From contig CM068743.1 in assembly GCA_035084275.1 (NCBI GenBank), forward strand, positions 85,746,001 through 85,810,000: DNA of 64,000 nucleotides. Direction: 5' to 3'. Source of the stretch: Hydrolagus colliei (lineage: Eukaryota). Position 1 is the first letter of the stretch; each line of letters begins with the position of its first letter. The notes under the pieces were generated by a model. It made no database searches and was not told the origin of the DNA. It was given only the letters and a program-made list of their open reading frames with translations. Made by a program: the position numbers and the translations under genes. Positions 1-64,000 of this stretch are shown in pieces.

Positions 1-211
1 GAATACAATATGGCGGCTTTGCACCTCGGTCTGTGCATTGTGTATAGAGATGAGCATTCTGGGTCTTGTAGTTCAGTGTGCTCGCATTCCGATCTTTTAC
101 CTCGATGTATCGTTTTTCGATATATTGATATTTTTTAAATGTCTATATCGGCATATCGATATGAAAATTATATCGGGTTTTATCGATATATCGATATATC
201 ACTGGACCCTA
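1..211. mobile_element. Terminal fragment of a hAT (TAGGG-type) DNA transposon; the rest lies before the window
   Basis: Ends in ...ATCGATATATCACTGGACCCTA (reverse complement TAGGGTCCAGTGATATATCGAT) with clustered CGATAT subterminal motifs, the same architecture as the element at 56625-58719. The other TIR is not visible. Confidence 0.65.
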
Positions 212-614
212 GTTGGAAGGTGAGAAAAGTTGATTCCCGTGAACCAATCAATATCTTATTTTCCAACCATGAGTTATTTATCACTAGTGATAATTAATGA
301 ATGTGTTCATGTATACATTGGTTCTGCAGGTGATGTATTAAAGACTCTCACGTGAATAGCTGACATTTGTCTGCTATAGACTGTCAGAGCGTGATACTTC
401 TGGGCAATATGGTATACCACTAGTTATATACAGATTATTTAATATATCCAATATTTCAAATGCCAAAATCATTAATTCTGTTGAAAATGAATGAATAGGT
501 GTTTTTGATTTGGTTGAGAAATAATGTAATTTTATTGGTGGCAGATGTAAGATTAATCCATCATTGTTAATTTTTTTCCTAACAAATAGTAGAAAATGTC
601 AGGAAAGGGATCTT

Positions 615-800
615 ATAATAATAATAATAATAATCCTTACATTTTGATATAATACTTTTCATGTCTTTGAGACATCTCAAAGTGCTTCACAATACATACT
701 GAGTGAATTGACTGCATATTTGTGGGTGAAACACGGCAGCCAATTGCACATAGCAGTATCCCACAAACAGTCGTGGATTGAAATATCCAATTTATTGTTT
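615..800 (-). mobile_element. tRNA-derived SINE, 3' half
   Basis: (TAA)n tail plus body that is the reverse complement of the 3' half of the copy at 49201-49523. Confidence 0.85.
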
Positions 801-1132
801 GTTCAAATCTTGTTAGAATAAGGCAGGAGCTCTGCAAGATATAACAACAAATTACATTTGTATAGCACCTTTCATGTCAGGTCGAAGTGTGAATCATTTC
901 TACAGACAGTCTATTATTATCAAGCACAAACTGAAACAGCTCAAAGATTGAAAGCAGTATTTAAAAAACTTCATTTCCTGAGAAATTACAGTAATTTAAT
1001 TTCCCAGGTCTCATCTGTCTCCTCCCTCCCTCTATGCTTATTCAGATGATGAAATACTCTGGTTGCTTCAATGCTGAGACTGGCTACTGCAGACGGAGAA
1101 TAAGTCCATATAAAGCAGTTACTACTGTTACT

Positions 1133-1520
1133 AATAGTAATAATAATCCGTGCATTGAGTTTGTGCTTCATCATGTTGTTGAGCCGTCTCAAAATACTTC
1201 ACAGGATATACTGCAAAGTGCAGTGATTGTGTATTTTGTGGGCAAAACGCGGCAGCCGGTTGCACACAGAATGTCCTACAAACATCCATGGAGTGCAAAA
1301 TTCCCTTCTCTTTTCGAGTAGTGCCATAGGATCTTTATCTTCAATGTCCACCTGAACAGCCAGACAGGACCACAATTTAACATCTCATCCAAAGCATGGT
1401 TCCTCACGTAATGCAATGCCCCCTCCTGCGATGCGTACAGTGCCAAGCCCCAAGTCCTGATGTGGGACTTGAACTCACCACCTTCTGACCCAGAGATGAG
1501 ACTGCTACTTGGCTGACACA
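1133..1520 (-). mobile_element. Deu-domain-type SINE (SacSINE1/AmnSINE1-like), near full length
   Basis: Minus strand carries a B-box-like GAGTTCAAGTCCCAC, then GGATGAGATGTTAAA...CAGGTGGAC...AAGATCCTATGGCACTACTCGAA and an L2-type tail. Homologous to 41655-42050. Family name from recalled consensus. Confidence 0.7.
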
Positions 1521-2204
1521 TAAGATGAGTGTTTAGTGACTGATTCATTTAGTGTCTAACCTTCATTGTACTTGACCTGTTTCAATAAGCAGTAGTTGTT
1601 GAACTCACACAAGACAAATGTGATATATTTTAGTTGACTGGAACATTTTTGATACATAAATGCTGATGGCCTCACAATTTTCCTTCCTCTATGTTTTATT
1701 TCCAGTTCTTTGACAAACAAACTGGTTTGTGATAAATATTATTAACTACTTAACTGAAGAAAATATTTCTCATGCCGTAACACTGTTATGCATTATTCAC
1801 CCAGATGTGAGATAACAATTTGAACTGATTACCAGAAAGGGTTGTTGTGGCCAGAAAACTGGACTAATTTAAGAAACGATGCTATGATGAGTGTGTATTC
1901 TGGAAGGAAGTGATCAAATGGGTCAAAGGAATTTCTTCAATCAAATCTTTCTTCTTTTTTATGGAATGTTGCCAGGACAGACATGGGTTATTCAACCCTT
2001 CATGTCTGTGCTGGTATTAGAAGCTCCATTTGAAAGATCTGTGATTAATCTCATTTCACTGCTTTTCCCTATAACGTTTCATATTATTTTTCTCAAATAT
2101 TTATCTTATTCCCTTTTAAATGCTGTTATGGACTCAACCTCAACAGCCATGTGTGACAACATATTAACATTTTAACATTCCTGTCTTTAAAGAAAAGATC
2201 TTCT

Positions 2205-2665
2205 ACATCACTCCCACCCTCGTCCAGCACCACTGGCTCCCCATTCCCCAGAAGATCAAATCAAGATCGTCCTCACCTCCAAGGCCATCCATGGCCTTGC
2301 CCCTTCCTATCTCTCTAACCTGCTGACTCCCTTTAAACCTGCCCCTTCCATTCAGCGGGTTCCGATCTGCTTCACATCTCCCACCTGACCCATCCTACCA
2401 TCGGTGGCCAGACTTTCCCAGCCTCTCTGCCCCTACAGTCTGGAACTCCATCTCACAGTCCCTTTGCCTCCCCTTGCCTCCTACTAGGCAGTCTCAAGAC
2501 CCTCCTTTTCAATCGTGCCTTCTGCCGCCCTCCCACTTCTCTCCCACCCCTCCCCCCTACCCTGCCCCTCCCCCGTGCTCAGGTCCCAACCCCCTGACTG
2601 TTCAGTGCTTTGGGACGTCCTCCCGATGTGAAAGGCGCTCTATAAATGTAATATTGTTGTTGTTC
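2205..2665 (+). mobile_element. L2-clade LINE, 3' end fragment
   Basis: Degenerate ORF2 C-terminus (HWLP-like motif) and tail GGGACGTCC...GTGAAAGGCGCTCTATAAATGTAAT(TTG)n shared with other L2 copies here. Confidence 0.85.
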
Positions 2666-2880
2666 TTCTAACCTCTCCTTCCTTCTGATATCTTTTGTGA
2701 CTGATAATGAGCAGTTAATATGTAGCAAATCAAAAAATCTAAAAAATATGAAAAGCTTTTAAATTTCATCATGCGTCCTGTCATACAGAATCGAAGTTAA
2801 GAAAATGAAAGGATCTTTTGGATATTGTATGCCACTCAAGTGCATGGGAATAGTTTACGCTTAAACATAGCATGTATATT

Positions 2881-3828
2881 CAACAATTTGGTGAGCTCGC
2901 TTGTTCTTTCCAGTCAAATATGATTTGACAATTAAGAATGCACTTTTTCTTCAATCAGACAAAATGCTCTCAATAAAGCTGCCATCTGTACTGTGCTCCT
3001 TTTGACGTAGCTGTCACAGTAATGCTGTAACAAACATGTACAGTACTTTCAATAGTACTGTACAGTAAGTACTAGTAATTAAAAGCTGCGCAGTTTTAGC
3101 TGATGAAACTCTGGGATCCTCAAGCCTTGGCTCATGTCAACCAATGCCTCATATATTGCAGAATTAGGTTAGCAGGAAGCTTCCCTCCAGTGAGAGAATA
3201 CACACTCCATTCCAGAGAAATTGGACATTTGCATGTGTCTATAACATACATATTTGTAACACTTAGTCTGGTTTGGATACCCTTAAACATGGTGACTATT
3301 TTTTTGCATGCATCAGATACCCAGCTGACAAAAATCTATGCACTGGAGATAAAATTCCAATGACAAGCAATGCAATGTACATATAAAATCACCTGTTCCT
3401 TTTTAACGCTGAAATTCAGGATTTTTCAACCTAAAAAGTATTTGTAATTCTCTCCTTTCACACAAGTTTACATAAGGTTAGCACAACCCACAAATTAGTG
3501 AAAATTAGTTATTCATAAATGATAAACCTGCAGTAAGAATCTTATCAACCTCAAATTAACAAAGCAAGGCTGTCACATTGTATAACCGTATACCTCAGTA
3601 ACTAATTCTGTTACTATGATGGGACACTAAGAACCATAAGAGCACGTGTTTCCCAGTAGACCAGTGACCCGTACAGCAATTTGGTGAGGTCGCTTGTTAT
3701 TTCCAGAGAAAAATAATTTGACAATTAAATATACGCTTTTTCATCAACTCGACACAATGTGCTTGGGAATGCTGCCATGTGTTCTGTACTCTTTTTGACC
3801 TAGCTTCTCAGCTGACAAGAGTAATGCT
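2881..3828 (+). repeat. Pair of diverged ~150-bp direct repeats (2881-3027 and 3674-3828)
   Basis: CAATTTGGTGAG(C/G)TCGCTTGTT(C/A)TTTCCAG...ATTTGACAATTAA...GCTGCCAT...TTTGAC...AGTAATGCTG is colinear in both copies. Confidence 0.8.
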
Positions 3829-6550
3829 GTGCAATTGAGTAGCTGAACTGAGAGCTTTACCTCAAGCTTTAGCTGCTTTTATTTCAAACTCAACTGCTGT
3901 GTTGTAGGATACCATCCCTGCCATCATATTCTCCACATTAGCAATATATAGCCAGCCAGGTGAGGAAATAAAAGGCACGTTTGGGGTAACATTCACTCAT
4001 GCTTAGCTTCTCAAAGAAGGCTTAAAAAATATTGTATTTACTCTCGAGCAGAATCAATCCATCATGCCTCAGATTGCCATCCTGTAGTTTATAAACATTT
4101 GAATTTCAGTTGAGGGAAATCAGAGGCAAGACACAGCCAAAGGAAGAGCAAGCAACCATAGGACAGGGCAACAATTATCCAGTTCTTATCTGGCTCCACC
4201 CACAGCAGGTCCTGGCCACACCTGGCTCCACCTGGACTACGCTCGACCCATACACTCCAACCTAGACTTGGCTCTACATGGGTAACTTTTCAGCACTGAA
4301 TCAAAAGGTTTTGGGTATGAGCCCCATGTTAGGACTATATTAAAAGCAACTTATTATTATTATTACTACATCAGCCATAATACTCCACATTCCCATTTAA
4401 TGTGCACCTACCAGTGAGCTGTTCTTACAACTGACTATTTCTCTGTAGATTGTAGATCTGCCTAATTGTAGCCTCTAAGAGCCTCAATATTTATGATTGA
4501 AAAGAATTGTGGTAAATTGTTAAACTTGGTTTTAGTTTGGTAGCCAGTCTTTTTATGAAATGTGGCTTCCAAACTAGAGCTGAATTTCAGAATGTAACAA
4601 TTCTACATAATTCAGTGCTATCTTAAATGGTAAGACAAAATGGTCTTACAGACGAAGAATCGATTAAATTTTTACTATGTGTTCCTTAATTTTCATTTCT
4701 GCTGCCAGATTCAAACTGCAAGAGTTAAATAGAAGATGAACATCATGCAGAGCGGCTAAGGGGAAATGAATCACTCGGTGGCACATGGATGGTGACAGAA
4801 CACTTCTCTATATGTGAAGAAACTAATTTAAAATGATGTGTAAAGGGGAAGGAAGGGCTAAGGAGAGGTCTATCGACTGAAAAGGCTGGGGGTATCTTTT
4901 TAAACAGACACTCTTATTTATTCGCAATTGAATTGATGGACACATTGGAAAGAGGTGACAGCTTTTTTTCATTCACTGAGATGGCAGAGACATTTTTAAA
5001 ATATAGCAGAGGTGGCACAATACACAATTGTGCTTGTTATGTTTGAGGATTGATTGACAATCATGGGATTGTTTTTGACACAATTGGCAGTCGTTTGTCT
5101 TTCATAGAATGCTAATATGTCACCCTTCAAGTTTCAGAATTGTTCATGAGAAACTCATCAAATATAAACCATCAGTTTTGAGCTAACACCTACTGAATAA
5201 AGCATTGCTTTACCTCTTCCCCACTTCCTGCCTATGCTGTTGTTCTTCTGTAAGACAGTATTACACCTCTCCAAAGTTGGAGGTTCATATACCCTGAGTT
5301 ATGAACTTGGAACAATAGACGTTTGAGAATTTTGCGCTAAATTCAGAAATTTATCCCAAGATTATGTCACATTATGCAGTTAATTTACTTTACAATATAG
5401 ATCCCTCAAAGACATGAGAAAGCCATATATCAAATGTAAGGATTATTATTATTAGCTGAGCTCAGAGAGGCAGCTATCAGCAGCTTCATAATTATCCTGA
5501 TAGAAACTCAGTTGATCTTCATTGGAAGCTCCCTGCTTGTGGACATAAGATGAAAGCAGCACTTAGCTCAGATATTGCTTGCTTGGTAATGTGGGTTCAC
5601 TCTCTTTGTTCAAGCATGAAGAATCATTACTGGACAGGTGAGGTACTGGAGAACCCCTGAAGTGTTCTCCAATACTGTTCACTGGTAGCTTCAGAAAAGA
5701 GGCATGGGAGCTGCAAGCCTACAAATAAGCAGATTCAATAGCACAATATGATGGAATTTTTATTCTACAGTATAATGCACACAACATCAACAGGGAAGAC
5801 ACAATGCATATATTCCAAGGCATATCTCAAGACCTACCTATTTGACTGCACTTATACTCATCATTTCTCTCGCCATAGTGCGCCTCTCTCCCCCCCCCCA
5901 CACACACCTTTGGGGCATCCAACCAGCAGTATCAGCATTTTCAGATATCTTCTCAACTTGAAAAGTGCTGTAAAATGTAAATTGTGTTGTATTGTGCTTT
6001 CATATAAATAAATGTAACTTGCTTGCCAGAAAATGTGACATTGTCAATATAGACATATTCAATGGTTTCAAATGTTCCCTTAATTCTCCTTTGTAAAAGT
6101 CATCACTAAAATTTCTCAAAGCATTATAAATGTCATTAATATTGCATGGTGAAAACTGTTTACCAAGTAAACTGAATGTTGAAAGGTTCAATGATGGGAA
6201 TTGCCAAGAGCTGTAATTGAAATTCAGTGCAATCACATCTCTGCATAATGTTAGTATGATGATCCAAGTATAAGATCTGACCCGATTATACAAAATGTAG
6301 CATGATTGAAGTAAAATGTATGCCAGGCAATACTGAATAAACTGCTGGTGGGTGTAAATGTTGAGGGTAGACGGGACAAAAATGGGTTGATTGGTTACAA
6401 AGTCCCCATAAAGATGTTGCAGGAATCAAATTTGAATGTGATACAAATTCACACAATACACTCTATACATTGTACACTTGTGAGTTTTACAATCTATTTC
6501 CATGCCTGTGTTTCAGGAGCCACTTCAGATGAAAAGAAATAGGAAAAACA

Positions 6551-7190
6551 ACATGGAGGATAATCTCACAGTGAAGGTAATATAACAGTGCAGATACAAT
6601 ACAAATACAATACAGACTTGTATAGTGCCTTTCACGTCAGGAGGACATCCCAAGTCACTGAACAGTCAGAGATTTGCTTCTGAGCTGGGCATCAGGATCA
6701 GGGAGCGTGGAGGGCAGGGAGGGTAGGACAGTAGTTGAAGGCTCGGTCGAAGAGAAAGTTCTTGATATGTGACTTGAATGAGGTGAGGGAGGGAGGTGAA
6801 GGGAAGTAGGATAGAGTTCCAAAGGTTAGGGGCAAAAAAGATGAATGTAGGGTGGGCCAGGCGGGGACGTGGAACAGGTCACAGCTTGCTGAGGGGAAGG
6901 TGCAAACATGTTGATTATGGGGTCACCCCCTTTGTGTCTCAGCAGGTCACAGAGGTAGGAAGGAGTAAGGCTGTGTAGGGCGTTGAAGACGTGGATGAGG
7001 ACTTTGAACTCTATCCTCTGGAGGATGATAATTGAACAGTGAAAATGATCTAACAGTGAAGATAATCTTTCAAAGAAGCCAATCCCACAATAATGATAAC
7101 TTCATTCACAGTGAAGTGAATCCCATTGAGAATGTAATCCTGGAGTGAAGGTTATCTGACAATGAGAGCAAACCCATAATAAAGACATTT
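6551..7190. repeat. Degenerate ~17-bp minisatellite interrupted by an L2 3' fragment
   Basis: Units such as CACAGTGAAGGTAATAT and AACAGTGAAGATAATCT occur on both sides of the L2 insertion. Confidence 0.6.
6597..7025 (-). mobile_element. L2 LINE, 3' fragment
   Basis: Reverse complement of the L2 tail (TATAGTGCCTTTCACGTCAGGAGGACATCCC) followed by ORF2 C-terminal remnant. Confidence 0.85.
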
Positions 7191-7557
7191 TCCTGGCACG
7201 ACAATTGACTTAATTGCCTCCTGGTCCAGGGAAAAGATTAATAATAATAATCATTGCATTTGATACAGTGCTTTTCAAATTGAGAGCACATCACAAAGGG
7301 CTTCTCAAAGATTTACTGTGTTACGGAGCTTTGTATTTTATACCCAATGCCCGAGTGATTCGTGTTGGGGCTTTTTGATACAAGAAGGCAAAACCAGTAT
7401 CCCATTTATAGTAATAAATTAAAAATATGCACTTTTTGAAAAATTTAAAATATTTAATGGACACAAGCATATCATTTGACGACATCAATTAAATCAGAGT
7501 CGTAATACATCTCCGTTAGTTTGCCAATGGACAAGAACATAGGATATATATAATATA

Positions 7558-7866
7558 TAATAATAATCCTTGCATTTAATATAGTGCTTTTCACATCTTC
7601 TCGATGTCTCAAAGCGCTTCACAGAATGTACTGTAAAGTGAATTGACTGTATATTTATGAGCAAAAAGTGGCAGCAAAATTGCACAGCAGTGTCCCACAA
7701 ACAGTCGTGAATTGAAATTACCAATTTTATTATGTGTTTTTTGGAGAGATTATTATTAGGCATGTGGAGTAAGGAAACTTGCCTATGGTTTCGTCCTGAC
7801 TTAACTAGATTCGAACACGTCTCATGCTTGTAAGCCAAGTGCTCTAAACACTGAGCTACAGGACTC
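7558..7866 (-). mobile_element. tRNA-derived SINE, full length
   Basis: Minus strand head GAGTCCTGTAGCTCAGTG (A box) and GTTCGAATC (B box), body, and (TTA)n tail. Confidence 0.9.
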
Positions 7867-8223
7867 TATACCATTGTGATTGGCATATTTACTGTGATTG
7901 TGGTTCACAGCCTTTACTGAATAGATAAAAGCAGATGGTGGAACAGGATTGAAGGATAGGCCTACTCTTTGTATGACACCACATGGCCATACTGTTGTGT
8001 TGCTGCCAACACAGTGAATGCACCATATGATCATGACATGATCTGTTAATAGCATCTGCTTCCCTCAGGAAATTTCTGTTTAATGACATCTCTATCATTG
8101 CTGATAATTAACAGTTTAGAAATATTCAGTGAATCAAGATTTGTTTTTATGAGTGTTTCAATTGATGTTACTTTATTTCTCTTTAGGTCATTTTCCTACT
8201 AAGCAAGTATGGAGGAAACAAAA

Positions 8224-9345
8224 CAGCAAAAACAGCAATTACATTTGTAGAGAGCCTTTCACATCCCAAGGCGCTGAACAGACAGGGGTCAGGATCTAAG
8301 CATGGGGGTGTAGTGGGATTGGGATGACAGAGGGCAGAGAGGTAGGACGGAGACTAAAGGTATGATAGAAGAGGAGGGTCTTGAGATCAGTCTTCAAGGA
8401 GGGAGGGAGCAAGGCAAAGAGATTGTGGGATGTCATTCCAAAGCATAGGGAAAGAGAGTGAAAGCCCAGCCACCAATGGTAGAGCGAGGCGGGAGGGATA
8501 GATAGAGCCTGCTGAGCAAAGTAGTGGACAGGATGATAGGGGATTAGCAGGTTAGAGAGGTAGGATAGCAGGTTCAAGGCCATGGAGGGCTTTGAAAGAG
8601 TGGACAAGGATCTTGAATTCAATCTTCTGAGGAACGCAGAGCCGGTGGAAATGGGCAGGGAGTGGATTATGGGGTCGATGAGACTGGTGCAGGAGAGGAT
8701 ATGTTGCTGATGTAATGGAAGCTGGTGCTGGTCATGGCACAGATATGGGGGAGAAAGGACAATTCGGGGTAAAACAAAACACCCAGGTTCCTGACTGGCT
8801 TGATTAGGTGGAGTGTGTATCCATGAATACTGATGCTGCAAGTGCTTGAGGTGCGGAGGTGCTGGCGTGAGCCAATCAGGAGGGCCTCAGTTTTGCTCAC
8901 ATTCACCTGTAGAAAGTTGTCCCTCATCCAGTACTTGATGTCTGACAGGCAGTCTGTCAGAATGCCAGTAGTCCTGGAATTGAGGGTGGAGGCAGAGTGG
9001 AAATTTGGAAAGTGGAAATTTACCCCATGTCTGCAGATGATGCCACCAAGAGGGAGCATGTATAGATGAAAGAGAATGGACTGAGGATGGAGCCCTGAGG
9101 ATCACCACAAGACGGTGCAGAGACTGGAAGAGAAACCGTTGGCGGAGGTAAATTGGAGATGGTGTGAGAGTTAGGACCTGAATCAGTCAAGGATAGAACC
9201 TTGAAGATTGAGGTGATAGCAGAGATGGTGGAGGAGAATTGAGTGGTCCATGGTGTCAAAGGTGGTTTCAAGGAAACCGATGTAGAGGTGACAAGCAAGA
9301 TGAATGTGAAGGTCACACAGAATCTCTCAGTGATCTTTCTTTCTT
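8224..9345 (-). mobile_element. L2 LINE, decayed RT C-terminal region plus 3' end
   Basis: Frameshifted ORFs with DPQGSILSP and CLSDIKYWMRDNFLQVNVSKTEALLIG...VRNLGVLF, plus L2 tail. Confidence 0.9.
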
Positions 9346-10689
9346 GCACTGTAAACACATGTCTCACATCTGCTCAACATCCCTCTTTTTATCCAGCAAG
9401 ATGTTGAACCAACTCACAACACATAGGGGCTGTGTGAAGTTTCCATGATTTTTCTAAATCCTTTCTCTGTCAGAACAAAATAGTGATTGTCGTGAGATTT
9501 TAATGGCCTTTGTAAATTTGTTTTGTTTTCTTTCCAGTGATGAAAATATGGGTTGGAAGATAAATGCTAAATGGACATAGAGTGAATTTGTGACGTATAT
9601 ATCATGGTTTTAAATGGAGTTTGATCAAGTAGGGTTGAATTATATTTATTCTACTTTTGTCACGGTGAATAAATTAGAAGCTATCCAGATAGATTATATT
9701 CACTGGAGGGGAATATTTCACAGATATCCACACTGGTATGTTAAATGCAGGTTAAAAAAAAAGTTTGAAATATTAGCTACTTTGTGCAGTGTTCCAATAA
9801 TATCTCAAGGTTAACCTGGACTCAACTCAATGGGAATGACTCAACTAATTGTAAATTCTCAGCCCAAATCATTCATGTGGAAAGAATGTAAAAATATCTT
9901 ACCAAGGAGTTAAATGAGACATGGATCAAATCTTACATGTGTAGGAGCCAGTAATATAAAATATTCATGTAACCTGCACACATAGCAGCTGACTCCACAA
10001 ATGCACTTAGTTAAAAGTAGTACATTTCAAAGTAATTCAACACAGTTTAAGTAACCCAAAAAATGTAATGCTGCTGTAATTGGCAGGGTGGTGGGGGTGG
10101 GGTGGCGGGGGAAGAAACAAAGGGCTGTTATATAGCATACCTTGTAAATTCCTTATTTCCATTGTTCCCCTAACTCATGCAATCTTTTGCCAAATTCATG
10201 TCTGCAATATAACAGGGATACAAAAACGAATGCATAATGAAACTAAGTGTGATTAAAAGGATATGGAAAGTTGGTTATTTACTTCATTTGCATAATAAGC
10301 CACCACTTAGTCTAATCTACAGCCATTAACACTATCCTGCATCAAAGTTTCATTGAATATATTCAGTCCTGTCTTCTCAGGTTTAACTTTACTGTGTGCT
10401 TAGACATGGTGATACGACTTGTCCAGACACAGTGCATCACACATCATTCAATAGACATATTTTGTGAAGCACTTTGACAGGCCTAGAAGTTGTGAAAAGC
10501 ACCATATCAAATACAAGGATTATTATTATTTTAATACTAACTTAGTTTTACCATTCATTTGGAAACTAATCATGGCAAAGCTCACAAAGCTTTCAATAGA
10601 GGCTTCACAAACATACTTTGGACATAAAGTTCAGACCCACTTCCTTTTTACCTATCCGTAATACATCTCTAAAATAAAGCCCACACCTG

Positions 10690-12095
10690 CTCTCTCAGCG
10701 CCATCCCCACCTCTCTCCTCACTTTCCAACTTCACCTCCTGGCTCCTCTCCTAACCAACATGATCAACCTTTCCTTATCCATTGGCACTGTTCCCAACTC
10801 CCTAAAAACAGCTGGCATCACCCCCATCCTGGAAAAAACTTCCCTGAACCAAACCTATGCTACAGCAACCTCTCCAAGACTCTGGAACAAGTCATTGCAT
10901 CCCATTTTGCTCTTTTCTCTCTCGCCGTTCCCTCTTTGAACCCCTTCACACTGGCATCTGTGCTGCCCAAAGCATGGAAAGAGCCCTGGTGAAAGTCTCT
11001 TACAACATTCTAAACATCTTTGGTTAGGGCTCTGTCTACCTCCTTGTCCTCCTCAATCTCTCTGCCGCCTTCATCACTGTCAACCACTCCATTCTCCCTT
11101 ATCCAGTCAACTCAATCTTCAAGGACCTGCCCTTGCCCTGTTCAAATCCTACCTCTCCCACCATGTGCACTTTGTCGTCACTAATGGCTTCTCCTTTATA
11201 TGTTGAAAAGTACTGGGTCCCCTTGGTGACATCATCTGCAGATATGGAGTCAACTTCCATATGTATGCGGATTCGATCTTTCTGCCTTCACCCTCGATTC
11301 CAGGACCACTGCTGCCCTGACATATGGCTTGTCAAACATCAATTCTTGGATGAGAGCTAACTTTCTACAGTTGAATGTCAACAGGCCCTCCTGATTGGCT
11401 AGTGCTATTGCATCCACAACTCAGGCACTGGCAGCATCAAGCATGCACACTCCACCTCACCTAGGTATCTTGTTTGATCTTCAACTGTTGTTTCTCCCCC
11501 ACATCCATGCCACAACCATCTCTGTCATCCATCACCTCCACAACATCACCCGACTCTGCTAGTACCTCACTCCTCAGGCCACTGAAACTCTCTTGCCATC
11601 ATCATTTCAATCACGCCATGCTTGTTGGCCTCCCCAACATCTCCCTCCATAGGCTACAGATCATCCACAATTCTGCAGCCTGTGTCCTCTCCCGCACCAA
11701 GCTCCATGACTCTATCACCCCCATTCTCACCCGAGTCCACTGGCTTCCCATCACCCAGAGGAATCAAGATCCTGGTCCTCACCTTTAAAGTCCTCCATAG
11801 CCTTTCCCCGCCCTACCTCTGTGACCTCCCAAGCCCCTACCAACCTGTCCACTCCTACTGCTCAGTGGGATGTGGCCTGCTCCATTTCCCGACCCGCCCG
11901 CCCCACCATCAGTGAGTGAGCCTTCAGCCACTCTGCCCAAAGTTTGGAATCCCATCCCACAATCCCTCCACCTCACCCTCTCCCCAGCCTCCTTCAAGTC
12001 CTGCCTCAAGCCCCTTCTAAAGACAGTGCCATCAGTCATCCCCTTCCTCTAACTTCCCTGCACCCTCCCCGATCCCATCCCTAGCTCTTGTCCGA
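10690..12095 (+). mobile_element. L2 LINE, decayed ORF2 RT to 3' UTR
   Basis: LHRLQIIHNSAACVLSRTKLHDSITPILTRVHWLP and IKILVLTFKVLHSLSPPYLCD motifs, with multiple frameshifts. Confidence 0.9.
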
Positions 12096-12625
12096 AACAA
12101 GAGTGTCTAGCGCTTATATCTTCTCCACTTCCCAGCTACTTCTCTAACTCTACCTTCCATAAGCTCCAACTCATACAAAACTTTGCAGCTCACATTCTCT
12201 CCTGGCATCGAGCTCTCCACATGTATTATGACCATCTTCTCTAGACCCACTGGCTCTTTCCAGTGGATCAACATCATGATCCTTGACCTGATTTTCAATT
12301 CCCTTCAAAATATTGTCTTTGCAATCTCCTTTAGTCCTTTTTCCCTACCCATTACCTGTCTTTTCGGCTGTGATCCACAGTTTGTTTCTCACTCCCTTCT
12401 TCTCACCACTGGTGATTCAGTCTTCAGTCATTATTTTCTTACCCTCTGAAACTTGCTTGCAAAATCCCTTTACATTGCTGCTTCTCTTCCTGCCTCCAAA
12501 ATCGTCTAAAAAATATATCTCTTTCATTTTGTTCAACAACTTCAAGTATCTCCTCCTTTCTGATCAGTGATCACCATTGGCTCTTTGAAGTGCTTCATTC
12601 TTCATGAAAGTTATTGTATATGTCT

Positions 12626-12950
12626 AATAATAATAATAATCCGTGCACTTGATGTAGTGCTTTTCATATCTTCTCGCTGTCTCAAAGCGCTTCACAGAAT
12701 ATACTGTAAAGTGAATTAACTGTACATTTGTGAGCTAAATGCAGCAGACAATTGAACACAGCAGTATCCCACAAACATTCGTGGATTGAAAACATCAAGG
12801 ACCATGATGTTGATCCAATTTATAATTTTTTGGGAAGGATTATTATTAAGCATGTGGAATAAGGAAACTTGCCCAAGGTTTCACCCTGCCTGGATTCGAA
12901 CAAGGTCTCACGCATGTAAGGCGAGTGCTCTAACCACTGAGTTACAGGAC
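12626..12950 (-). mobile_element. tRNA-derived SINE, full length
   Basis: Same family as 49201-49523: A and B boxes, (TTA)n tail. Confidence 0.9.
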
Positions 12951-14390
12951 AATTTTTAATGTCTGGATGAGACATTATTAATTCAATATATGCATTTTTT
13001 GTATTTTAATGGCATATCCGTCAGCTCTGGCATGGTTGTTGTGTTCTTAGAATCCCAGGAAGATTCAACACAGACAAAAGGTATTGAGCCGTTATGCATC
13101 TGCTGGCTCTGTTTAATTTAGTCATTTGGTCTCATTTCCTTGTTTTCCCCAAGAAATATATTCTTGCATATTGATGCAACATGAAAAACAATGCATGCAG
13201 TAGACCAACAGCAATAAGCTACTCAACAAATGATAATATATCACATGTTCTGTAAAAGTACCTTAAAGTGGTGTTTTACAAGCATTACTGACACCGACAC
13301 TGATTTTAGTGTAGCAATTCTCTGCGGTGCACTGATGTTTCTCAGTAGACGTCCTCCTGAAGTGAAAGGCGCTATACAAGTGTAATTTTGTTGTTGTAGA
13401 CAACATGAGAAATGCAGAAATAAGTTTTAACCACCTGTCAGAATAACACAGGGATCTTCAATAATCATCTGGTGTGATCTACTTGTTCAAGGTGATCACC
13501 ATTGTAGCCTATTGCAGCCATTGAGATTCTTCTTATGCAAAACTTTGAATAGCAATTCTTTTGAATCAATTGATATGCACTCTGGATGGAGTGGAACAAC
13601 AGCCTCGATGTAAGATTACCACCATATACAGTGATTTTTGCCATGCATTGAGCTAGACAAATTAGGAAGAGGCTGGCACTGTAGGCGGAGTGAAGGCCCT
13701 GGATTGGGTGGAGGTTTGGATTGCGAAGAAGCCAGCATGCCTGCAGCATGTATGCAAAGAAAACATTAATCCAATGTGATATTGCCTTAGAAATGGATTA
13801 CTAATTGTCACATATTCCTGTCATGCCTCCATGCTGTTTTTACCATTTAGAAAACAATTAGCAAATGCTGAAAGATGTGATCTGACACAAGAACAGAATG
13901 TCCTTGAACTGTTCCTTCAATCCTATTAAACTGCAGGCTAAGAAGTAATGTTTCCTGCACAGCTTGAATATGAATTTATGTACTGATCATACCAGACTCT
14001 TTTTAAGGTTAGGCTAGGCACTGCCTAATATAAATCAAGTACAGTACTGTAAACATAGAGGCTATTCAATTTGGGTTGGCTTTTTTTTAATGTCCCTGGG
14101 CAAAAGACATGGAGAAAATGTTAGTCAGTACAATGCACACATTGCAGAATAAATATTCGTGCAGGGAAAGAAACATGGGACAGATATAGAAAATAGAAAA
14201 GAGATGTAGATTAAATATCACAATATTCAAAGTCAGTGAAGCTTTTGAAATTAAAAATTGGAAGATTTTTTGTCTCACAAGCAATAGACGTAGGCTAATT
14301 CCCATATGCCTTTGAAAAGCAAGAAAATAAGTTTTCTGTTGTACCATTAAATTTGTGTTCACACATTAAAAAACACTCCACTTCATAATA

Positions 14391-15130
14391 CAGTAGAACC
14401 TCGGTAAAGCAACCACCCACAGGACCACGACCAGGTGAGGTTAGTGAGGTGTCGATTCTGCTGGATGGAAGATTAAACTATTGGCTACCATCCATGCAGA
14501 GTTGGAGAGGCTGGGGAGGGAGGATACTCGAGACTGGGGAATGGGAATACTCGAGGCCGAGGGGAGGGGGATACTCGGAGGAGGTGTCTCGGGGCCAGGG
14601 AGTGGGGATACTTGAGGCCGGGGGGAGGGGGATACTCGGAAGAGGTGTCTTGGAGCCGGGGAGTGGGAATACTCAAGGCTGGGGGGGACGAGGGATACTC
14701 GGAGGAGGTGTCTCGGGGTCGGGGTGTGGGGATACTCAAGGCTGGGTGGGAGGGGTATACTCGGAGGAGGTCTCTTGGAGCCGGGGAGTTGGGATACTCG
14801 AGGCCAGCGGGGAGTGGGGATACTCGAGGCCAGCGGGGAGTGGGGATACTCAAGGCCAGCGGGGAGTGGGGATACTCAAGGCCAGGGGGGAGAGTGATAC
14901 TCGGAGGAGGAGTGGGGATACTCGAGGCTGGTGGGGAGGGGGCCGGATGCTCCGTTACCTGCAGCTTCTCTTTCTTTTTTTACTGTCTGACGAAACATGA
15001 CCTCTTCAAATCCGCGCAAGTGCACCATCTTGTCTCGGTGACGTCACGCCGTAGCCTGCCCGCTGCCCCCCCCCACTCCCCCACGTGCTTTTATTCCCTG
15101 ATCAGCCAGAGTGGTCGCATTAGGACCATG
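14391..15130. mobile_element. Probable Tigger/pogo-like non-autonomous element (one end only) containing a G-rich minisatellite
   Basis: Starts TA|CAGTAGAACCTCGGTAA, resembling the TIR of 36897-37759. No matching right TIR found; CR1 sequence follows at ~15140. Confidence 0.45.
14510..14935. repeat. G-rich minisatellite with alternating ~25 and ~33 bp units around core GGGGATACTCGAGGCC / GGATACTCGGAGGAGG
   Basis: More than a dozen recurrences of G(G/A)ATACT(C/T), read directly. Explains the repetitive ORFs at 14449-15133. Confidence 0.9.
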
Positions 15131-15139
15131 TAAATGTTG

Positions 15140-15780
15140 TTTGGGTTAATGTGGAGAAATGCGAAGTCTTGCATTTTGGTAGGAAGAATGAGGAGAGGTA
15201 GTATAGGCTAGATGGTACAAATTTTAAAGGGGTTAAATGAACAGAGAGACCTGGCGATCCATATAAATAAACCTCTGAAGGTAGCAGGATAGGTAGATAA
15301 AGCTGTTAAAAAAAGCATACGGGATACCAGGATTTAAAAATAGGGACATAGAATACAAAGGTCGTAGGTTATGATGAATATATAAAATACTGCTTAGCAC
15401 TAAGTTGGAGTACTGTGTTTACTTCTGGGCACCATATATTAGCAAAGATGTTGAGGCATTGGAGAGGGTACAAAGAAGATTTAACAGGATAGTTCTATGA
15501 ATGAAGGGCCTTAGTTATGATGAGACGTTATCAAAACTAGGATTATTCTCCCTAGAGCAGAGAAGATTAAGCAGAGATTTAATAGAGGTTTTCAAGATCA
15601 TGAGGGGAATTCATAGTTTGAACCAAGAAAAACTGTTTCCACTGGTATGTGAGTCACTAACCCCAAGGACACTGATTTAAGATAGTTGTTAAAAGAAACA
15701 GAAGTGAGGTTAAGAAAAAAAAATCACCCAGCGAGTTGTTCATATCTGGAATGCATTATCTGAAAGAGTATTGAAAGCAA
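15140..15780 (+). mobile_element. CR1 LINE, ORF2 C-terminal fragment
   Basis: Decayed KCEVLHFGRKN, LEYCV-FWAP, LERVQRRF and RRL-RDLIEVFKIM motifs. Confidence 0.9.
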
Positions 15781-16098
15781 TAACAACCTTTTATATGGTT
15801 TTAAACAATCCCCTACAATTTGGGGGAAATAGATTCTTAACTTCAGCTTGAAAATTAGACAGAACGAAATGCCTCTCATCTTACCATTTTCAAAATTGTC
15901 AACTTGTACCATTTTATTTTTGAAGTGGAAATTGTACTGTGAACTTCAAATTGGAAGAGGGTTTGGGAGCAGGAATAAGTTGCATTGGATTTAAACATTT
16001 AGCAGGGAAATCTCATTAAACTCGGGCTTCTTTAATATTACTCCACATAGAATGCTGACCAGAAATTTCAGCCAAATGGTCTGTACTAGATTAACTGG

Positions 16099-16365
16099 AA
16101 CAAAAACAGAAGTTGCTGGGAAAACTCAGCAGGTCAGGCAGCATCCATGGAGAAAGGAAAGTGAATCAACGTTTCGGGTCCACGACCCTTTGTCAGAACT
16201 GGAGGGAAACAGATAGTAGGGAGGGGGAGCAGGGTAGAATGGAGGAACGAAAGTCACGTCGAAGGGAAGAGCAGAACTTCTTCATGGTAGGCATTCCTAG
16301 AAGAGAAGTGGCAATGATTCAAACATAAACAAAACACAAAATACTACAGATGCTGGAAATCTGAA
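16099..16365 (-). mobile_element. Penelope-like terminal-repeat monomer with hammerhead relic, flanked by a 14-bp diverged direct repeat
   Basis: Flanks ACTAGATTAACTGG (16085-16098) and ACTAGGTTAGCTGG (16366-16379). Interior matches recalled chondrichthyan Penelope-like repeats (CTCAGCAGGTCAGGCAGCATC...AACGTTTCGGGTC). Confidence 0.65.
16163..16201 (-). ncRNA. Degenerate minimal type I hammerhead ribozyme
   Basis: Minus strand reads CAGTT-CTGACAA-A-GGGTC-GTG-GACCC-GAAAC-GTT-GATTC: CUGANGA box with G8 changed to A, perfect 5-bp stem II, GAAAC, NUH triplet GUU, weak stem I. Confidence 0.6.
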
Positions 16366-16990
16366 ACTAGGTTAGCTGGTATTTGCTGATGTGTCAGCCA
16401 ATAGGCTAAAATGCTACAATGCTTTTTGTCTGGGAAGGGGAGGACATCAGCCAGGATTGTGCTTCAGGCTTCTACTGATTACTCTACCCCACCCACTCCC
16501 AAAATGATTTGTGGGTCAAGTAATGTTAGAATTAGGCTTAGCAGCAATCCTTAAATGATTGAATAGCTTTAATAACCTTTTCAGGTGCAAATATTCTTAT
16601 ATTCTTAGCATACAGGCAGCATATTAGTCACTGTCACTCCTGATGATTATCTGTGAAAAAATATACTTAAATATTTTTCACTGAAGTAAACTAAACTTAA
16701 TCATATGGAATATTTGGTATGATTGATTTTAATATTCTAATCAATCTTGAAATTCAGAACTCTTTATTTAAAATTTATTATAATGTAATTCCTAGTAAAT
16801 AATCTGTTTCATAATCCACGATGTAACGTGATTTGATATTATTTTTTATGAATCCACATAATTGTGATATATATCTGTAAAATGCAATTTGTAAGGATGA
16901 GGTTTCATTCTCTGCGACATCCTGTGACTGCACTTCTGTGGTCATTCCCTCAGCTCCACAAATTCTGCCTCGCTTCATGCAGGAAGATAA

Positions 16991-17415
16991 CAATAATAAT
17001 CCTTCCATTTGATATAGCGCCTTATCACAAGTTTTAGACATCTCTCAGCACTTTACAGAATATACTGTCGTAAATTGACTGTATATTTGTGTGAGAAACG
17101 CAGCAGCCAATTGCACACACCAATGTCCCACAAACAGTTGTGGATCGCCCGCAAATATACAGTCAATTCACTTTACAGTATATTCTGTGAAGCACTTTGA
17201 GACGTCTAGAAGATGTGAAAAGCATTATATCAAATGCAAGGATTATTTATTAATATTTATTGAAGTGAACAATTTATTATTGTATGTTTTTGGAGGGATT
17301 ATTATCAGGAATGTGAAGTCAGGAAACATGCCCAAGGTTTCACCCTGACTAGCTGGGAATTGAACCTAGGTTTCTTGCTAGGCGGGTGCTCTAACTACTG
17401 AGCCAGAAGACTCCA
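16991..17415 (-). mobile_element. tRNA-derived SINE with an antisense SINE 3' fragment nested at ~17146-17258
   Basis: The minus copy is broken at TGGAT|TGAA by a plus-orientation tail fragment of the same family. Confidence 0.85.
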
Positions 17416-19822
17416 CAAGATAAGGGGCAATGCTCTGATACACTTCATGCCGAGCTGCATTGCCCACCAGGAAGATCACAGGGAATTCCTGGTACCTGCC
17501 ATCCACCTAGTGGTGGCTCAAACTCTTGCTGGTTGGATTTCAAATGACCATCTTGAAGGCTTGGGGATGCACAGCAAGGCCTGTGTTATCTGAGCAACAT
17601 GGGAATGCAGAGGAGTAAGTTATAAGCAGGTGGGAGAGGTAAGGAGGTGACACGGCTTGAAGGGATAGCATATGTTTACCCAGAATATTAGAGCACGAAA
17701 AAGGCTTTCGACCCAACTAGTCCTTGACAGTGTATAATCAACATGAGCCTTCACAGCCCCCTCCTAATCATCTCTCACACTCTTCCATTCCCTTCTCAAA
17801 ATTAGCAGATTAATATTTTATTACATTATAATGGCCATGATCTCCAAATCAAATAAAATATAAAAAATTATAAATTCTAATAACAAAAGTTTTTATTTTT
17901 ACAATGTGTTAAACTTTCAATAGATTAAAATTATTTGGGTCTAATAACTTTTCATCCTTATGTGCCACCCAGCTATACCCATTTTTTGTTCTATATGGCT
18001 TTGTTTTCCAATAATGGGTGAATTGTTCTTAATTAAAAATCTGAACGCCCAGCTGTTACCAGCAAGCCACAAAAAAGTCATCTTTAATCAGAAGACAATG
18101 CTATTCTTCAATATTTCTTCAAGTCTAAAATATATACATTCGTCGATATATCAGACACTGAATATGCTACGATTTAAAATAAAAGATTCTAAAGTCAAAG
18201 ATTTAAAATGAATTTAAATTAAAAAACTAACCTTAAAATTTAATCATTCACTCTTCTAATAACACTGTTGTTAAAATATCTTTCACGTTAGCATCATTGA
18301 TCAAAAACTAATCTGCATTATATTATATGACAATTTGCCTCTTTAATTTGTAGGTTTCTTTTCTTCAATTTGTTTTTAACCAAGGTCTAGATTCATGCAA
18401 AAGCCTTTGGTGAATTCTGTTTTAGTTTGTTTATAACACATATTGTAAAAATATGGAACAAGTTTGAATTATGTCCCCACATCATCTCCGCTCAAAGTCA
18501 TGTCAAGAATTACACATGGTCCTTGCTTCTATCCCACACAAAAATGTTGCCAAATCCTTCTTTATGAAGACAGTGTGCTTTTAATCAGGGATTGCACGGA
18601 TGGCCTCAGTATTTGCACTAGTATCACTCCTGAGCATTTGAGTAAATCTGTGTTCCTGAATAATTTAATTTTAATCTGCCATCTTCGAGCCATCTCCTGT
18701 GAACAGCAGAAATGTTTCCAATGTTGCTTCCCTGAGTCACCTCCTATTTCAAACAACTCAGTGCTCATCAACCTGATCTCCAGCGTTCTCCTGTGAGCAC
18801 CCTTACTGACATCAATACAGCATTTGACTTGAATGAAAAATTGTTCCTTCAGCATAGGACAAATCTCCAGCTCATCGTCAATTATAACTCTCAATTACCC
18901 AATACTAAAAGATTGGTAAAAAATCAATGATGTTAAGTTGAACACATTGAGTTTGTCATAAATTTCAACGATAACATCTTTGTGGCTTTGGGAAGCTTGT
19001 CATCTACTACTGTAGAGAGTTACGCAATTACTGTTTCAATCAATATAGATTGGACAAGGCTTGTTTATATTGCCTCAAATTTTCTATAAAACATGTAGAT
19101 GTCACTTGTAAATGTGATGAAGTACAGCTTACATAGTTAACCACAACATATTTTACAAGATAATTGAAGGTCTCTCATTCTAAATATCAATAACTGCACT
19201 TCAGATGCACTTCAAATGTATCCGAATTGGAAAAAGCACACAATTTAATATAAAGCATTGGTTGATGTCTCTGGTAAAATGTGTGCAGTAGAGTGCAGTA
19301 AACATTAAAACAATCACGAGATATGTTAATAACAATGAAGCAATGATTTTTAACTCACATACTTTCTTATATTACACAGGGTAAGCTTTCTGAAGAATTA
19401 TTAAAATCAAATGCAACATAAGCAGCATAGCCATTGCAGACGTACAGTCACTGCTAAATCGAGGTCATTGTATAATTTTGAAGGTTTAGCTGGAGGGTAT
19501 GTCACTTGGGTATAGATGTGTATAAAAAATCGAAATCATTTGCTCTGTTGTAATCTCTCAAACACTTCTCTATCATGATGCCCTTGAAGTGCAGTCACTA
19601 CAAGTGTAGCAAACATCCCCTAAACTGTCAACAGACCATAGAATTTGAGATGAATAGAAATTACTCATGCTCCAAGAAAGATGTCAAAATAGGATAATTT
19701 TTCTTGTTTTTTACTGCAAGATGATATATAAAAGATAGTGAGAAATAAGAGATACCAGTGTTATTAATTACCAGCAATTAAATAAATGGAGGCAGCCAAA
19801 TAGGGTTCTAATTAGAGAAAGT

Positions 19823-20150
19823 CAACAACAACAAAATTACACTTATATAGTGCCTTTCACATTAGGAGAATGTCCCGAGGTGCTGGACAGTCACTGTTTC
19901 AGACCCGAGCTGGGGGCGGGAAATGGGGGGGGGAACGGAGGACGGGGTGGAAGACGGGAGGGGGGGATTAGGAGCTGCTGATGGGTCCATTGAAGAGGAG
20001 AGTCTTGAGGCGAGACTTGAAAGAGGCCAGGGAGGGGTGAGGCGGAGGGACTGCGGGATGGAGTTCCAGAGGTTGGGGGCAGAGTGGCTAAAGGGCCGCC
20101 CGCCAACGGTGGGGCAGGTGGGTTGGGGAACGTGGAGCAAGCGGGCAGGT
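19823..20150 (-). mobile_element. L2 LINE, 3' end (CpG-retaining)
   Basis: PTVGGRPFSHSAPNLWNSIPQSLR plus L2 tail. Confidence 0.9.
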
Positions 20151-22110
20151 TAAAAAAATTTAAGACATTCTGCACAACACAATATTTCAATATATAGTTA
20201 TTGTTGAGACAAGTCCACAACTACAGAAGCTTGCACATATATAATAATGCCTTTCATTTAAGGTGAAGATTCAAAAAGCACTTTATACATGTTATGTGTG
20301 TGTCAGCCGAGCTCCGTGGTAACACACTCACTTTTGAGTCATAAGATTGTGGGTTCAAATTCCACGGGGTGGAAACGCATAACAAGCCAGAGTTTGTGAG
20401 CAAAGAAGGTGACGAGAAGCATAATGGGCTGTGAAGAGCACACAATTTATAGTGACCACTTAAAAAAAGGACAATAAAAATTTAGAGTTAAAAATCTCTT
20501 CTAGTGTTTGGGAATTAAAAACTGGCCCTTGCTAAATTGACTGTAAGAAGCTAGAGAGAGAGAAATAAGCCATTCTTCTGATGTCATGGGAGTGTTCAGT
20601 CAATAAGAGCAGTTTCCAGTTGATAAAGTGTCCCTTAGTTAGCTCCGGTGATAATTCAGGAAAGAAATGGGTTTTGGAGTACTGCAATTGTGACCCTTAT
20701 GTAATTTAATGGGAATGGGAAGGATTCAAAATTACAGATTCAGACATATTAAACTTTCAAGTTATAAATCTATTTTTCTACCTAGTACAGCATCTTTTTT
20801 CTTGCACAGTGAATTTTATGACAGCCTAACCATTCTTCCTAAATGATTATTATTAGCAGCTTGCCAATATTTCAGTATTCTCACACAATCAAGTGTTCGG
20901 CTTCCTGTTCAGTTTGACTACTTCACATTATTTCTAATTGATCCCTGTGGGTGATAAACAACCATCCATTATTGTGACTGACTGTTCAAATGACTATTGT
21001 TCTTTTCAAATGATTTAGAATGAGGGAATAATCCCACCCTAGATTATTTAAAATCAACGGTCTTTAGTTCTGCATAGATTAAAGTTGCAAGCATTTTCTG
21101 TTTGTTTCACAAGCAGATGCAACGACAACTATTCCCCCTTTTGTTGTGTCTTTCACATACAATGAACGTCTCAAAGAGCTTATAGCCAAAGGAATAAGTG
21201 AAAGGGGATATGAACAGAATGTCAGAGCTAAACCCAGGTGGATTAGTGTACAATTAGAGTTTGGGTGTGAAGTAGGATTCACCAACTGGACTCCCAAGAT
21301 TGTGAACGTCCTTATGCTTGAACTAGGGGGAACCATTCCCAATTTTTGGTTCTGTAAATTAGGAGTGAAGAATAAATCTTTAACTCCATTTTCTGGTCAT
21401 TATATCGATTCCTTAACTAAGCAACAGTTAAGAATCCAGCAGGTGATAACTATCACATGTGTTGCATTTTCATCCCCCAACACTATTAGCAATTCATTCG
21501 GTTTATTGGGCTAATTCTTGACATTTGAATGTGGTCAATTAAATTTGATGGACATTACAATAAAATTTTATTATATTATGTTTGCTCTTCATCCCCAGAG
21601 GATGGTGCATTCACTAATAATAAAATATATGGATGTGCTGTCAAAAAACTGCATTTTAGAAGCAGTGAAAATTTTGTGTGCAAAGAAGAACAAAGAGGAA
21701 AATATATCATCTAAAGAATTGCAATGTACGGTGGGAATCATTATATGCCCAAGCATATTCTGTTCCTTAATTATTATTGCTACTTAATTAAGGAGCCCAG
21801 GAGGAATTTCTTCAAGCAGAGGGTTGTGAAACAAGGACAGAAGCTTATACTGTACTTGATTGTGACAGTTGATTGACTGGACAGAAAATGCCTTTCATGA
21901 CAAATTTGGATATAAGCAAACTTCCTCGCAGCCTCCCCCACCGACAGCTGAACTTTTTTAACTCAGGGTCTTATAGCTTCAATATCAACTGAATTTTTTT
22001 TTAATTTAGCAAGTGAGAAACAAGACCCTGCATACGACAAAACAGTTGAGTCCGAAATGGTGACAGGTGACGGGAGTCTTTGAAAAATATGGGATAAACT
22101 ATTCTCCAGA

Positions 22111-22340
22111 ACAATTTGCATTATATAATTCGCACATAGAATAGTGCCTCAGAGTTCTTTATAGTGGCGAGCAGGGAGAGAGAGAGATGGTGACCATAGG
22201 CACTGTGAAAGAGGAAGATCTTCAGGTGTGATCTGTGATGTTTCAAGAATGGGCAAGGTGAAGGGATGGAGGCAGAAAGTTCTGGGGTGTCAGGGCATAG
22301 GGGCTGAAGACATGGCTGCCAATGGTGAAGCAACGAGGAC
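22111..22340 (-). mobile_element. Old L2 3' fragment
   Basis: Degenerate similarity to the other L2 ends (LKIFLF, reverse-complemented tail). Confidence 0.6.
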
Positions 22341-24114
22341 GAGAGGCCTGTATTTTTTGGGTCGGGGGCGATGGGTTCTGATGATGGGTTTCAATCCCAA
22401 ACCAATTAGTTGCCAAGAACAAGTTTTAAAGACCTGTTTCAACTACAATTTTTGGCCAGTACCATAATGATTTTCATAATTAAGAAGTGATCATGATTAA
22501 TGAATGCTTAGGAATGCCATTATTTTTTCATCCAAGAAGAATGAAAGAATAATGAATGACATGTAAAATAAATTTTAACAAAACATAGAGTCAATCAAAT
22601 CGATGTGGAAGCTTTAATCACAATGCGATGCCAAGCACAATGACAATGTGGTTCACAAGATTAGCTAGTGGCGATGAAGACATAACAGATAAATAAGAGT
22701 TAAGCATGAAGTGCCTGAGACAGAGATGTAAAATCTGCTGAGGTTTGAAAGGAACAGCTGCAAACACTTTTCAGCACACTGCAGTAATGAGGTCAAGGTG
22801 AAAAGCATGAGCCGAATGGTCTGTTTCTATGCAAAAGGCTGTTTGGAAGGATGCTCAAGCAGTGGAGCGCTCACATTATGTTGCAGCACATAGATAACCA
22901 CTTCCACAGACAAGATGGAAAGATGAGAGATTGCAGCTGCCTTCACAAGGTGGCAATTTGACACCAGCTTTGTGTTTGCCAAATAGAGTCTGATACCATC
23001 TCAGTGATCTTAATAGCTAGAACAACCCTCATTGTTTCTTTCATGTGACTCAGGTCATCTTGACAATTTATAATATATAATACACATTTTATGTAAATTT
23101 AGGCTTTGAAAAAAACTTGACTGGAATCGAAATATGCAAAGGTTTCCCAAGTGACACAAAATTAAATGAGATATTGCATCATTCAGTTATTTTTAAGAAA
23201 AAACTATATTGGAATACAATTTGTGGTATGCCACAATGGATTCCTATGCTACTTAAGACAATGAGCCTCCAAAGCAATATCTGATACCAACTTAGTCTCA
23301 GTGTTATGATTATTCACTTACCTGAGATATCTGCGCCCTTATAGGTGGATTCAAGAGAAATTCCAATCTTTGCACTCTTTCTGTAGGTTTAGCCAGCACA
23401 ACTAGGGCCCATATATTCTGAGACCTGAAATTCCATCTAATGTTTGCTTGGAGTTTAGCGTTCTGAGTCACTATTCTGCGTAAATGAAGTCTGATAAATG
23501 CAAGTTGTTGTTGTATGAATATCGTCCTTTGTTGATAAGGGCACTGTGGAGCTAAGCTAGCAGCAAGGGCTATATGCTTAGCTGAATATCCTCCCGCAGT
23601 ACCCCATTGCACACTTGGGTTGGCAAGCCTTGGCTCTCATCAAGCTGTGCTGTCTGGAATCAGATAAGCAGGGTGTGTCCATCCAAGGAGAGAGTGTGAA
23701 TTCCATTTCAGAAACAGAGACATATCTAGGTCTAGGCGGCATCCATATGTGGAACTTTCAGGCTGTTTTGGATACTCTTAAGCTTGATAATATTTTACTA
23801 AAATCTAGGATCACACAGAATTTGGAAAAATGTTAAATTTTGTGTATATTTGGAAGGTTATATTCTCCAGTTATTTAAAAACAATTAACTTCAAATTAAG
23901 ACGGAATGTAAGAATTTTCCACAATTCTGCATGATCCTAAATTTGGGATCAGATCGCCCCACAGAATGAAACCATATGGATTTTCACCTCCTGCGTTTTT
24001 GTCTGCTGGGCTAACAACCCAATGTGTAGGAGTGCAGGGATCAGAGACCGTGAACTGTGCTTTCATTACTCATGCAAGTACCTGTATACACTCTTAACAT
24101 TGATGCTAAATAGT

Positions 24115-24520
24115 TAACAAAATTATATTTATAGAGCGCCTTTCACATTGGGAGGACGTACCAAGGTGCTGAACAATGAGTTCAGATTCCGGGCAAGGGA
24201 GAGGGGCAGGGCAGGGGGAAGGGGCAGAAGAGACTTAGGAGGGGAGGGAGAGAGTTGGGAGGACAGCAGAAGGCACAGTTGAAGAGGAGGGTCTTGAGGC
24301 TGGCCTTGAAGGAGTTGAGGAAAGGAGTAAAACAGGATAGAGTTCCATTCTTAGATGGAGTGTGGGAGCAGAGAGGCTGAAAGCCCATCCGCTGATGGTA
24401 GGGCGGGGGACATGGAGCAGGCTGGAGCCCACTGAACGGAGGGGGCGGGGAGATCATAGGGGGACAGCAGGTCAGAGAGGTGGGGGTGTGTGGGGCAAAG
24501 CTGTGAATGGCCTTGAAGGT
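24115..24520 (-). mobile_element. L2 LINE, 3' end
   Basis: RPTISGWAFSLSAPTL and SFKASLKTLLF, plus L2 tail. Confidence 0.9.
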
Positions 24521-24625
24521 AAGTAAATAGATCCAAGTAAATAAATAGTCTTAACCTTGATGCCAAATAGGATAGTAAATAGTCTTAATATTGACACTAA
24601 AGAATCTTAACACTGATGCTAAGTA

Positions 24626-25260
24626 GGAACATAGGAATTAGGAGCAGGTATAGGCCATTCGGCTCTTCAAGCCTGCCCCGCCATTCAATAAAATCATGGC
24701 TGATCTTTTAATCTGACTCCATCCGCCCGCCTTATCCCCGTATCTCTTAATCCCCCTATCCATTAGAAATCTATCAATCAGTCTTGAATATGTTCAAGGA
24801 TTGAGCATCTACAGCTTTTTGGGGTAGAGAATTCCATAAATTCACTACCCTCTGAGTGAAGAAGTGTTTCCTCAACTCTGTTTGAAAAGGCTGCCCCTCA
24901 ATCTTACGACTGTGATCCCTAGTAATAAATTCTCCTACCAGGGGAAACAGTTTCCCACTATGTACTCCGTCATGCCCCTTAGGAATCTTGCAAGGTTTCT
25001 ATAAGATCACCTCTAATTCTTCTATATTCTAGAAAATGTAGGCCTAGTTTGTTCAACCTATCCTCATAGGTCAACTCCCTCATCCCAGGAACCAACCTAG
25101 TGAATCTACACTGCACCCCGTCTAAGGCAAGCACATCCTTTCTTAAATAAGGAGACCAAAACTGCACCAATATTCTGAAGTCTCACCATGGCCCTAAACA
25201 GCAAGACTTCCCTACTCTTGTATTCTAACCCTTTTGCAATGAATGCCAACATGCCATTGA
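24626..25260 (-). mobile_element. CR1 LINE, 3' end
   Basis: ORF VQFWSPYLRKDVLALDGVQCRFTRLVPGMRELTYEDRLNKLGL...RIRGDLIET; 3' UTR with CCGAATGGCCT and TTCCTATGTT tail. Confidence 0.92.
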
Positions 25261-27039
25261 TAACAGCATTGATAACAAATATGCAAGTATTGATAACAAA
25301 TAGGTAAACAACAAATTGTCAGGTACTTCAAAGGCTCAGTTAACACAAGGTACACTTTAAGAAACACCACAAATTGTGCCACATGGAATTGGATCAATAT
25401 GGACAGGTTATAGATATGCAGCTAAAAGTTGGGGTTTTGTTTGCAGGAGAAAAAAGGTTGAGGGGAATATAATGGAAGGTTTCAAAAGTTATGAACGATA
25501 TTAATAGTAAATAGAGAGTAACTATATTCACTAATGAGCAACTTACAGACAAACAGGCAAAAATCAAACATCACAAGAAGAAAAACGAGATTCCAATAGG
25601 AAATGTTCTCACACAAGGTTATCCATAACAACCAATAAAAGTTAATTTGATAAATAATTGAAGAAAATCAATATTAATTTAAAAAACTACAGGGAGAGAG
25701 GTGAATGGGATTAAAGTAAAGAATATTCTAGGATTCTATGGATAACAATGGAATGACAGATAAATGAACACATATGAGAAAAAAATAGCAATTGCTGAAC
25801 ATGAAGAGATAGAAGCAGAATTGAAAGCTGAATCATTCATTCTTATCTCTGATACAGTGCTTCTTGCATTCATAACCCTCATAAAACTTGTTGGGCAACA
25901 TTAGCAATAATTTGAATCTCCACAAATTTAAAAACTATATTGAATGTTCAGTTATCAATTTTGTAAAATAAATAATGTCACATTTTAAGGGTTGTTGAAT
26001 GTGAGAATAACTCCAGAGCTGTTGATGCCGAGTCTATATTTGGATTAGAAAGGCAACTAGATAAATAATTGAGGGGAAACCGTATTGAAAGGGTATGGGG
26101 CAAAGAGTAAGGAAATGTGGTTAGCGTAGATAGCTGAAATGCTGCACACATTCCATCTGACTGTATTGGTGCAATTTCACAAGCAGCGTGTACCAGAATG
26201 TTGGCATATCAATAAATAAGGGCTTGGTCTTGCAGTCAGTTATTTCCTTTTAATGAATGAAAGTTATGTTATATTTTAATTACTGATAGTTTTAGAGCAA
26301 TGTTAGCTTGATTTTAACAGCTTGTGCAAATGATTCCAACAAAGAGGCAATAATAATTATTACTGCCTGGTACATTGAACAGATTCTGAACATGTTATTC
26401 AGGAAATACAATTCACATTTTGTGTTTCAGAGAATTAACATGGGAACAATAAACACTCAGGCTGATTGTAAAAATAAGGGCATTTCCACTACAAAAATTA
26501 TTTTACATAAAAATGATCAACTGCCCATTTGTTATCCTTAATTTCTGCTTTTCATATTACTGAACACCATCTTTGCATAAACCTTCTGTCTTTAACACTT
26601 AAATGTTATGTAAATTCATAAAAATGTCCACCTTTGGAACACCAGAAGTAAATATAATTCCATGGGTCCTTCCACAACGATGCCTTCAAATAAGAAATCT
26701 TATATACAATAAGTGCTTCAGTGACATCTCTCTTTGAAGGAATTGTCCCACTGTAAATATTTGGCTACAGTTATTGAGGAAATGACTGTTCTCTGTTGAA
26801 GTCAAAAAGGTACTATGCTCACAGATGCCTGGGATTTCAGTTCATCTTATTCGTTGACTGTTTGCATTATTGCGGCACAGGAGATGAATGCATTTCTAAT
26901 ACTTGAACTGCAAAGTGACAATATGTCTCCTGAACTGGAAGGCTTGTACACAAATCCCCATGGATGTGGTATGATAAATATTTATGTTCAATGGAGCAGC
27001 ATCAAGTCCTCCAAACTGGATAGAAACAATGGGAGTCTG

Positions 27040-27171
27040 TCAGTTATTGTACTTCGCTTTCACAGTGCCACTTTGGCTTCCGACGTAGAGAGGATCCATG
27101 CAAGCAACTTTGGCAGCAAAGAAGGAATGTATGCAGTGCAGAACTGCAAAAAGATTGGAAAATTCCAGCTC
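27040..27171 (-). CDS. SNTG1: SNTG1 terminal coding exon
   Basis: ttattgcag|ELEFSNLFAVLHCIHSFFAAKVACMDPLYVGSQSGTVKAKYNN*. Confidence 0.96.
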   Translation of the reverse strand, partial: ELEFSNLFAVLHCIHSFFAAKVACMDPLYVGSQSGTVKAKYNN

Positions 27172-30100
27172 CTGCAATAAAAGAAAATGAAGCAAAAATA
27201 AAGGGAAAACAAAAAAAGCCTTACTTAAACACCCAGGCATCATGAACTAGCTTCAAATCTGGAGAATCACGTGTCGGTTTCAAGTCAATTACATATTAAA
27301 CTAAACTACATCATATTTTCATATTTTATAATACTAAAATAAACCTGCCAGATCATCTCTAAAGGATTCAGGGGTGCTTAACAGCAGTTATAAACTTCAA
27401 GGGTATGGGGGAATGGGCAGGCAAATGGGACTCTGAGGATTGGTCAGCATAGGCACGATGAGCAGAATAGCTTCTATGGTTCTATCGCTGATGGCAATGG
27501 TATTTCATTGACTTTGCTGTCGGAAATGATCAGACTAAAAAAGGTGGTTAAAATTTCAGCACAGCGCGTGAAATGTTATGCCACTTTTTGCTTAGATGGA
27601 GAAGCAAAATATGCAGAATTCACAATTATTTACCACAGGGGACCAGATTTTGGAACAACATAAATTTAGCAAAATCTACCTTTAATTTAATGTTGGTGAA
27701 AAGCGTCTGAGAAATGAGTATAGCAACCTTTAGTCAGACAGGATTGGCAGCATTTCCAGTGGCTAAAACTCAGCACTTTAAAAAGAGGAGGAGGATTGCA
27801 GATTTTCTATATGCAAAAAAAATCTTTTTTCATTCACAGTGATTTGTCACAGCCTCTGTTGACTGTTCCATTTTTCTTGTAAGAATATAGTTTTCATGCA
27901 GAGATTTATCAGGCTATAGATTTCAATCGATGTCTGTGAACCTTCCTAGAATAAAGTTAACATAACCTATACAACAGGAAGACAAATTCCAGCAGATGAT
28001 ATAACCCTCAGAAAATGCAAGCAGATCTGAAGGCTATGACAGAAATTACAAGTGTAGCAGATAGATTGAATGTTGTAAAAATAAATTCAATGCTAATCAA
28101 AAGAATATTGCGAATAAACAAAGGAGTACTTAAATTGTGATTAGATATTACCAGAGAGTAAGGTGCGAGTGATTTAGATCAAAAACCTCTCACCTCTCAG
28201 CAAACAATAATTTATCGCCTCAAAAAACTAGATGGCTTGGATTTTCACTTCCAGTAAATATTCAGTTAGTTTCAATCTAGGCTTGCAGGGAATCATCTAT
28301 ATTTACTCGGGTTTAAGTCTAAGCCTGAAAATGATTGCAGTGGAAGCCATTAAGCATGACTGATCATATATAGTTCAATAGATATAAATAAAATAAATAA
28401 AATTATATAAGACAGACTTAGATTTACCACCTTCTTCAATAAAAAATAGTGGGCTTTGGGGAGGGAGAGGAGATGGTAGTGTTTCAGCAGTGATTCAATA
28501 ACTTGCACTTATATAGTTAAGGGAAAGAGGGGAAGGTTTAAGGGTCAGTACAACATGCTCAAAACAGGAATGTCATGAATACCTTGAATAATAGCAATTA
28601 ATTTTTAAATTATATTTATATCTGTTCTCTTGTCACATATCCAGTACTTCAATGATTTCCAGAATGATTCTCCAGCAACATTTTCAAGTGACGATTTATT
28701 TCCATGAAGATTTACTAATTTTTTCTCATTAAATCCAAATGTCAAAGATTACATAATTAATTTCACTTGAACAGTATTCTCCATCTTATGTTGAAGCTGT
28801 TACCTCATTCAAAATGAGCCTCTCATTCAAAGAAGTGACAAAACAATACCTGATTAACTTTGTTGAAGGATTGAAGTGTCAATAATAACAGCATAAAACC
28901 TAGCTGAAAATACAAGTGTACATAATAATCAGTGTCCAGTTTCTAATTTTTTAAAAAAGTTTTGAATTGTGTATTTATTTAGGCATATAACGATTTTAAC
29001 TATTAAATGGGTCATTGGGATGTTTGTGGTCCAATTTGCCAATTGAGTCGATAAAAATGTGCAATTAGATCATTGTGGAACCTTTGACTGTTGTTCAGAC
29101 AGTCTTGCACAATGATCTGAAACGTACTTACTTTGACATCTTTGTGATGAATGAAGATTGAAAATGAAGCTGGACAGGTACTGGAAGGTAATCCCATTAA
29201 AAACATAAATATTTAGCATTGAACTTTAAACTGTTAATGATAAGATCAACTTTATTTTTATGTGCACAGTTCCTGGGGCCATTGAGAAATATCTCATTTT
29301 GCATCTTAGAGTCCCTGATGACAGCCAGTAATAGTACTGTAAATTTAATCTGATTGCTCCAATGAAATAATCTGGTTCAATTTTAATAATCCTCGTACTG
29401 TATTTGATATAGCACATTATCACGTTTTATGAGACATCTCAAAGCACTTCACAAGTTATACTGTATTTTGTGGGGGCGACACACAGCAGCCAATTGCGTA
29501 CAGTAGTGTTCCACAAACAGTCGTGGATTGAGTGGCCACATTTTTTGTATTGTTACTTTTTAAAGGGATTATTCCCCCCAGAAAAGCGATTTGCCGATCA
29601 ACTAACAACCAGGTTCCTACTTATTGCTGGATAAACAAAGGCATATGCAGTAAGGAAACTTGCCCAACATTTCACCCTGCCAGGAATCAAACCCAGATCC
29701 TCTCGTTTGGAGACAAGTGTTCTAGCCAGTAACTTTGCATTTGTTCAGCAGAACATAAACCTTTCAAATCTTTCAGCTGAATAAAGACATGCATTGAAAC
29801 ACGTGAGCTCCAAAATGACTTGGTGGCTCCAAATATGGTTCAAGTGGTGGTTCAAGTGAAGAATTTTGGCTAATGCTGATCTAAGCTCCTCACCATCCCC
29901 AAACTGACAATTGTCTGTGGGTTAAATGATCACTGTGTGTGAAATATAAAAATGTTCAGTGTCATTTTCTCCTGCTGACCATTGTCCAGATTGTAGATTG
30001 TTTAGTTTGACAACTTTAGGCCTCAACTGGAGTACTGTATTCAGTTCTAGGCACCACACATTTGGAAGGATGTCAAGAATTGGAGATGGTGCAAAGGAGA

Positions 30101-33100
30101 TTTACCAGGAAGGTAACAGGAATGAGGATTATTCTACTTGGAGCAGATGAGATTAAGAGGAGACTTAATAGAAGTTTTCAACATTATCAGAGGATTTGAT
30201 AGGGTGAACAAGATGAAAACATTTCCACTGATGAGTGGGTCGGTAACCCGAGGATGCCGATTTAAAATAGTTGTTAAAAGAAAGAGAGGGGAGGTGAGGA
30301 GACATTTTGTTTACACAGCGAGTTATTTGGATCTGGAAATGCATTGCCTGGAAGCCAATTTGTTAAAAACTTTTAACAACAACATACAACAAAATTACAT
30401 TTATAGAACGCCTTTCACATTGGGAAGACATCTCATGGCACTTTAAGAGAGAAATGGATAGTTACTTGGGAACAACAGGTTTATAGAGCATTCGGGAGAG
30501 CACGCAAGAGTGGGATTGATTTGGATTTGGACAGCTCTTTTCAAAGAGCCGGCACAGACATGATCGGCCGAATGGTCTCCTTCTGTGCTGTATAATTCTA
30601 TGATAATTCTATGATTGTATGATTCTAACTGCTGGTGAGTGAAATTTAGACTCACCAAAGTGAGTGTTTGTATTAAAATGCATGACTTTCCTTGGTTAAG
30701 TTCATTGCTACTTCAGAGTTCAGATCAGCCGCTTTGTTAGCAGTCTAAATTAAAGATAGATAGTTTCTAAAAGAAGCAGAGGGGAGGTGAAGTGAGGAGA
30801 AGTGTTTTCACTCAGCGAGTTTTTCGAATCAGGAATGCATTGGCTGAAAAGGTGGTGGAGGCCGATTTGATAACTACTTTTAAAAGAGAGGTAGATATTT
30901 ATTGGGGAGGATAGGTTTGTATGGTTATGGGGAGAGAGCTGGGGAGTGGGATTGAATTGCTCTTTTCAAAGAGCCGGCACAGACTTGATGGGCCAAATAG
31001 CCTCCTTTTGCGCATAAGATTCTATGATTCTATATAAAATGAGGATTACTGAGCATGGAGGAGATACTTGTTGGAGTAGTTTGGTGGTGTTGATTCTAGG
31101 CATTTCAGTACAGTTTTACTTCTGCTCCTATAAGGAATGCATGGACTTTTAAAATATTTAACCCCATCACCTTCCCTCCCTGAAGGTTCAATGGCAATCT
31201 GCAACCAAAGACCACATAAGAATGATTCTTTGATTGTTCAGTAATATTTACTGACCTGCTATTTTTCACTTGTCTGAATATCTGACCTAATGGTCCAAGG
31301 GCAGATCTGACTGGACCACATCAAAATGTACCACTCCACCTTTGTCTGCACTAAATCGCCCTTCTATTCCAAGATAATCTTGGAGGCAAAGGTTTCAAGA
31401 TTTCGATTTCAAGATCCGCACTCTTATTTTCAAGTCTCTCCACTCCTCTGCACCCCCCCTAACTCTCTGACCTCCTCTCTCCCCAACACAGCACCCGTTG
31501 CCTTTCTCCTCCGGTTCTGGTCTCCTCTTGTCCCCTAAATCCTCCGCTCCACTATCAGCTGTCGTGCCTTCAGCCACTACGTCCTAAAGCTCTGGAACTT
31601 CCTTCCTCACTCCCTTCGCCTCGCCCTCTCTCTTCCTAGTTTCAGGACTCAGCTGAAGACCTTTCTTTTCGACCATGCCTTCGGTCACCTTTTTTCCCCT
31701 CCGCCTGGCTCGAGCCCAGGATCCGTTATTGTGAAGCGCTCTGAGACGCCATTCGGCATGGAGGGCGCTCTATAAATGGAAGTTGTTGTTGATTATGGAA
31801 ATTCCCTCCTTGTCAGCTCTTCCCTCCACAAGGTGCAGATCATCCAGAACTCTACAGCTTATATCCTCGCCCACAGCAGCCTTCATGACCCCATTGCCTC
31901 CAATTTTGCCTCGTACCAATGGCTCCCCATCCCACAGAGGATAGAATTCAAAATCCTCGTCCTCATTTTCAAGGCACTCCATGGCCTTGCCCCCCTCCTA
32001 CCTCTCTGACCTGCTGACCGCCTATCAGCTTGTCCACTCCCTCTGTTCAGCCTACTCCATGTGACCTGCCCTACCACTGATGGCTATGCTTGCAGCCTCT
32101 CTGCTCCCACCTTTTGGAACTCCATCCCACAATCCCTAATATAGATGAACAATAGGACAGAAGAAGTCACCAATTGCCTGGGAAATTATGACCAGGGTGT
32201 AGATTATTCAACCATTCCCACAATTTCCTCTCTTCAACTAATCAATGATTGAAACTGGTTACCAACAAGGATGATTGAAGCCAAGAAATTCAACTAATTT
32301 AAAAAGCATCTTGATGCAGTGATGGGGGGATAATATGGTGGGTGTTCTGGTGGAATGCGATCCGATGGGCCTTTTTTATGCAGACTAATCTTGTGATCTT
32401 GTGAACCTTGGCCTCCACAGATAATAATTCCACTGCCCTCTCCTTGGTTCCAGTACTAAAAATTTATTTTCCTCGATGAAGCGCTTGTTCCTTTCATTCT
32501 GCACTTACCCTTTTTCCACCAATACAGGATTCCAGCAGATGCTAATCCCGTTCCTTTTTGATTTACTTAAAATAAAAGCAGGAATGACTGCTTTTGTTGG
32601 CAGCTGTTGAGCTCTTTCAATTTGAAAGCATCTTCATTTACAGGCAAACTGCAGGCTTGTATTTTCATACCGGCAATAAAACAAAGCTTTCTCAAAGATA
32701 AAGTCATAAGCAACTCACCCCGTTGATCTCCTTGTACTCAATTTATGAATATAAGCTCTTTCAATGGATTAGTGCTTGGTGCCTAAACTAATATAATCAC
32801 TTTATTTCATTAATCCATCTGCTTCACAGCATAAAACTCTCCGAAACCATTTCCTGTTGAGGTAACTGTTCATTTTATTATGCCCACATCCCTATCTTCT
32901 CCACTACTGTTCATAAGAAGCAGCTTATCCATGTCTACTTTGAAGGAGTTCACACAATCATAAGAGGGTATGAATGCAGAAAGGCACTTGATCACACCTT
33001 TCCAGAATATCCATCCTACTGTCTTCCCATTTCAATGCAGCATTGACTTTGTTGGGAGTCAATATATATATTCACTATCCCGTGGGAAAAATAATCTTCA

Positions 33101-36100
33101 AATCTATATTCATGTTTGAGAATTAATCATTTTAAATATATGCTATAGAACCCTACATTAAAATCTACCCTTCACTCCTTGACCCATCTACACGATTAGT
33201 CCAGAATCTGATATGCACATACAGTATCATATTACTCTATATCATTTACCTGTCCACAGAGTTTGGTGTCATCAACAAGTTTTGAGTGCTGCATGTGGTG
33301 TTCTCCCCTGAATCATTATGACTCCCGAAAATACTCGCATATACAGTAGATAACCAAAATGGTCATCAGCTCCAGTTTGCATCATTTGTCATCCTCTCTT
33401 CTCTCTATTAGCAATCCTGCTTTCATTATAATTTGTTAATTTGCTAATATTTCCATGAGCTTTAACCTTTAAAAAATCTCACATGTGCTATTTGATCAAA
33501 TGCTCATCATTCAGTTTAGTTGTTTCTCAATAATTATAGTAGATTAGGAGGCATGGTTTATTAATCCAATACATTGCCTCTATAGCAATTGTGCTCTTCA
33601 AATGACCATTAATAACAACTGATATTATGCTTGCTAGCATTTTGTTCACTGCAGATCTTGTCAATTCTAACCAGATCTTCTACAATGCCATTTGATTTGG
33701 GATATACTTCAATATGAAACTCAAGCTGTGCATTTAGGGTTTCCTTCTTCTATAAAATTATCACACTGAAAATCACACTGACTGGTGGGAACTCTGCTTG
33801 AGAGAAATCATTGATCTTGAACCTTTAATCACGTGAACTGCTGGTTTCAAAAATGGGATCCAATTTGACAGCTAATGGATTAGTAATTTGTGAATCCTGC
33901 AGGCATGTGTCTGAGAGAACCCTTTGGAGTTTTTCTTGAAGCTTCCATTGATTGGCTCAAATTTCCTGATTTCCTACAATATACAATCAATTCACTTTAT
34001 AATAATTTCTGTGAAGCGCTTTGAAACGCCTCTATGATGTAAGGCACAATATCAAATGCAAAGATTATTATTAATTAGAATTCATGGAAGTCAAAATTGA
34101 AATCAACTCCAGAGCAAAGTTCCTGAGGATCAGCTTCAGACACACCCAGAAACTGCTGGATTTGTTATTTACAAACTACTTTGTAAATTACATCCCATTA
34201 GTTACCATTTACTGCTTGTAACCATAGAAGAATTCTAAGCATCTCACAGAAACAAACTAATTCCTCTTATGACTAGTAATTTGTGCATAATACTATCAAG
34301 CAGAAAATTGACTCTGATATGTGGTATGTGTATTTTTTCCCCCAAATGTATCATGATAAACTGAAATATGCTACTGAATAAATTCAGGGATTTCATTAAT
34401 TTAATTTAATGGAATGAGGAGGCCATTTTATCCATTAAGCGTGCCCTGCAAGGAGTTTGGAGTACAGTTTGCTTCTTCCCTATACGACCTGGGTCAAGAA
34501 GCTGAGGAGGTGTATCTGGCAGTTTGTGATGGAGTCTGAGCTCAACTTGTGTGGATCACAATTCCACAGAAACAAATTACCCAAATTTTAAACTGTCGCG
34601 GATGGGGGAGAACTTCAGTACAATTGTTGCAGAATTGATTTTTGTGAGTTTCTGTCACATTTCTGTGATCTAATCTCTAAGAGCCAATTTGAATATACTT
34701 TCAATTAACAGTGCACACGATAATCCATGTGACATGCTCTCTGAGGGCTTTAGCATTCCATTCTGTATCTGAAAACACATGCAGTGTAATTACTTCTCTG
34801 GAGAATACCACACTACCTAATTGAAAAACACATGATGATTCTTTTTGTGGAGGTCAATAGTTCAGCAGTATTTCAGCATCTCATGATTGAAGTGGATATT
34901 CGATCTCTTGTCTTTTTCAACTGTATTAATATTTTTAAAAGCATTTTGTATCATGAAATATAAAATACGTACTATAAAGCGTTACATTTTTCACAAAAAA
35001 TAGCATTAACACAGGTTTGCCTGGCATGATACTTGTTCCACAACCCATTACCTTTGCTTCAATTTGTTTTGTGTCCGTATTCTGGAATAAAAACTTAATC
35101 TTGCTCTTTCCATCATCTGAAGAACCTTTCAGTTGAGAAAACTTGTATCTCCAGAGAACAGCCTGTAAACAGCATGTAAAAAATAAAAGATCAATGCCAA
35201 ATAAGTTATCTAGAATACACTATGCTGAGATTTTTCTTTTGCCATATGTGTTTTACAACAAAATGATTTTGTCTTATTAATTTAACTTAATTGGCTGTAG
35301 TGCAGAGTGAACATATCTGAAGGAAAGGCTTTCAACTTTTCAGATTGCTGATGTCAAGTCAGAACACGGTGTGTTTTACAATTGAAATAATTTGTTACAT
35401 ATGATTCAATCAAAAGAAAGATCAGGAGAACCTACAGGGATTGTGATTCTCCCTTCTCCCAAACTGAACTTTTGCTCAAACATTAAACAGATACACTGTC
35501 TTTGCAGTTTACCATTTCAGTTCTACATTGGGGAGGACGGGTTTGTGGGGTTATGGGGAGAGAGCTGGGAGTCAGATTTACTTTGAATAGCTCTTTTCAA
35601 AGAGCCAGCACAGACTCGATGGGCTGAATGGCCTCCTTTTTGTGCGGTAAAATTCTATGATTCTATGATTGAGAAATTCTACTAACTGTAAAATTATTTG
35701 ATGATGATGATATAATAATAATCCTTGCATTTAATATAGCACCTTTCACCTCAGGAGGCAGGACATATCAAAGTGTTTAAAAGGATTTACTACAAAGTCT
35801 AGTGACTGTGAAGTTTGTAGATGAATGTGTCAGTCAATTTACAAACTGCAATGTTTCATAAACAGCCATGAAGTGAATGATAATTTAATCTGGGGGATTC
35901 TGGGCTATCATTCTGGAAGAAACTCACTTCTCTTTTTGAATATTGTCAAATACAGTGGCTTGAATAAAAGGGGCGGAATGGTGATCCTATATAAATTTTT
36001 GCAGCAATATGTTAACTCATAAATTGCATTGTAGACTCGAATTCAGATAGTGGCACCATCCCATTTCAGAAAGAAGCTGTTCAACAAGTCATGAAGTGAA

Positions 36101-39100
36101 TCACCAATCAGGTAGAGACATTAAATGCATGCCAAAATTCTATTCACATTTAACAATAATTGTACAAAAAAGATGAATTTGGTAGAATTTAATTAGTGAA
36201 GTCAGCACTGCGTAGTGCCTATACCAAGGATATAATAAGCTCCCTGTAGACAAATGGTCGGTTGTACAAGACCAATAAAATCTCTCTATTCAATCTAATA
36301 AATAATGCTCATTGGTGTACCCTTGAATGTGAGACCTGTAAGAGGATCAATTCATAATATTCTGTGGTCTGCTTCTTTCTTCCAGACTGAAATATTATTT
36401 CTCTTATCTATTGAGCTGGTCCATATCTATAGTAGGGATGCATCCTTCTCACTGACCTGATCAACCCAGCTCCTCACATTTATCGATCTTTCTTCTTAAT
36501 TGTGCCAAGTATTTCTCATTTAATGATCTAATTCACAACATCAGATTGTCTCTATACTTATTACTATATTTTTCAGTATTACACTGACAAACCCAGTTTC
36601 TCACTCACTAGTCAGTTTTCCTTTTCATTTATACTGTTGACTTTTCAAGTCCCTTTTAGTCACATCCATCCTTGAGTTTACATTGTCAGAATGAAGCTTA
36701 CGATCTCTCTCATTAACTGTATGTTGACACGCTAAACCTTCCCTCCCTAACTTCCTTCCTGAACTTTACACTTATGTACCGGAGATCTGATATTTCTTGC
36801 TCTCAAAAATCATTCCCTTAAAATAAAGAGATTTGTTTTAATTTGGCGAGTTGTTTTCTTCAGTTCTTCAATCAAACTTCACAAATTATGATACTACAGT
36901 AGAAGCCGTTTATCCGTGACCCGATCAACCGTAACTTTCTCAAAAAAAAGATCCGCATTCGATAAACCAGAATTTATCCAGAAAACAGCATTTTTTGGGT
37001 GTTTTGTGTTGCGTCAGTATTTTGGATTGCTGCTACTAGATGCCTGATGGTGTCGCTAGCTCAGAATGCTGCCGGTACAGCATTCTACAGAGTGTACAGA
37101 GGTACACTCTCCGGGATTGAGAGAGGAGGGAGAGAGCAAGGGTGAGTTCATTAATTTAGCCACAAAGCAGCAAAACACACACACACAAGCAAAGCTTGCA
37201 GATCAATGCACATCACAGCCTTAGCATTTATTTTAATAAATTTAATAAATTAATAAAAAACAAAACACCTCTCAAGTTTGTTTTATTTTATAAATACCTT
37301 TAAGCTTGGGAAGCTGCAGTGTATATCAGAAACACACTCAGTGCCTCCCCCTACCCCAGTCTGATGTTAAAAACAAATCTAACTTTAAAAGTGAAATGAA
37401 ACGTTTGCTTTCAACGCTGATCCTTGGATCATTTGGAAGGAAAGTTAACTGAACAGTGACAGTGGGGCTGCTTTCTCACTAACACATTTGCTTTCCTCTC
37501 TTCTGCCCCCAATGAAAACAGTGAGATTCAGACATGTAACTTTTGTACTAGTTCAAAGATCTCTCTGAACTGCCTGGTTTCTGTGTGTAAAATGATTATA
37601 ATTATTATTGATATATTATATTATCAAATAAATTATTATTTAGTCTATTATTAATATATATTTTTTTTAATTGTGTTGGGTTTTCTGCCGAATATCCGGC
37701 AGGTGCTTTAACCAGCACTGGCCAGGTCCCGAGGGTGCCGGATAAATGGGCTTCTACTGTATTTACAATTCTACAGGATACTACACAATCTTGAATTTTA
37801 ACATTAAGACTCTGAGAAATGCCAAGTCTCTGGTTACTTCATTATCCACTGAGCTCCTTGCTTAGCTTTCTCTACTGATAAGTCCAGCTCAATAGTCATT
37901 GAGCTTTCTCACATGCTCTGCCTAGATCCAGTTAACAACTCGACTCTGCTTGACTCTAAATGGGATTTTGAGCTAATAGTCTAGGCCACAGATGACAAAC
38001 TTGCAGCCCCCAACAACAACACAATTATATTTGTGTAGCGCATCTCATGTCGGAAGGACATCCAAGGCGTTGGACCAGCAGTGTTTCCTACCAGAGCTGG
38101 GGGTTGGGATTAGGCAGGATGGAGAGCACGGCGGGGAGGACCGGTGACCAAAGGTAGTGTCGAAGAGGAGGGTCTAAGAAGGGTTTTGAAGAGAGCAAGA
38201 GAGAGATGAGCTGGGAGTGACAATTGTGAGGCGGGGGATGTGAAGCAGCCTAGAGCCCGCTGAGTGGATGGAGCAAGCAGGTTGGTAGGGGATTAGAAGG
38301 TTAGAGGTAGGAGGGAGCTAGGGCAGGAGGGTTTTGAAGGTGAGGACCAGGATCTTGAATGTTTCCTTGCTGTGATGGGAAGCCAGTGGAGCCAGGCAAG
38401 GATGGGATTGATGGAGTCGCAGAGCCTGGCGTGAGAGACAACATGGGCTGTAGAGTTCTTACAGCCTATGGATGGAGCGTTGGGAAGGCCAACAAGCAGG
38501 GAGTTTGTGTAGCAAAGCCTGGATGTTTTCAATGTATGTATGAGTGTCTTGGCAGCCTGCAATGGGAGAGCTAGGCAATGTGAGACAGTGGGGGAGCTAG
38601 GCAATGTTACAGAAGCGACAACAACAGCAACAGCAAACTAATGTTTGTAAAACTCTTACATTGGGAGGACGTCCTAAGGCACTGAACAGATAGGGATCAG
38701 GACTTGAACATAGGGGCAGGGCTGGGATGAGGGAGGGTTAGTAGGGCGGCTGAAGGTACAGTCAAAGCAGAAGGTCTTGAGTAGCGCCTCGAAGGAGGCA
38801 AGAAAGGGAGCAAGGTGAAGGGATTGGGGGGTGGGGGGCGGGTGGGGTGTGGGTGAGTCCCAAAGAGTGAAGGTAAAGAGGTGGAAAGCCCAGCAGTAAA
38901 ATGGTATGGTTCGTCAGGTGGGAGATCTGGAGTAAGCTGGCAGAGTGGGATATGGCACGGATGCGAGGTAGAAAGGATACTTTAAAAGAGAGCTAGACAT
39001 TTATTTGGAGAGGACGGGTTTGCACGGTTATGGGGAGAGAGCTGGGGAGTGGGATTAAATTGCTCTTTTTAAAGAGCCAGCACAGACTCGATGGGCCGAA

Positions 39101-42100
39101 TGGCCTCCTTTTGTGCCATACGATTCTATGATTCTATGATTCCTGAGGGTCAAAAAAGACATCAAGCTTCTAGGCTGGCTTAGTAAGGTGGAGTGTGCAT
39201 CCTTACATGGTGATGCTGTCAGTGACTGAGGTGTGGAGGTACCGACAGAAGCCAATGACAGGAAAACCAACAGTCTCGTTTACGTTCAATTGTATACAGT
39301 TAGCCCTGTCAGGACAGCAGTAGCATTCTGTCAGGACAGCAGTGATCCTGGAGTCTCGGGTGGAGGTAGAGAGATAGAATAGGGTGCTACTCTACACATG
39401 CACATTCCACATTGCAGTTGATGTCACCAACAGGGAGCATATAGATATTGAAAAGGAGGGAACCAAGGACAAAGCCCTAAAGAACACTGCACAAGATGTT
39501 GCAGAGACTAGAAGAGAAGATGTTTGTGAAGATGAAGTGGAGACAGTGTGAGAGGTAGGATCAGAACTCTTCATGGACTGAGCCATGATGATTGAGGTGA
39601 GAGGATAGGTGATGGATGAGGATTGAGTGGTCAACTGGTAGCAAAGGCAGCAGATAAGTCAAGGAGGACGAGGAGGCAGAAGGAGTAGATGGACAACATG
39701 TCACTTGTCACTTTGACCAAAGCTATTTCTGTGTTGTTGGTGGAACAGAAACCTGATTGGAGGGATCCATAAAGGGAGTGGTGGGAGAGGAACAGGTGCA
39801 GCTGGGCAGCAACAACTTGTTCCAGGACCTTGGAAAGGAAAGGGAGGTTGGAGATGGGGCGACAGTTTGAGAGCGTGGGTGAATCCAGAGAGGGTATTTT
39901 AAGGATAGGAATGATGACGAATTTGAGTCTGCAATGCAATAGGAATGATGACAGTCATTTTTAGAGGGTTGACAATGGTGGACAGGTTTATGAAGTCTGT
40001 GAGTACAGGGGCAAGGAGGTGGAGCTGGGAGATAAGGAGAAGGGTAGAGATGGGGACGAGGAAGCAGGTGGGTTATTGTGATGACGAGAGAGGAGAGGGA
40101 GACTTGAAAACTTCAAAGGTGTGAGGGAGGGATGGGTAGGGCCAGGATGTGAGGAGAAAATGGGGCTGGGGTAGTGGTCTGAAAAGCAAAGGCAGCTGAG
40201 TGGATGCCATTTGGTTTCAAGGAAGTTCAGCATCTCCTTGCTGTTGTCGTTGGAGGAGAGGATGGGTGAGGCATGAGATGGTAGGTGGAGCCAGTTGGTG
40301 ATGGAGAGGAGCTTGGGGTTGTCCTTGGCCTCAAAGATTATCTTGAAGTAGAAGGACAATTTAGCAGAGGCGAGGGTGGAGTGGTACGATTTGATAAGGT
40401 CTGCTCATGGACTGTTAAGTTGGATTGAGCCAGGTCTATTGAGCATGCACATGACCCTTAAGGGAGTGGAGGTGACTGGTGTACCAGTATGACTTCCATA
40501 AGTAGGAGATGGTTCGGGAAGTGAGTGGGGTGCATGGGCATTAAAAGTGATGCAGTAGGAGTTGTGAAGAAGAGTGACCGAGGAGGATAGATCGTTGTGG
40601 GAGGAAGCCCAGAGGAGGAGGCGTTCAGGTGACTCAGGGCAGCAGAGAGTGGGGGTGGCAAGAATTTGTTGCAGGAGATTGGGTGACGATGGGGCAGGGT
40701 GATTGAGGAGTTAAAGGAGATGAAGTCATGGTTCAAGGTGGCATTACCCCAAACGATATTACTTCTGATCCACTGCTTATTATTTTAAAACTAATGCAAT
40801 TCAACTGTGTGGTGTCCCTCTTGATCTGTACTAATAGCCTATTACTCGGCTAATCTTTTTCCAGTTCGACACTGTGTTTCTATGATTGCTGTGAGTTCAA
40901 TAGATATGCTCTCCCATCTGATATTACTTCCAACATGTTTTTTTCATTGTTATTTGATTTGTTGTATACCTTCTTGTGTAAAATAGTTGAGGCAGATAGA
41001 ATTAATTCGCATGGTATCGAAAACTGTTTACCAAATAGAGACAAATATCCAGGATTTACTGGGATCTGCAGTGATATATTGTTTATCCATGTTCAGACAG
41101 CAATATAACAGAAACCTCTCTACAATCTGTACTATAAATTGATTGGTTTCTCATTCACAGATAGATGATCTCTAAACATTGCATCTTAATATGCTTAGCA
41201 CCAACACATCTTCAACACATGCAACAAAGGTTTGCTTAACATTTATTAACTTGAGACAGATAGAATAATGAATAATCTGAAATGAACCACAGATGTAAGA
41301 AGCTTTAAATTATTTTGGGGTCATTACCTGCATGAGTGTACTCAAGCTGAAAAATAATGAGCAGTTCTTAAAGAGACTTATCTGTCATTTCATGTAATAT
41401 CCTTTCAGCAATTATAATAAATAGGCATCACTGTTTCAGGTTCAGGCTGGTAGCACAGGTACAAAATAGCAATAAGCAGAACATAAAGCCTATTTGCCAT
41501 GTTTCTTAATGGATTTCCTTAATCATTCCTGTTGGCATTCCTGTCAATCTTTGAGAACTCTGCCCTGGAAGTAAAATCTATTGATGTGGAATTCCAACGG
41601 GGTGTCGTGATGTACTTCTGGCAATAAAAATCCTCATTTGCACAACTCAGATTAGTAGCCTTTACATTTGGTATAGGCCATTCACCTGGGGAAGATGTCT
41701 CTAAAGTGCTTCATGGGCAAACAAAGTCCCAATGTCTGAATATAACCATTTAGTGAATGACCATTTTTTTATCTATAGGCTTATAGACCAGGACATTTAG
41801 AAAACCTCCCTTCTCTTGTCAAATAGTGCCATGAAATCTTCAACATCCACTCGGATGGGATGAACACTCAGGTGGGATCTTGGTTCAACATCTCATTTGA
41901 AGAGCAGAACTTCCAGCAATGCAGTACTCTCCTGACAGTATATTTAAGTGTCAGCTCAGACAGTGAGCTAAAAGTCCTGATATAGGCCTTGAACTCACAG
42001 CTGTATGACTCAGAAGTGATAATGCTACCAACTGAACCGGGTTGATACCTCCTGAGACAGACTAACTCCTGTCACCATTGGGCTCTAGTGTGCAGGTTAG

Positions 42101-45100
42101 CTTAGCTGAATCAAAAAACTTTGAACCCATATATGCCATCTAATGCTTTGATGAATTCTTGAAGTTGAATTTTGAGACAATAAACCAAGATCCCATTTGC
42201 CCTAAATAGAATTGTTTGCTCACTCTATGACTGTTTATGGCATTTGCAGTGGGCAAATTGGCCACAATACTAGCCCACAAACTACACAGAAACTCAACTT
42301 TAAAGTATTTCCTGTGAAGTGCTTTGGGACATCTCAACGATGTGAAAAGTTACTGTATAAAGTGCAAGGAAAACATTATTATTATTACTATTATTATAGC
42401 TTCTGGGCAATTAGCCCATCTGTATTTTAGACTCTTGTATATGATATACAGATGAATACACAGTGTTAATATTGTGAGCTGTCACCAGCTGAAACCCACC
42501 TTGGGTAGCGGAGCAGCAATCTAAATAGAACAGCTGTCAGCTTCAGAGGGCCTTAATCAACAGGGCAGAACAACTGAAGATGAACAGGTTCTCCTGCTAC
42601 TCACAGAAAGCCAACAATGATAAACATGCAAACCTCTTCCTCACACAGCAAGAACATTCCCCTGTTCAAAAAATTTTATTATTCGAGATTTGTAAACAAT
42701 TCTCAAAAAACTAAATCCAGAACAATATTTTAGGATGAGCCAAGATAGTAGAACAAGTGGACATGGGTTTGGATTTGCAAAGCACCAGAACAAACACATG
42801 GCAGTTTTCTTTATACACCAGATAACTAATAACTGGGACAGATTGCTGGGGAGGGTGGTTGTGGCCATATCACTGGTCTCATTTAAAAAAACAGCTTAAT
42901 GCTGTGATGGGAAGATGATAGGGTGGGTTTTCTGGAACTATGAGATCAAATGGGCTGCAGGGCCCTCTTCATCTAAACCTTGCAATTTTGTGATTCCTAG
43001 TCTATAACATAAAGTATATAATATATTAGAATATATAATGTATATAAATATACAATATATCTACAGAGAATATTCTTGCCATAGGTTTTTGAACTCCTGT
43101 GTGTATACAAATGAAAAGCACAAAGAGATGTGGAGTTATCACATCAAACACATAATAAAACAGTACTAATTTCTTAGAGTTGTGATGATGAATTCTGAGT
43201 TCAGTAACCATCCTCCCAACATAATAAAAAACAGAGTTGTCCATTCGGTGGGTCTGCTAGTCAGACGATCAGATAGATATTGTTTTAAAGAGGAAATTAT
43301 TCAATTAATTTTATTTGAAGTAGAAATTGTATGAATGGAACAGCCGAGCCAATAAATAGGAACTTATTAACCAATATTGACTCTTCATGGCAATTCCTTT
43401 CCCATGTTAACTGACGTGCTCACTGGAATCCTACTGTCTTCAAAGAGTTTAATTAAATAAAGAGGAAGTGTCATACAACAAATGAAGGAAGAAATATATG
43501 TATAAATATAGACTGTTTAATGTTCACACAATATTTGAGCAATAATTCACATTTCACTATCCTCATGATGGAAAGGATCCAACATAAAGCTTTCCAATTA
43601 AAGTATACTTTGATTCAACCTGTGTTGCAGATTTGCGTCAATGCTCTTGAATTCAATTGAAGCTCCACTGTTATGAGCATTGAGCACAAAATCAGGTTGT
43701 GGTGATTTGGGACTGAATTAATATTCATCTTCACAAAAAGCAGATTTAAAGTTATTCCCATACCTTTGTTGCAGCATCAAAGCAGACAAAACCCATGTTG
43801 AAGTCTATGGTCAGTCCCATGAGATGACTCTCCAGTACACATGGATACGTCTTGCACTGTAATAGCAGAAAATATAACTGTATATAATAATAATCCTTGC
43901 ATTTGATATGCTACTTTTCACGTCTTCTAGACATCTCAAAGCTTCATAGAATGCACTGTAAAGTGAATTGAACCCAGGTCTCTCATTTGTAAGGCAAATG
44001 CTCTCACCGCTGAGCTACAGGACTCCAGGTTGTGTATAAAGTGAGGCATATTATAATAATAATCCGTATATATGACACAAGTCCTACAAATCCAAATATC
44101 TCTAAGTGCTTCATGGGAAACTGCTGACAAGTATAGTGGCTGTGTAATTGTAGGTCAAAGGCCAATTTATAAACTTGCATTTCTATTTGTGATGCTTACT
44201 GTTTTCAAAGGTTTTAATGAATATACTTTTAGAATATAACCAAACAGTTATAATCTTTTTAGTATAGCCTTCCTTAGTTATCAGGGCATGAACAAGGGTC
44301 TATGCATTACCAATTATGTGTGGAGTCGTGTAGCTCAGTGCTAAACCACTTGCCTCACAAGCGAGGTATCTGGGTTTGATTTTTGACAAGGCGAAATATT
44401 GCGCAAGTTTCCTTACTCCATTTGTCTTTGTTTTTCTCGCAGGGAATAGGAACCCAGTTGTTAGTCAATTGGCAGTTTGCTTTTCTGGGGTAAAAATTCC
44501 TTAAAAACAAAAATAAAAATTTGGTAATTCAATCCAGGACTATTTGTGGGACGCTGCTGTGCATAATTAGCTTCCACCTTTCACCCATACAATATACAAT
44601 CAATTCACTTTACAGTACATTCTGTGATGCGCTTTGAAATGTCTGGAAAAAGTGATAAGGTACTATATAATAATAATCCTTGCATTTGATATAGCGCTTT
44701 TCAAGTCTTCCTCGACATCTCAAAACATATCAAATGCAAGCATTATTATTGGTGTTATTGTTATTGCAAAGATACAAAATGATTATTGTTGTTGTTGCTA
44801 ATTAATGTTAGCAAATGAAACGATATATTGGTTTGACCCCAGCTGAGGTCAGTTTCTGATCATTTTCTCTTGTTCAATACCAAGGTCTCATGTCATCCTC
44901 CCATCTAAGAATTGAATAATCATGTCCTTGAGCACAGATATGAAAATAAAGGAGTGCTTATTTCAAGACTAAGAAACAGGAAGGTGGTAAAATTGTCCCA
45001 ATTTGCTGTCCAAATTGTTATTTTCTCATGCAAAAAGAGTCCACTCAAAGATCTCCGGCAGCCCGCGAAGGGTAAGGGCTATCCCTGTGACAATGGGAGA

Positions 45101-48100
45101 CAGAGTTAGAAACATATAAAAGAAAGATGTAACTGTGAGTTGTCATCGAGGATCAGTGCACTTCCCAGTGACATTGATATTGATTCTGTTGTATCTATGG
45201 TCTCAGTTTTAAGAATAAATTAAGCAGTTTGTATTAATGTATTTAATAAACCTTGGATTATTACATCACACCATTACACAATTTGTTGTCTCCATCTAAA
45301 TCTCTTCTGTAATTACACACCATAATATTATTCTATCATATATATATATATATGCTATTATTGTATAACTCCTGTTATGAATTGCGACAATTTAGAGCAT
45401 TTTTTTATTGAACTGGAAAGTTAAATGCTGAATTCCTTTCTCAAATAGCATTCTTTGTATTTACTGCACTCAATATTTTTCCAGCTCAGAGAGAGAGGAT
45501 TTAGAGAGCAAAGATACATGTCTTGTAACAAAACATAATTGAGAAATACACTCATGGATACCTCGAGAAATCAGCATTTGTTTACAAAATATAAAACAAC
45601 TTATCGAGTTGTTTTCTATCAAATAGTAAATCATGCTTCTCATTCTTGACCTTGTGCTATCAGCAAGAGGATCAAGGAAACTATTGGAGAATGTTAAATG
45701 CCTCTATAAAGGTGCCTCTTTCAACCATACGTATGGACACCTTCCATTTCAGTCTGAATCAGTGTCCACCTATGCTGTGCTCCAAGACACTATCCAGTGT
45801 GAAAGGCGCTATATAGATGCAAGTTTTGTTACACAAAAGAAACATTGAGCAAACCACGTGAAGATTTCATAAACACAAAGTAATTTAAGAGCTCCTCGAT
45901 CAATGTTTTTTCTTTAAATATGTACTTTGTTTCACCATGTTTGAGAAAGCAGAAATCAAAAGGAAAAATCTCACAGTCAGGATTTAGATCCCTTTAAGTC
46001 CCAGATCTGTCATGCAGTGGCTACTTATACACAGAACAAAGATGCACATGCAAATGTGAGCAATCAAGAGTGTTATGAATTGTCAGAGATGGTTTTGGTC
46101 AGTAGCCCCTTCAGAGTCTCTTGATAATGCCTGTGAGACAAGTGGCAGCCTGGACATAAATGTGCTCATACATAAGCAGGAGCTCTGGTAACAGAATAAA
46201 ACCCACAGGATCTTGGCTTTCTGCCCAGCCGAACATCACCTGGATTCAAGCTCGTGAAGCTAAATCGGGTGTTATTCCACTCAGTTCCCTACAAATAATT
46301 AATTTGTCGATGTAGGTATGGGGGAGGTGAGAAAACATTACTCTGTTCGGTAAATTATGAAAATCATCCTGTTCACTTAAAACACAAATCTAGTGGTGGG
46401 GGTTTTGTCATCCCAATCTTCAGGAGTGATCTAAAGACAAGCAAGTAGAGGGCAAAGTGGAGGGATTGAGGTAGCTTGATGATTTGATGGAAGGATAGTA
46501 GGTTGGATATTCTGGAACAATGAGAATAAAATGGCCTTCTTCATCCAAACCAATCTTGTGATTAGATGAGAAAGCATTGATGACATTCTGTTTGCCTGCA
46601 TGAGAGAGGTGCTGAAGAAATGTATTGTGCACGTAACTTTTGTTTTATACAGTATATAATTCATGACAAGTTAGTTTTGGTAATACCTGTATTCGTTCAA
46701 CCTCCAGGAATGTTGATGTTTGGAAGGCCTTCTCCCAGAGAATGAGTTCATACTCTAATTCCAGACTGAAGAGTAAGTCCTCGCCATTTTCTGTCTGCAC
46801 ACTAAAGCTGTATTTCCGCCGGTCCCATAGATCACTGTCCTGATGAAAACCTGAAGTTATATAATCTGGCACACATCAATTAATATTTTTACCAAGCACA
46901 CACATCCATATTCACATATATACTCCTACCCCCAACACCATCACTCCCCCCAACCCACCCAATCCCCACCCCCACACACATATATCCTATCAGACATCAA
47001 CAACCACAAAATTATACTTGTATAGCGCCTTTCACATCAGGAGGACGTTGAAAGGTGCTGGACAGTCATTGTTTCAGACACAATTAGGGTCTGGGACGGG
47101 GAGGGGGAGGTAAAGGTGGGGATTTGGGGTGACCGATGGGATCACTGAAGAGGAGTCTCTTCACACAGGAGTTGAAGGAGACCAGGGAGGGGGCGAGGCG
47201 GAGGGACTGTGAATGGCAGGCGAGCCTTCAATTACTCTACCCCCCACCCAACCAGTTGCAGAGGTTGGGGGTAGAGTACTTGAAGGCTCGCCTGCCAATC
47301 ATGGGGCGGGTGGATCAGGGGACGTGGAGCAGACCAGAGCCTGCTGATGAGAGCCAACTTTCTTGTTGAATGGCAGCAAGACTGAGTCTCTCCTGATTGG
47401 CTCATGTCAATGCCTCAGTACCTCAGGCACTGGCAGCATCAGCATCCACAGATGCACACTCCACTTCACCAAGCCAATCAGGAACCAAGGTTTCCTGTTT
47501 GACCCTGAACTGTGCTTTCTTCCCCAAATCCATAACATGATCTGCCCTGCCTTCTCCCACCTCCTCAACATTGCTTAACTCCACCACTACTTCATCCCTG
47601 AGGCCGTTGATACCCTCATGCAATCATTCATTACATCTAAGCTCGACTATGCCAACTCCCTGCCTGTCGGCCTTCCCAACTCTTCCACAAGCTGTAGATC
47701 ATCCAGAACTCTGCAGCTCATGTCCTCTCCTGAACCAAGCTTTGTGACCCCATCACACCTACACTCACCCAGCTCCACTGTCTCCCCATCCCTCAGATGA
47801 TCGAGTTCAAAAATCTGGTACTCACCTTCATGGTCCTCCACAGCCTTGCCGCCCTTCTGCTTCTCCGACCTGCTAACCACCTGTTAACCTGTCTGCTCCC
47901 TCCACTTAGCAGGATTCGGCCTGCTGCATGGCCTCTACCCAGCAGACCCCACCATCGATAGTCAAGCCTTCAGCCTCCCTGCCCACACCCTCTAGAACTC
48001 CATCCCACATTCCCTTTGCTTTGCTCCCTCCCTTGCTTCCTTCAATGCACACTTCAAGACCCTCCTTTTCAACCACCCTCCTCCACCCTCCTTGATCCAT

Positions 48101-51100
48101 ATCCCCCTCCCCGAACTGTGCAAGTTCTAATAGCCAACTGTTTTGTGCCTTTGGGTGTCCTCCCAGCATAAAAGGCACTTTACAAATGTAATTTTGTACT
48201 GTATTATATTCACACTCACATGTACACCCCTATACACATCCACACTCACACAGTCACAAATGTACATGCATATGAACACAACCACACTTGTACACACAAA
48301 CACACATTCACAAATATACACACATACACATAAAAAAAAAAAACATGATTGTGTTGCTCGTACATAGCTCCATTGGACAGAAAATGGACTGGTCTTTTTC
48401 ACAGTGGAAAGGAACAGCACTTCTTATATTTTCTTAATATGCAACTGAGCAGCTGTATTTACGAAACAAGCCAAGGAGTGAGAGAATTCATATATGACCT
48501 GTCAAGCCCAGATTTCTGACTCTATTCCTATTTAAGACAGGATATGTATCTTTCCAATTGCTCTGCATGATACTATTGTCCACTAGGGATAAATTGCACC
48601 ATTTTTCCTGCTTGTGAAATGATACTTGCAAATTGCAATACAGTACATGTTTCATCAACGGTGCACAGCAGGTGTATCTGTTTGAGATAGGTCAATTGTT
48701 TCATTTTTGCATTAACTTTGTCAAGATGTTCAGAGTTTCTCTACATTACAGGAAGTGTTTGTAAGTATGGCCCATGAGCCATGGTTACCAGGGGGCCAGA
48801 GTTTCTATGGCCCATCTGCTAGAAGATAGGAGCAGCTGTCTCCGATTTCAATAGCAGATACAAGTTTAACTAAATCACTTAAAAGTACCTTATAAAAACA
48901 AATAAGGTAATTTAGATAATCAATGTTCCTAATTTGTCCCCTATGTGAAGTTTTCCCCTTGTAAAATAAGACAGATGAATATTTTTATTGGGCCAATAAC
49001 TGGGACATATGACCTCCCTCCTGTGATTCACAAGATCACTCTATAAACATCGGTTGATTTTAATGATTCACAATGCAGCAACTGTCTACAACACAACAGC
49101 TCTGTAGAAAGCTATGTGGTGCGCTTCCCAAGATAAATCAAGTAAATCTGATTCAATGCCTCCAATGATCTCTATAAAGATTTCCATTGTCCACCATTCG
49201 TGGAGCTCCTGTGGCTTAGTGGTTGGAGCAAGCACTTGTCTTGCAAGCTGGGGAGACCTGTGTTCGAATCCAGGTCAGGGCGAAACCTTGGGCAAGTTTC
49301 CTTACTCCACACACCTAATAATAATCTGTCCAAAAAAACAATAATAAAATTGGTCATTTCAATCCACGACTGTTTGTGGGACAATGCTGTACGCAATTGG
49401 CTGCCGCAATTCACCCACAAATATACAGTCAATTCACTTTATAGAATATTCTGTGAAGCGCTTTGGGATGTCGATAAGGTGTGAAAAGCGCTATATCAAA
49501 TGCAAGGATTATTATTATTATTATTCGAGTCAAATGCCTGCCTTCATTAATCAAATCTCTGGAGACCTCAGTATAGCTGTTACCTCTTCCTAGAACATCA
49601 AACAGATATTGACAATGGCTATTTAGGTCAAAAGTACTCTCAGTATAACATCACAAGACTGGTTCGGATGATGATGGCCCTTTGGCCTCTGATCTCATCC
49701 TTTCAGAATACCTACCCTACCAGTCTCCCATCACAGCATCAAGGTACTATTTTAAAAAATGAACCCACCATCCTTGTCTCAACCACCTTTCCAACCAACA
49801 ATCCAATTGTCACAGGCAGTGAATTGAAATTGCAATACTGGTTGTGTGCTAACTGTTGTCACAAATCTGAGATGTGTGTCCACACTCATGAAGCAGTATT
49901 CTATTATTGAATGTCTTGATTAAGGTATCAGCAATGTAATGATGAACACATCACACAGCACAATGTTTAGTCCAATTATTAAGTCCTGTATTAAGTCACA
50001 TAGGAATGAAAAAGACCATTGCAGTTGATGTGTTCAGGGCCAAAGCAAACTGATGCAGCAATATAAAAATTCTTTAGAATTTCTATTTTAAATAATGTTT
50101 ATTTGTAAATTCAAGCCTTTCGGTCCTTTATTGTAGATACTGATACAATGTGCTTGTTCATACCTTCAGGATTTTGCACATAATTTCATAGACTACATAA
50201 CTCCTCACAGCTCTTGTCCAGTCCCACGTTGTTACCTAAGGAAAGAAAATAATCTTTATGTACTCATAAAATTGTAATTTTATGTAAATAATCTGTTGAG
50301 GCTTTAGTTTGCTTCAATTCAGGATGTAGGCAACAGGATTAAAGCACAATAAGAAATTGATTAAATACATTATTGGAGCATTAAGAAAAAAGAATACAGG
50401 ATTGCAAATGAATTGATTGCTGGGTTTCAACAAATCATTGGCTTCACTCCCAACATATTAATAAAGGCACACATGTGGAGATTAATTTTTCAGCATTCCT
50501 TAATTATAATTCCATTAAAATTCCTAGAATTCAGCCATGAAACTAAAGAATTGCAAGTCCTGTTCTGTGAAAATTATTGGACTCATATCTTGAAAGTTCG
50601 CCAACTTCAATTCATTTCTCGTTTCTAAAGCACAGTATCTGTATTTTGTTTAAGTTGCATGCAATAATATGATATGTGCAGTAAAGTGTTTTGTGTTGTT
50701 TCTGAGGACATCTATTCTTAGGTTGTTTGTCTATTTTTAGTTTTGTTTGTAGTCACTGCATTTTACGGTATATATTCTATGAGGTGCTTTGAGACGTTTT
50801 CCCAGTGTGAAAAGGCGCAATAAGAAATGCAAGGATTATTATTAGGACTATGTTGCATGAGTATTACATGATTTGTAGGAGTTAAAAAGTAATGGTATCA
50901 AGAGAGGATGTATCAAGCATTCTATTTTTTTCAAAAAGACCATCTTGTAAACTTGACTGTAAACATAAAACAAAACCTTAATCTCTGGAAGGAACAACTG
51001 GAGTGTCCCTGTTGTTTCAATACAAACCAAGGCTGAGGAATCACTTGTCTCAGGCCCATTGTTACACCAATGGATTAAATAGATTACTTTGCTGGTTACT

Positions 51101-54100
51101 TTACACCAGGGTGTCTGTACTATATATCGTAACTGAATAAACCACTAACTGCAAAAGGCGAACTGGAATATTACAATTTCTCAGAGCAGAAACAAACACA
51201 ACAAACAGAGATAATAACAGAGGCCACAGTTTCTCTATACTGTACTGTACTGTACTCCACAGTGAAAGTTCAATTTTATGACTGCTAGCATAGTGATGCC
51301 CATTATAACATTGTATATAATAATAATCCTTGTATTTGTTGGAGCACTTTTCATGTCTTCTAGAAGTGCTTCACAGAATATTCTGTAAAGTGAATTGAAT
51401 TGAATGAATTGAATATTTGTGGGTGAAATGCGGCAGATAATTACGCACAGCAGTGTCTCACAATCAGTCGTGGATTAAAGTGACACATTTATTATTGGGT
51501 TTCTTCTTGAGGAATTATTATCAGGTGTGTGGAGTAAAGAAACTTGCTTAAGGTTTCTCCCTACCGGGAATCAAACCCACGTCTCTTGCTTGCAAACCGA
51601 ATGCTTTAACCACTGAGATACAGGATTCCACATGGGGTAACAAGGGGTGGGGGCTGTAAAATCCCAACTAGTCCTCTCACAGGCACAAGCGCTCGAGACA
51701 TTGCATACGCAGGCAAAAAGACATCTCCATTGTATTAAGAAGCAATCTTTTACAGAAGCCAGTTAATTATCTATTGATCTCTGCTGAAAGAGGAGCTAAA
51801 ATCTGCAGCCATCAGATCCCTAGTGTCTATCTGTTACTTAGAATCAGTCGTGCTAACTACTGGGAGAATCATTCAATCTGATTGAAATGAGTACGTGATC
51901 TGAAAGATGATTTGAGAAAAAAAAAAGTTTAAGCAACAAATAGACAAATATATTCCCAACCCCTTATCTCCCACCCCAGCTTGTGTCCCCAACCAGGAAT
52001 GTCAAGTAGTTTGAGACGCTCTCCCAATCTACAAATGTAAATTACATTGTATTATATAGTTTCAGATTCAGAACCAAGCTGAATCAGATCTAAAGTATAT
52101 CCTCTGCTAAATGCCTCCAACAGGTTTCAAATCACTGAAAGGCAATGAACAATAAATATAGCACCTCAGAAAGTCTTTTTGGTTATGTAAATGATGTGGG
52201 ATGTTGTACTGGGGGAATTCAGTGCACAGATGCAATGATGCAATTGTAGTCAAACCTTTCACGAAGGTTTGAAAGTGGAATGCAGCATATTGTAGTGGGC
52301 GAAAAAAAAATATTAGCGCATGACTTCACAATTTATAACCTGAATTAAATGCAACACTTGTTCTGCTTTCCTTCTGAACAGTGTCTGTTACACATGCCGC
52401 TTTTAAAAATGAGTTTCCAAAGTACATTGCTTCTCCACATGTTTTGTTTACTTCTGTGTTCATACTCAGAACACTCACTGTGAGCTTGCTTCTCTGTGTG
52501 TCAAATAAAATTGTCCCATCATTGTAACCACAGAAGGTATAACAAGGATAATGTAAAGAAATCCATTTTGTTGTTCATGCATCAAGTAATAAATACCTCA
52601 AGCTCAATGCAAAACAAACAACAACAACAACCCCAAAATTGCAATTATATAGCGCCTTTCACATCGGGAGGACGTCCCAAAGCGCTAAACAGTCAGATCG
52701 GGGGTCCCGAGCGGGAGGTGGGGGGGGGGTGGGGGAGTAGGGGGAGGGGAGGGGGATGGGGAAGGAAGGGGAAAGCAAAGATATCAACTGAGTAGCTGCA
52801 ACAGAAAAACTAATTAAAAATGCACATTGAATAATTCAAAATCAAACAAAACCACATACCGGAGGTGCTGTGAATTTGTAGAGGCAAGAACCCCTCAAGG
52901 CTAGATACCTTGTTGTGTACAGTTTATCCTGCAATGAGTCGGCCTCTCGATCATCTACCCAGCCCATGTAGATTATCTGACAAAGAAATCAATAGCATAA
53001 AATAGTCTCACATCCAGGGAGCTATTACAGTGATGTGCAGAAGCAAAGAGAACATTCAGATGCAAAGCAGTTCCATATCAACATTTCTAATCTCCTAAGA
53101 TTATTTTCCTTAAAACAATCGGGCACAGAATTATCTTTGTTCTTCGCACTGAATAACTTGCCTTTTGTATTTCCCAAATAAAGTAATACACTATAGAAAA
53201 CAATGGTAAACCGCTTTATATTTGAACCTGTGCTATTTCCCTCTCCAATTCATTTCCCTTCTCTTCGGAAAAATATCTAAATGTAAAAGAAGGCTAAATG
53301 ATCAAAGTCATCAAACTTTACAAAAGCAAAATTGTTGATTTCAGTTAAATAATGCATTGAGGTCAAGGAATTAATGATTTAAATGGAGAAGTGAACGATA
53401 CATGAATTAAATGTGTCTTACAAAGCAAGTGAATTTCAACCGTTTCACCAATTCTGCAGGATCTTTGGACACAGATGAATGATCTCAAAAAGCTGAAATG
53501 AAAATAAATGGACCTAGAATTTTCCCATTTTGTATGAATTATGACAGAGATATTTACAGCATCAACTGACTGCATTGGTAGAGGGAGGGGAGATAGCTCT
53601 GACTTGGAACATGTTGATATATCTTTGTTGCCACAACATTCAAAATGAAGCTTTCAAAAGTTGTTGCATATTAACTTTAATAACATAAGTGGTGATTAAG
53701 TATGGTGTGTTGCATATTAGATTTAACAACATAAGTGGCAATTAAGTATCGGACAAGTACATATGGATTCTGGGAAGAATGACTTGAAAGAGTTGGAGAG
53801 AGAGAGTGGAAGAGGGGATTGGAAAGAAGCTAGATTGTAAAATTGCATTAAAGATTGGATTGAATCAACATTGCGTTTTGTGGATTAAATAATGTTACAC
53901 ACAGTATTCTTACACTATTTAGCAAACAGTTCTAACTCAATTTCTCAATTGCAATATGGGTTCAGACTGATGACTTGCGGTGGGTGAAATGACAGGGTAG
54001 GCACTTTTGGGGGTGTGGCTTTAGGACATCACTGAGACTGAGAAAGGAACTACATTCAACTCAACAGGTAAAAAAGGCACGGCATCTTGCTGCCTTTCTG

Positions 54101-57100
54101 TTGCTTTTAAGGTAGGCATACAAAATCGCAGTTAAATAATTTTGGTAGTTTCTACTAAAAATCATTTGATTATGTAAAATGTGCATTGTAAACATATAAA
54201 CCATTAAATAATCAATAACAACAACAACAAATTACACTTATAAAGTGCCTTTCACATCGGGAGGACGTCCCAAGGCGCTGCACAGGAGGCGTGTGACCCG
54301 AGCTGAGAGGGGGGTGTTCGGGAAGGGGTGAAACAAGTAGGGGAGGTCGAAGAATTCGGGGTGGAACAAAAGGCACGGTCGAAGAGGAAAGTCTTCAAAC
54401 CGGCCTTGAAAGAGGAAAGGGAAGAAACGAGACGGAGGGACTGTGGGATGGAATTCCATAGGGTCGGAGCAGAAAAACTGAAAGCCCGGCATCCGATGGT
54501 GGGGCGGTTCGGGTGGGGGGCTTGGAGCAGGCCAAGTCCTGCTGAACGGAGGGTCCGGGTGGGCTTGTAGGGGGAGAGTAAATTGGTTAAATAGGGTGGG
54601 GCAAGGCCATGTAAATTTAAATTTAAGTTTTTATTTTCATAAGGTAGCCACTGCCTACCCTGCCTACCCTGACTGCATGTCCATGGTTCAGACCCTATGT
54701 TGGCACTTGAGATCATTCTCTAGGCCAGTGGTTTCCAAACTGTGGGGCGCACCTCCCTTGGGGTCCACGTACTGTTGGCTGGGGGGTGATGAGTCGCAGC
54801 CTTTTGGTGGGAGAGCCCCAAAATAATGAAGGAAGAAGCAGAGGAGTTGGTGACAGATCCCGCTAGGGCTGAGCCCGAGCTATTCTCCCCACCACTGAGT
54901 CTCAGCCTCTCCACTGAACGATCGGTGTAGTACTGGTCCCCACCAACAAGTTCACCAGTCAGACTCAGTGTTGTAAATTGTAAATGTAGGTAACTGGTTT
55001 CACAATTTTAATAATTGTTTTCATTTCATTACAATTTTTAACAAGTGAACGTTTTTTGTTAATACTTAAAAAACGAATTAAAAGCAGGTGAAGAAAATAT
55101 TGAATTTACTGTTATCATTTGCGAAAAATATTTAATGTGAAGGAGGGGAAATGCAACAAAACTTTGCTGAGTTGGTGTGGGGGGGGTGGCGCCACAAGTT
55201 AAAGTTTGGAGGCTGCTGCTCTAGGCTAACACTCCAGGTATAGTACATAAGGAGCAGTGTCCCACAAACAGTGGTGGATTGAAGTAAACAATTTTTTTGA
55301 GGGATTATTATTAGTCATTTGGAGTAAGGAAACTTGCCCAATGTTTCACCCTGGCCGGAAATTGAACCCAGGTTTCTTGCTTGCAAGGCAAGTATACTAA
55401 CTACTGATCTACAAGACTCCATATGGGCCTTACACAGTAAATATGTATACATCATTACTTGTGTTTGAAATTTAATTTGTTTTAAATTGAAATAACTATC
55501 TTCCATACAACAATAATAGATAGACCATACTGTGTATCCACTGGATCTGTATATTTGGAAACAATTATAGCTTTCATAACATTTCTGATAGTATGTCAAT
55601 AATAGTATTAATTAGGAAATTTGCTTTAATAATATGCAGATCAATATTAAGCAGTTGGAATTGAAAGTATAAAAATCAATTGTTAATGTTTCTTCCACAA
55701 TTGTGTTAGTCTGTAGGAGAGAAAAAAAAATCTTCCCATTTCTTTCTGCACTATAGTGACTTATACTTCTATGCTCAATACTACAAGGTAAGCACAGCAC
55801 TTGGTTACCTATTTGAAGACAAATATCAAGGTATCTCTTAGTTCTCCAATTAACTGACAGAATGAAATCAACCGATCATTCACTTAATGGCCCTTTTGGG
55901 AGGTTGCTGTGGGCAAATTGGCTGTTGCATTTAATTACAAATACACAGTCACTACACTTTGCATTTAATGTCTGAGAATTGTTTTGAGTTGTGCTCCAGG
56001 CATGATAGGTGCTATATTTGTTGCAATCATTATTTTTATTAATACTAAAAATTATATTACTATAATGTAATGATCTTTCTCTTTGTAATTATCTTCTCCA
56101 AACTTAAAAACCTAAACTCTAGCAGATTCACCCATGTCATCCTGTGTAAACTATCTGCAACACATTGGTGGATCAATTTAACAGAAGATTCTAACAACCT
56201 GAGTTGCATCCTCTGATGGTCAACGGCTCTGTTTGGTGCACGTATTGACATACCTAACAAACACGTCAACAAGAAATGATTTCACTTGTTCTTCCTTACC
56301 TGTTGGTTTACAGGGAAATTTCTGTTTATTTTTTTAATCTGGAAAAGTAACATTGAATTGAAAACTGTTAAATTGTGAATGTTAACATTACTCATACAAT
56401 TAAATAATATTGCTGAATAATATAATCTTCCATCAGAAACAAAATCCATTTATGTCCAGGTAATCTGTTTCATATAAGCCTCTATTGCTCATAGTTTCTA
56501 ACAGGTCTCTTATTTAAGAGATGTGCTTCTGTAATGTTATACAGGTGTTTGCCTGACTTAGTTATCAGAATGTCTGAGTTAGATGGTTGTGGGTTCAAAC
56601 TGCAAATTATGATTGAGTTCATAGTAGGGAACGGCGATTAATCGTTTTTTCGATTAAACCCGATATGATTTTCAGATCGGTATGCCGATATGGTGATTCT
56701 AAAAAAACTGTTATATCGAGAGATTCGATTTAAAAAATATACATCGATATATTTTTAATATCGTACCTGGCAATATATCAATATTGTTGGTATTATCAGT
56801 GTAATGCGATCTTTTCCAGCTTACCTTACCTTACCGCATTGCAACCTCCTAGATCTAGAGCATGGAAGGCGCGTACATCCGATGCGCGCGCACACTTTAC
56901 TGTGTATACTCGACGTGAGTCGTGGCGTCTTAACAAAGTCGCATCGCTGAAAATTGTAGTTTGAAAATTTACCTTTCTCATCATGGGGAAAAGAAGGCCA
57001 TATGGGACTACTTTGAAAACAATGCAGTCAGTAATGGTGTGTATAGATGTACAGTTTGCAAGGTCTTGGTCAAGACATCTGATTCGAGCACGAGCAACCT

Positions 57101-60100
57101 GCGACAACACATTAAGCAGCACCACACCGCCCAGCACGCTGCCCTCAGAGCGAAATCATTGTCGACAACAGAAGGAAGTCGAACCAGCGCTTCGGAGAAA
57201 GCGACAGGTAGTGGGGCCAGTGCAGCTCAAATAATTCCTGCTTTATTTAAGAGGAGAACATTGTACCAGAGAGGGGACAAAAAGTGGCAAAGTATCACGA
57301 ACGCTGTCGCTTTTTGCATAGCAAAGGAGAGCTTGCCAATGGCGAAGGACATTAATTCAGACTTCAGACTACTTAAAAATAAGTGGCATTTTGTGGCTGT
57401 AAGTGTTATTTTTGTGTGTGAGAGAGTTAGAAGCCAGATTAGCACTGCTTCTATGTGTGTGTCTAGTCAGACACACACAGCAGTGATAATCTGGCTTCTA
57501 ACTAACAGTCAGACTGTCTGTCTCTCTCTTTTCTATTGTAATAGATCTCATTTACACGTGGACATTACATGCTACTTTCAAGCAAGAAATGGAGGAGAAT
57601 AAATCTCTAGATTTTGTTTTTGGTGTGTGTGTGTTCTATTTTGTGTTTAGAGAAGGAGGGGAGAAGGAGAGGGGGAAAGTTGGGAGAGAAGGAGAGAGGA
57701 AGAGAGGAGAGGGAGGGAGAGAATGAGAGGGGGAAAGGCGGGAGAGAAGGAGCGAGGGGAAAGGAGGGAGAGAAGGAGAGAGGCGAGGGAGGGAGGGAGG
57801 GAGAGAAGGAGAGGGGGAAAGTTGGAAGAGAAGGAGAGAGGAAGAGAGAAGAGGGAGGGAGAGAAGGAGAGGGTGAAAGGAGGGAGAGAAGGAGCGAGGG
57901 GAAAGGAGGGAGAGAAGGAGAGAGGAAGAGAGGAGAGGGAGGGAGGGAGAGAAGGAGAGGGGGAAAGGAGGGAGAGAAGGAGCGAGGGGAAAGGAGTGAG
58001 AGAAGGAGAGAGGGGAGGGAGGGAGAGGGGGAAAGTTGGGAGAGAAGGAGAGCGGAAGAGAGGAGAGGGAGGGAGAGAAGGAGAGGGGGAAAGGAGGGAG
58101 AGAAGGAGCGAGGGGAAAGGAGGGAGAGAAGGAGAGAGGGGAGGAGGGAGAGGGGGAAAGTTGGGAGAGAAGGAGAGAGGAAGAGAGGAGAGGGAGGGAG
58201 AGAAGGAGTGGGGGAAAGGAGGGAGAGAAGGAGCGAGGGGAAAGGAGGGAGAGGGGGAGGGAGGGAGGGAGGGAGGGAGGGAGGGAAGGAGGGAGGGAGA
58301 GAAGGGGAGGGAGGGAGGGAGAGAAGGAGAGGGGGAAAGGAGGGAGAGGAGACAGGCAGGAGGGAGAGGAGAGAGGGAGAGTGGAGGGGGAGGGAGAGAA
58401 GGAGAGGGGGGAGGGAGGGAGCAAACAACATTGTATAATTCAACAGACCTTGACACCAACATTACAAACTTTCTGGACCTAGCGCACGCATTTCGAAATG
58501 TGCGTGCACCGCGACTGCGCGCGCATCGTCAGTGCGGACGCACCGTCAACGCGCGCGCACCGCGACTGAGCGCGCACCATAAATGCGCGCGTGCCATTAA
58601 TGCACGTGCGCTTCGAATGCACGCGCATGCGCAGTATAAAAACTCGATAGATCGGTTTAAGCAGGTATGAGCAAACCGATATATCCATATCCGGAAAAAT
58701 CCCATATCGCCGTTCCCTAGTTCATAGTCTAGATTAACACTCCAGTTTAGTGCATGGGGAGTGCTGTAATGTCGAGAGTGTGGGACACTATTATGTGCAA
58801 ATTCTGTGCACTGTTATGTTCACCTACAAATGCACTGTCACTATACCTTATAGAAACCTTTGAAATATTTTTGTAGGATAAGGCATTACATAGAAAAAAA
58901 GGCATATTATTATGTGCATTCTATATTTCCTTTGGTAAGATTTCTGCACTAACTTAATACAACGTGAAGGTGTTTGAGAGAGAGCATGTACCAAAGATTT
59001 AATGATATTCTGTCAACCTATTCAGTGTAACTCCTGACTGGTCGGAATTAATATAATGGTCAATACAATAATGAAATATAATCTATTGGAAATGAATGAA
59101 TCCTTTATGTGTTATCAACTCCCTTGAAATGAGAAAGCATCAATTGACAACAAGCACCTTTATCTCAGGTAGCAGCTGGCTAAAATCTTAATGTGGAACG
59201 TTGATTCTGGTAGGAACAAAGGTAATGATAAAATTGAAGCTAAATTGTTCTGACAAACTGAACATTTTTCCACTTCTACCCTCTGAGCAAACTGCAAAGT
59301 ACAAATCAAGTGTGGCACAGAAGAATGGGAAATGCAGCCTCAGTCTCAACTCCAGCCTCAAAATAACTTTGCCTACTGTGTCAACTTGCACAGTTTCAAG
59401 CATTGTGACATGTGATAGAAAAATAGCCAAATGTGTTCCTAGTTGAGGTAGTTTTATGCTTTAGACATTAGGACCTGATTAGGACTTTTCAAGAGTGATA
59501 CAACTGCAGAGAAATCTTTAAGAGGTGGTTCGCTCAGACTTGATAAGATGAAGTCATTCACACAGTGAATCTATAGACAGACTACCCTCAGGTTACTTAT
59601 CAACAATACGGGCGACCCTTACACAAGTAATCCTTATATTTGTGTATGATGGGGAACAGAGGCAATTCGCTTTGTGGAATAATTTAAAGGACATAACACA
59701 TTTCATTGTTTTTAAATGCCTATATTCAATTAGATTCTATATATAACAATTCCTGGAAATAATTACAGAATCTGACCTGTATCAGACTTCAAAATTAATT
59801 GGAAGGATACAATTATGCTTTTGTTTCCAATGAACAGTCTAATTTACATGCTAAGTGTTAAGTTAATGTTTAGCTTATTACTGTCACTTACAATAACAAC
59901 CTCAAAGCACTTATAATATTGCTATTATCTCAAAATACTTCAAGGAGCAATGAGTTTTTTATTATCATGTAACCACTAGCAATCGTAAACACTCAAACAT
60001 GCCTGTGGCTTTGATAGAGAAGCATCACAGTTCACAATATTTTGTATAGCAACCTATTGATTTCCATATACAAAAGAGCTATGGCTTAATGTTTTCTGCA

Positions 60101-61431
60101 GAGCATAAACATACTCACATTGTGCTTGGTAAGATTCGATATGTTAATCGCTATCGCTTGTAGCCAGTCTATACAATCTTCAACAGAGAGGCATTGAATT
60201 ATGCCACTGCACACTCCATCCACAGCAATGACTTGAAAGGCAGTTTGCCTAAAGAGATGTCAAAAGATATGTATGAGCAAAAGTACTTTCATCCAATTAT
60301 TACATCTATGTAGATATGTGTTCTGGCTGTCCTCAAAATCATTCTTAAATATGCAGGTGTCAGTGTTGATAGTGAGTCTTGATTTTTCCCAAGAGGAACC
60401 CAACTCTGCCCCTCACTTTACACCAAAACACATAACCCCAGGAGATTCACTGGTTCAGGTGTCCTAGAGCTTAACAGTTTGAGCCCTCGCCTCGCAAAGG
60501 GAAGACCTGGGTTCAATTCCTGGCAGGGCAAAACATTGGGCAAGTTTCCTTTCTCAACATGCCTCTGTTTACCAAGCAGCAACTAGGAACCCGGTTGTTA
60601 GTCAAATGGCGGATCGCTTTTCCAGGAGTAATAATTCCTTCAAAGTAAATAAATAATATTCGGTCAAACAGCTGTGCACAATTGGCTGTCATGTTGTGCT
60701 CACAAAATATACAGTTAATTCACTTTACAGTATATTCTGTAAAGCGCTTTGAGACAGACGTGATAAGACATTATATCAAATGCAAGGATTATTATTTTAT
60801 TGTTTAACTGAGATGATTTTCCATTTCCAAATCTAGAGCATTAAGCATACTTGTAGCATGACTACTGCCCACTGGCTTAGATCATTCACCTGATAGCTGT
60901 TTGTGGGAAATTCCTGTGCGCAAATTGTCTGCCATATTTTAGACACAAAATACAGTGAATTCACCATAAATCCTGTAAAGCACTTTCAGGCATTACCCCA
61001 ATGTGATAGATGGGATTATTGTATGGTTATACATAATTCTTTTGAATTCTGATTGTTCATCAAGAATATTAGATGAATATTTAACTTAAAATTTTAAATA
61101 ATGAATTGTCATTAATTTCAGGAAGCAATTTAGCATATTGCCTTCCAAGCCCCTTCCCACAATCTTCAGGGCTTTAAAATTACAGCCATCGAATTATTAA
61201 TTCTTGAGCTATCTTGTCTTCTTTGTTGCTCTTTGCAACCTTACATTGTCCCTCTCCGAGCCCCTCCCCATCACCTACATTGCCCAGATTTAAAATTTAC
61301 CTGCAAATATCGGTTCCTGGTACATAGTATGACAGGCGAGAATGAAGAAGTGGGATTAACCTCAAATCACACCACCGCTTCTCCCACTTCAGGCCTGCGG
61401 AAGTAGGCCATGAAGAACAGGATACTGAATC
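27040..61431 (-). CDS. SNTG1: Gamma-1 syntrophin, 3' part: nine coding exons covering the split PH1 C-half, PH2 and SU domain; 5' exons outside the window
   Basis: Exons 61431-61301, 60248-60119, 56338-56300, 52976-52860, 50235-50164, 46839-46687, 43856-43764, 35162-35052, 27171-27040. All have AG acceptors, the eight internal ones GT donors, phases are compatible, 978 nt total. The translation is colinear with recalled human SNTG1 and fits it better than SNTG2. Confidence 0.95.
29375..29730 (-). mobile_element. tRNA-derived SINE, long subfamily
   Basis: Contains the extra internal segment also seen at 44320 and 60471. Confidence 0.8.
30010..31032 (+). mobile_element. Two CR1 3' fragments (30010-30625 and 30765-31032)
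   Basis: RLRGDLIEVFNIIRGFDRV; both end in GCCGAATGG/CCAAATAG...(ATTCTATG)n. A short antisense L2 tail sits at ~30375-30445. Confidence 0.9.
31325..32135 (+). mobile_element. Two adjacent L2 fragments
   Basis: The first ends in GGCGCTCTATAAATGGAAG(TTG)n at ~31790. The second encodes QIIQNSTAYIL...WLPIPQRIEFKILVLIFKALHGLAP. Confidence 0.85.
35052..35162 (-). CDS. SNTG1: SNTG1 exon, 111 nt
   Basis: tttacag|AVLWRYKFSQLKGSSDDGKSKIKFLFQNTDTKQIEAK|gtaat. Confidence 0.96.
35530..35670 (+). mobile_element. CR1 3' UTR fragment
   Basis: Highly similar to 30900-31032 and 38978-39141; (ATTCTATG)2 tail. Confidence 0.85.
36897..37759. mobile_element. Tigger/pogo-like MITE, 863 bp, TA target duplication
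   Basis: TA|CAGTAGAAGCCGTTTATCCG...CGGATAAATGGGCTTCTACTG|TA; imperfect ~26-bp TIRs; no ORF. Confidence 0.88.
38011..40740 (-). mobile_element. L2 cluster: 3' fragment (38011-38620) plus a longer decayed ORF2 copy (38620-40740) interrupted by a plus-strand CR1 tail at 38978-39141
   Basis: IPILKIPSLDSPTLSNCRPISNLPFLSKVLEQVVAAQL...LQSGF...TEIALVKV...LVLLDLSAAF (RT motifs); two L2 tails. Confidence 0.9.
41655..42050 (-). mobile_element. Deu-domain-type SINE, diverged
   Basis: Colinear with 1133-1520 (ATAGTGCCATGAAATCTT...AACATCTCAT...CTTGAACTCACA). Confidence 0.7.
43764..43856 (-). CDS. SNTG1: SNTG1 exon, 93 nt
   Basis: attacag|CKTYPCVLESHLMGLTIDFNMGFVCFDAATK|gtatg. Confidence 0.96.
43884..44027 (-). 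mobile_element. Internally deleted tRNA-SINE (head fused to tail)
   Basis: Minus strand GGAGTCCTGTAGCTCAGCGG...CTGGGTTC joined directly to AATTCACTTTACAG...GGATTATTATTA. Confidence 0.85.
44320..44750 (+). mobile_element. tRNA-SINE, long subfamily, with an antisense tail fragment nested in its own tail
   Basis: Head GGAGTCGTGTAGCTCAGTG; the tail is split at TATAT|...|ATCAAATGCAAG by a reverse-orientation tail piece (~44668-44724). Confidence 0.85.
46687..46839 (-). CDS. SNTG1: SNTG1 exon, 153 nt
   Basis: ttcatcag|DSDLWDRRKYSFSVQTENGEDLLFSLELEYELILWEKAFQTSTFLEVERIQ|gtatt. Confidence 0.96.
46998..48200. mobile_element. Two abutting L2 3' fragments in opposite orientation (minus 46998-47347, plus 47347-48200)
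   Basis: L2 tails point outward at both ends; the plus copy encodes LNGSKTESLLIG...FITSKLDYANSL. Confidence 0.85.
49201..49523 (+). mobile_element. tRNA-derived SINE, full length (reference copy)
   Basis: TGGCTTAGTGG (A box), GTTCGAATCC (B box), CCTTGGGCAAGTTTCCTTACTCC, GTTTGTGGGAC..GCTGT..GCAATTGGCTGCCG, GTGAAAAGCGCTATATCAAATGCAAGGA(TTA)n. Confidence 0.92.
50164..50235 (-). CDS. SNTG1: SNTG1 exon, 72 nt
   Basis: tccttag|VTTWDWTRAVRSYVVYEIMCKILK|gtatg. Confidence 0.96.
51318..51631 (-). mobile_element. tRNA-derived SINE, full length
   Basis: Reverse complement of the 49201 family. Confidence 0.88.
52860..52976 (-). CDS. SNTG1: SNTG1 exon, 117 nt
   Basis: ttgtcag|IIYMGWVDDREADSLQDKLYTTRYLALRGSCLYKFTAPP|gtatg. 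Confidence 0.96.
54216..54612 (-). mobile_element. Young L2 3' end
   Basis: Uninterrupted LHGLAPPYLTNLLSPYKPTRTLRSAGLGLLQAPHPNRPTIGCRAFSFSAPTLWNSIPQSLRLVSSLSSFKAGLKTFLFDRAF; many CpGs; (TTG)n tail. Confidence 0.93.
54726..55218. mobile_element. hAT/Charlie-type MITE, 493 bp
   Basis: 8-bp TSD CTCTAGGC (54718-54725 and 55219-55226); imperfect TIRs CAGTGGTTTCCAAACT and CAGCAGCCTCCAAACT (reverse complement). Confidence 0.88.
55250..55425 (-). mobile_element. tRNA-SINE, 5' two-thirds
   Basis: Head and body of the 49201 family; tail missing. Confidence 0.8.
56300..56338 (-). CDS. SNTG1: SNTG1 micro-exon, 39 nt
   Basis: ttttccag|IKKINRNFPVNQQ|gtaag. Confidence 0.95.
56983..57345 (+). pseudogene. 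Truncated hAT transposase N-terminus (BED zinc finger)
   Basis: AIWDYF...CTVCK...STSNLRQHIKQHH followed by KKWQSITNAVAFCIAKESLP. No DDE or dimerisation domain. The ATG at 56983 is one base out of frame with the BED coding frame. Confidence 0.88.
57648..58421. repeat. ~770-bp almost pure polypurine (GA) satellite inside the hAT element
   Basis: Recurring modules GGGAGAGAAGGAGAGGGGGAAAG(TT/GA)GG; very few pyrimidines on the plus strand. Confidence 0.95.
60119..60248 (-). CDS. SNTG1: SNTG1 exon, 130 nt
   Basis: ctttag|(R)QTAFQVIAVDGVCSGIIQCLSVEDCIDWLQAIAINISNLTKHN|gtgag. Confidence 0.96.
60458..60795 (+). mobile_element. tRNA-SINE, long subfamily
   Basis: GGGTTCAATTCC B box, GCCTCTGTTTACCAAGCAGC..AGGAACC extra segment, shared tail. 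Confidence 0.85.
61301..61431 (-). CDS. SNTG1: SNTG1 exon, 131 nt
   Basis: tttccag|DSVSCSSWPTSAGLKWEKRWCDLRLIPLLHSRLSYYVPGTDIC(R)|gtaaa. Confidence 0.96.
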
Positions 61432-62074
61432 CTGGAAAACAGGACAGTTTGTATTACATTTCGATAGTTCACACTCCTTCTGAATAACTTATTATTCACA
61501 TAACGTTTCTAACAACATATCAAAGTGATAAGAGCATGGCACAACTGCATTGTCTTTCAAGATATGTATTGGAGCAAAGCTTATTTAGGGGTGAAAATTG
61601 GCTCTGGCTTCCTCTAAAATTCTCACACATAGCAAAAGTGGATTAATACGAGAAGCTTAAATCCAGATAACACAACAAAGTTAATTTGCAAAGTACAGTC
61701 ACAGAGCATTATATAGATTCTGACATTCCATTTCCAAGCAGTCGTCTTGAGGCCTGCTTACTACTTTCCCCCTGGGATATTAGCCAAGAAGAGATTAGAG
61801 GAGGAGACAGGCAAGGCAAGAGTATAAAAGCAAAAAAGCAAAAAGTAAATGAAGAAGCATAAAGAGCAGAACTGTTGGACAGGATCCAGGATCTGTTACT
61901 GAGGGAGGAGAGAAAGATATTTAAGAGACGGTACAATTTAAGGGAAAAAAAGGATTGCAATAATGGTACAAACAAGAGAAGGATGGTAATGATAGCCTTG
62001 AGGTTTAAAGGGAAGATATGTACTGTTTATGCATAAAATCCAAGGCTGGAAGTCAGTGATTTGTCTACAGGGAC

Positions 62075-63193
62075 AAAGATTGAGAATAATCAGGAAATAA
62101 TCGGTGACTGTGCAGACCTGGCCTGGAGCAGGTCAACAAAAACAACAACCTGAGCGAAGCAGCTGCGAGCCGTAATCGGTGGCCTCATTGAGCAGCACAA
62201 CAACAACAGCAGCAGTGAGCAGTTACCGGCGGCAACGGTCACGGCAACGACCACGGCAGCCATGACTCCTTCAGCAATCGTCGGCGGTGGTGGTAACAGA
62301 TCCCCGTCTCCCGCACCCCCTCCCAAGCGATGTGAGGAGGAGAGACTTCCCTCCGCTGCCGTCTCTGCAACCATCATCACCACCACCACCGAGGGAAGCA
62401 CCGAGACGCTCCTAGAGAAGCCGGTGCCTCCCCTGAAGGAAGCGCCCGCCTACTCCGCATCCTCCTCCGCCACCTCTACCATCACCAACGATGGTTGCTG
62501 TGATGGGAAGGTGTCGGCGTGTCCCGAAGGCGAGGAAGTTGTTTTTGTTGACCTGCACCATCCAGCGGCAACAAGGGCAAAGACGAGAGCAAAGGCACGG
62601 GATCGGGACAGTTTTCGGGCCTGTAGTCACACTGGGCCCTGTTTTCCAGCCATTTTTGAAGATGGTCCAGGCGGGCGGCGAGGACAAGGAGCGGTTGCTG
62701 GACTTTTTTTGATTGTTATTGTTTTTGTGGTTAATATTATTGCTTTTGTTGTTTATTGTTCTTGATTTTGTTTATTGTTGTTATTTGTTTCCCCTCCCCC
62801 CCGGCCCCTGGCCTTCCCCTTCCACCCTCTTCTTCTTCCCTGACTCCCTTTCCCCACTTTCTCTCCCCCCATTTCCCCTTCTTTCCCTCTTGCCCCCCCT
62901 CTCTCCCTTGTACCCCTCCCCTATTGAATCTATTGTTCGCCACCTTCATCTTCCTCTCCCCCTTTCCTCTTTTCCCCCTTTCTCCCCCGCCCCTATTTTC
63001 ACGACTGTTTGTGGGACACTGCTGTGCGCAATTTGGCTGCCATGTTTTCGCCCACAAATATACAGTTAATTTTCCTACTTTCCTTCCCCAAACTCTGTGA
63101 AGCACTTTGGGATGTCTATAAGACGTAGAAAGCACTATATAAACTTAAGGATTACTTACTTACTTACTTAGTTACTTACTCACTTACTTACTT
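62075..63193 (+). mobile_element. Composite CpG-rich retroposon-like insertion ending in a SINE-like 3' domain and (TTAC)n tail
   Basis: GC-rich low-complexity ORF region, then a T-rich tract, a C/T tract, CACGACTGTTTGTGGGACACTGCTGTGCGCAATTTGGCTGCC...GGA(TTAC)n. The 5' boundary is uncertain. Confidence 0.55.
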
Positions 63194-64000
63194 AAAGTTT
63201 CAGTCATCTACAGTTCAGGGGGAGAGATACAGTTAGTTGTACATGTTGGAATTAATTCCAAAAAAAGCTAGGCTGGAAATTGAAAGACAGGGTATAAAAT
63301 GATTTTCTGGGTTATTACCAGTTTTTGATAACAGTAGAGCATTCAGCGGTAGAATTATGGGATACATGAATAGAAGGTTATCTGGTGACAATCTAATCTG
63401 GTGACATTAGATTGATATAAAATAATAATCATCCTTACATTTGATATAGTTCCTTTCACACTATCAAAGCTCTTACAGGATATACTGTAAAGTGTAATGA
63501 CTGTGTTTTTCTGTGGGCAGATTTATCGGAAACTAGACTATTTTTGGAGTAAACCAGGTTGATATGAAAGAGATGTTATGGATCTGAATTGGAGAGTAGT
63601 TACCTATGTAACTAAAGGCAGGAATTAAAACTTAAAATATAGAAGAGAAGGCGATAAATTATTAACACAGTATTGTAGGTATCAGATGGCTTCATGGCTA
63701 TTTGTGGGACATTGCTGTGTACAAGTTGTCTGCTATATTCCCCTGAAAATACACATTCACCACACGTTACAACACTACATGCTGTGAAGAACTTTGAGAT
63801 GTCTGTACAAACCATAGTGATACCAATTCTTTTTGAGAATATCAAGACCAGATATAAGAAGACTGCTTAATCTTGAATTTTAAGAGAAAAAAAAACTTAC
63901 AGACCTAAACTACATGGAATTTCAAGCCTTAGATATAATAATAATCCTTGCAATTAATATAGCTCTTTTCACATCTTCTAGGCGTCCCAAAGAGCTTCAC

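What the first reader, a model, noticed from the sequence alone, without database searches (positions are those of the whole stretch)
16085..16379. Retrozyme-like insertion: circularly permuted ~267-nt Penelope-like monomer with a hammerhead relic and a 14-bp TSD
Seen: a ~267-nt noncoding segment bounded by a 12/14-identical direct repeat (ACTAGATTAACTGG / ACTAGGTTAGCTGG). Its minus strand holds CTGACAAA-GGGTC-GTG-GACCC-GAAAC-GTT, a minimal hammerhead core with G8 changed to A, as expected from CpG decay of CTGACGA. Established: Penelope-like elements carry minimal type I hammerheads in their pLTRs, and non-autonomous retrozymes in other animals produce small circular RNAs. Recalled, not verified: in chondrichthyan Penelope-like repeats, GATGCTGGAAATCTGAA normally lies immediately before ACAAAAACAGAA..GCTGG. 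Here these two pieces sit at opposite ends of the insert, so joining the ends restores that junction. Inference: this is a one-unit copy reverse-transcribed from a circular or tandem RNA, possibly an undescribed retrozyme family in cartilaginous fish.
Basis: partly seen in the sequence, partly recalled or inferred. Interest (0 to 1): 0.8.

Follow-up and report, generated by a model that had tools for sequence, protein, structure and literature searches.

The report
Decayed solo Penelope-derived hammerhead repeat unit
This is one old, dead, exactly one-unit-long copy of a small non-coding repeat derived from Penelope-like retrotransposons; its apparent circular permutation fits the known way those elements copy themselves from head-to-tail templates, so it is an ordinary member of a known kind.

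Summary
A 267-nt non-coding insert (16099-16365) is flanked by a 12/14 direct repeat; only 50 of 20000 random places match as well. Its minus strand carries a minimal Penelope-type hammerhead whose G8 reads A. In contigs of four public runs about 74-81% of family depth has the letter that restores G8. In many contigs of all four runs, the insert's last letters are followed directly by its first letters, so the recalled junction is real and the insert is one unit long within 1-3 nt.

The 35 nt that look "moved" (16331-16365) have the size and position of the optional Penelope "tail". That tail is explained in print by internal start of reverse transcription on multi-copy tandem transcripts. A circular RNA is neither needed, shown nor excluded. 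This copy is solo, its ribozyme core is broken, and it has no unusual fold. It appears to be present in a second organism too, so no empty site was seen, and no RNA run was available. A 2026 preprint already reports such repeats in one cartilaginous fish. Seven other unchecked notes of this scan describe similar small hammerhead units elsewhere in this genome.

The parts
16085..16098 (.). Left copy of the target-site duplication (ACTAGATTAACTGG)
   Evidence: D5. It is 12/14 identical to 16366-16379. The null gives 50 of 20000.
16099..16365 (-). The insert: 267 nt, non-coding, one unit of a Penelope-derived repeat. The hammerhead-sense strand is the minus strand.
   Evidence: There are stops in all three frames of the hammerhead-sense strand, and the longest open stretch has no Pfam hit. 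The ends are adjacent in other copies. The right boundary is ambiguous by 3 nt, because AAC at 16365-16367 equals AAC at 16099-16101 ('both 3').
16164..16200 (-). Minimal hammerhead relic. Helix I has 4 bp. The core is at 16196-16190, with G8 (16191) read as A. An unpaired A sits at 16189. Helix II spans 16188-16176. GAAA is at 16175-16172, and there is no helix III. The predicted cut is between 16168 and 16167.
   Evidence: Read. The descriptor hits it with 1 core mismatch. The family majority restores G8 at 74-81% of depth. The architecture is as described in PMC4209133.
16099..16215 (-). High-copy module: the hammerhead plus about 69 nt downstream of the predicted cut.
   Evidence: X1 summed depth: 1.22 million (16084-16127), 3.39 million (16128-16171) and 0.43 million (16172-16215), against 28-31 in the single-copy flanks.
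16216..16303 (-). Low-copy middle part, specific to a small subfamily.
   Evidence: X1 depth 1,479-3,561, roughly 50-130 times the single-copy flanks and 100-2000 times less than the ends. Other contigs carry it joined to both neighbouring parts (records 5, 6, 13, 14, 22, 23, 27-30 of the 32 listed).
16331..16365 (-). Candidate Penelope 'tail' of 35 nt. Here it sits at the 5' end of the unit (hammerhead sense). In most other copies it directly follows 16099.
   Evidence: Joints and loose ends. Depth rises from about 2,000 at 16314-16320 to 0.41-0.44 million for the bins 16304-16391. Its size and position match the tail in PMC8557442, PMC11167929 and PMC3846280. The assignment is an inference.
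16366..16379 (.). Right copy of the target-site duplication (ACTAGGTTAGCTGG)

Best explanation
This is a solo, unit-length, non-autonomous derivative of a Penelope-like element (PLE). Read on the minus strand it has three parts: a 35-nt 'tail', a low-copy body of about 115 nt, and a high-copy terminal module. That module holds a minimal hammerhead and the roughly 69 nt after its predicted cut site.

The insert was probably made by PLE reverse transcriptase and endonuclease acting in trans (inferred). Reverse transcription would start internally at the boundary between the terminal module and the tail, on an RNA carrying more than one head-to-tail unit. The cDNA would end one unit upstream at the same boundary, and the staggered target cuts would give a 14-bp duplication.

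On this reading the apparent circular permutation is the known PLE tail signature: the tail sits at one end of the unit or the other.

The copy is old and dead:
- G8 of the ribozyme is lost through CpG decay.
- The duplication has 2 mismatches in 14.
- The filled site seems to be shared with a second organism.

Shown: the repeat, the duplication, the relic, the junction in other copies, and the one-unit length. Inferred: the PLE enzymes, the internal start, and the tandem template.
For: - Anatomy and duplication.
- Hammerhead type: it matches the minimal PLE hammerhead, with no helix III, an unpaired base at the 5' end of helix II and a helix I of 4-5 bp (PMC4209133). The family majority has an intact G8.
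- Junction: 13 of the 15 joints shown put 16360-16368 directly before 16095-16117, in all four runs.
- Inverted arrangement: an opposite-strand joint between 16198 and 16367 occurs in 4, 3, 1 and 1 contigs. It uses the same boundary and matches the inverted 5'-truncated copies typical of PLEs.
- Tail in print: an optional 30-40-bp extension at either end of the unit, often at one end only. It equals the stretch between two internal RT start sites; from that paper's coordinates (HHR cut 26 bp after the start codon, RT start 111-118 bp into the ORF) I place the named start about 85-92 nt downstream of the hammerhead cut. The proposed template is an mRNA consisting of multiple copies of the element, and HHR catalytic mutants did not affect insertion in vitro. 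Here the two boundaries lie 69 and 104 nt after the predicted cut.
- PLE duplications vary in length, and solo pLTRs and trans-mobilised sequences are known.
- The insert's ends are not at the predicted cut site (16168|16167).
Against: - No autonomous PLE with this terminal module was examined, so the partner is inferred.
- Plain 5' truncation does not predict a copy that ends exactly one unit upstream. Some extra step is needed, such as a transcript start, a protein block or endonuclease resolution at the tail, and none was tested.
- Loose ends at 16099, 16102 and 16331 could mark the two alternative termini. Their low-agreement consensus partly resembles diverged copies of the neighbouring sequence, so they are not firm proof of termini.
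- Depth is not monotonic from the 3' end. The stretch 16128-16171 is about 8 times deeper than its neighbours, so part of the module is shared with other families.
- The data are short contigs, not reads, so no copy was seen end to end.
Confidence: 0.6

Rival explanations
1. Retrozyme route. Tandem copies are transcribed, self-cleaved by paired hammerheads and ligated into a circle of about 266 nt. A PLE reverse transcriptase, which can start internally, copies the circle once and stops on meeting its own start. That would give an exactly one-unit copy with an arbitrary phase.
For: - The length is exactly one unit, within 1-3 nt.
- The family majority has an intact core at G8.
- Internal RT start without a 3' end is documented for a PLE.
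- Circles from hammerhead tandem repeats are documented in other animals (PMC7229834).
- Solo 'monomers' are common in retrozyme families (preprint).
Against: - The phase is not arbitrary. It coincides with a boundary used by other arrangements of the family (the opposite-strand joint at 16367) and with the expected PLE tail boundary.
- No tandem array of the unit was seen.
- The circular fold has z -0.24 on the hammerhead strand and -0.83 on the other, so it is not unusually stable.
- No RNA data exist here (0 of 17 listed runs is on record as RNA).
Confidence: 0.2
2. A multi-unit (tandem) insertion that later collapsed to one unit by unequal recombination between units, or a partial tandem in which only the tail of the upstream copy survived.
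For: PLEs usually insert as partial tandems with a 5'-truncated neighbour. Collapse keeps the duplication and an integer number of units.
Against: It still needs both ends of the original insertion to lie at the same phase, so it explains nothing beyond the main reading. Truncation at exactly the tail's first letter would be a coincidence of about 1-3 in 267.
Confidence: 0.1
3. Not a Penelope product: a short repeat mobilised by LINE enzymes (SINE-like) that merely shares a conserved domain, with the hammerhead-like letters arising by chance.
For: - The motif alone is within chance in this window: 3 hits against 1.25 expected.
- Rfam finds no hammerhead.
- The stretch 16128-16171 is far more abundant than the hammerhead core, as a domain shared among families would be.
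Against: - There is no tRNA-like or 5S-like head, no A-rich or LINE-like tail and no promoter boxes in the insert.
- The family majority keeps the full core with G8.
- The architecture matches the published minimal PLE motif point by point.
- Head-to-tail and inverted joints are PLE traits.
Confidence: 0.05

Closest known systems
Pseudo-LTR and 'tail' region of endonuclease-bearing Penelope-like elements with minimal hammerheads (Cervera and de la Pena 2014; Craig et al. 2021; Frangieh et al. 2024)
   Same: The minimal type I hammerhead has no helix III, an unpaired base before a long helix II and a short helix I. The family shows head-to-tail and inverted arrangements. A stretch of about 35 nt lies at one end of the unit or the other. 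The target duplication is of variable length.
   Different: There is no reverse transcriptase or endonuclease ORF here, and none was linked to it. The unit is only 267 nt. The two boundaries lie 69 and 104 nt after the predicted cut, against about 85-92 nt for the named RT start in the anole element (my arithmetic from its coordinates). The core is mutated at G8.
Metazoan non-LTR retrozymes (Cervera and de la Pena 2020; Li, Clavereau and Pollet 2026 preprint)
   Same: It is a short non-coding hammerhead-bearing unit of a few hundred nt with 45% G+C. It has a target duplication longer than 4 bp and a likely dependence on PLE enzymes. Solo 'monomers' are a recognised state.
   Different: The 2020 definition rests on canonical type I hammerheads in tandem arrays that are expressed as circles. 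Here the motif is minimal, the copy is solo, no array of the unit was seen and no RNA was tested.
Solo pLTRs and sequences mobilised in trans between pLTRs in rotifer Penelope elements (Arkhipova et al. 2013)
   Same: Short PLE-terminal sequences flanked by target duplications (8-10 bp there) without the ORF, and an optional 31-bp tail.
   Different: The host and family differ. Here a low-copy body of about 115 nt lies between the tail and the terminal module, and it recurs in perhaps 50-130 copies.
Plant LTR retrozymes
   Same: Non-autonomous retroelements that carry hammerheads.
   Different: Those have type III hammerheads in true LTRs, a primer binding site and polypurine tract, and 4-bp duplications. 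None of these is present here.

Membership tests
Penelope-like element terminal (pLTR-type) sequence | Minimal type I hammerhead: CUGANGA core, unpaired base at the 5' end of helix II, enlarged helix II, GAAA, no helix III, helix I of 4-5 bp | tested here: met
   All features are read at 16164-16200 on the minus strand and found by the descriptor with one core mismatch. G8 is A in this copy, but the family majority restores it at 74-81% of depth. Helix II has 5 bp here, against 6-8 bp in the published examples.
Penelope-like element terminal (pLTR-type) sequence | Family copies in head-to-tail (partial tandem) and inverted arrangements | tested here: met
   13 of the 15 joints shown are head-to-tail junctions of the two ends, and 1 of 15 is an opposite-strand junction at the same boundary. 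The contigs are short, so full arrays were not seen.
Penelope-like element terminal (pLTR-type) sequence | [quoted passage not shown] | tested here: inconclusive
   A 35-nt high-copy stretch (16331-16365) sits at the 5' end here and after 16099 in other copies. Loose ends at 16099, 16102 and 16331 are compatible with two alternative termini, but they partly look like diverged copies.
Penelope-like element terminal (pLTR-type) sequence | The same terminal sequence on an element encoding reverse transcriptase and GIY-YIG endonuclease | not tested
   There is no other copy in the window, and the genome cannot be searched with these tools. Earlier notes mention PLE remnants elsewhere in the genome, unchecked.
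Penelope-like element terminal (pLTR-type) sequence | Target-site duplication of variable length | tested here: met
   14 bp, 12/14 identical. The null gives 50 of 20000.
Non-LTR retrozyme | Tandem array of at least two consecutive units, each with a complete hammerhead (criterion of the 2026 preprint) | tested here: not met
   This is a single unit with a broken core. There is no second copy in the window and none of the 8 tandem-repeat rows overlaps it. Whether arrays of this unit exist elsewhere in the genome is unknown.
Non-LTR retrozyme | Canonical type I hammerhead with helix III and loop-loop contacts (Cervera and de la Pena 2020) | tested here: not met
   There is no helix III and no Rfam hammerhead match even at E<=10. 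The 2026 preprint also accepts minimal motifs.
Non-LTR retrozyme | Expressed as linear and circular monomer RNA | not testable with these tools
   0 of the 17 listed runs is on record as RNA. All four runs laid were contigs of DNA or of unknown kind.
Non-LTR retrozyme | Non-coding, a few hundred nt, low G+C | tested here: met
   267 nt at 45% G+C, with stops in all three frames of the hammerhead-sense strand. The longest open stretch has no Pfam hit.

The most novel reading that the evidence does not exclude
The subfamily that carries the low-copy middle part (perhaps 50-130 copies) is a cartilaginous-fish mini-element that spreads through circular RNA of about 266 nt. The circles would be made by paired minimal hammerheads. 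Penelope reverse transcriptase would start internally on the circle and stop after one turn, giving exact one-unit, TSD-flanked copies. If so, minimal Penelope hammerheads, so far poor cleavers with no clear role, would serve to make circular templates.
Probability: 0.15. Interest if true: 0.55.

Novelty: new member of a known kind. Interest (0 to 1): 0.22.

Why it matters
As it stands this is an ordinary fossil. It is one more Penelope-derived short repeat with a dead minimal hammerhead, in a lineage where such repeats have just been reported.

Its modest value is as a clean, TSD-bounded, exactly one-unit example. The ends map to the boundary between the terminal module and the tail. That is the kind of genomic footprint the internal-initiation model of Penelope reverse transcription predicts. 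A census of this small subfamily could test whether unit-length copies always share one phase (tandem transcript or tail model) or have many phases (circular template).

Tried and rejected
- Other copies in the window: none. blastn with word size 7 gave only the self-match below E 0.01, and the tandem repeat finder gave 8 rows, none at the locus.
- Rfam: no hammerhead at gathering score or at E<=10. I do not count this against the motif, because a minimal motif without helix III is unlikely to score on Rfam's hammerhead models (my own knowledge).
- Public collections: I scanned metagenome contigs (14 loci) and genome contigs (12 loci) with a 21-letter pattern from the high-copy module. blastn reported hits in 15 of the 26 loci, each only 21-23 letters at the pattern site, so these are chance hits in microbial contigs. 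No family copy was obtained and the loci were not used further.
- Coding potential: rejected. There are stops in all three frames of the hammerhead-sense strand, and the longest open stretch (51 aa) has no Pfam hit at E<=10.
- Viroid-like stable fold: not seen. z is -0.46 (linear) and -0.24 (circular) on the hammerhead strand, and -1.3 and -0.83 on the other strand. The control was a mononucleotide shuffle and the copy is decayed, so this is a weak test.
- Empty site: not found. Organism B contigs run from the flanks into the insert on both sides (15744-16124 and 16340-16690). Each reaches only 26 letters into the insert, below the tool's 31-letter rule for bridging. No joint skipping the insert is among the 15 joints shown (143 not shown). 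X7 has no listed contig at either junction.
- Loose ends: I first read those at 16099, 16102 and 16331 as true termini. On inspection their consensus partly resembles the neighbouring family sequence, so I downgraded them.
- Two word look-ups were blank or off topic.
- The supplementary tables of the 2026 preprint, which would name the species and families, were not seen.

Full report
What is there. Window 16099-16365 is a 267-nt stretch flanked by ACTAGATTAACTGG (16085-16098) and ACTAGGTTAGCTGG (16366-16379), 12 of 14 identical (family D5). Random places of the window with the same spacing, allowing 3 nt of slack at each end, reach 12 or more of 14 in 50 of 20000 trials. I therefore take the repeat as a real target-site duplication. 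The right boundary is ambiguous by 3 nt, because AAC at 16365-16367 equals AAC at 16099-16101 ('both 3').

The stretch is non-coding. All three frames of the hammerhead-sense strand have stops, and the longest open stretch (51 aa) has no Pfam hit at E<=10. The window holds no second copy and no tandem array at the locus.

The hammerhead relic. Reading the minus strand:
- Helix I 5' strand at 16200-16197.
- Core CTGACAA at 16196-16190.
- One unpaired A at 16189.
- Helix II of 5 bp with a 3-nt loop at 16188-16176.
- GAAA at 16175-16172.
- The palindromic ACGT, with no helix III.
- A predicted cut between 16168 and 16167.
- Four pairs of helix I after the cut.

This is the published architecture of the minimal hammerhead of Penelope-like elements. 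That motif has no helix III or loop 3, an unpaired base at the 5' end of an enlarged helix II and a helix I of 4-5 bp, and it is thought to act as a dimer (PMC4209133; passages, sections 5 and 11).

Position G8 (16191) is A in this copy. G8 mutants of a Penelope hammerhead do not cleave (PMC11167929), so this copy should be inactive.

The motif alone is not beyond chance. A descriptor allowing one core mismatch finds 3 hits in the window against 1.25 expected, and none with an exact core. Rfam gives no hammerhead match at gathering score or at E<=10. Its models are unlikely to score a motif without helix III, which is my own knowledge rather than a test.

Family evidence. I laid Logan contigs of four runs on 15600-16900 at 80% likeness. 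The runs were two of organism A, one of organism B and one unlabelled, chosen from the 17 runs listed.
- At 16191 the + strand T is read as C in 74%, 75%, 74% and 81% of the depth.
- At 16165, 96% of depth (X1) has G. That turns a wobble pair of helix I into a Watson-Crick pair.
- Of the 15 joints shown (143 more not shown), 13 are 'goes back 251-267' joints from 16360-16368 to 16095-16117. For example, 16364 to 16099 occurs in 23, 23, 18 and 14 contigs.
- Loose ends at 16095 and 16367 read the same junction.

So in many other copies the last letters of this insert are followed at once by its first letters.

The unit is a mosaic by abundance. In X1 the single-copy flanks have summed depth 28-31. 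Across the insert the depths are:
- 16084-16127: 1.22 million.
- 16128-16171: 3.39 million.
- 16172-16215: 0.43 million.
- 16216-16303: only 1,479-3,561.
- 16304-16391: 0.41-0.44 million.

At 16314-16320 the depth is still about 2,000, so the high-copy right end begins near 16331. The tool warns that depth is not copy number, so I use only the contrasts. The two ends belong to a very large family, and the middle belongs to a small subfamily, perhaps 50-130 copies. Other contigs carry the middle joined to both neighbouring parts (records 5, 6, 13, 14, 22, 23 and 27-30 of the 32 pieces listed). All internal junctions of this copy therefore recur elsewhere.

Age. Organism B contigs run from unique flank into the insert on both sides: 15744-16124 with 7 other letters and 11 gap letters, and 16340-16690 with 2 other letters. 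Each reaches only 26 letters into the insert, below the tool's 31-letter rule, so presence in organism B is likely but not proven. No empty site was seen. The duplication has 2 mismatches in 14. At least six positions of the insert differ from a family majority of 74-96% in X1 (16165, 16191, 16240, 16265, 16285, 16314; 37 more rows not shown). The copy is old.

How it most likely arose. Penelope-like elements insert as tandem or partial-tandem copies, often with an inverted 5'-truncated neighbour. They also carry an optional 30-40-bp 'tail' at either end of the unit, often at one end only (PMC8557442, passages; PMC8969392; a 31-bp tail and 8-10-bp duplications in PMC3846280).

For an anole element the tail was shown to be the stretch between two adjacent internal start sites of reverse transcription. 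The paper places the hammerhead cut 26 bp after the start codon and the named start 111-118 bp into the ORF, so I put that start about 85-92 nt downstream of the cut. The authors' proposed scenario has a repetitive locus transcribed into an mRNA consisting of multiple copies of the element, and hammerhead catalytic mutants did not affect insertion in vitro (PMC11167929, whole main text).

Here the 35 nt at 16331-16365 normally follow 16099 but sit at the other end of this copy. The two boundaries lie 69 and 104 nt after the predicted cut. An opposite-strand joint between 16198 and 16367 (4, 3, 1 and 1 contigs) uses the same boundary in an inverted arrangement.

I therefore read the 'circular permutation' as the Penelope tail signature on a unit-length, non-autonomous derivative. 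Reverse transcription would start internally at the boundary between module and tail on a multi-unit RNA, and the copy would end one unit upstream. The enzymes, the template and the reason for stopping exactly one unit upstream are inferred, not shown.

The circular-RNA rival. An internally initiating reverse transcriptase on a circle of about 266 nt would also give exactly one unit, and I cannot exclude it. Several points count against it:
- The phase coincides with a boundary used elsewhere in the family.
- Minimal Penelope hammerheads cleave poorly in vitro.
- In the anole work no RNA-seq reads beginning or ending at the presumptive cut site were detected.
- No array of this unit was seen.
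- This copy has no unusually stable circular fold (z -0.24 and -0.83).
- No RNA run was available (0 of 17).

The insert's ends are not at the ribozyme cut site, so it is not a copy of a linear self-cleaved monomer.

Comparison with what is known. It works like, and most likely is, a Penelope-terminal derivative. As a non-LTR retrozyme it fails at this locus: it is solo, its core is broken and its motif is minimal. By the criteria of the 2026 preprint it could at most be a 'monomer' of such a family, if arrays exist elsewhere. That preprint used tandem arrays of two or more units with canonical or minimal hammerheads. It found such elements in one Chondrichthyes genome, with a mean consensus of 363 bp, and derived them from Penelope pLTRs. 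Its supplements were not seen.

Earlier notes. Seven other first-reader notes of this scan describe small Penelope- or retrozyme-like hammerhead units elsewhere in this genome, and two follow-ups describe dead Penelope-like elements. I checked none of them.

Verdict. This is a new member of a known kind and of low interest. It offers a small, testable question about phase that a genome-wide census could settle.

Noticed in passing
window 15600-15775: A second high-copy repeat lies about 320 nt left of the insert. Summed contig depth rises from about 7,800 to 195,000 in X1, against 28 in the flank, in all four runs. I did not classify it.
   Followed up: no
window 16128-16171: This 44-nt stretch just downstream of the predicted hammerhead cut is about 8 times deeper than the hammerhead core and the tail (3.39 million against 0.43-0.44 million in X1). 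It may be a conserved domain shared by further repeat families.
   Followed up: partly
window 12880-12952 (-): A tRNA-like sequence: Rfam tRNA at 36.8 bits, and ARAGORN calls tRNA-Val with anticodon TAC. I did not determine whether it is a tRNA gene or the head of a SINE.
   Followed up: partly
window 16198 and 16367: Some contigs of all four runs join these two places on opposite strands (4, 3, 1 and 1 contigs). This looks like head-to-head inverted copies of the family that begin at the hammerhead.
   Followed up: partly
window 16115-16117: Three of the 15 joints shown link 16367 to 16115-16117 instead of about 16099 (7-11 contigs each in X1). This would be a family variant lacking roughly 14-16 nt at the junction.
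   Followed up: no
window 14536-14942: A G-rich minisatellite with periods of 61/125 and 26 nt.
   Followed up: no
window 57650-58421: A long purine-rich (GA) low-complexity array with periods of 8, 25 and 58 nt. It lies inside a stretch that another first-reader note describes as hAT insertions into SINE copies.
   Followed up: no
window 22378 (+) and 61410 (+): Two further hits of my relaxed hammerhead descriptor, each with one core mismatch. With 3 hits in all against 1.25 expected from shuffles, they are probably chance.
   Followed up: no
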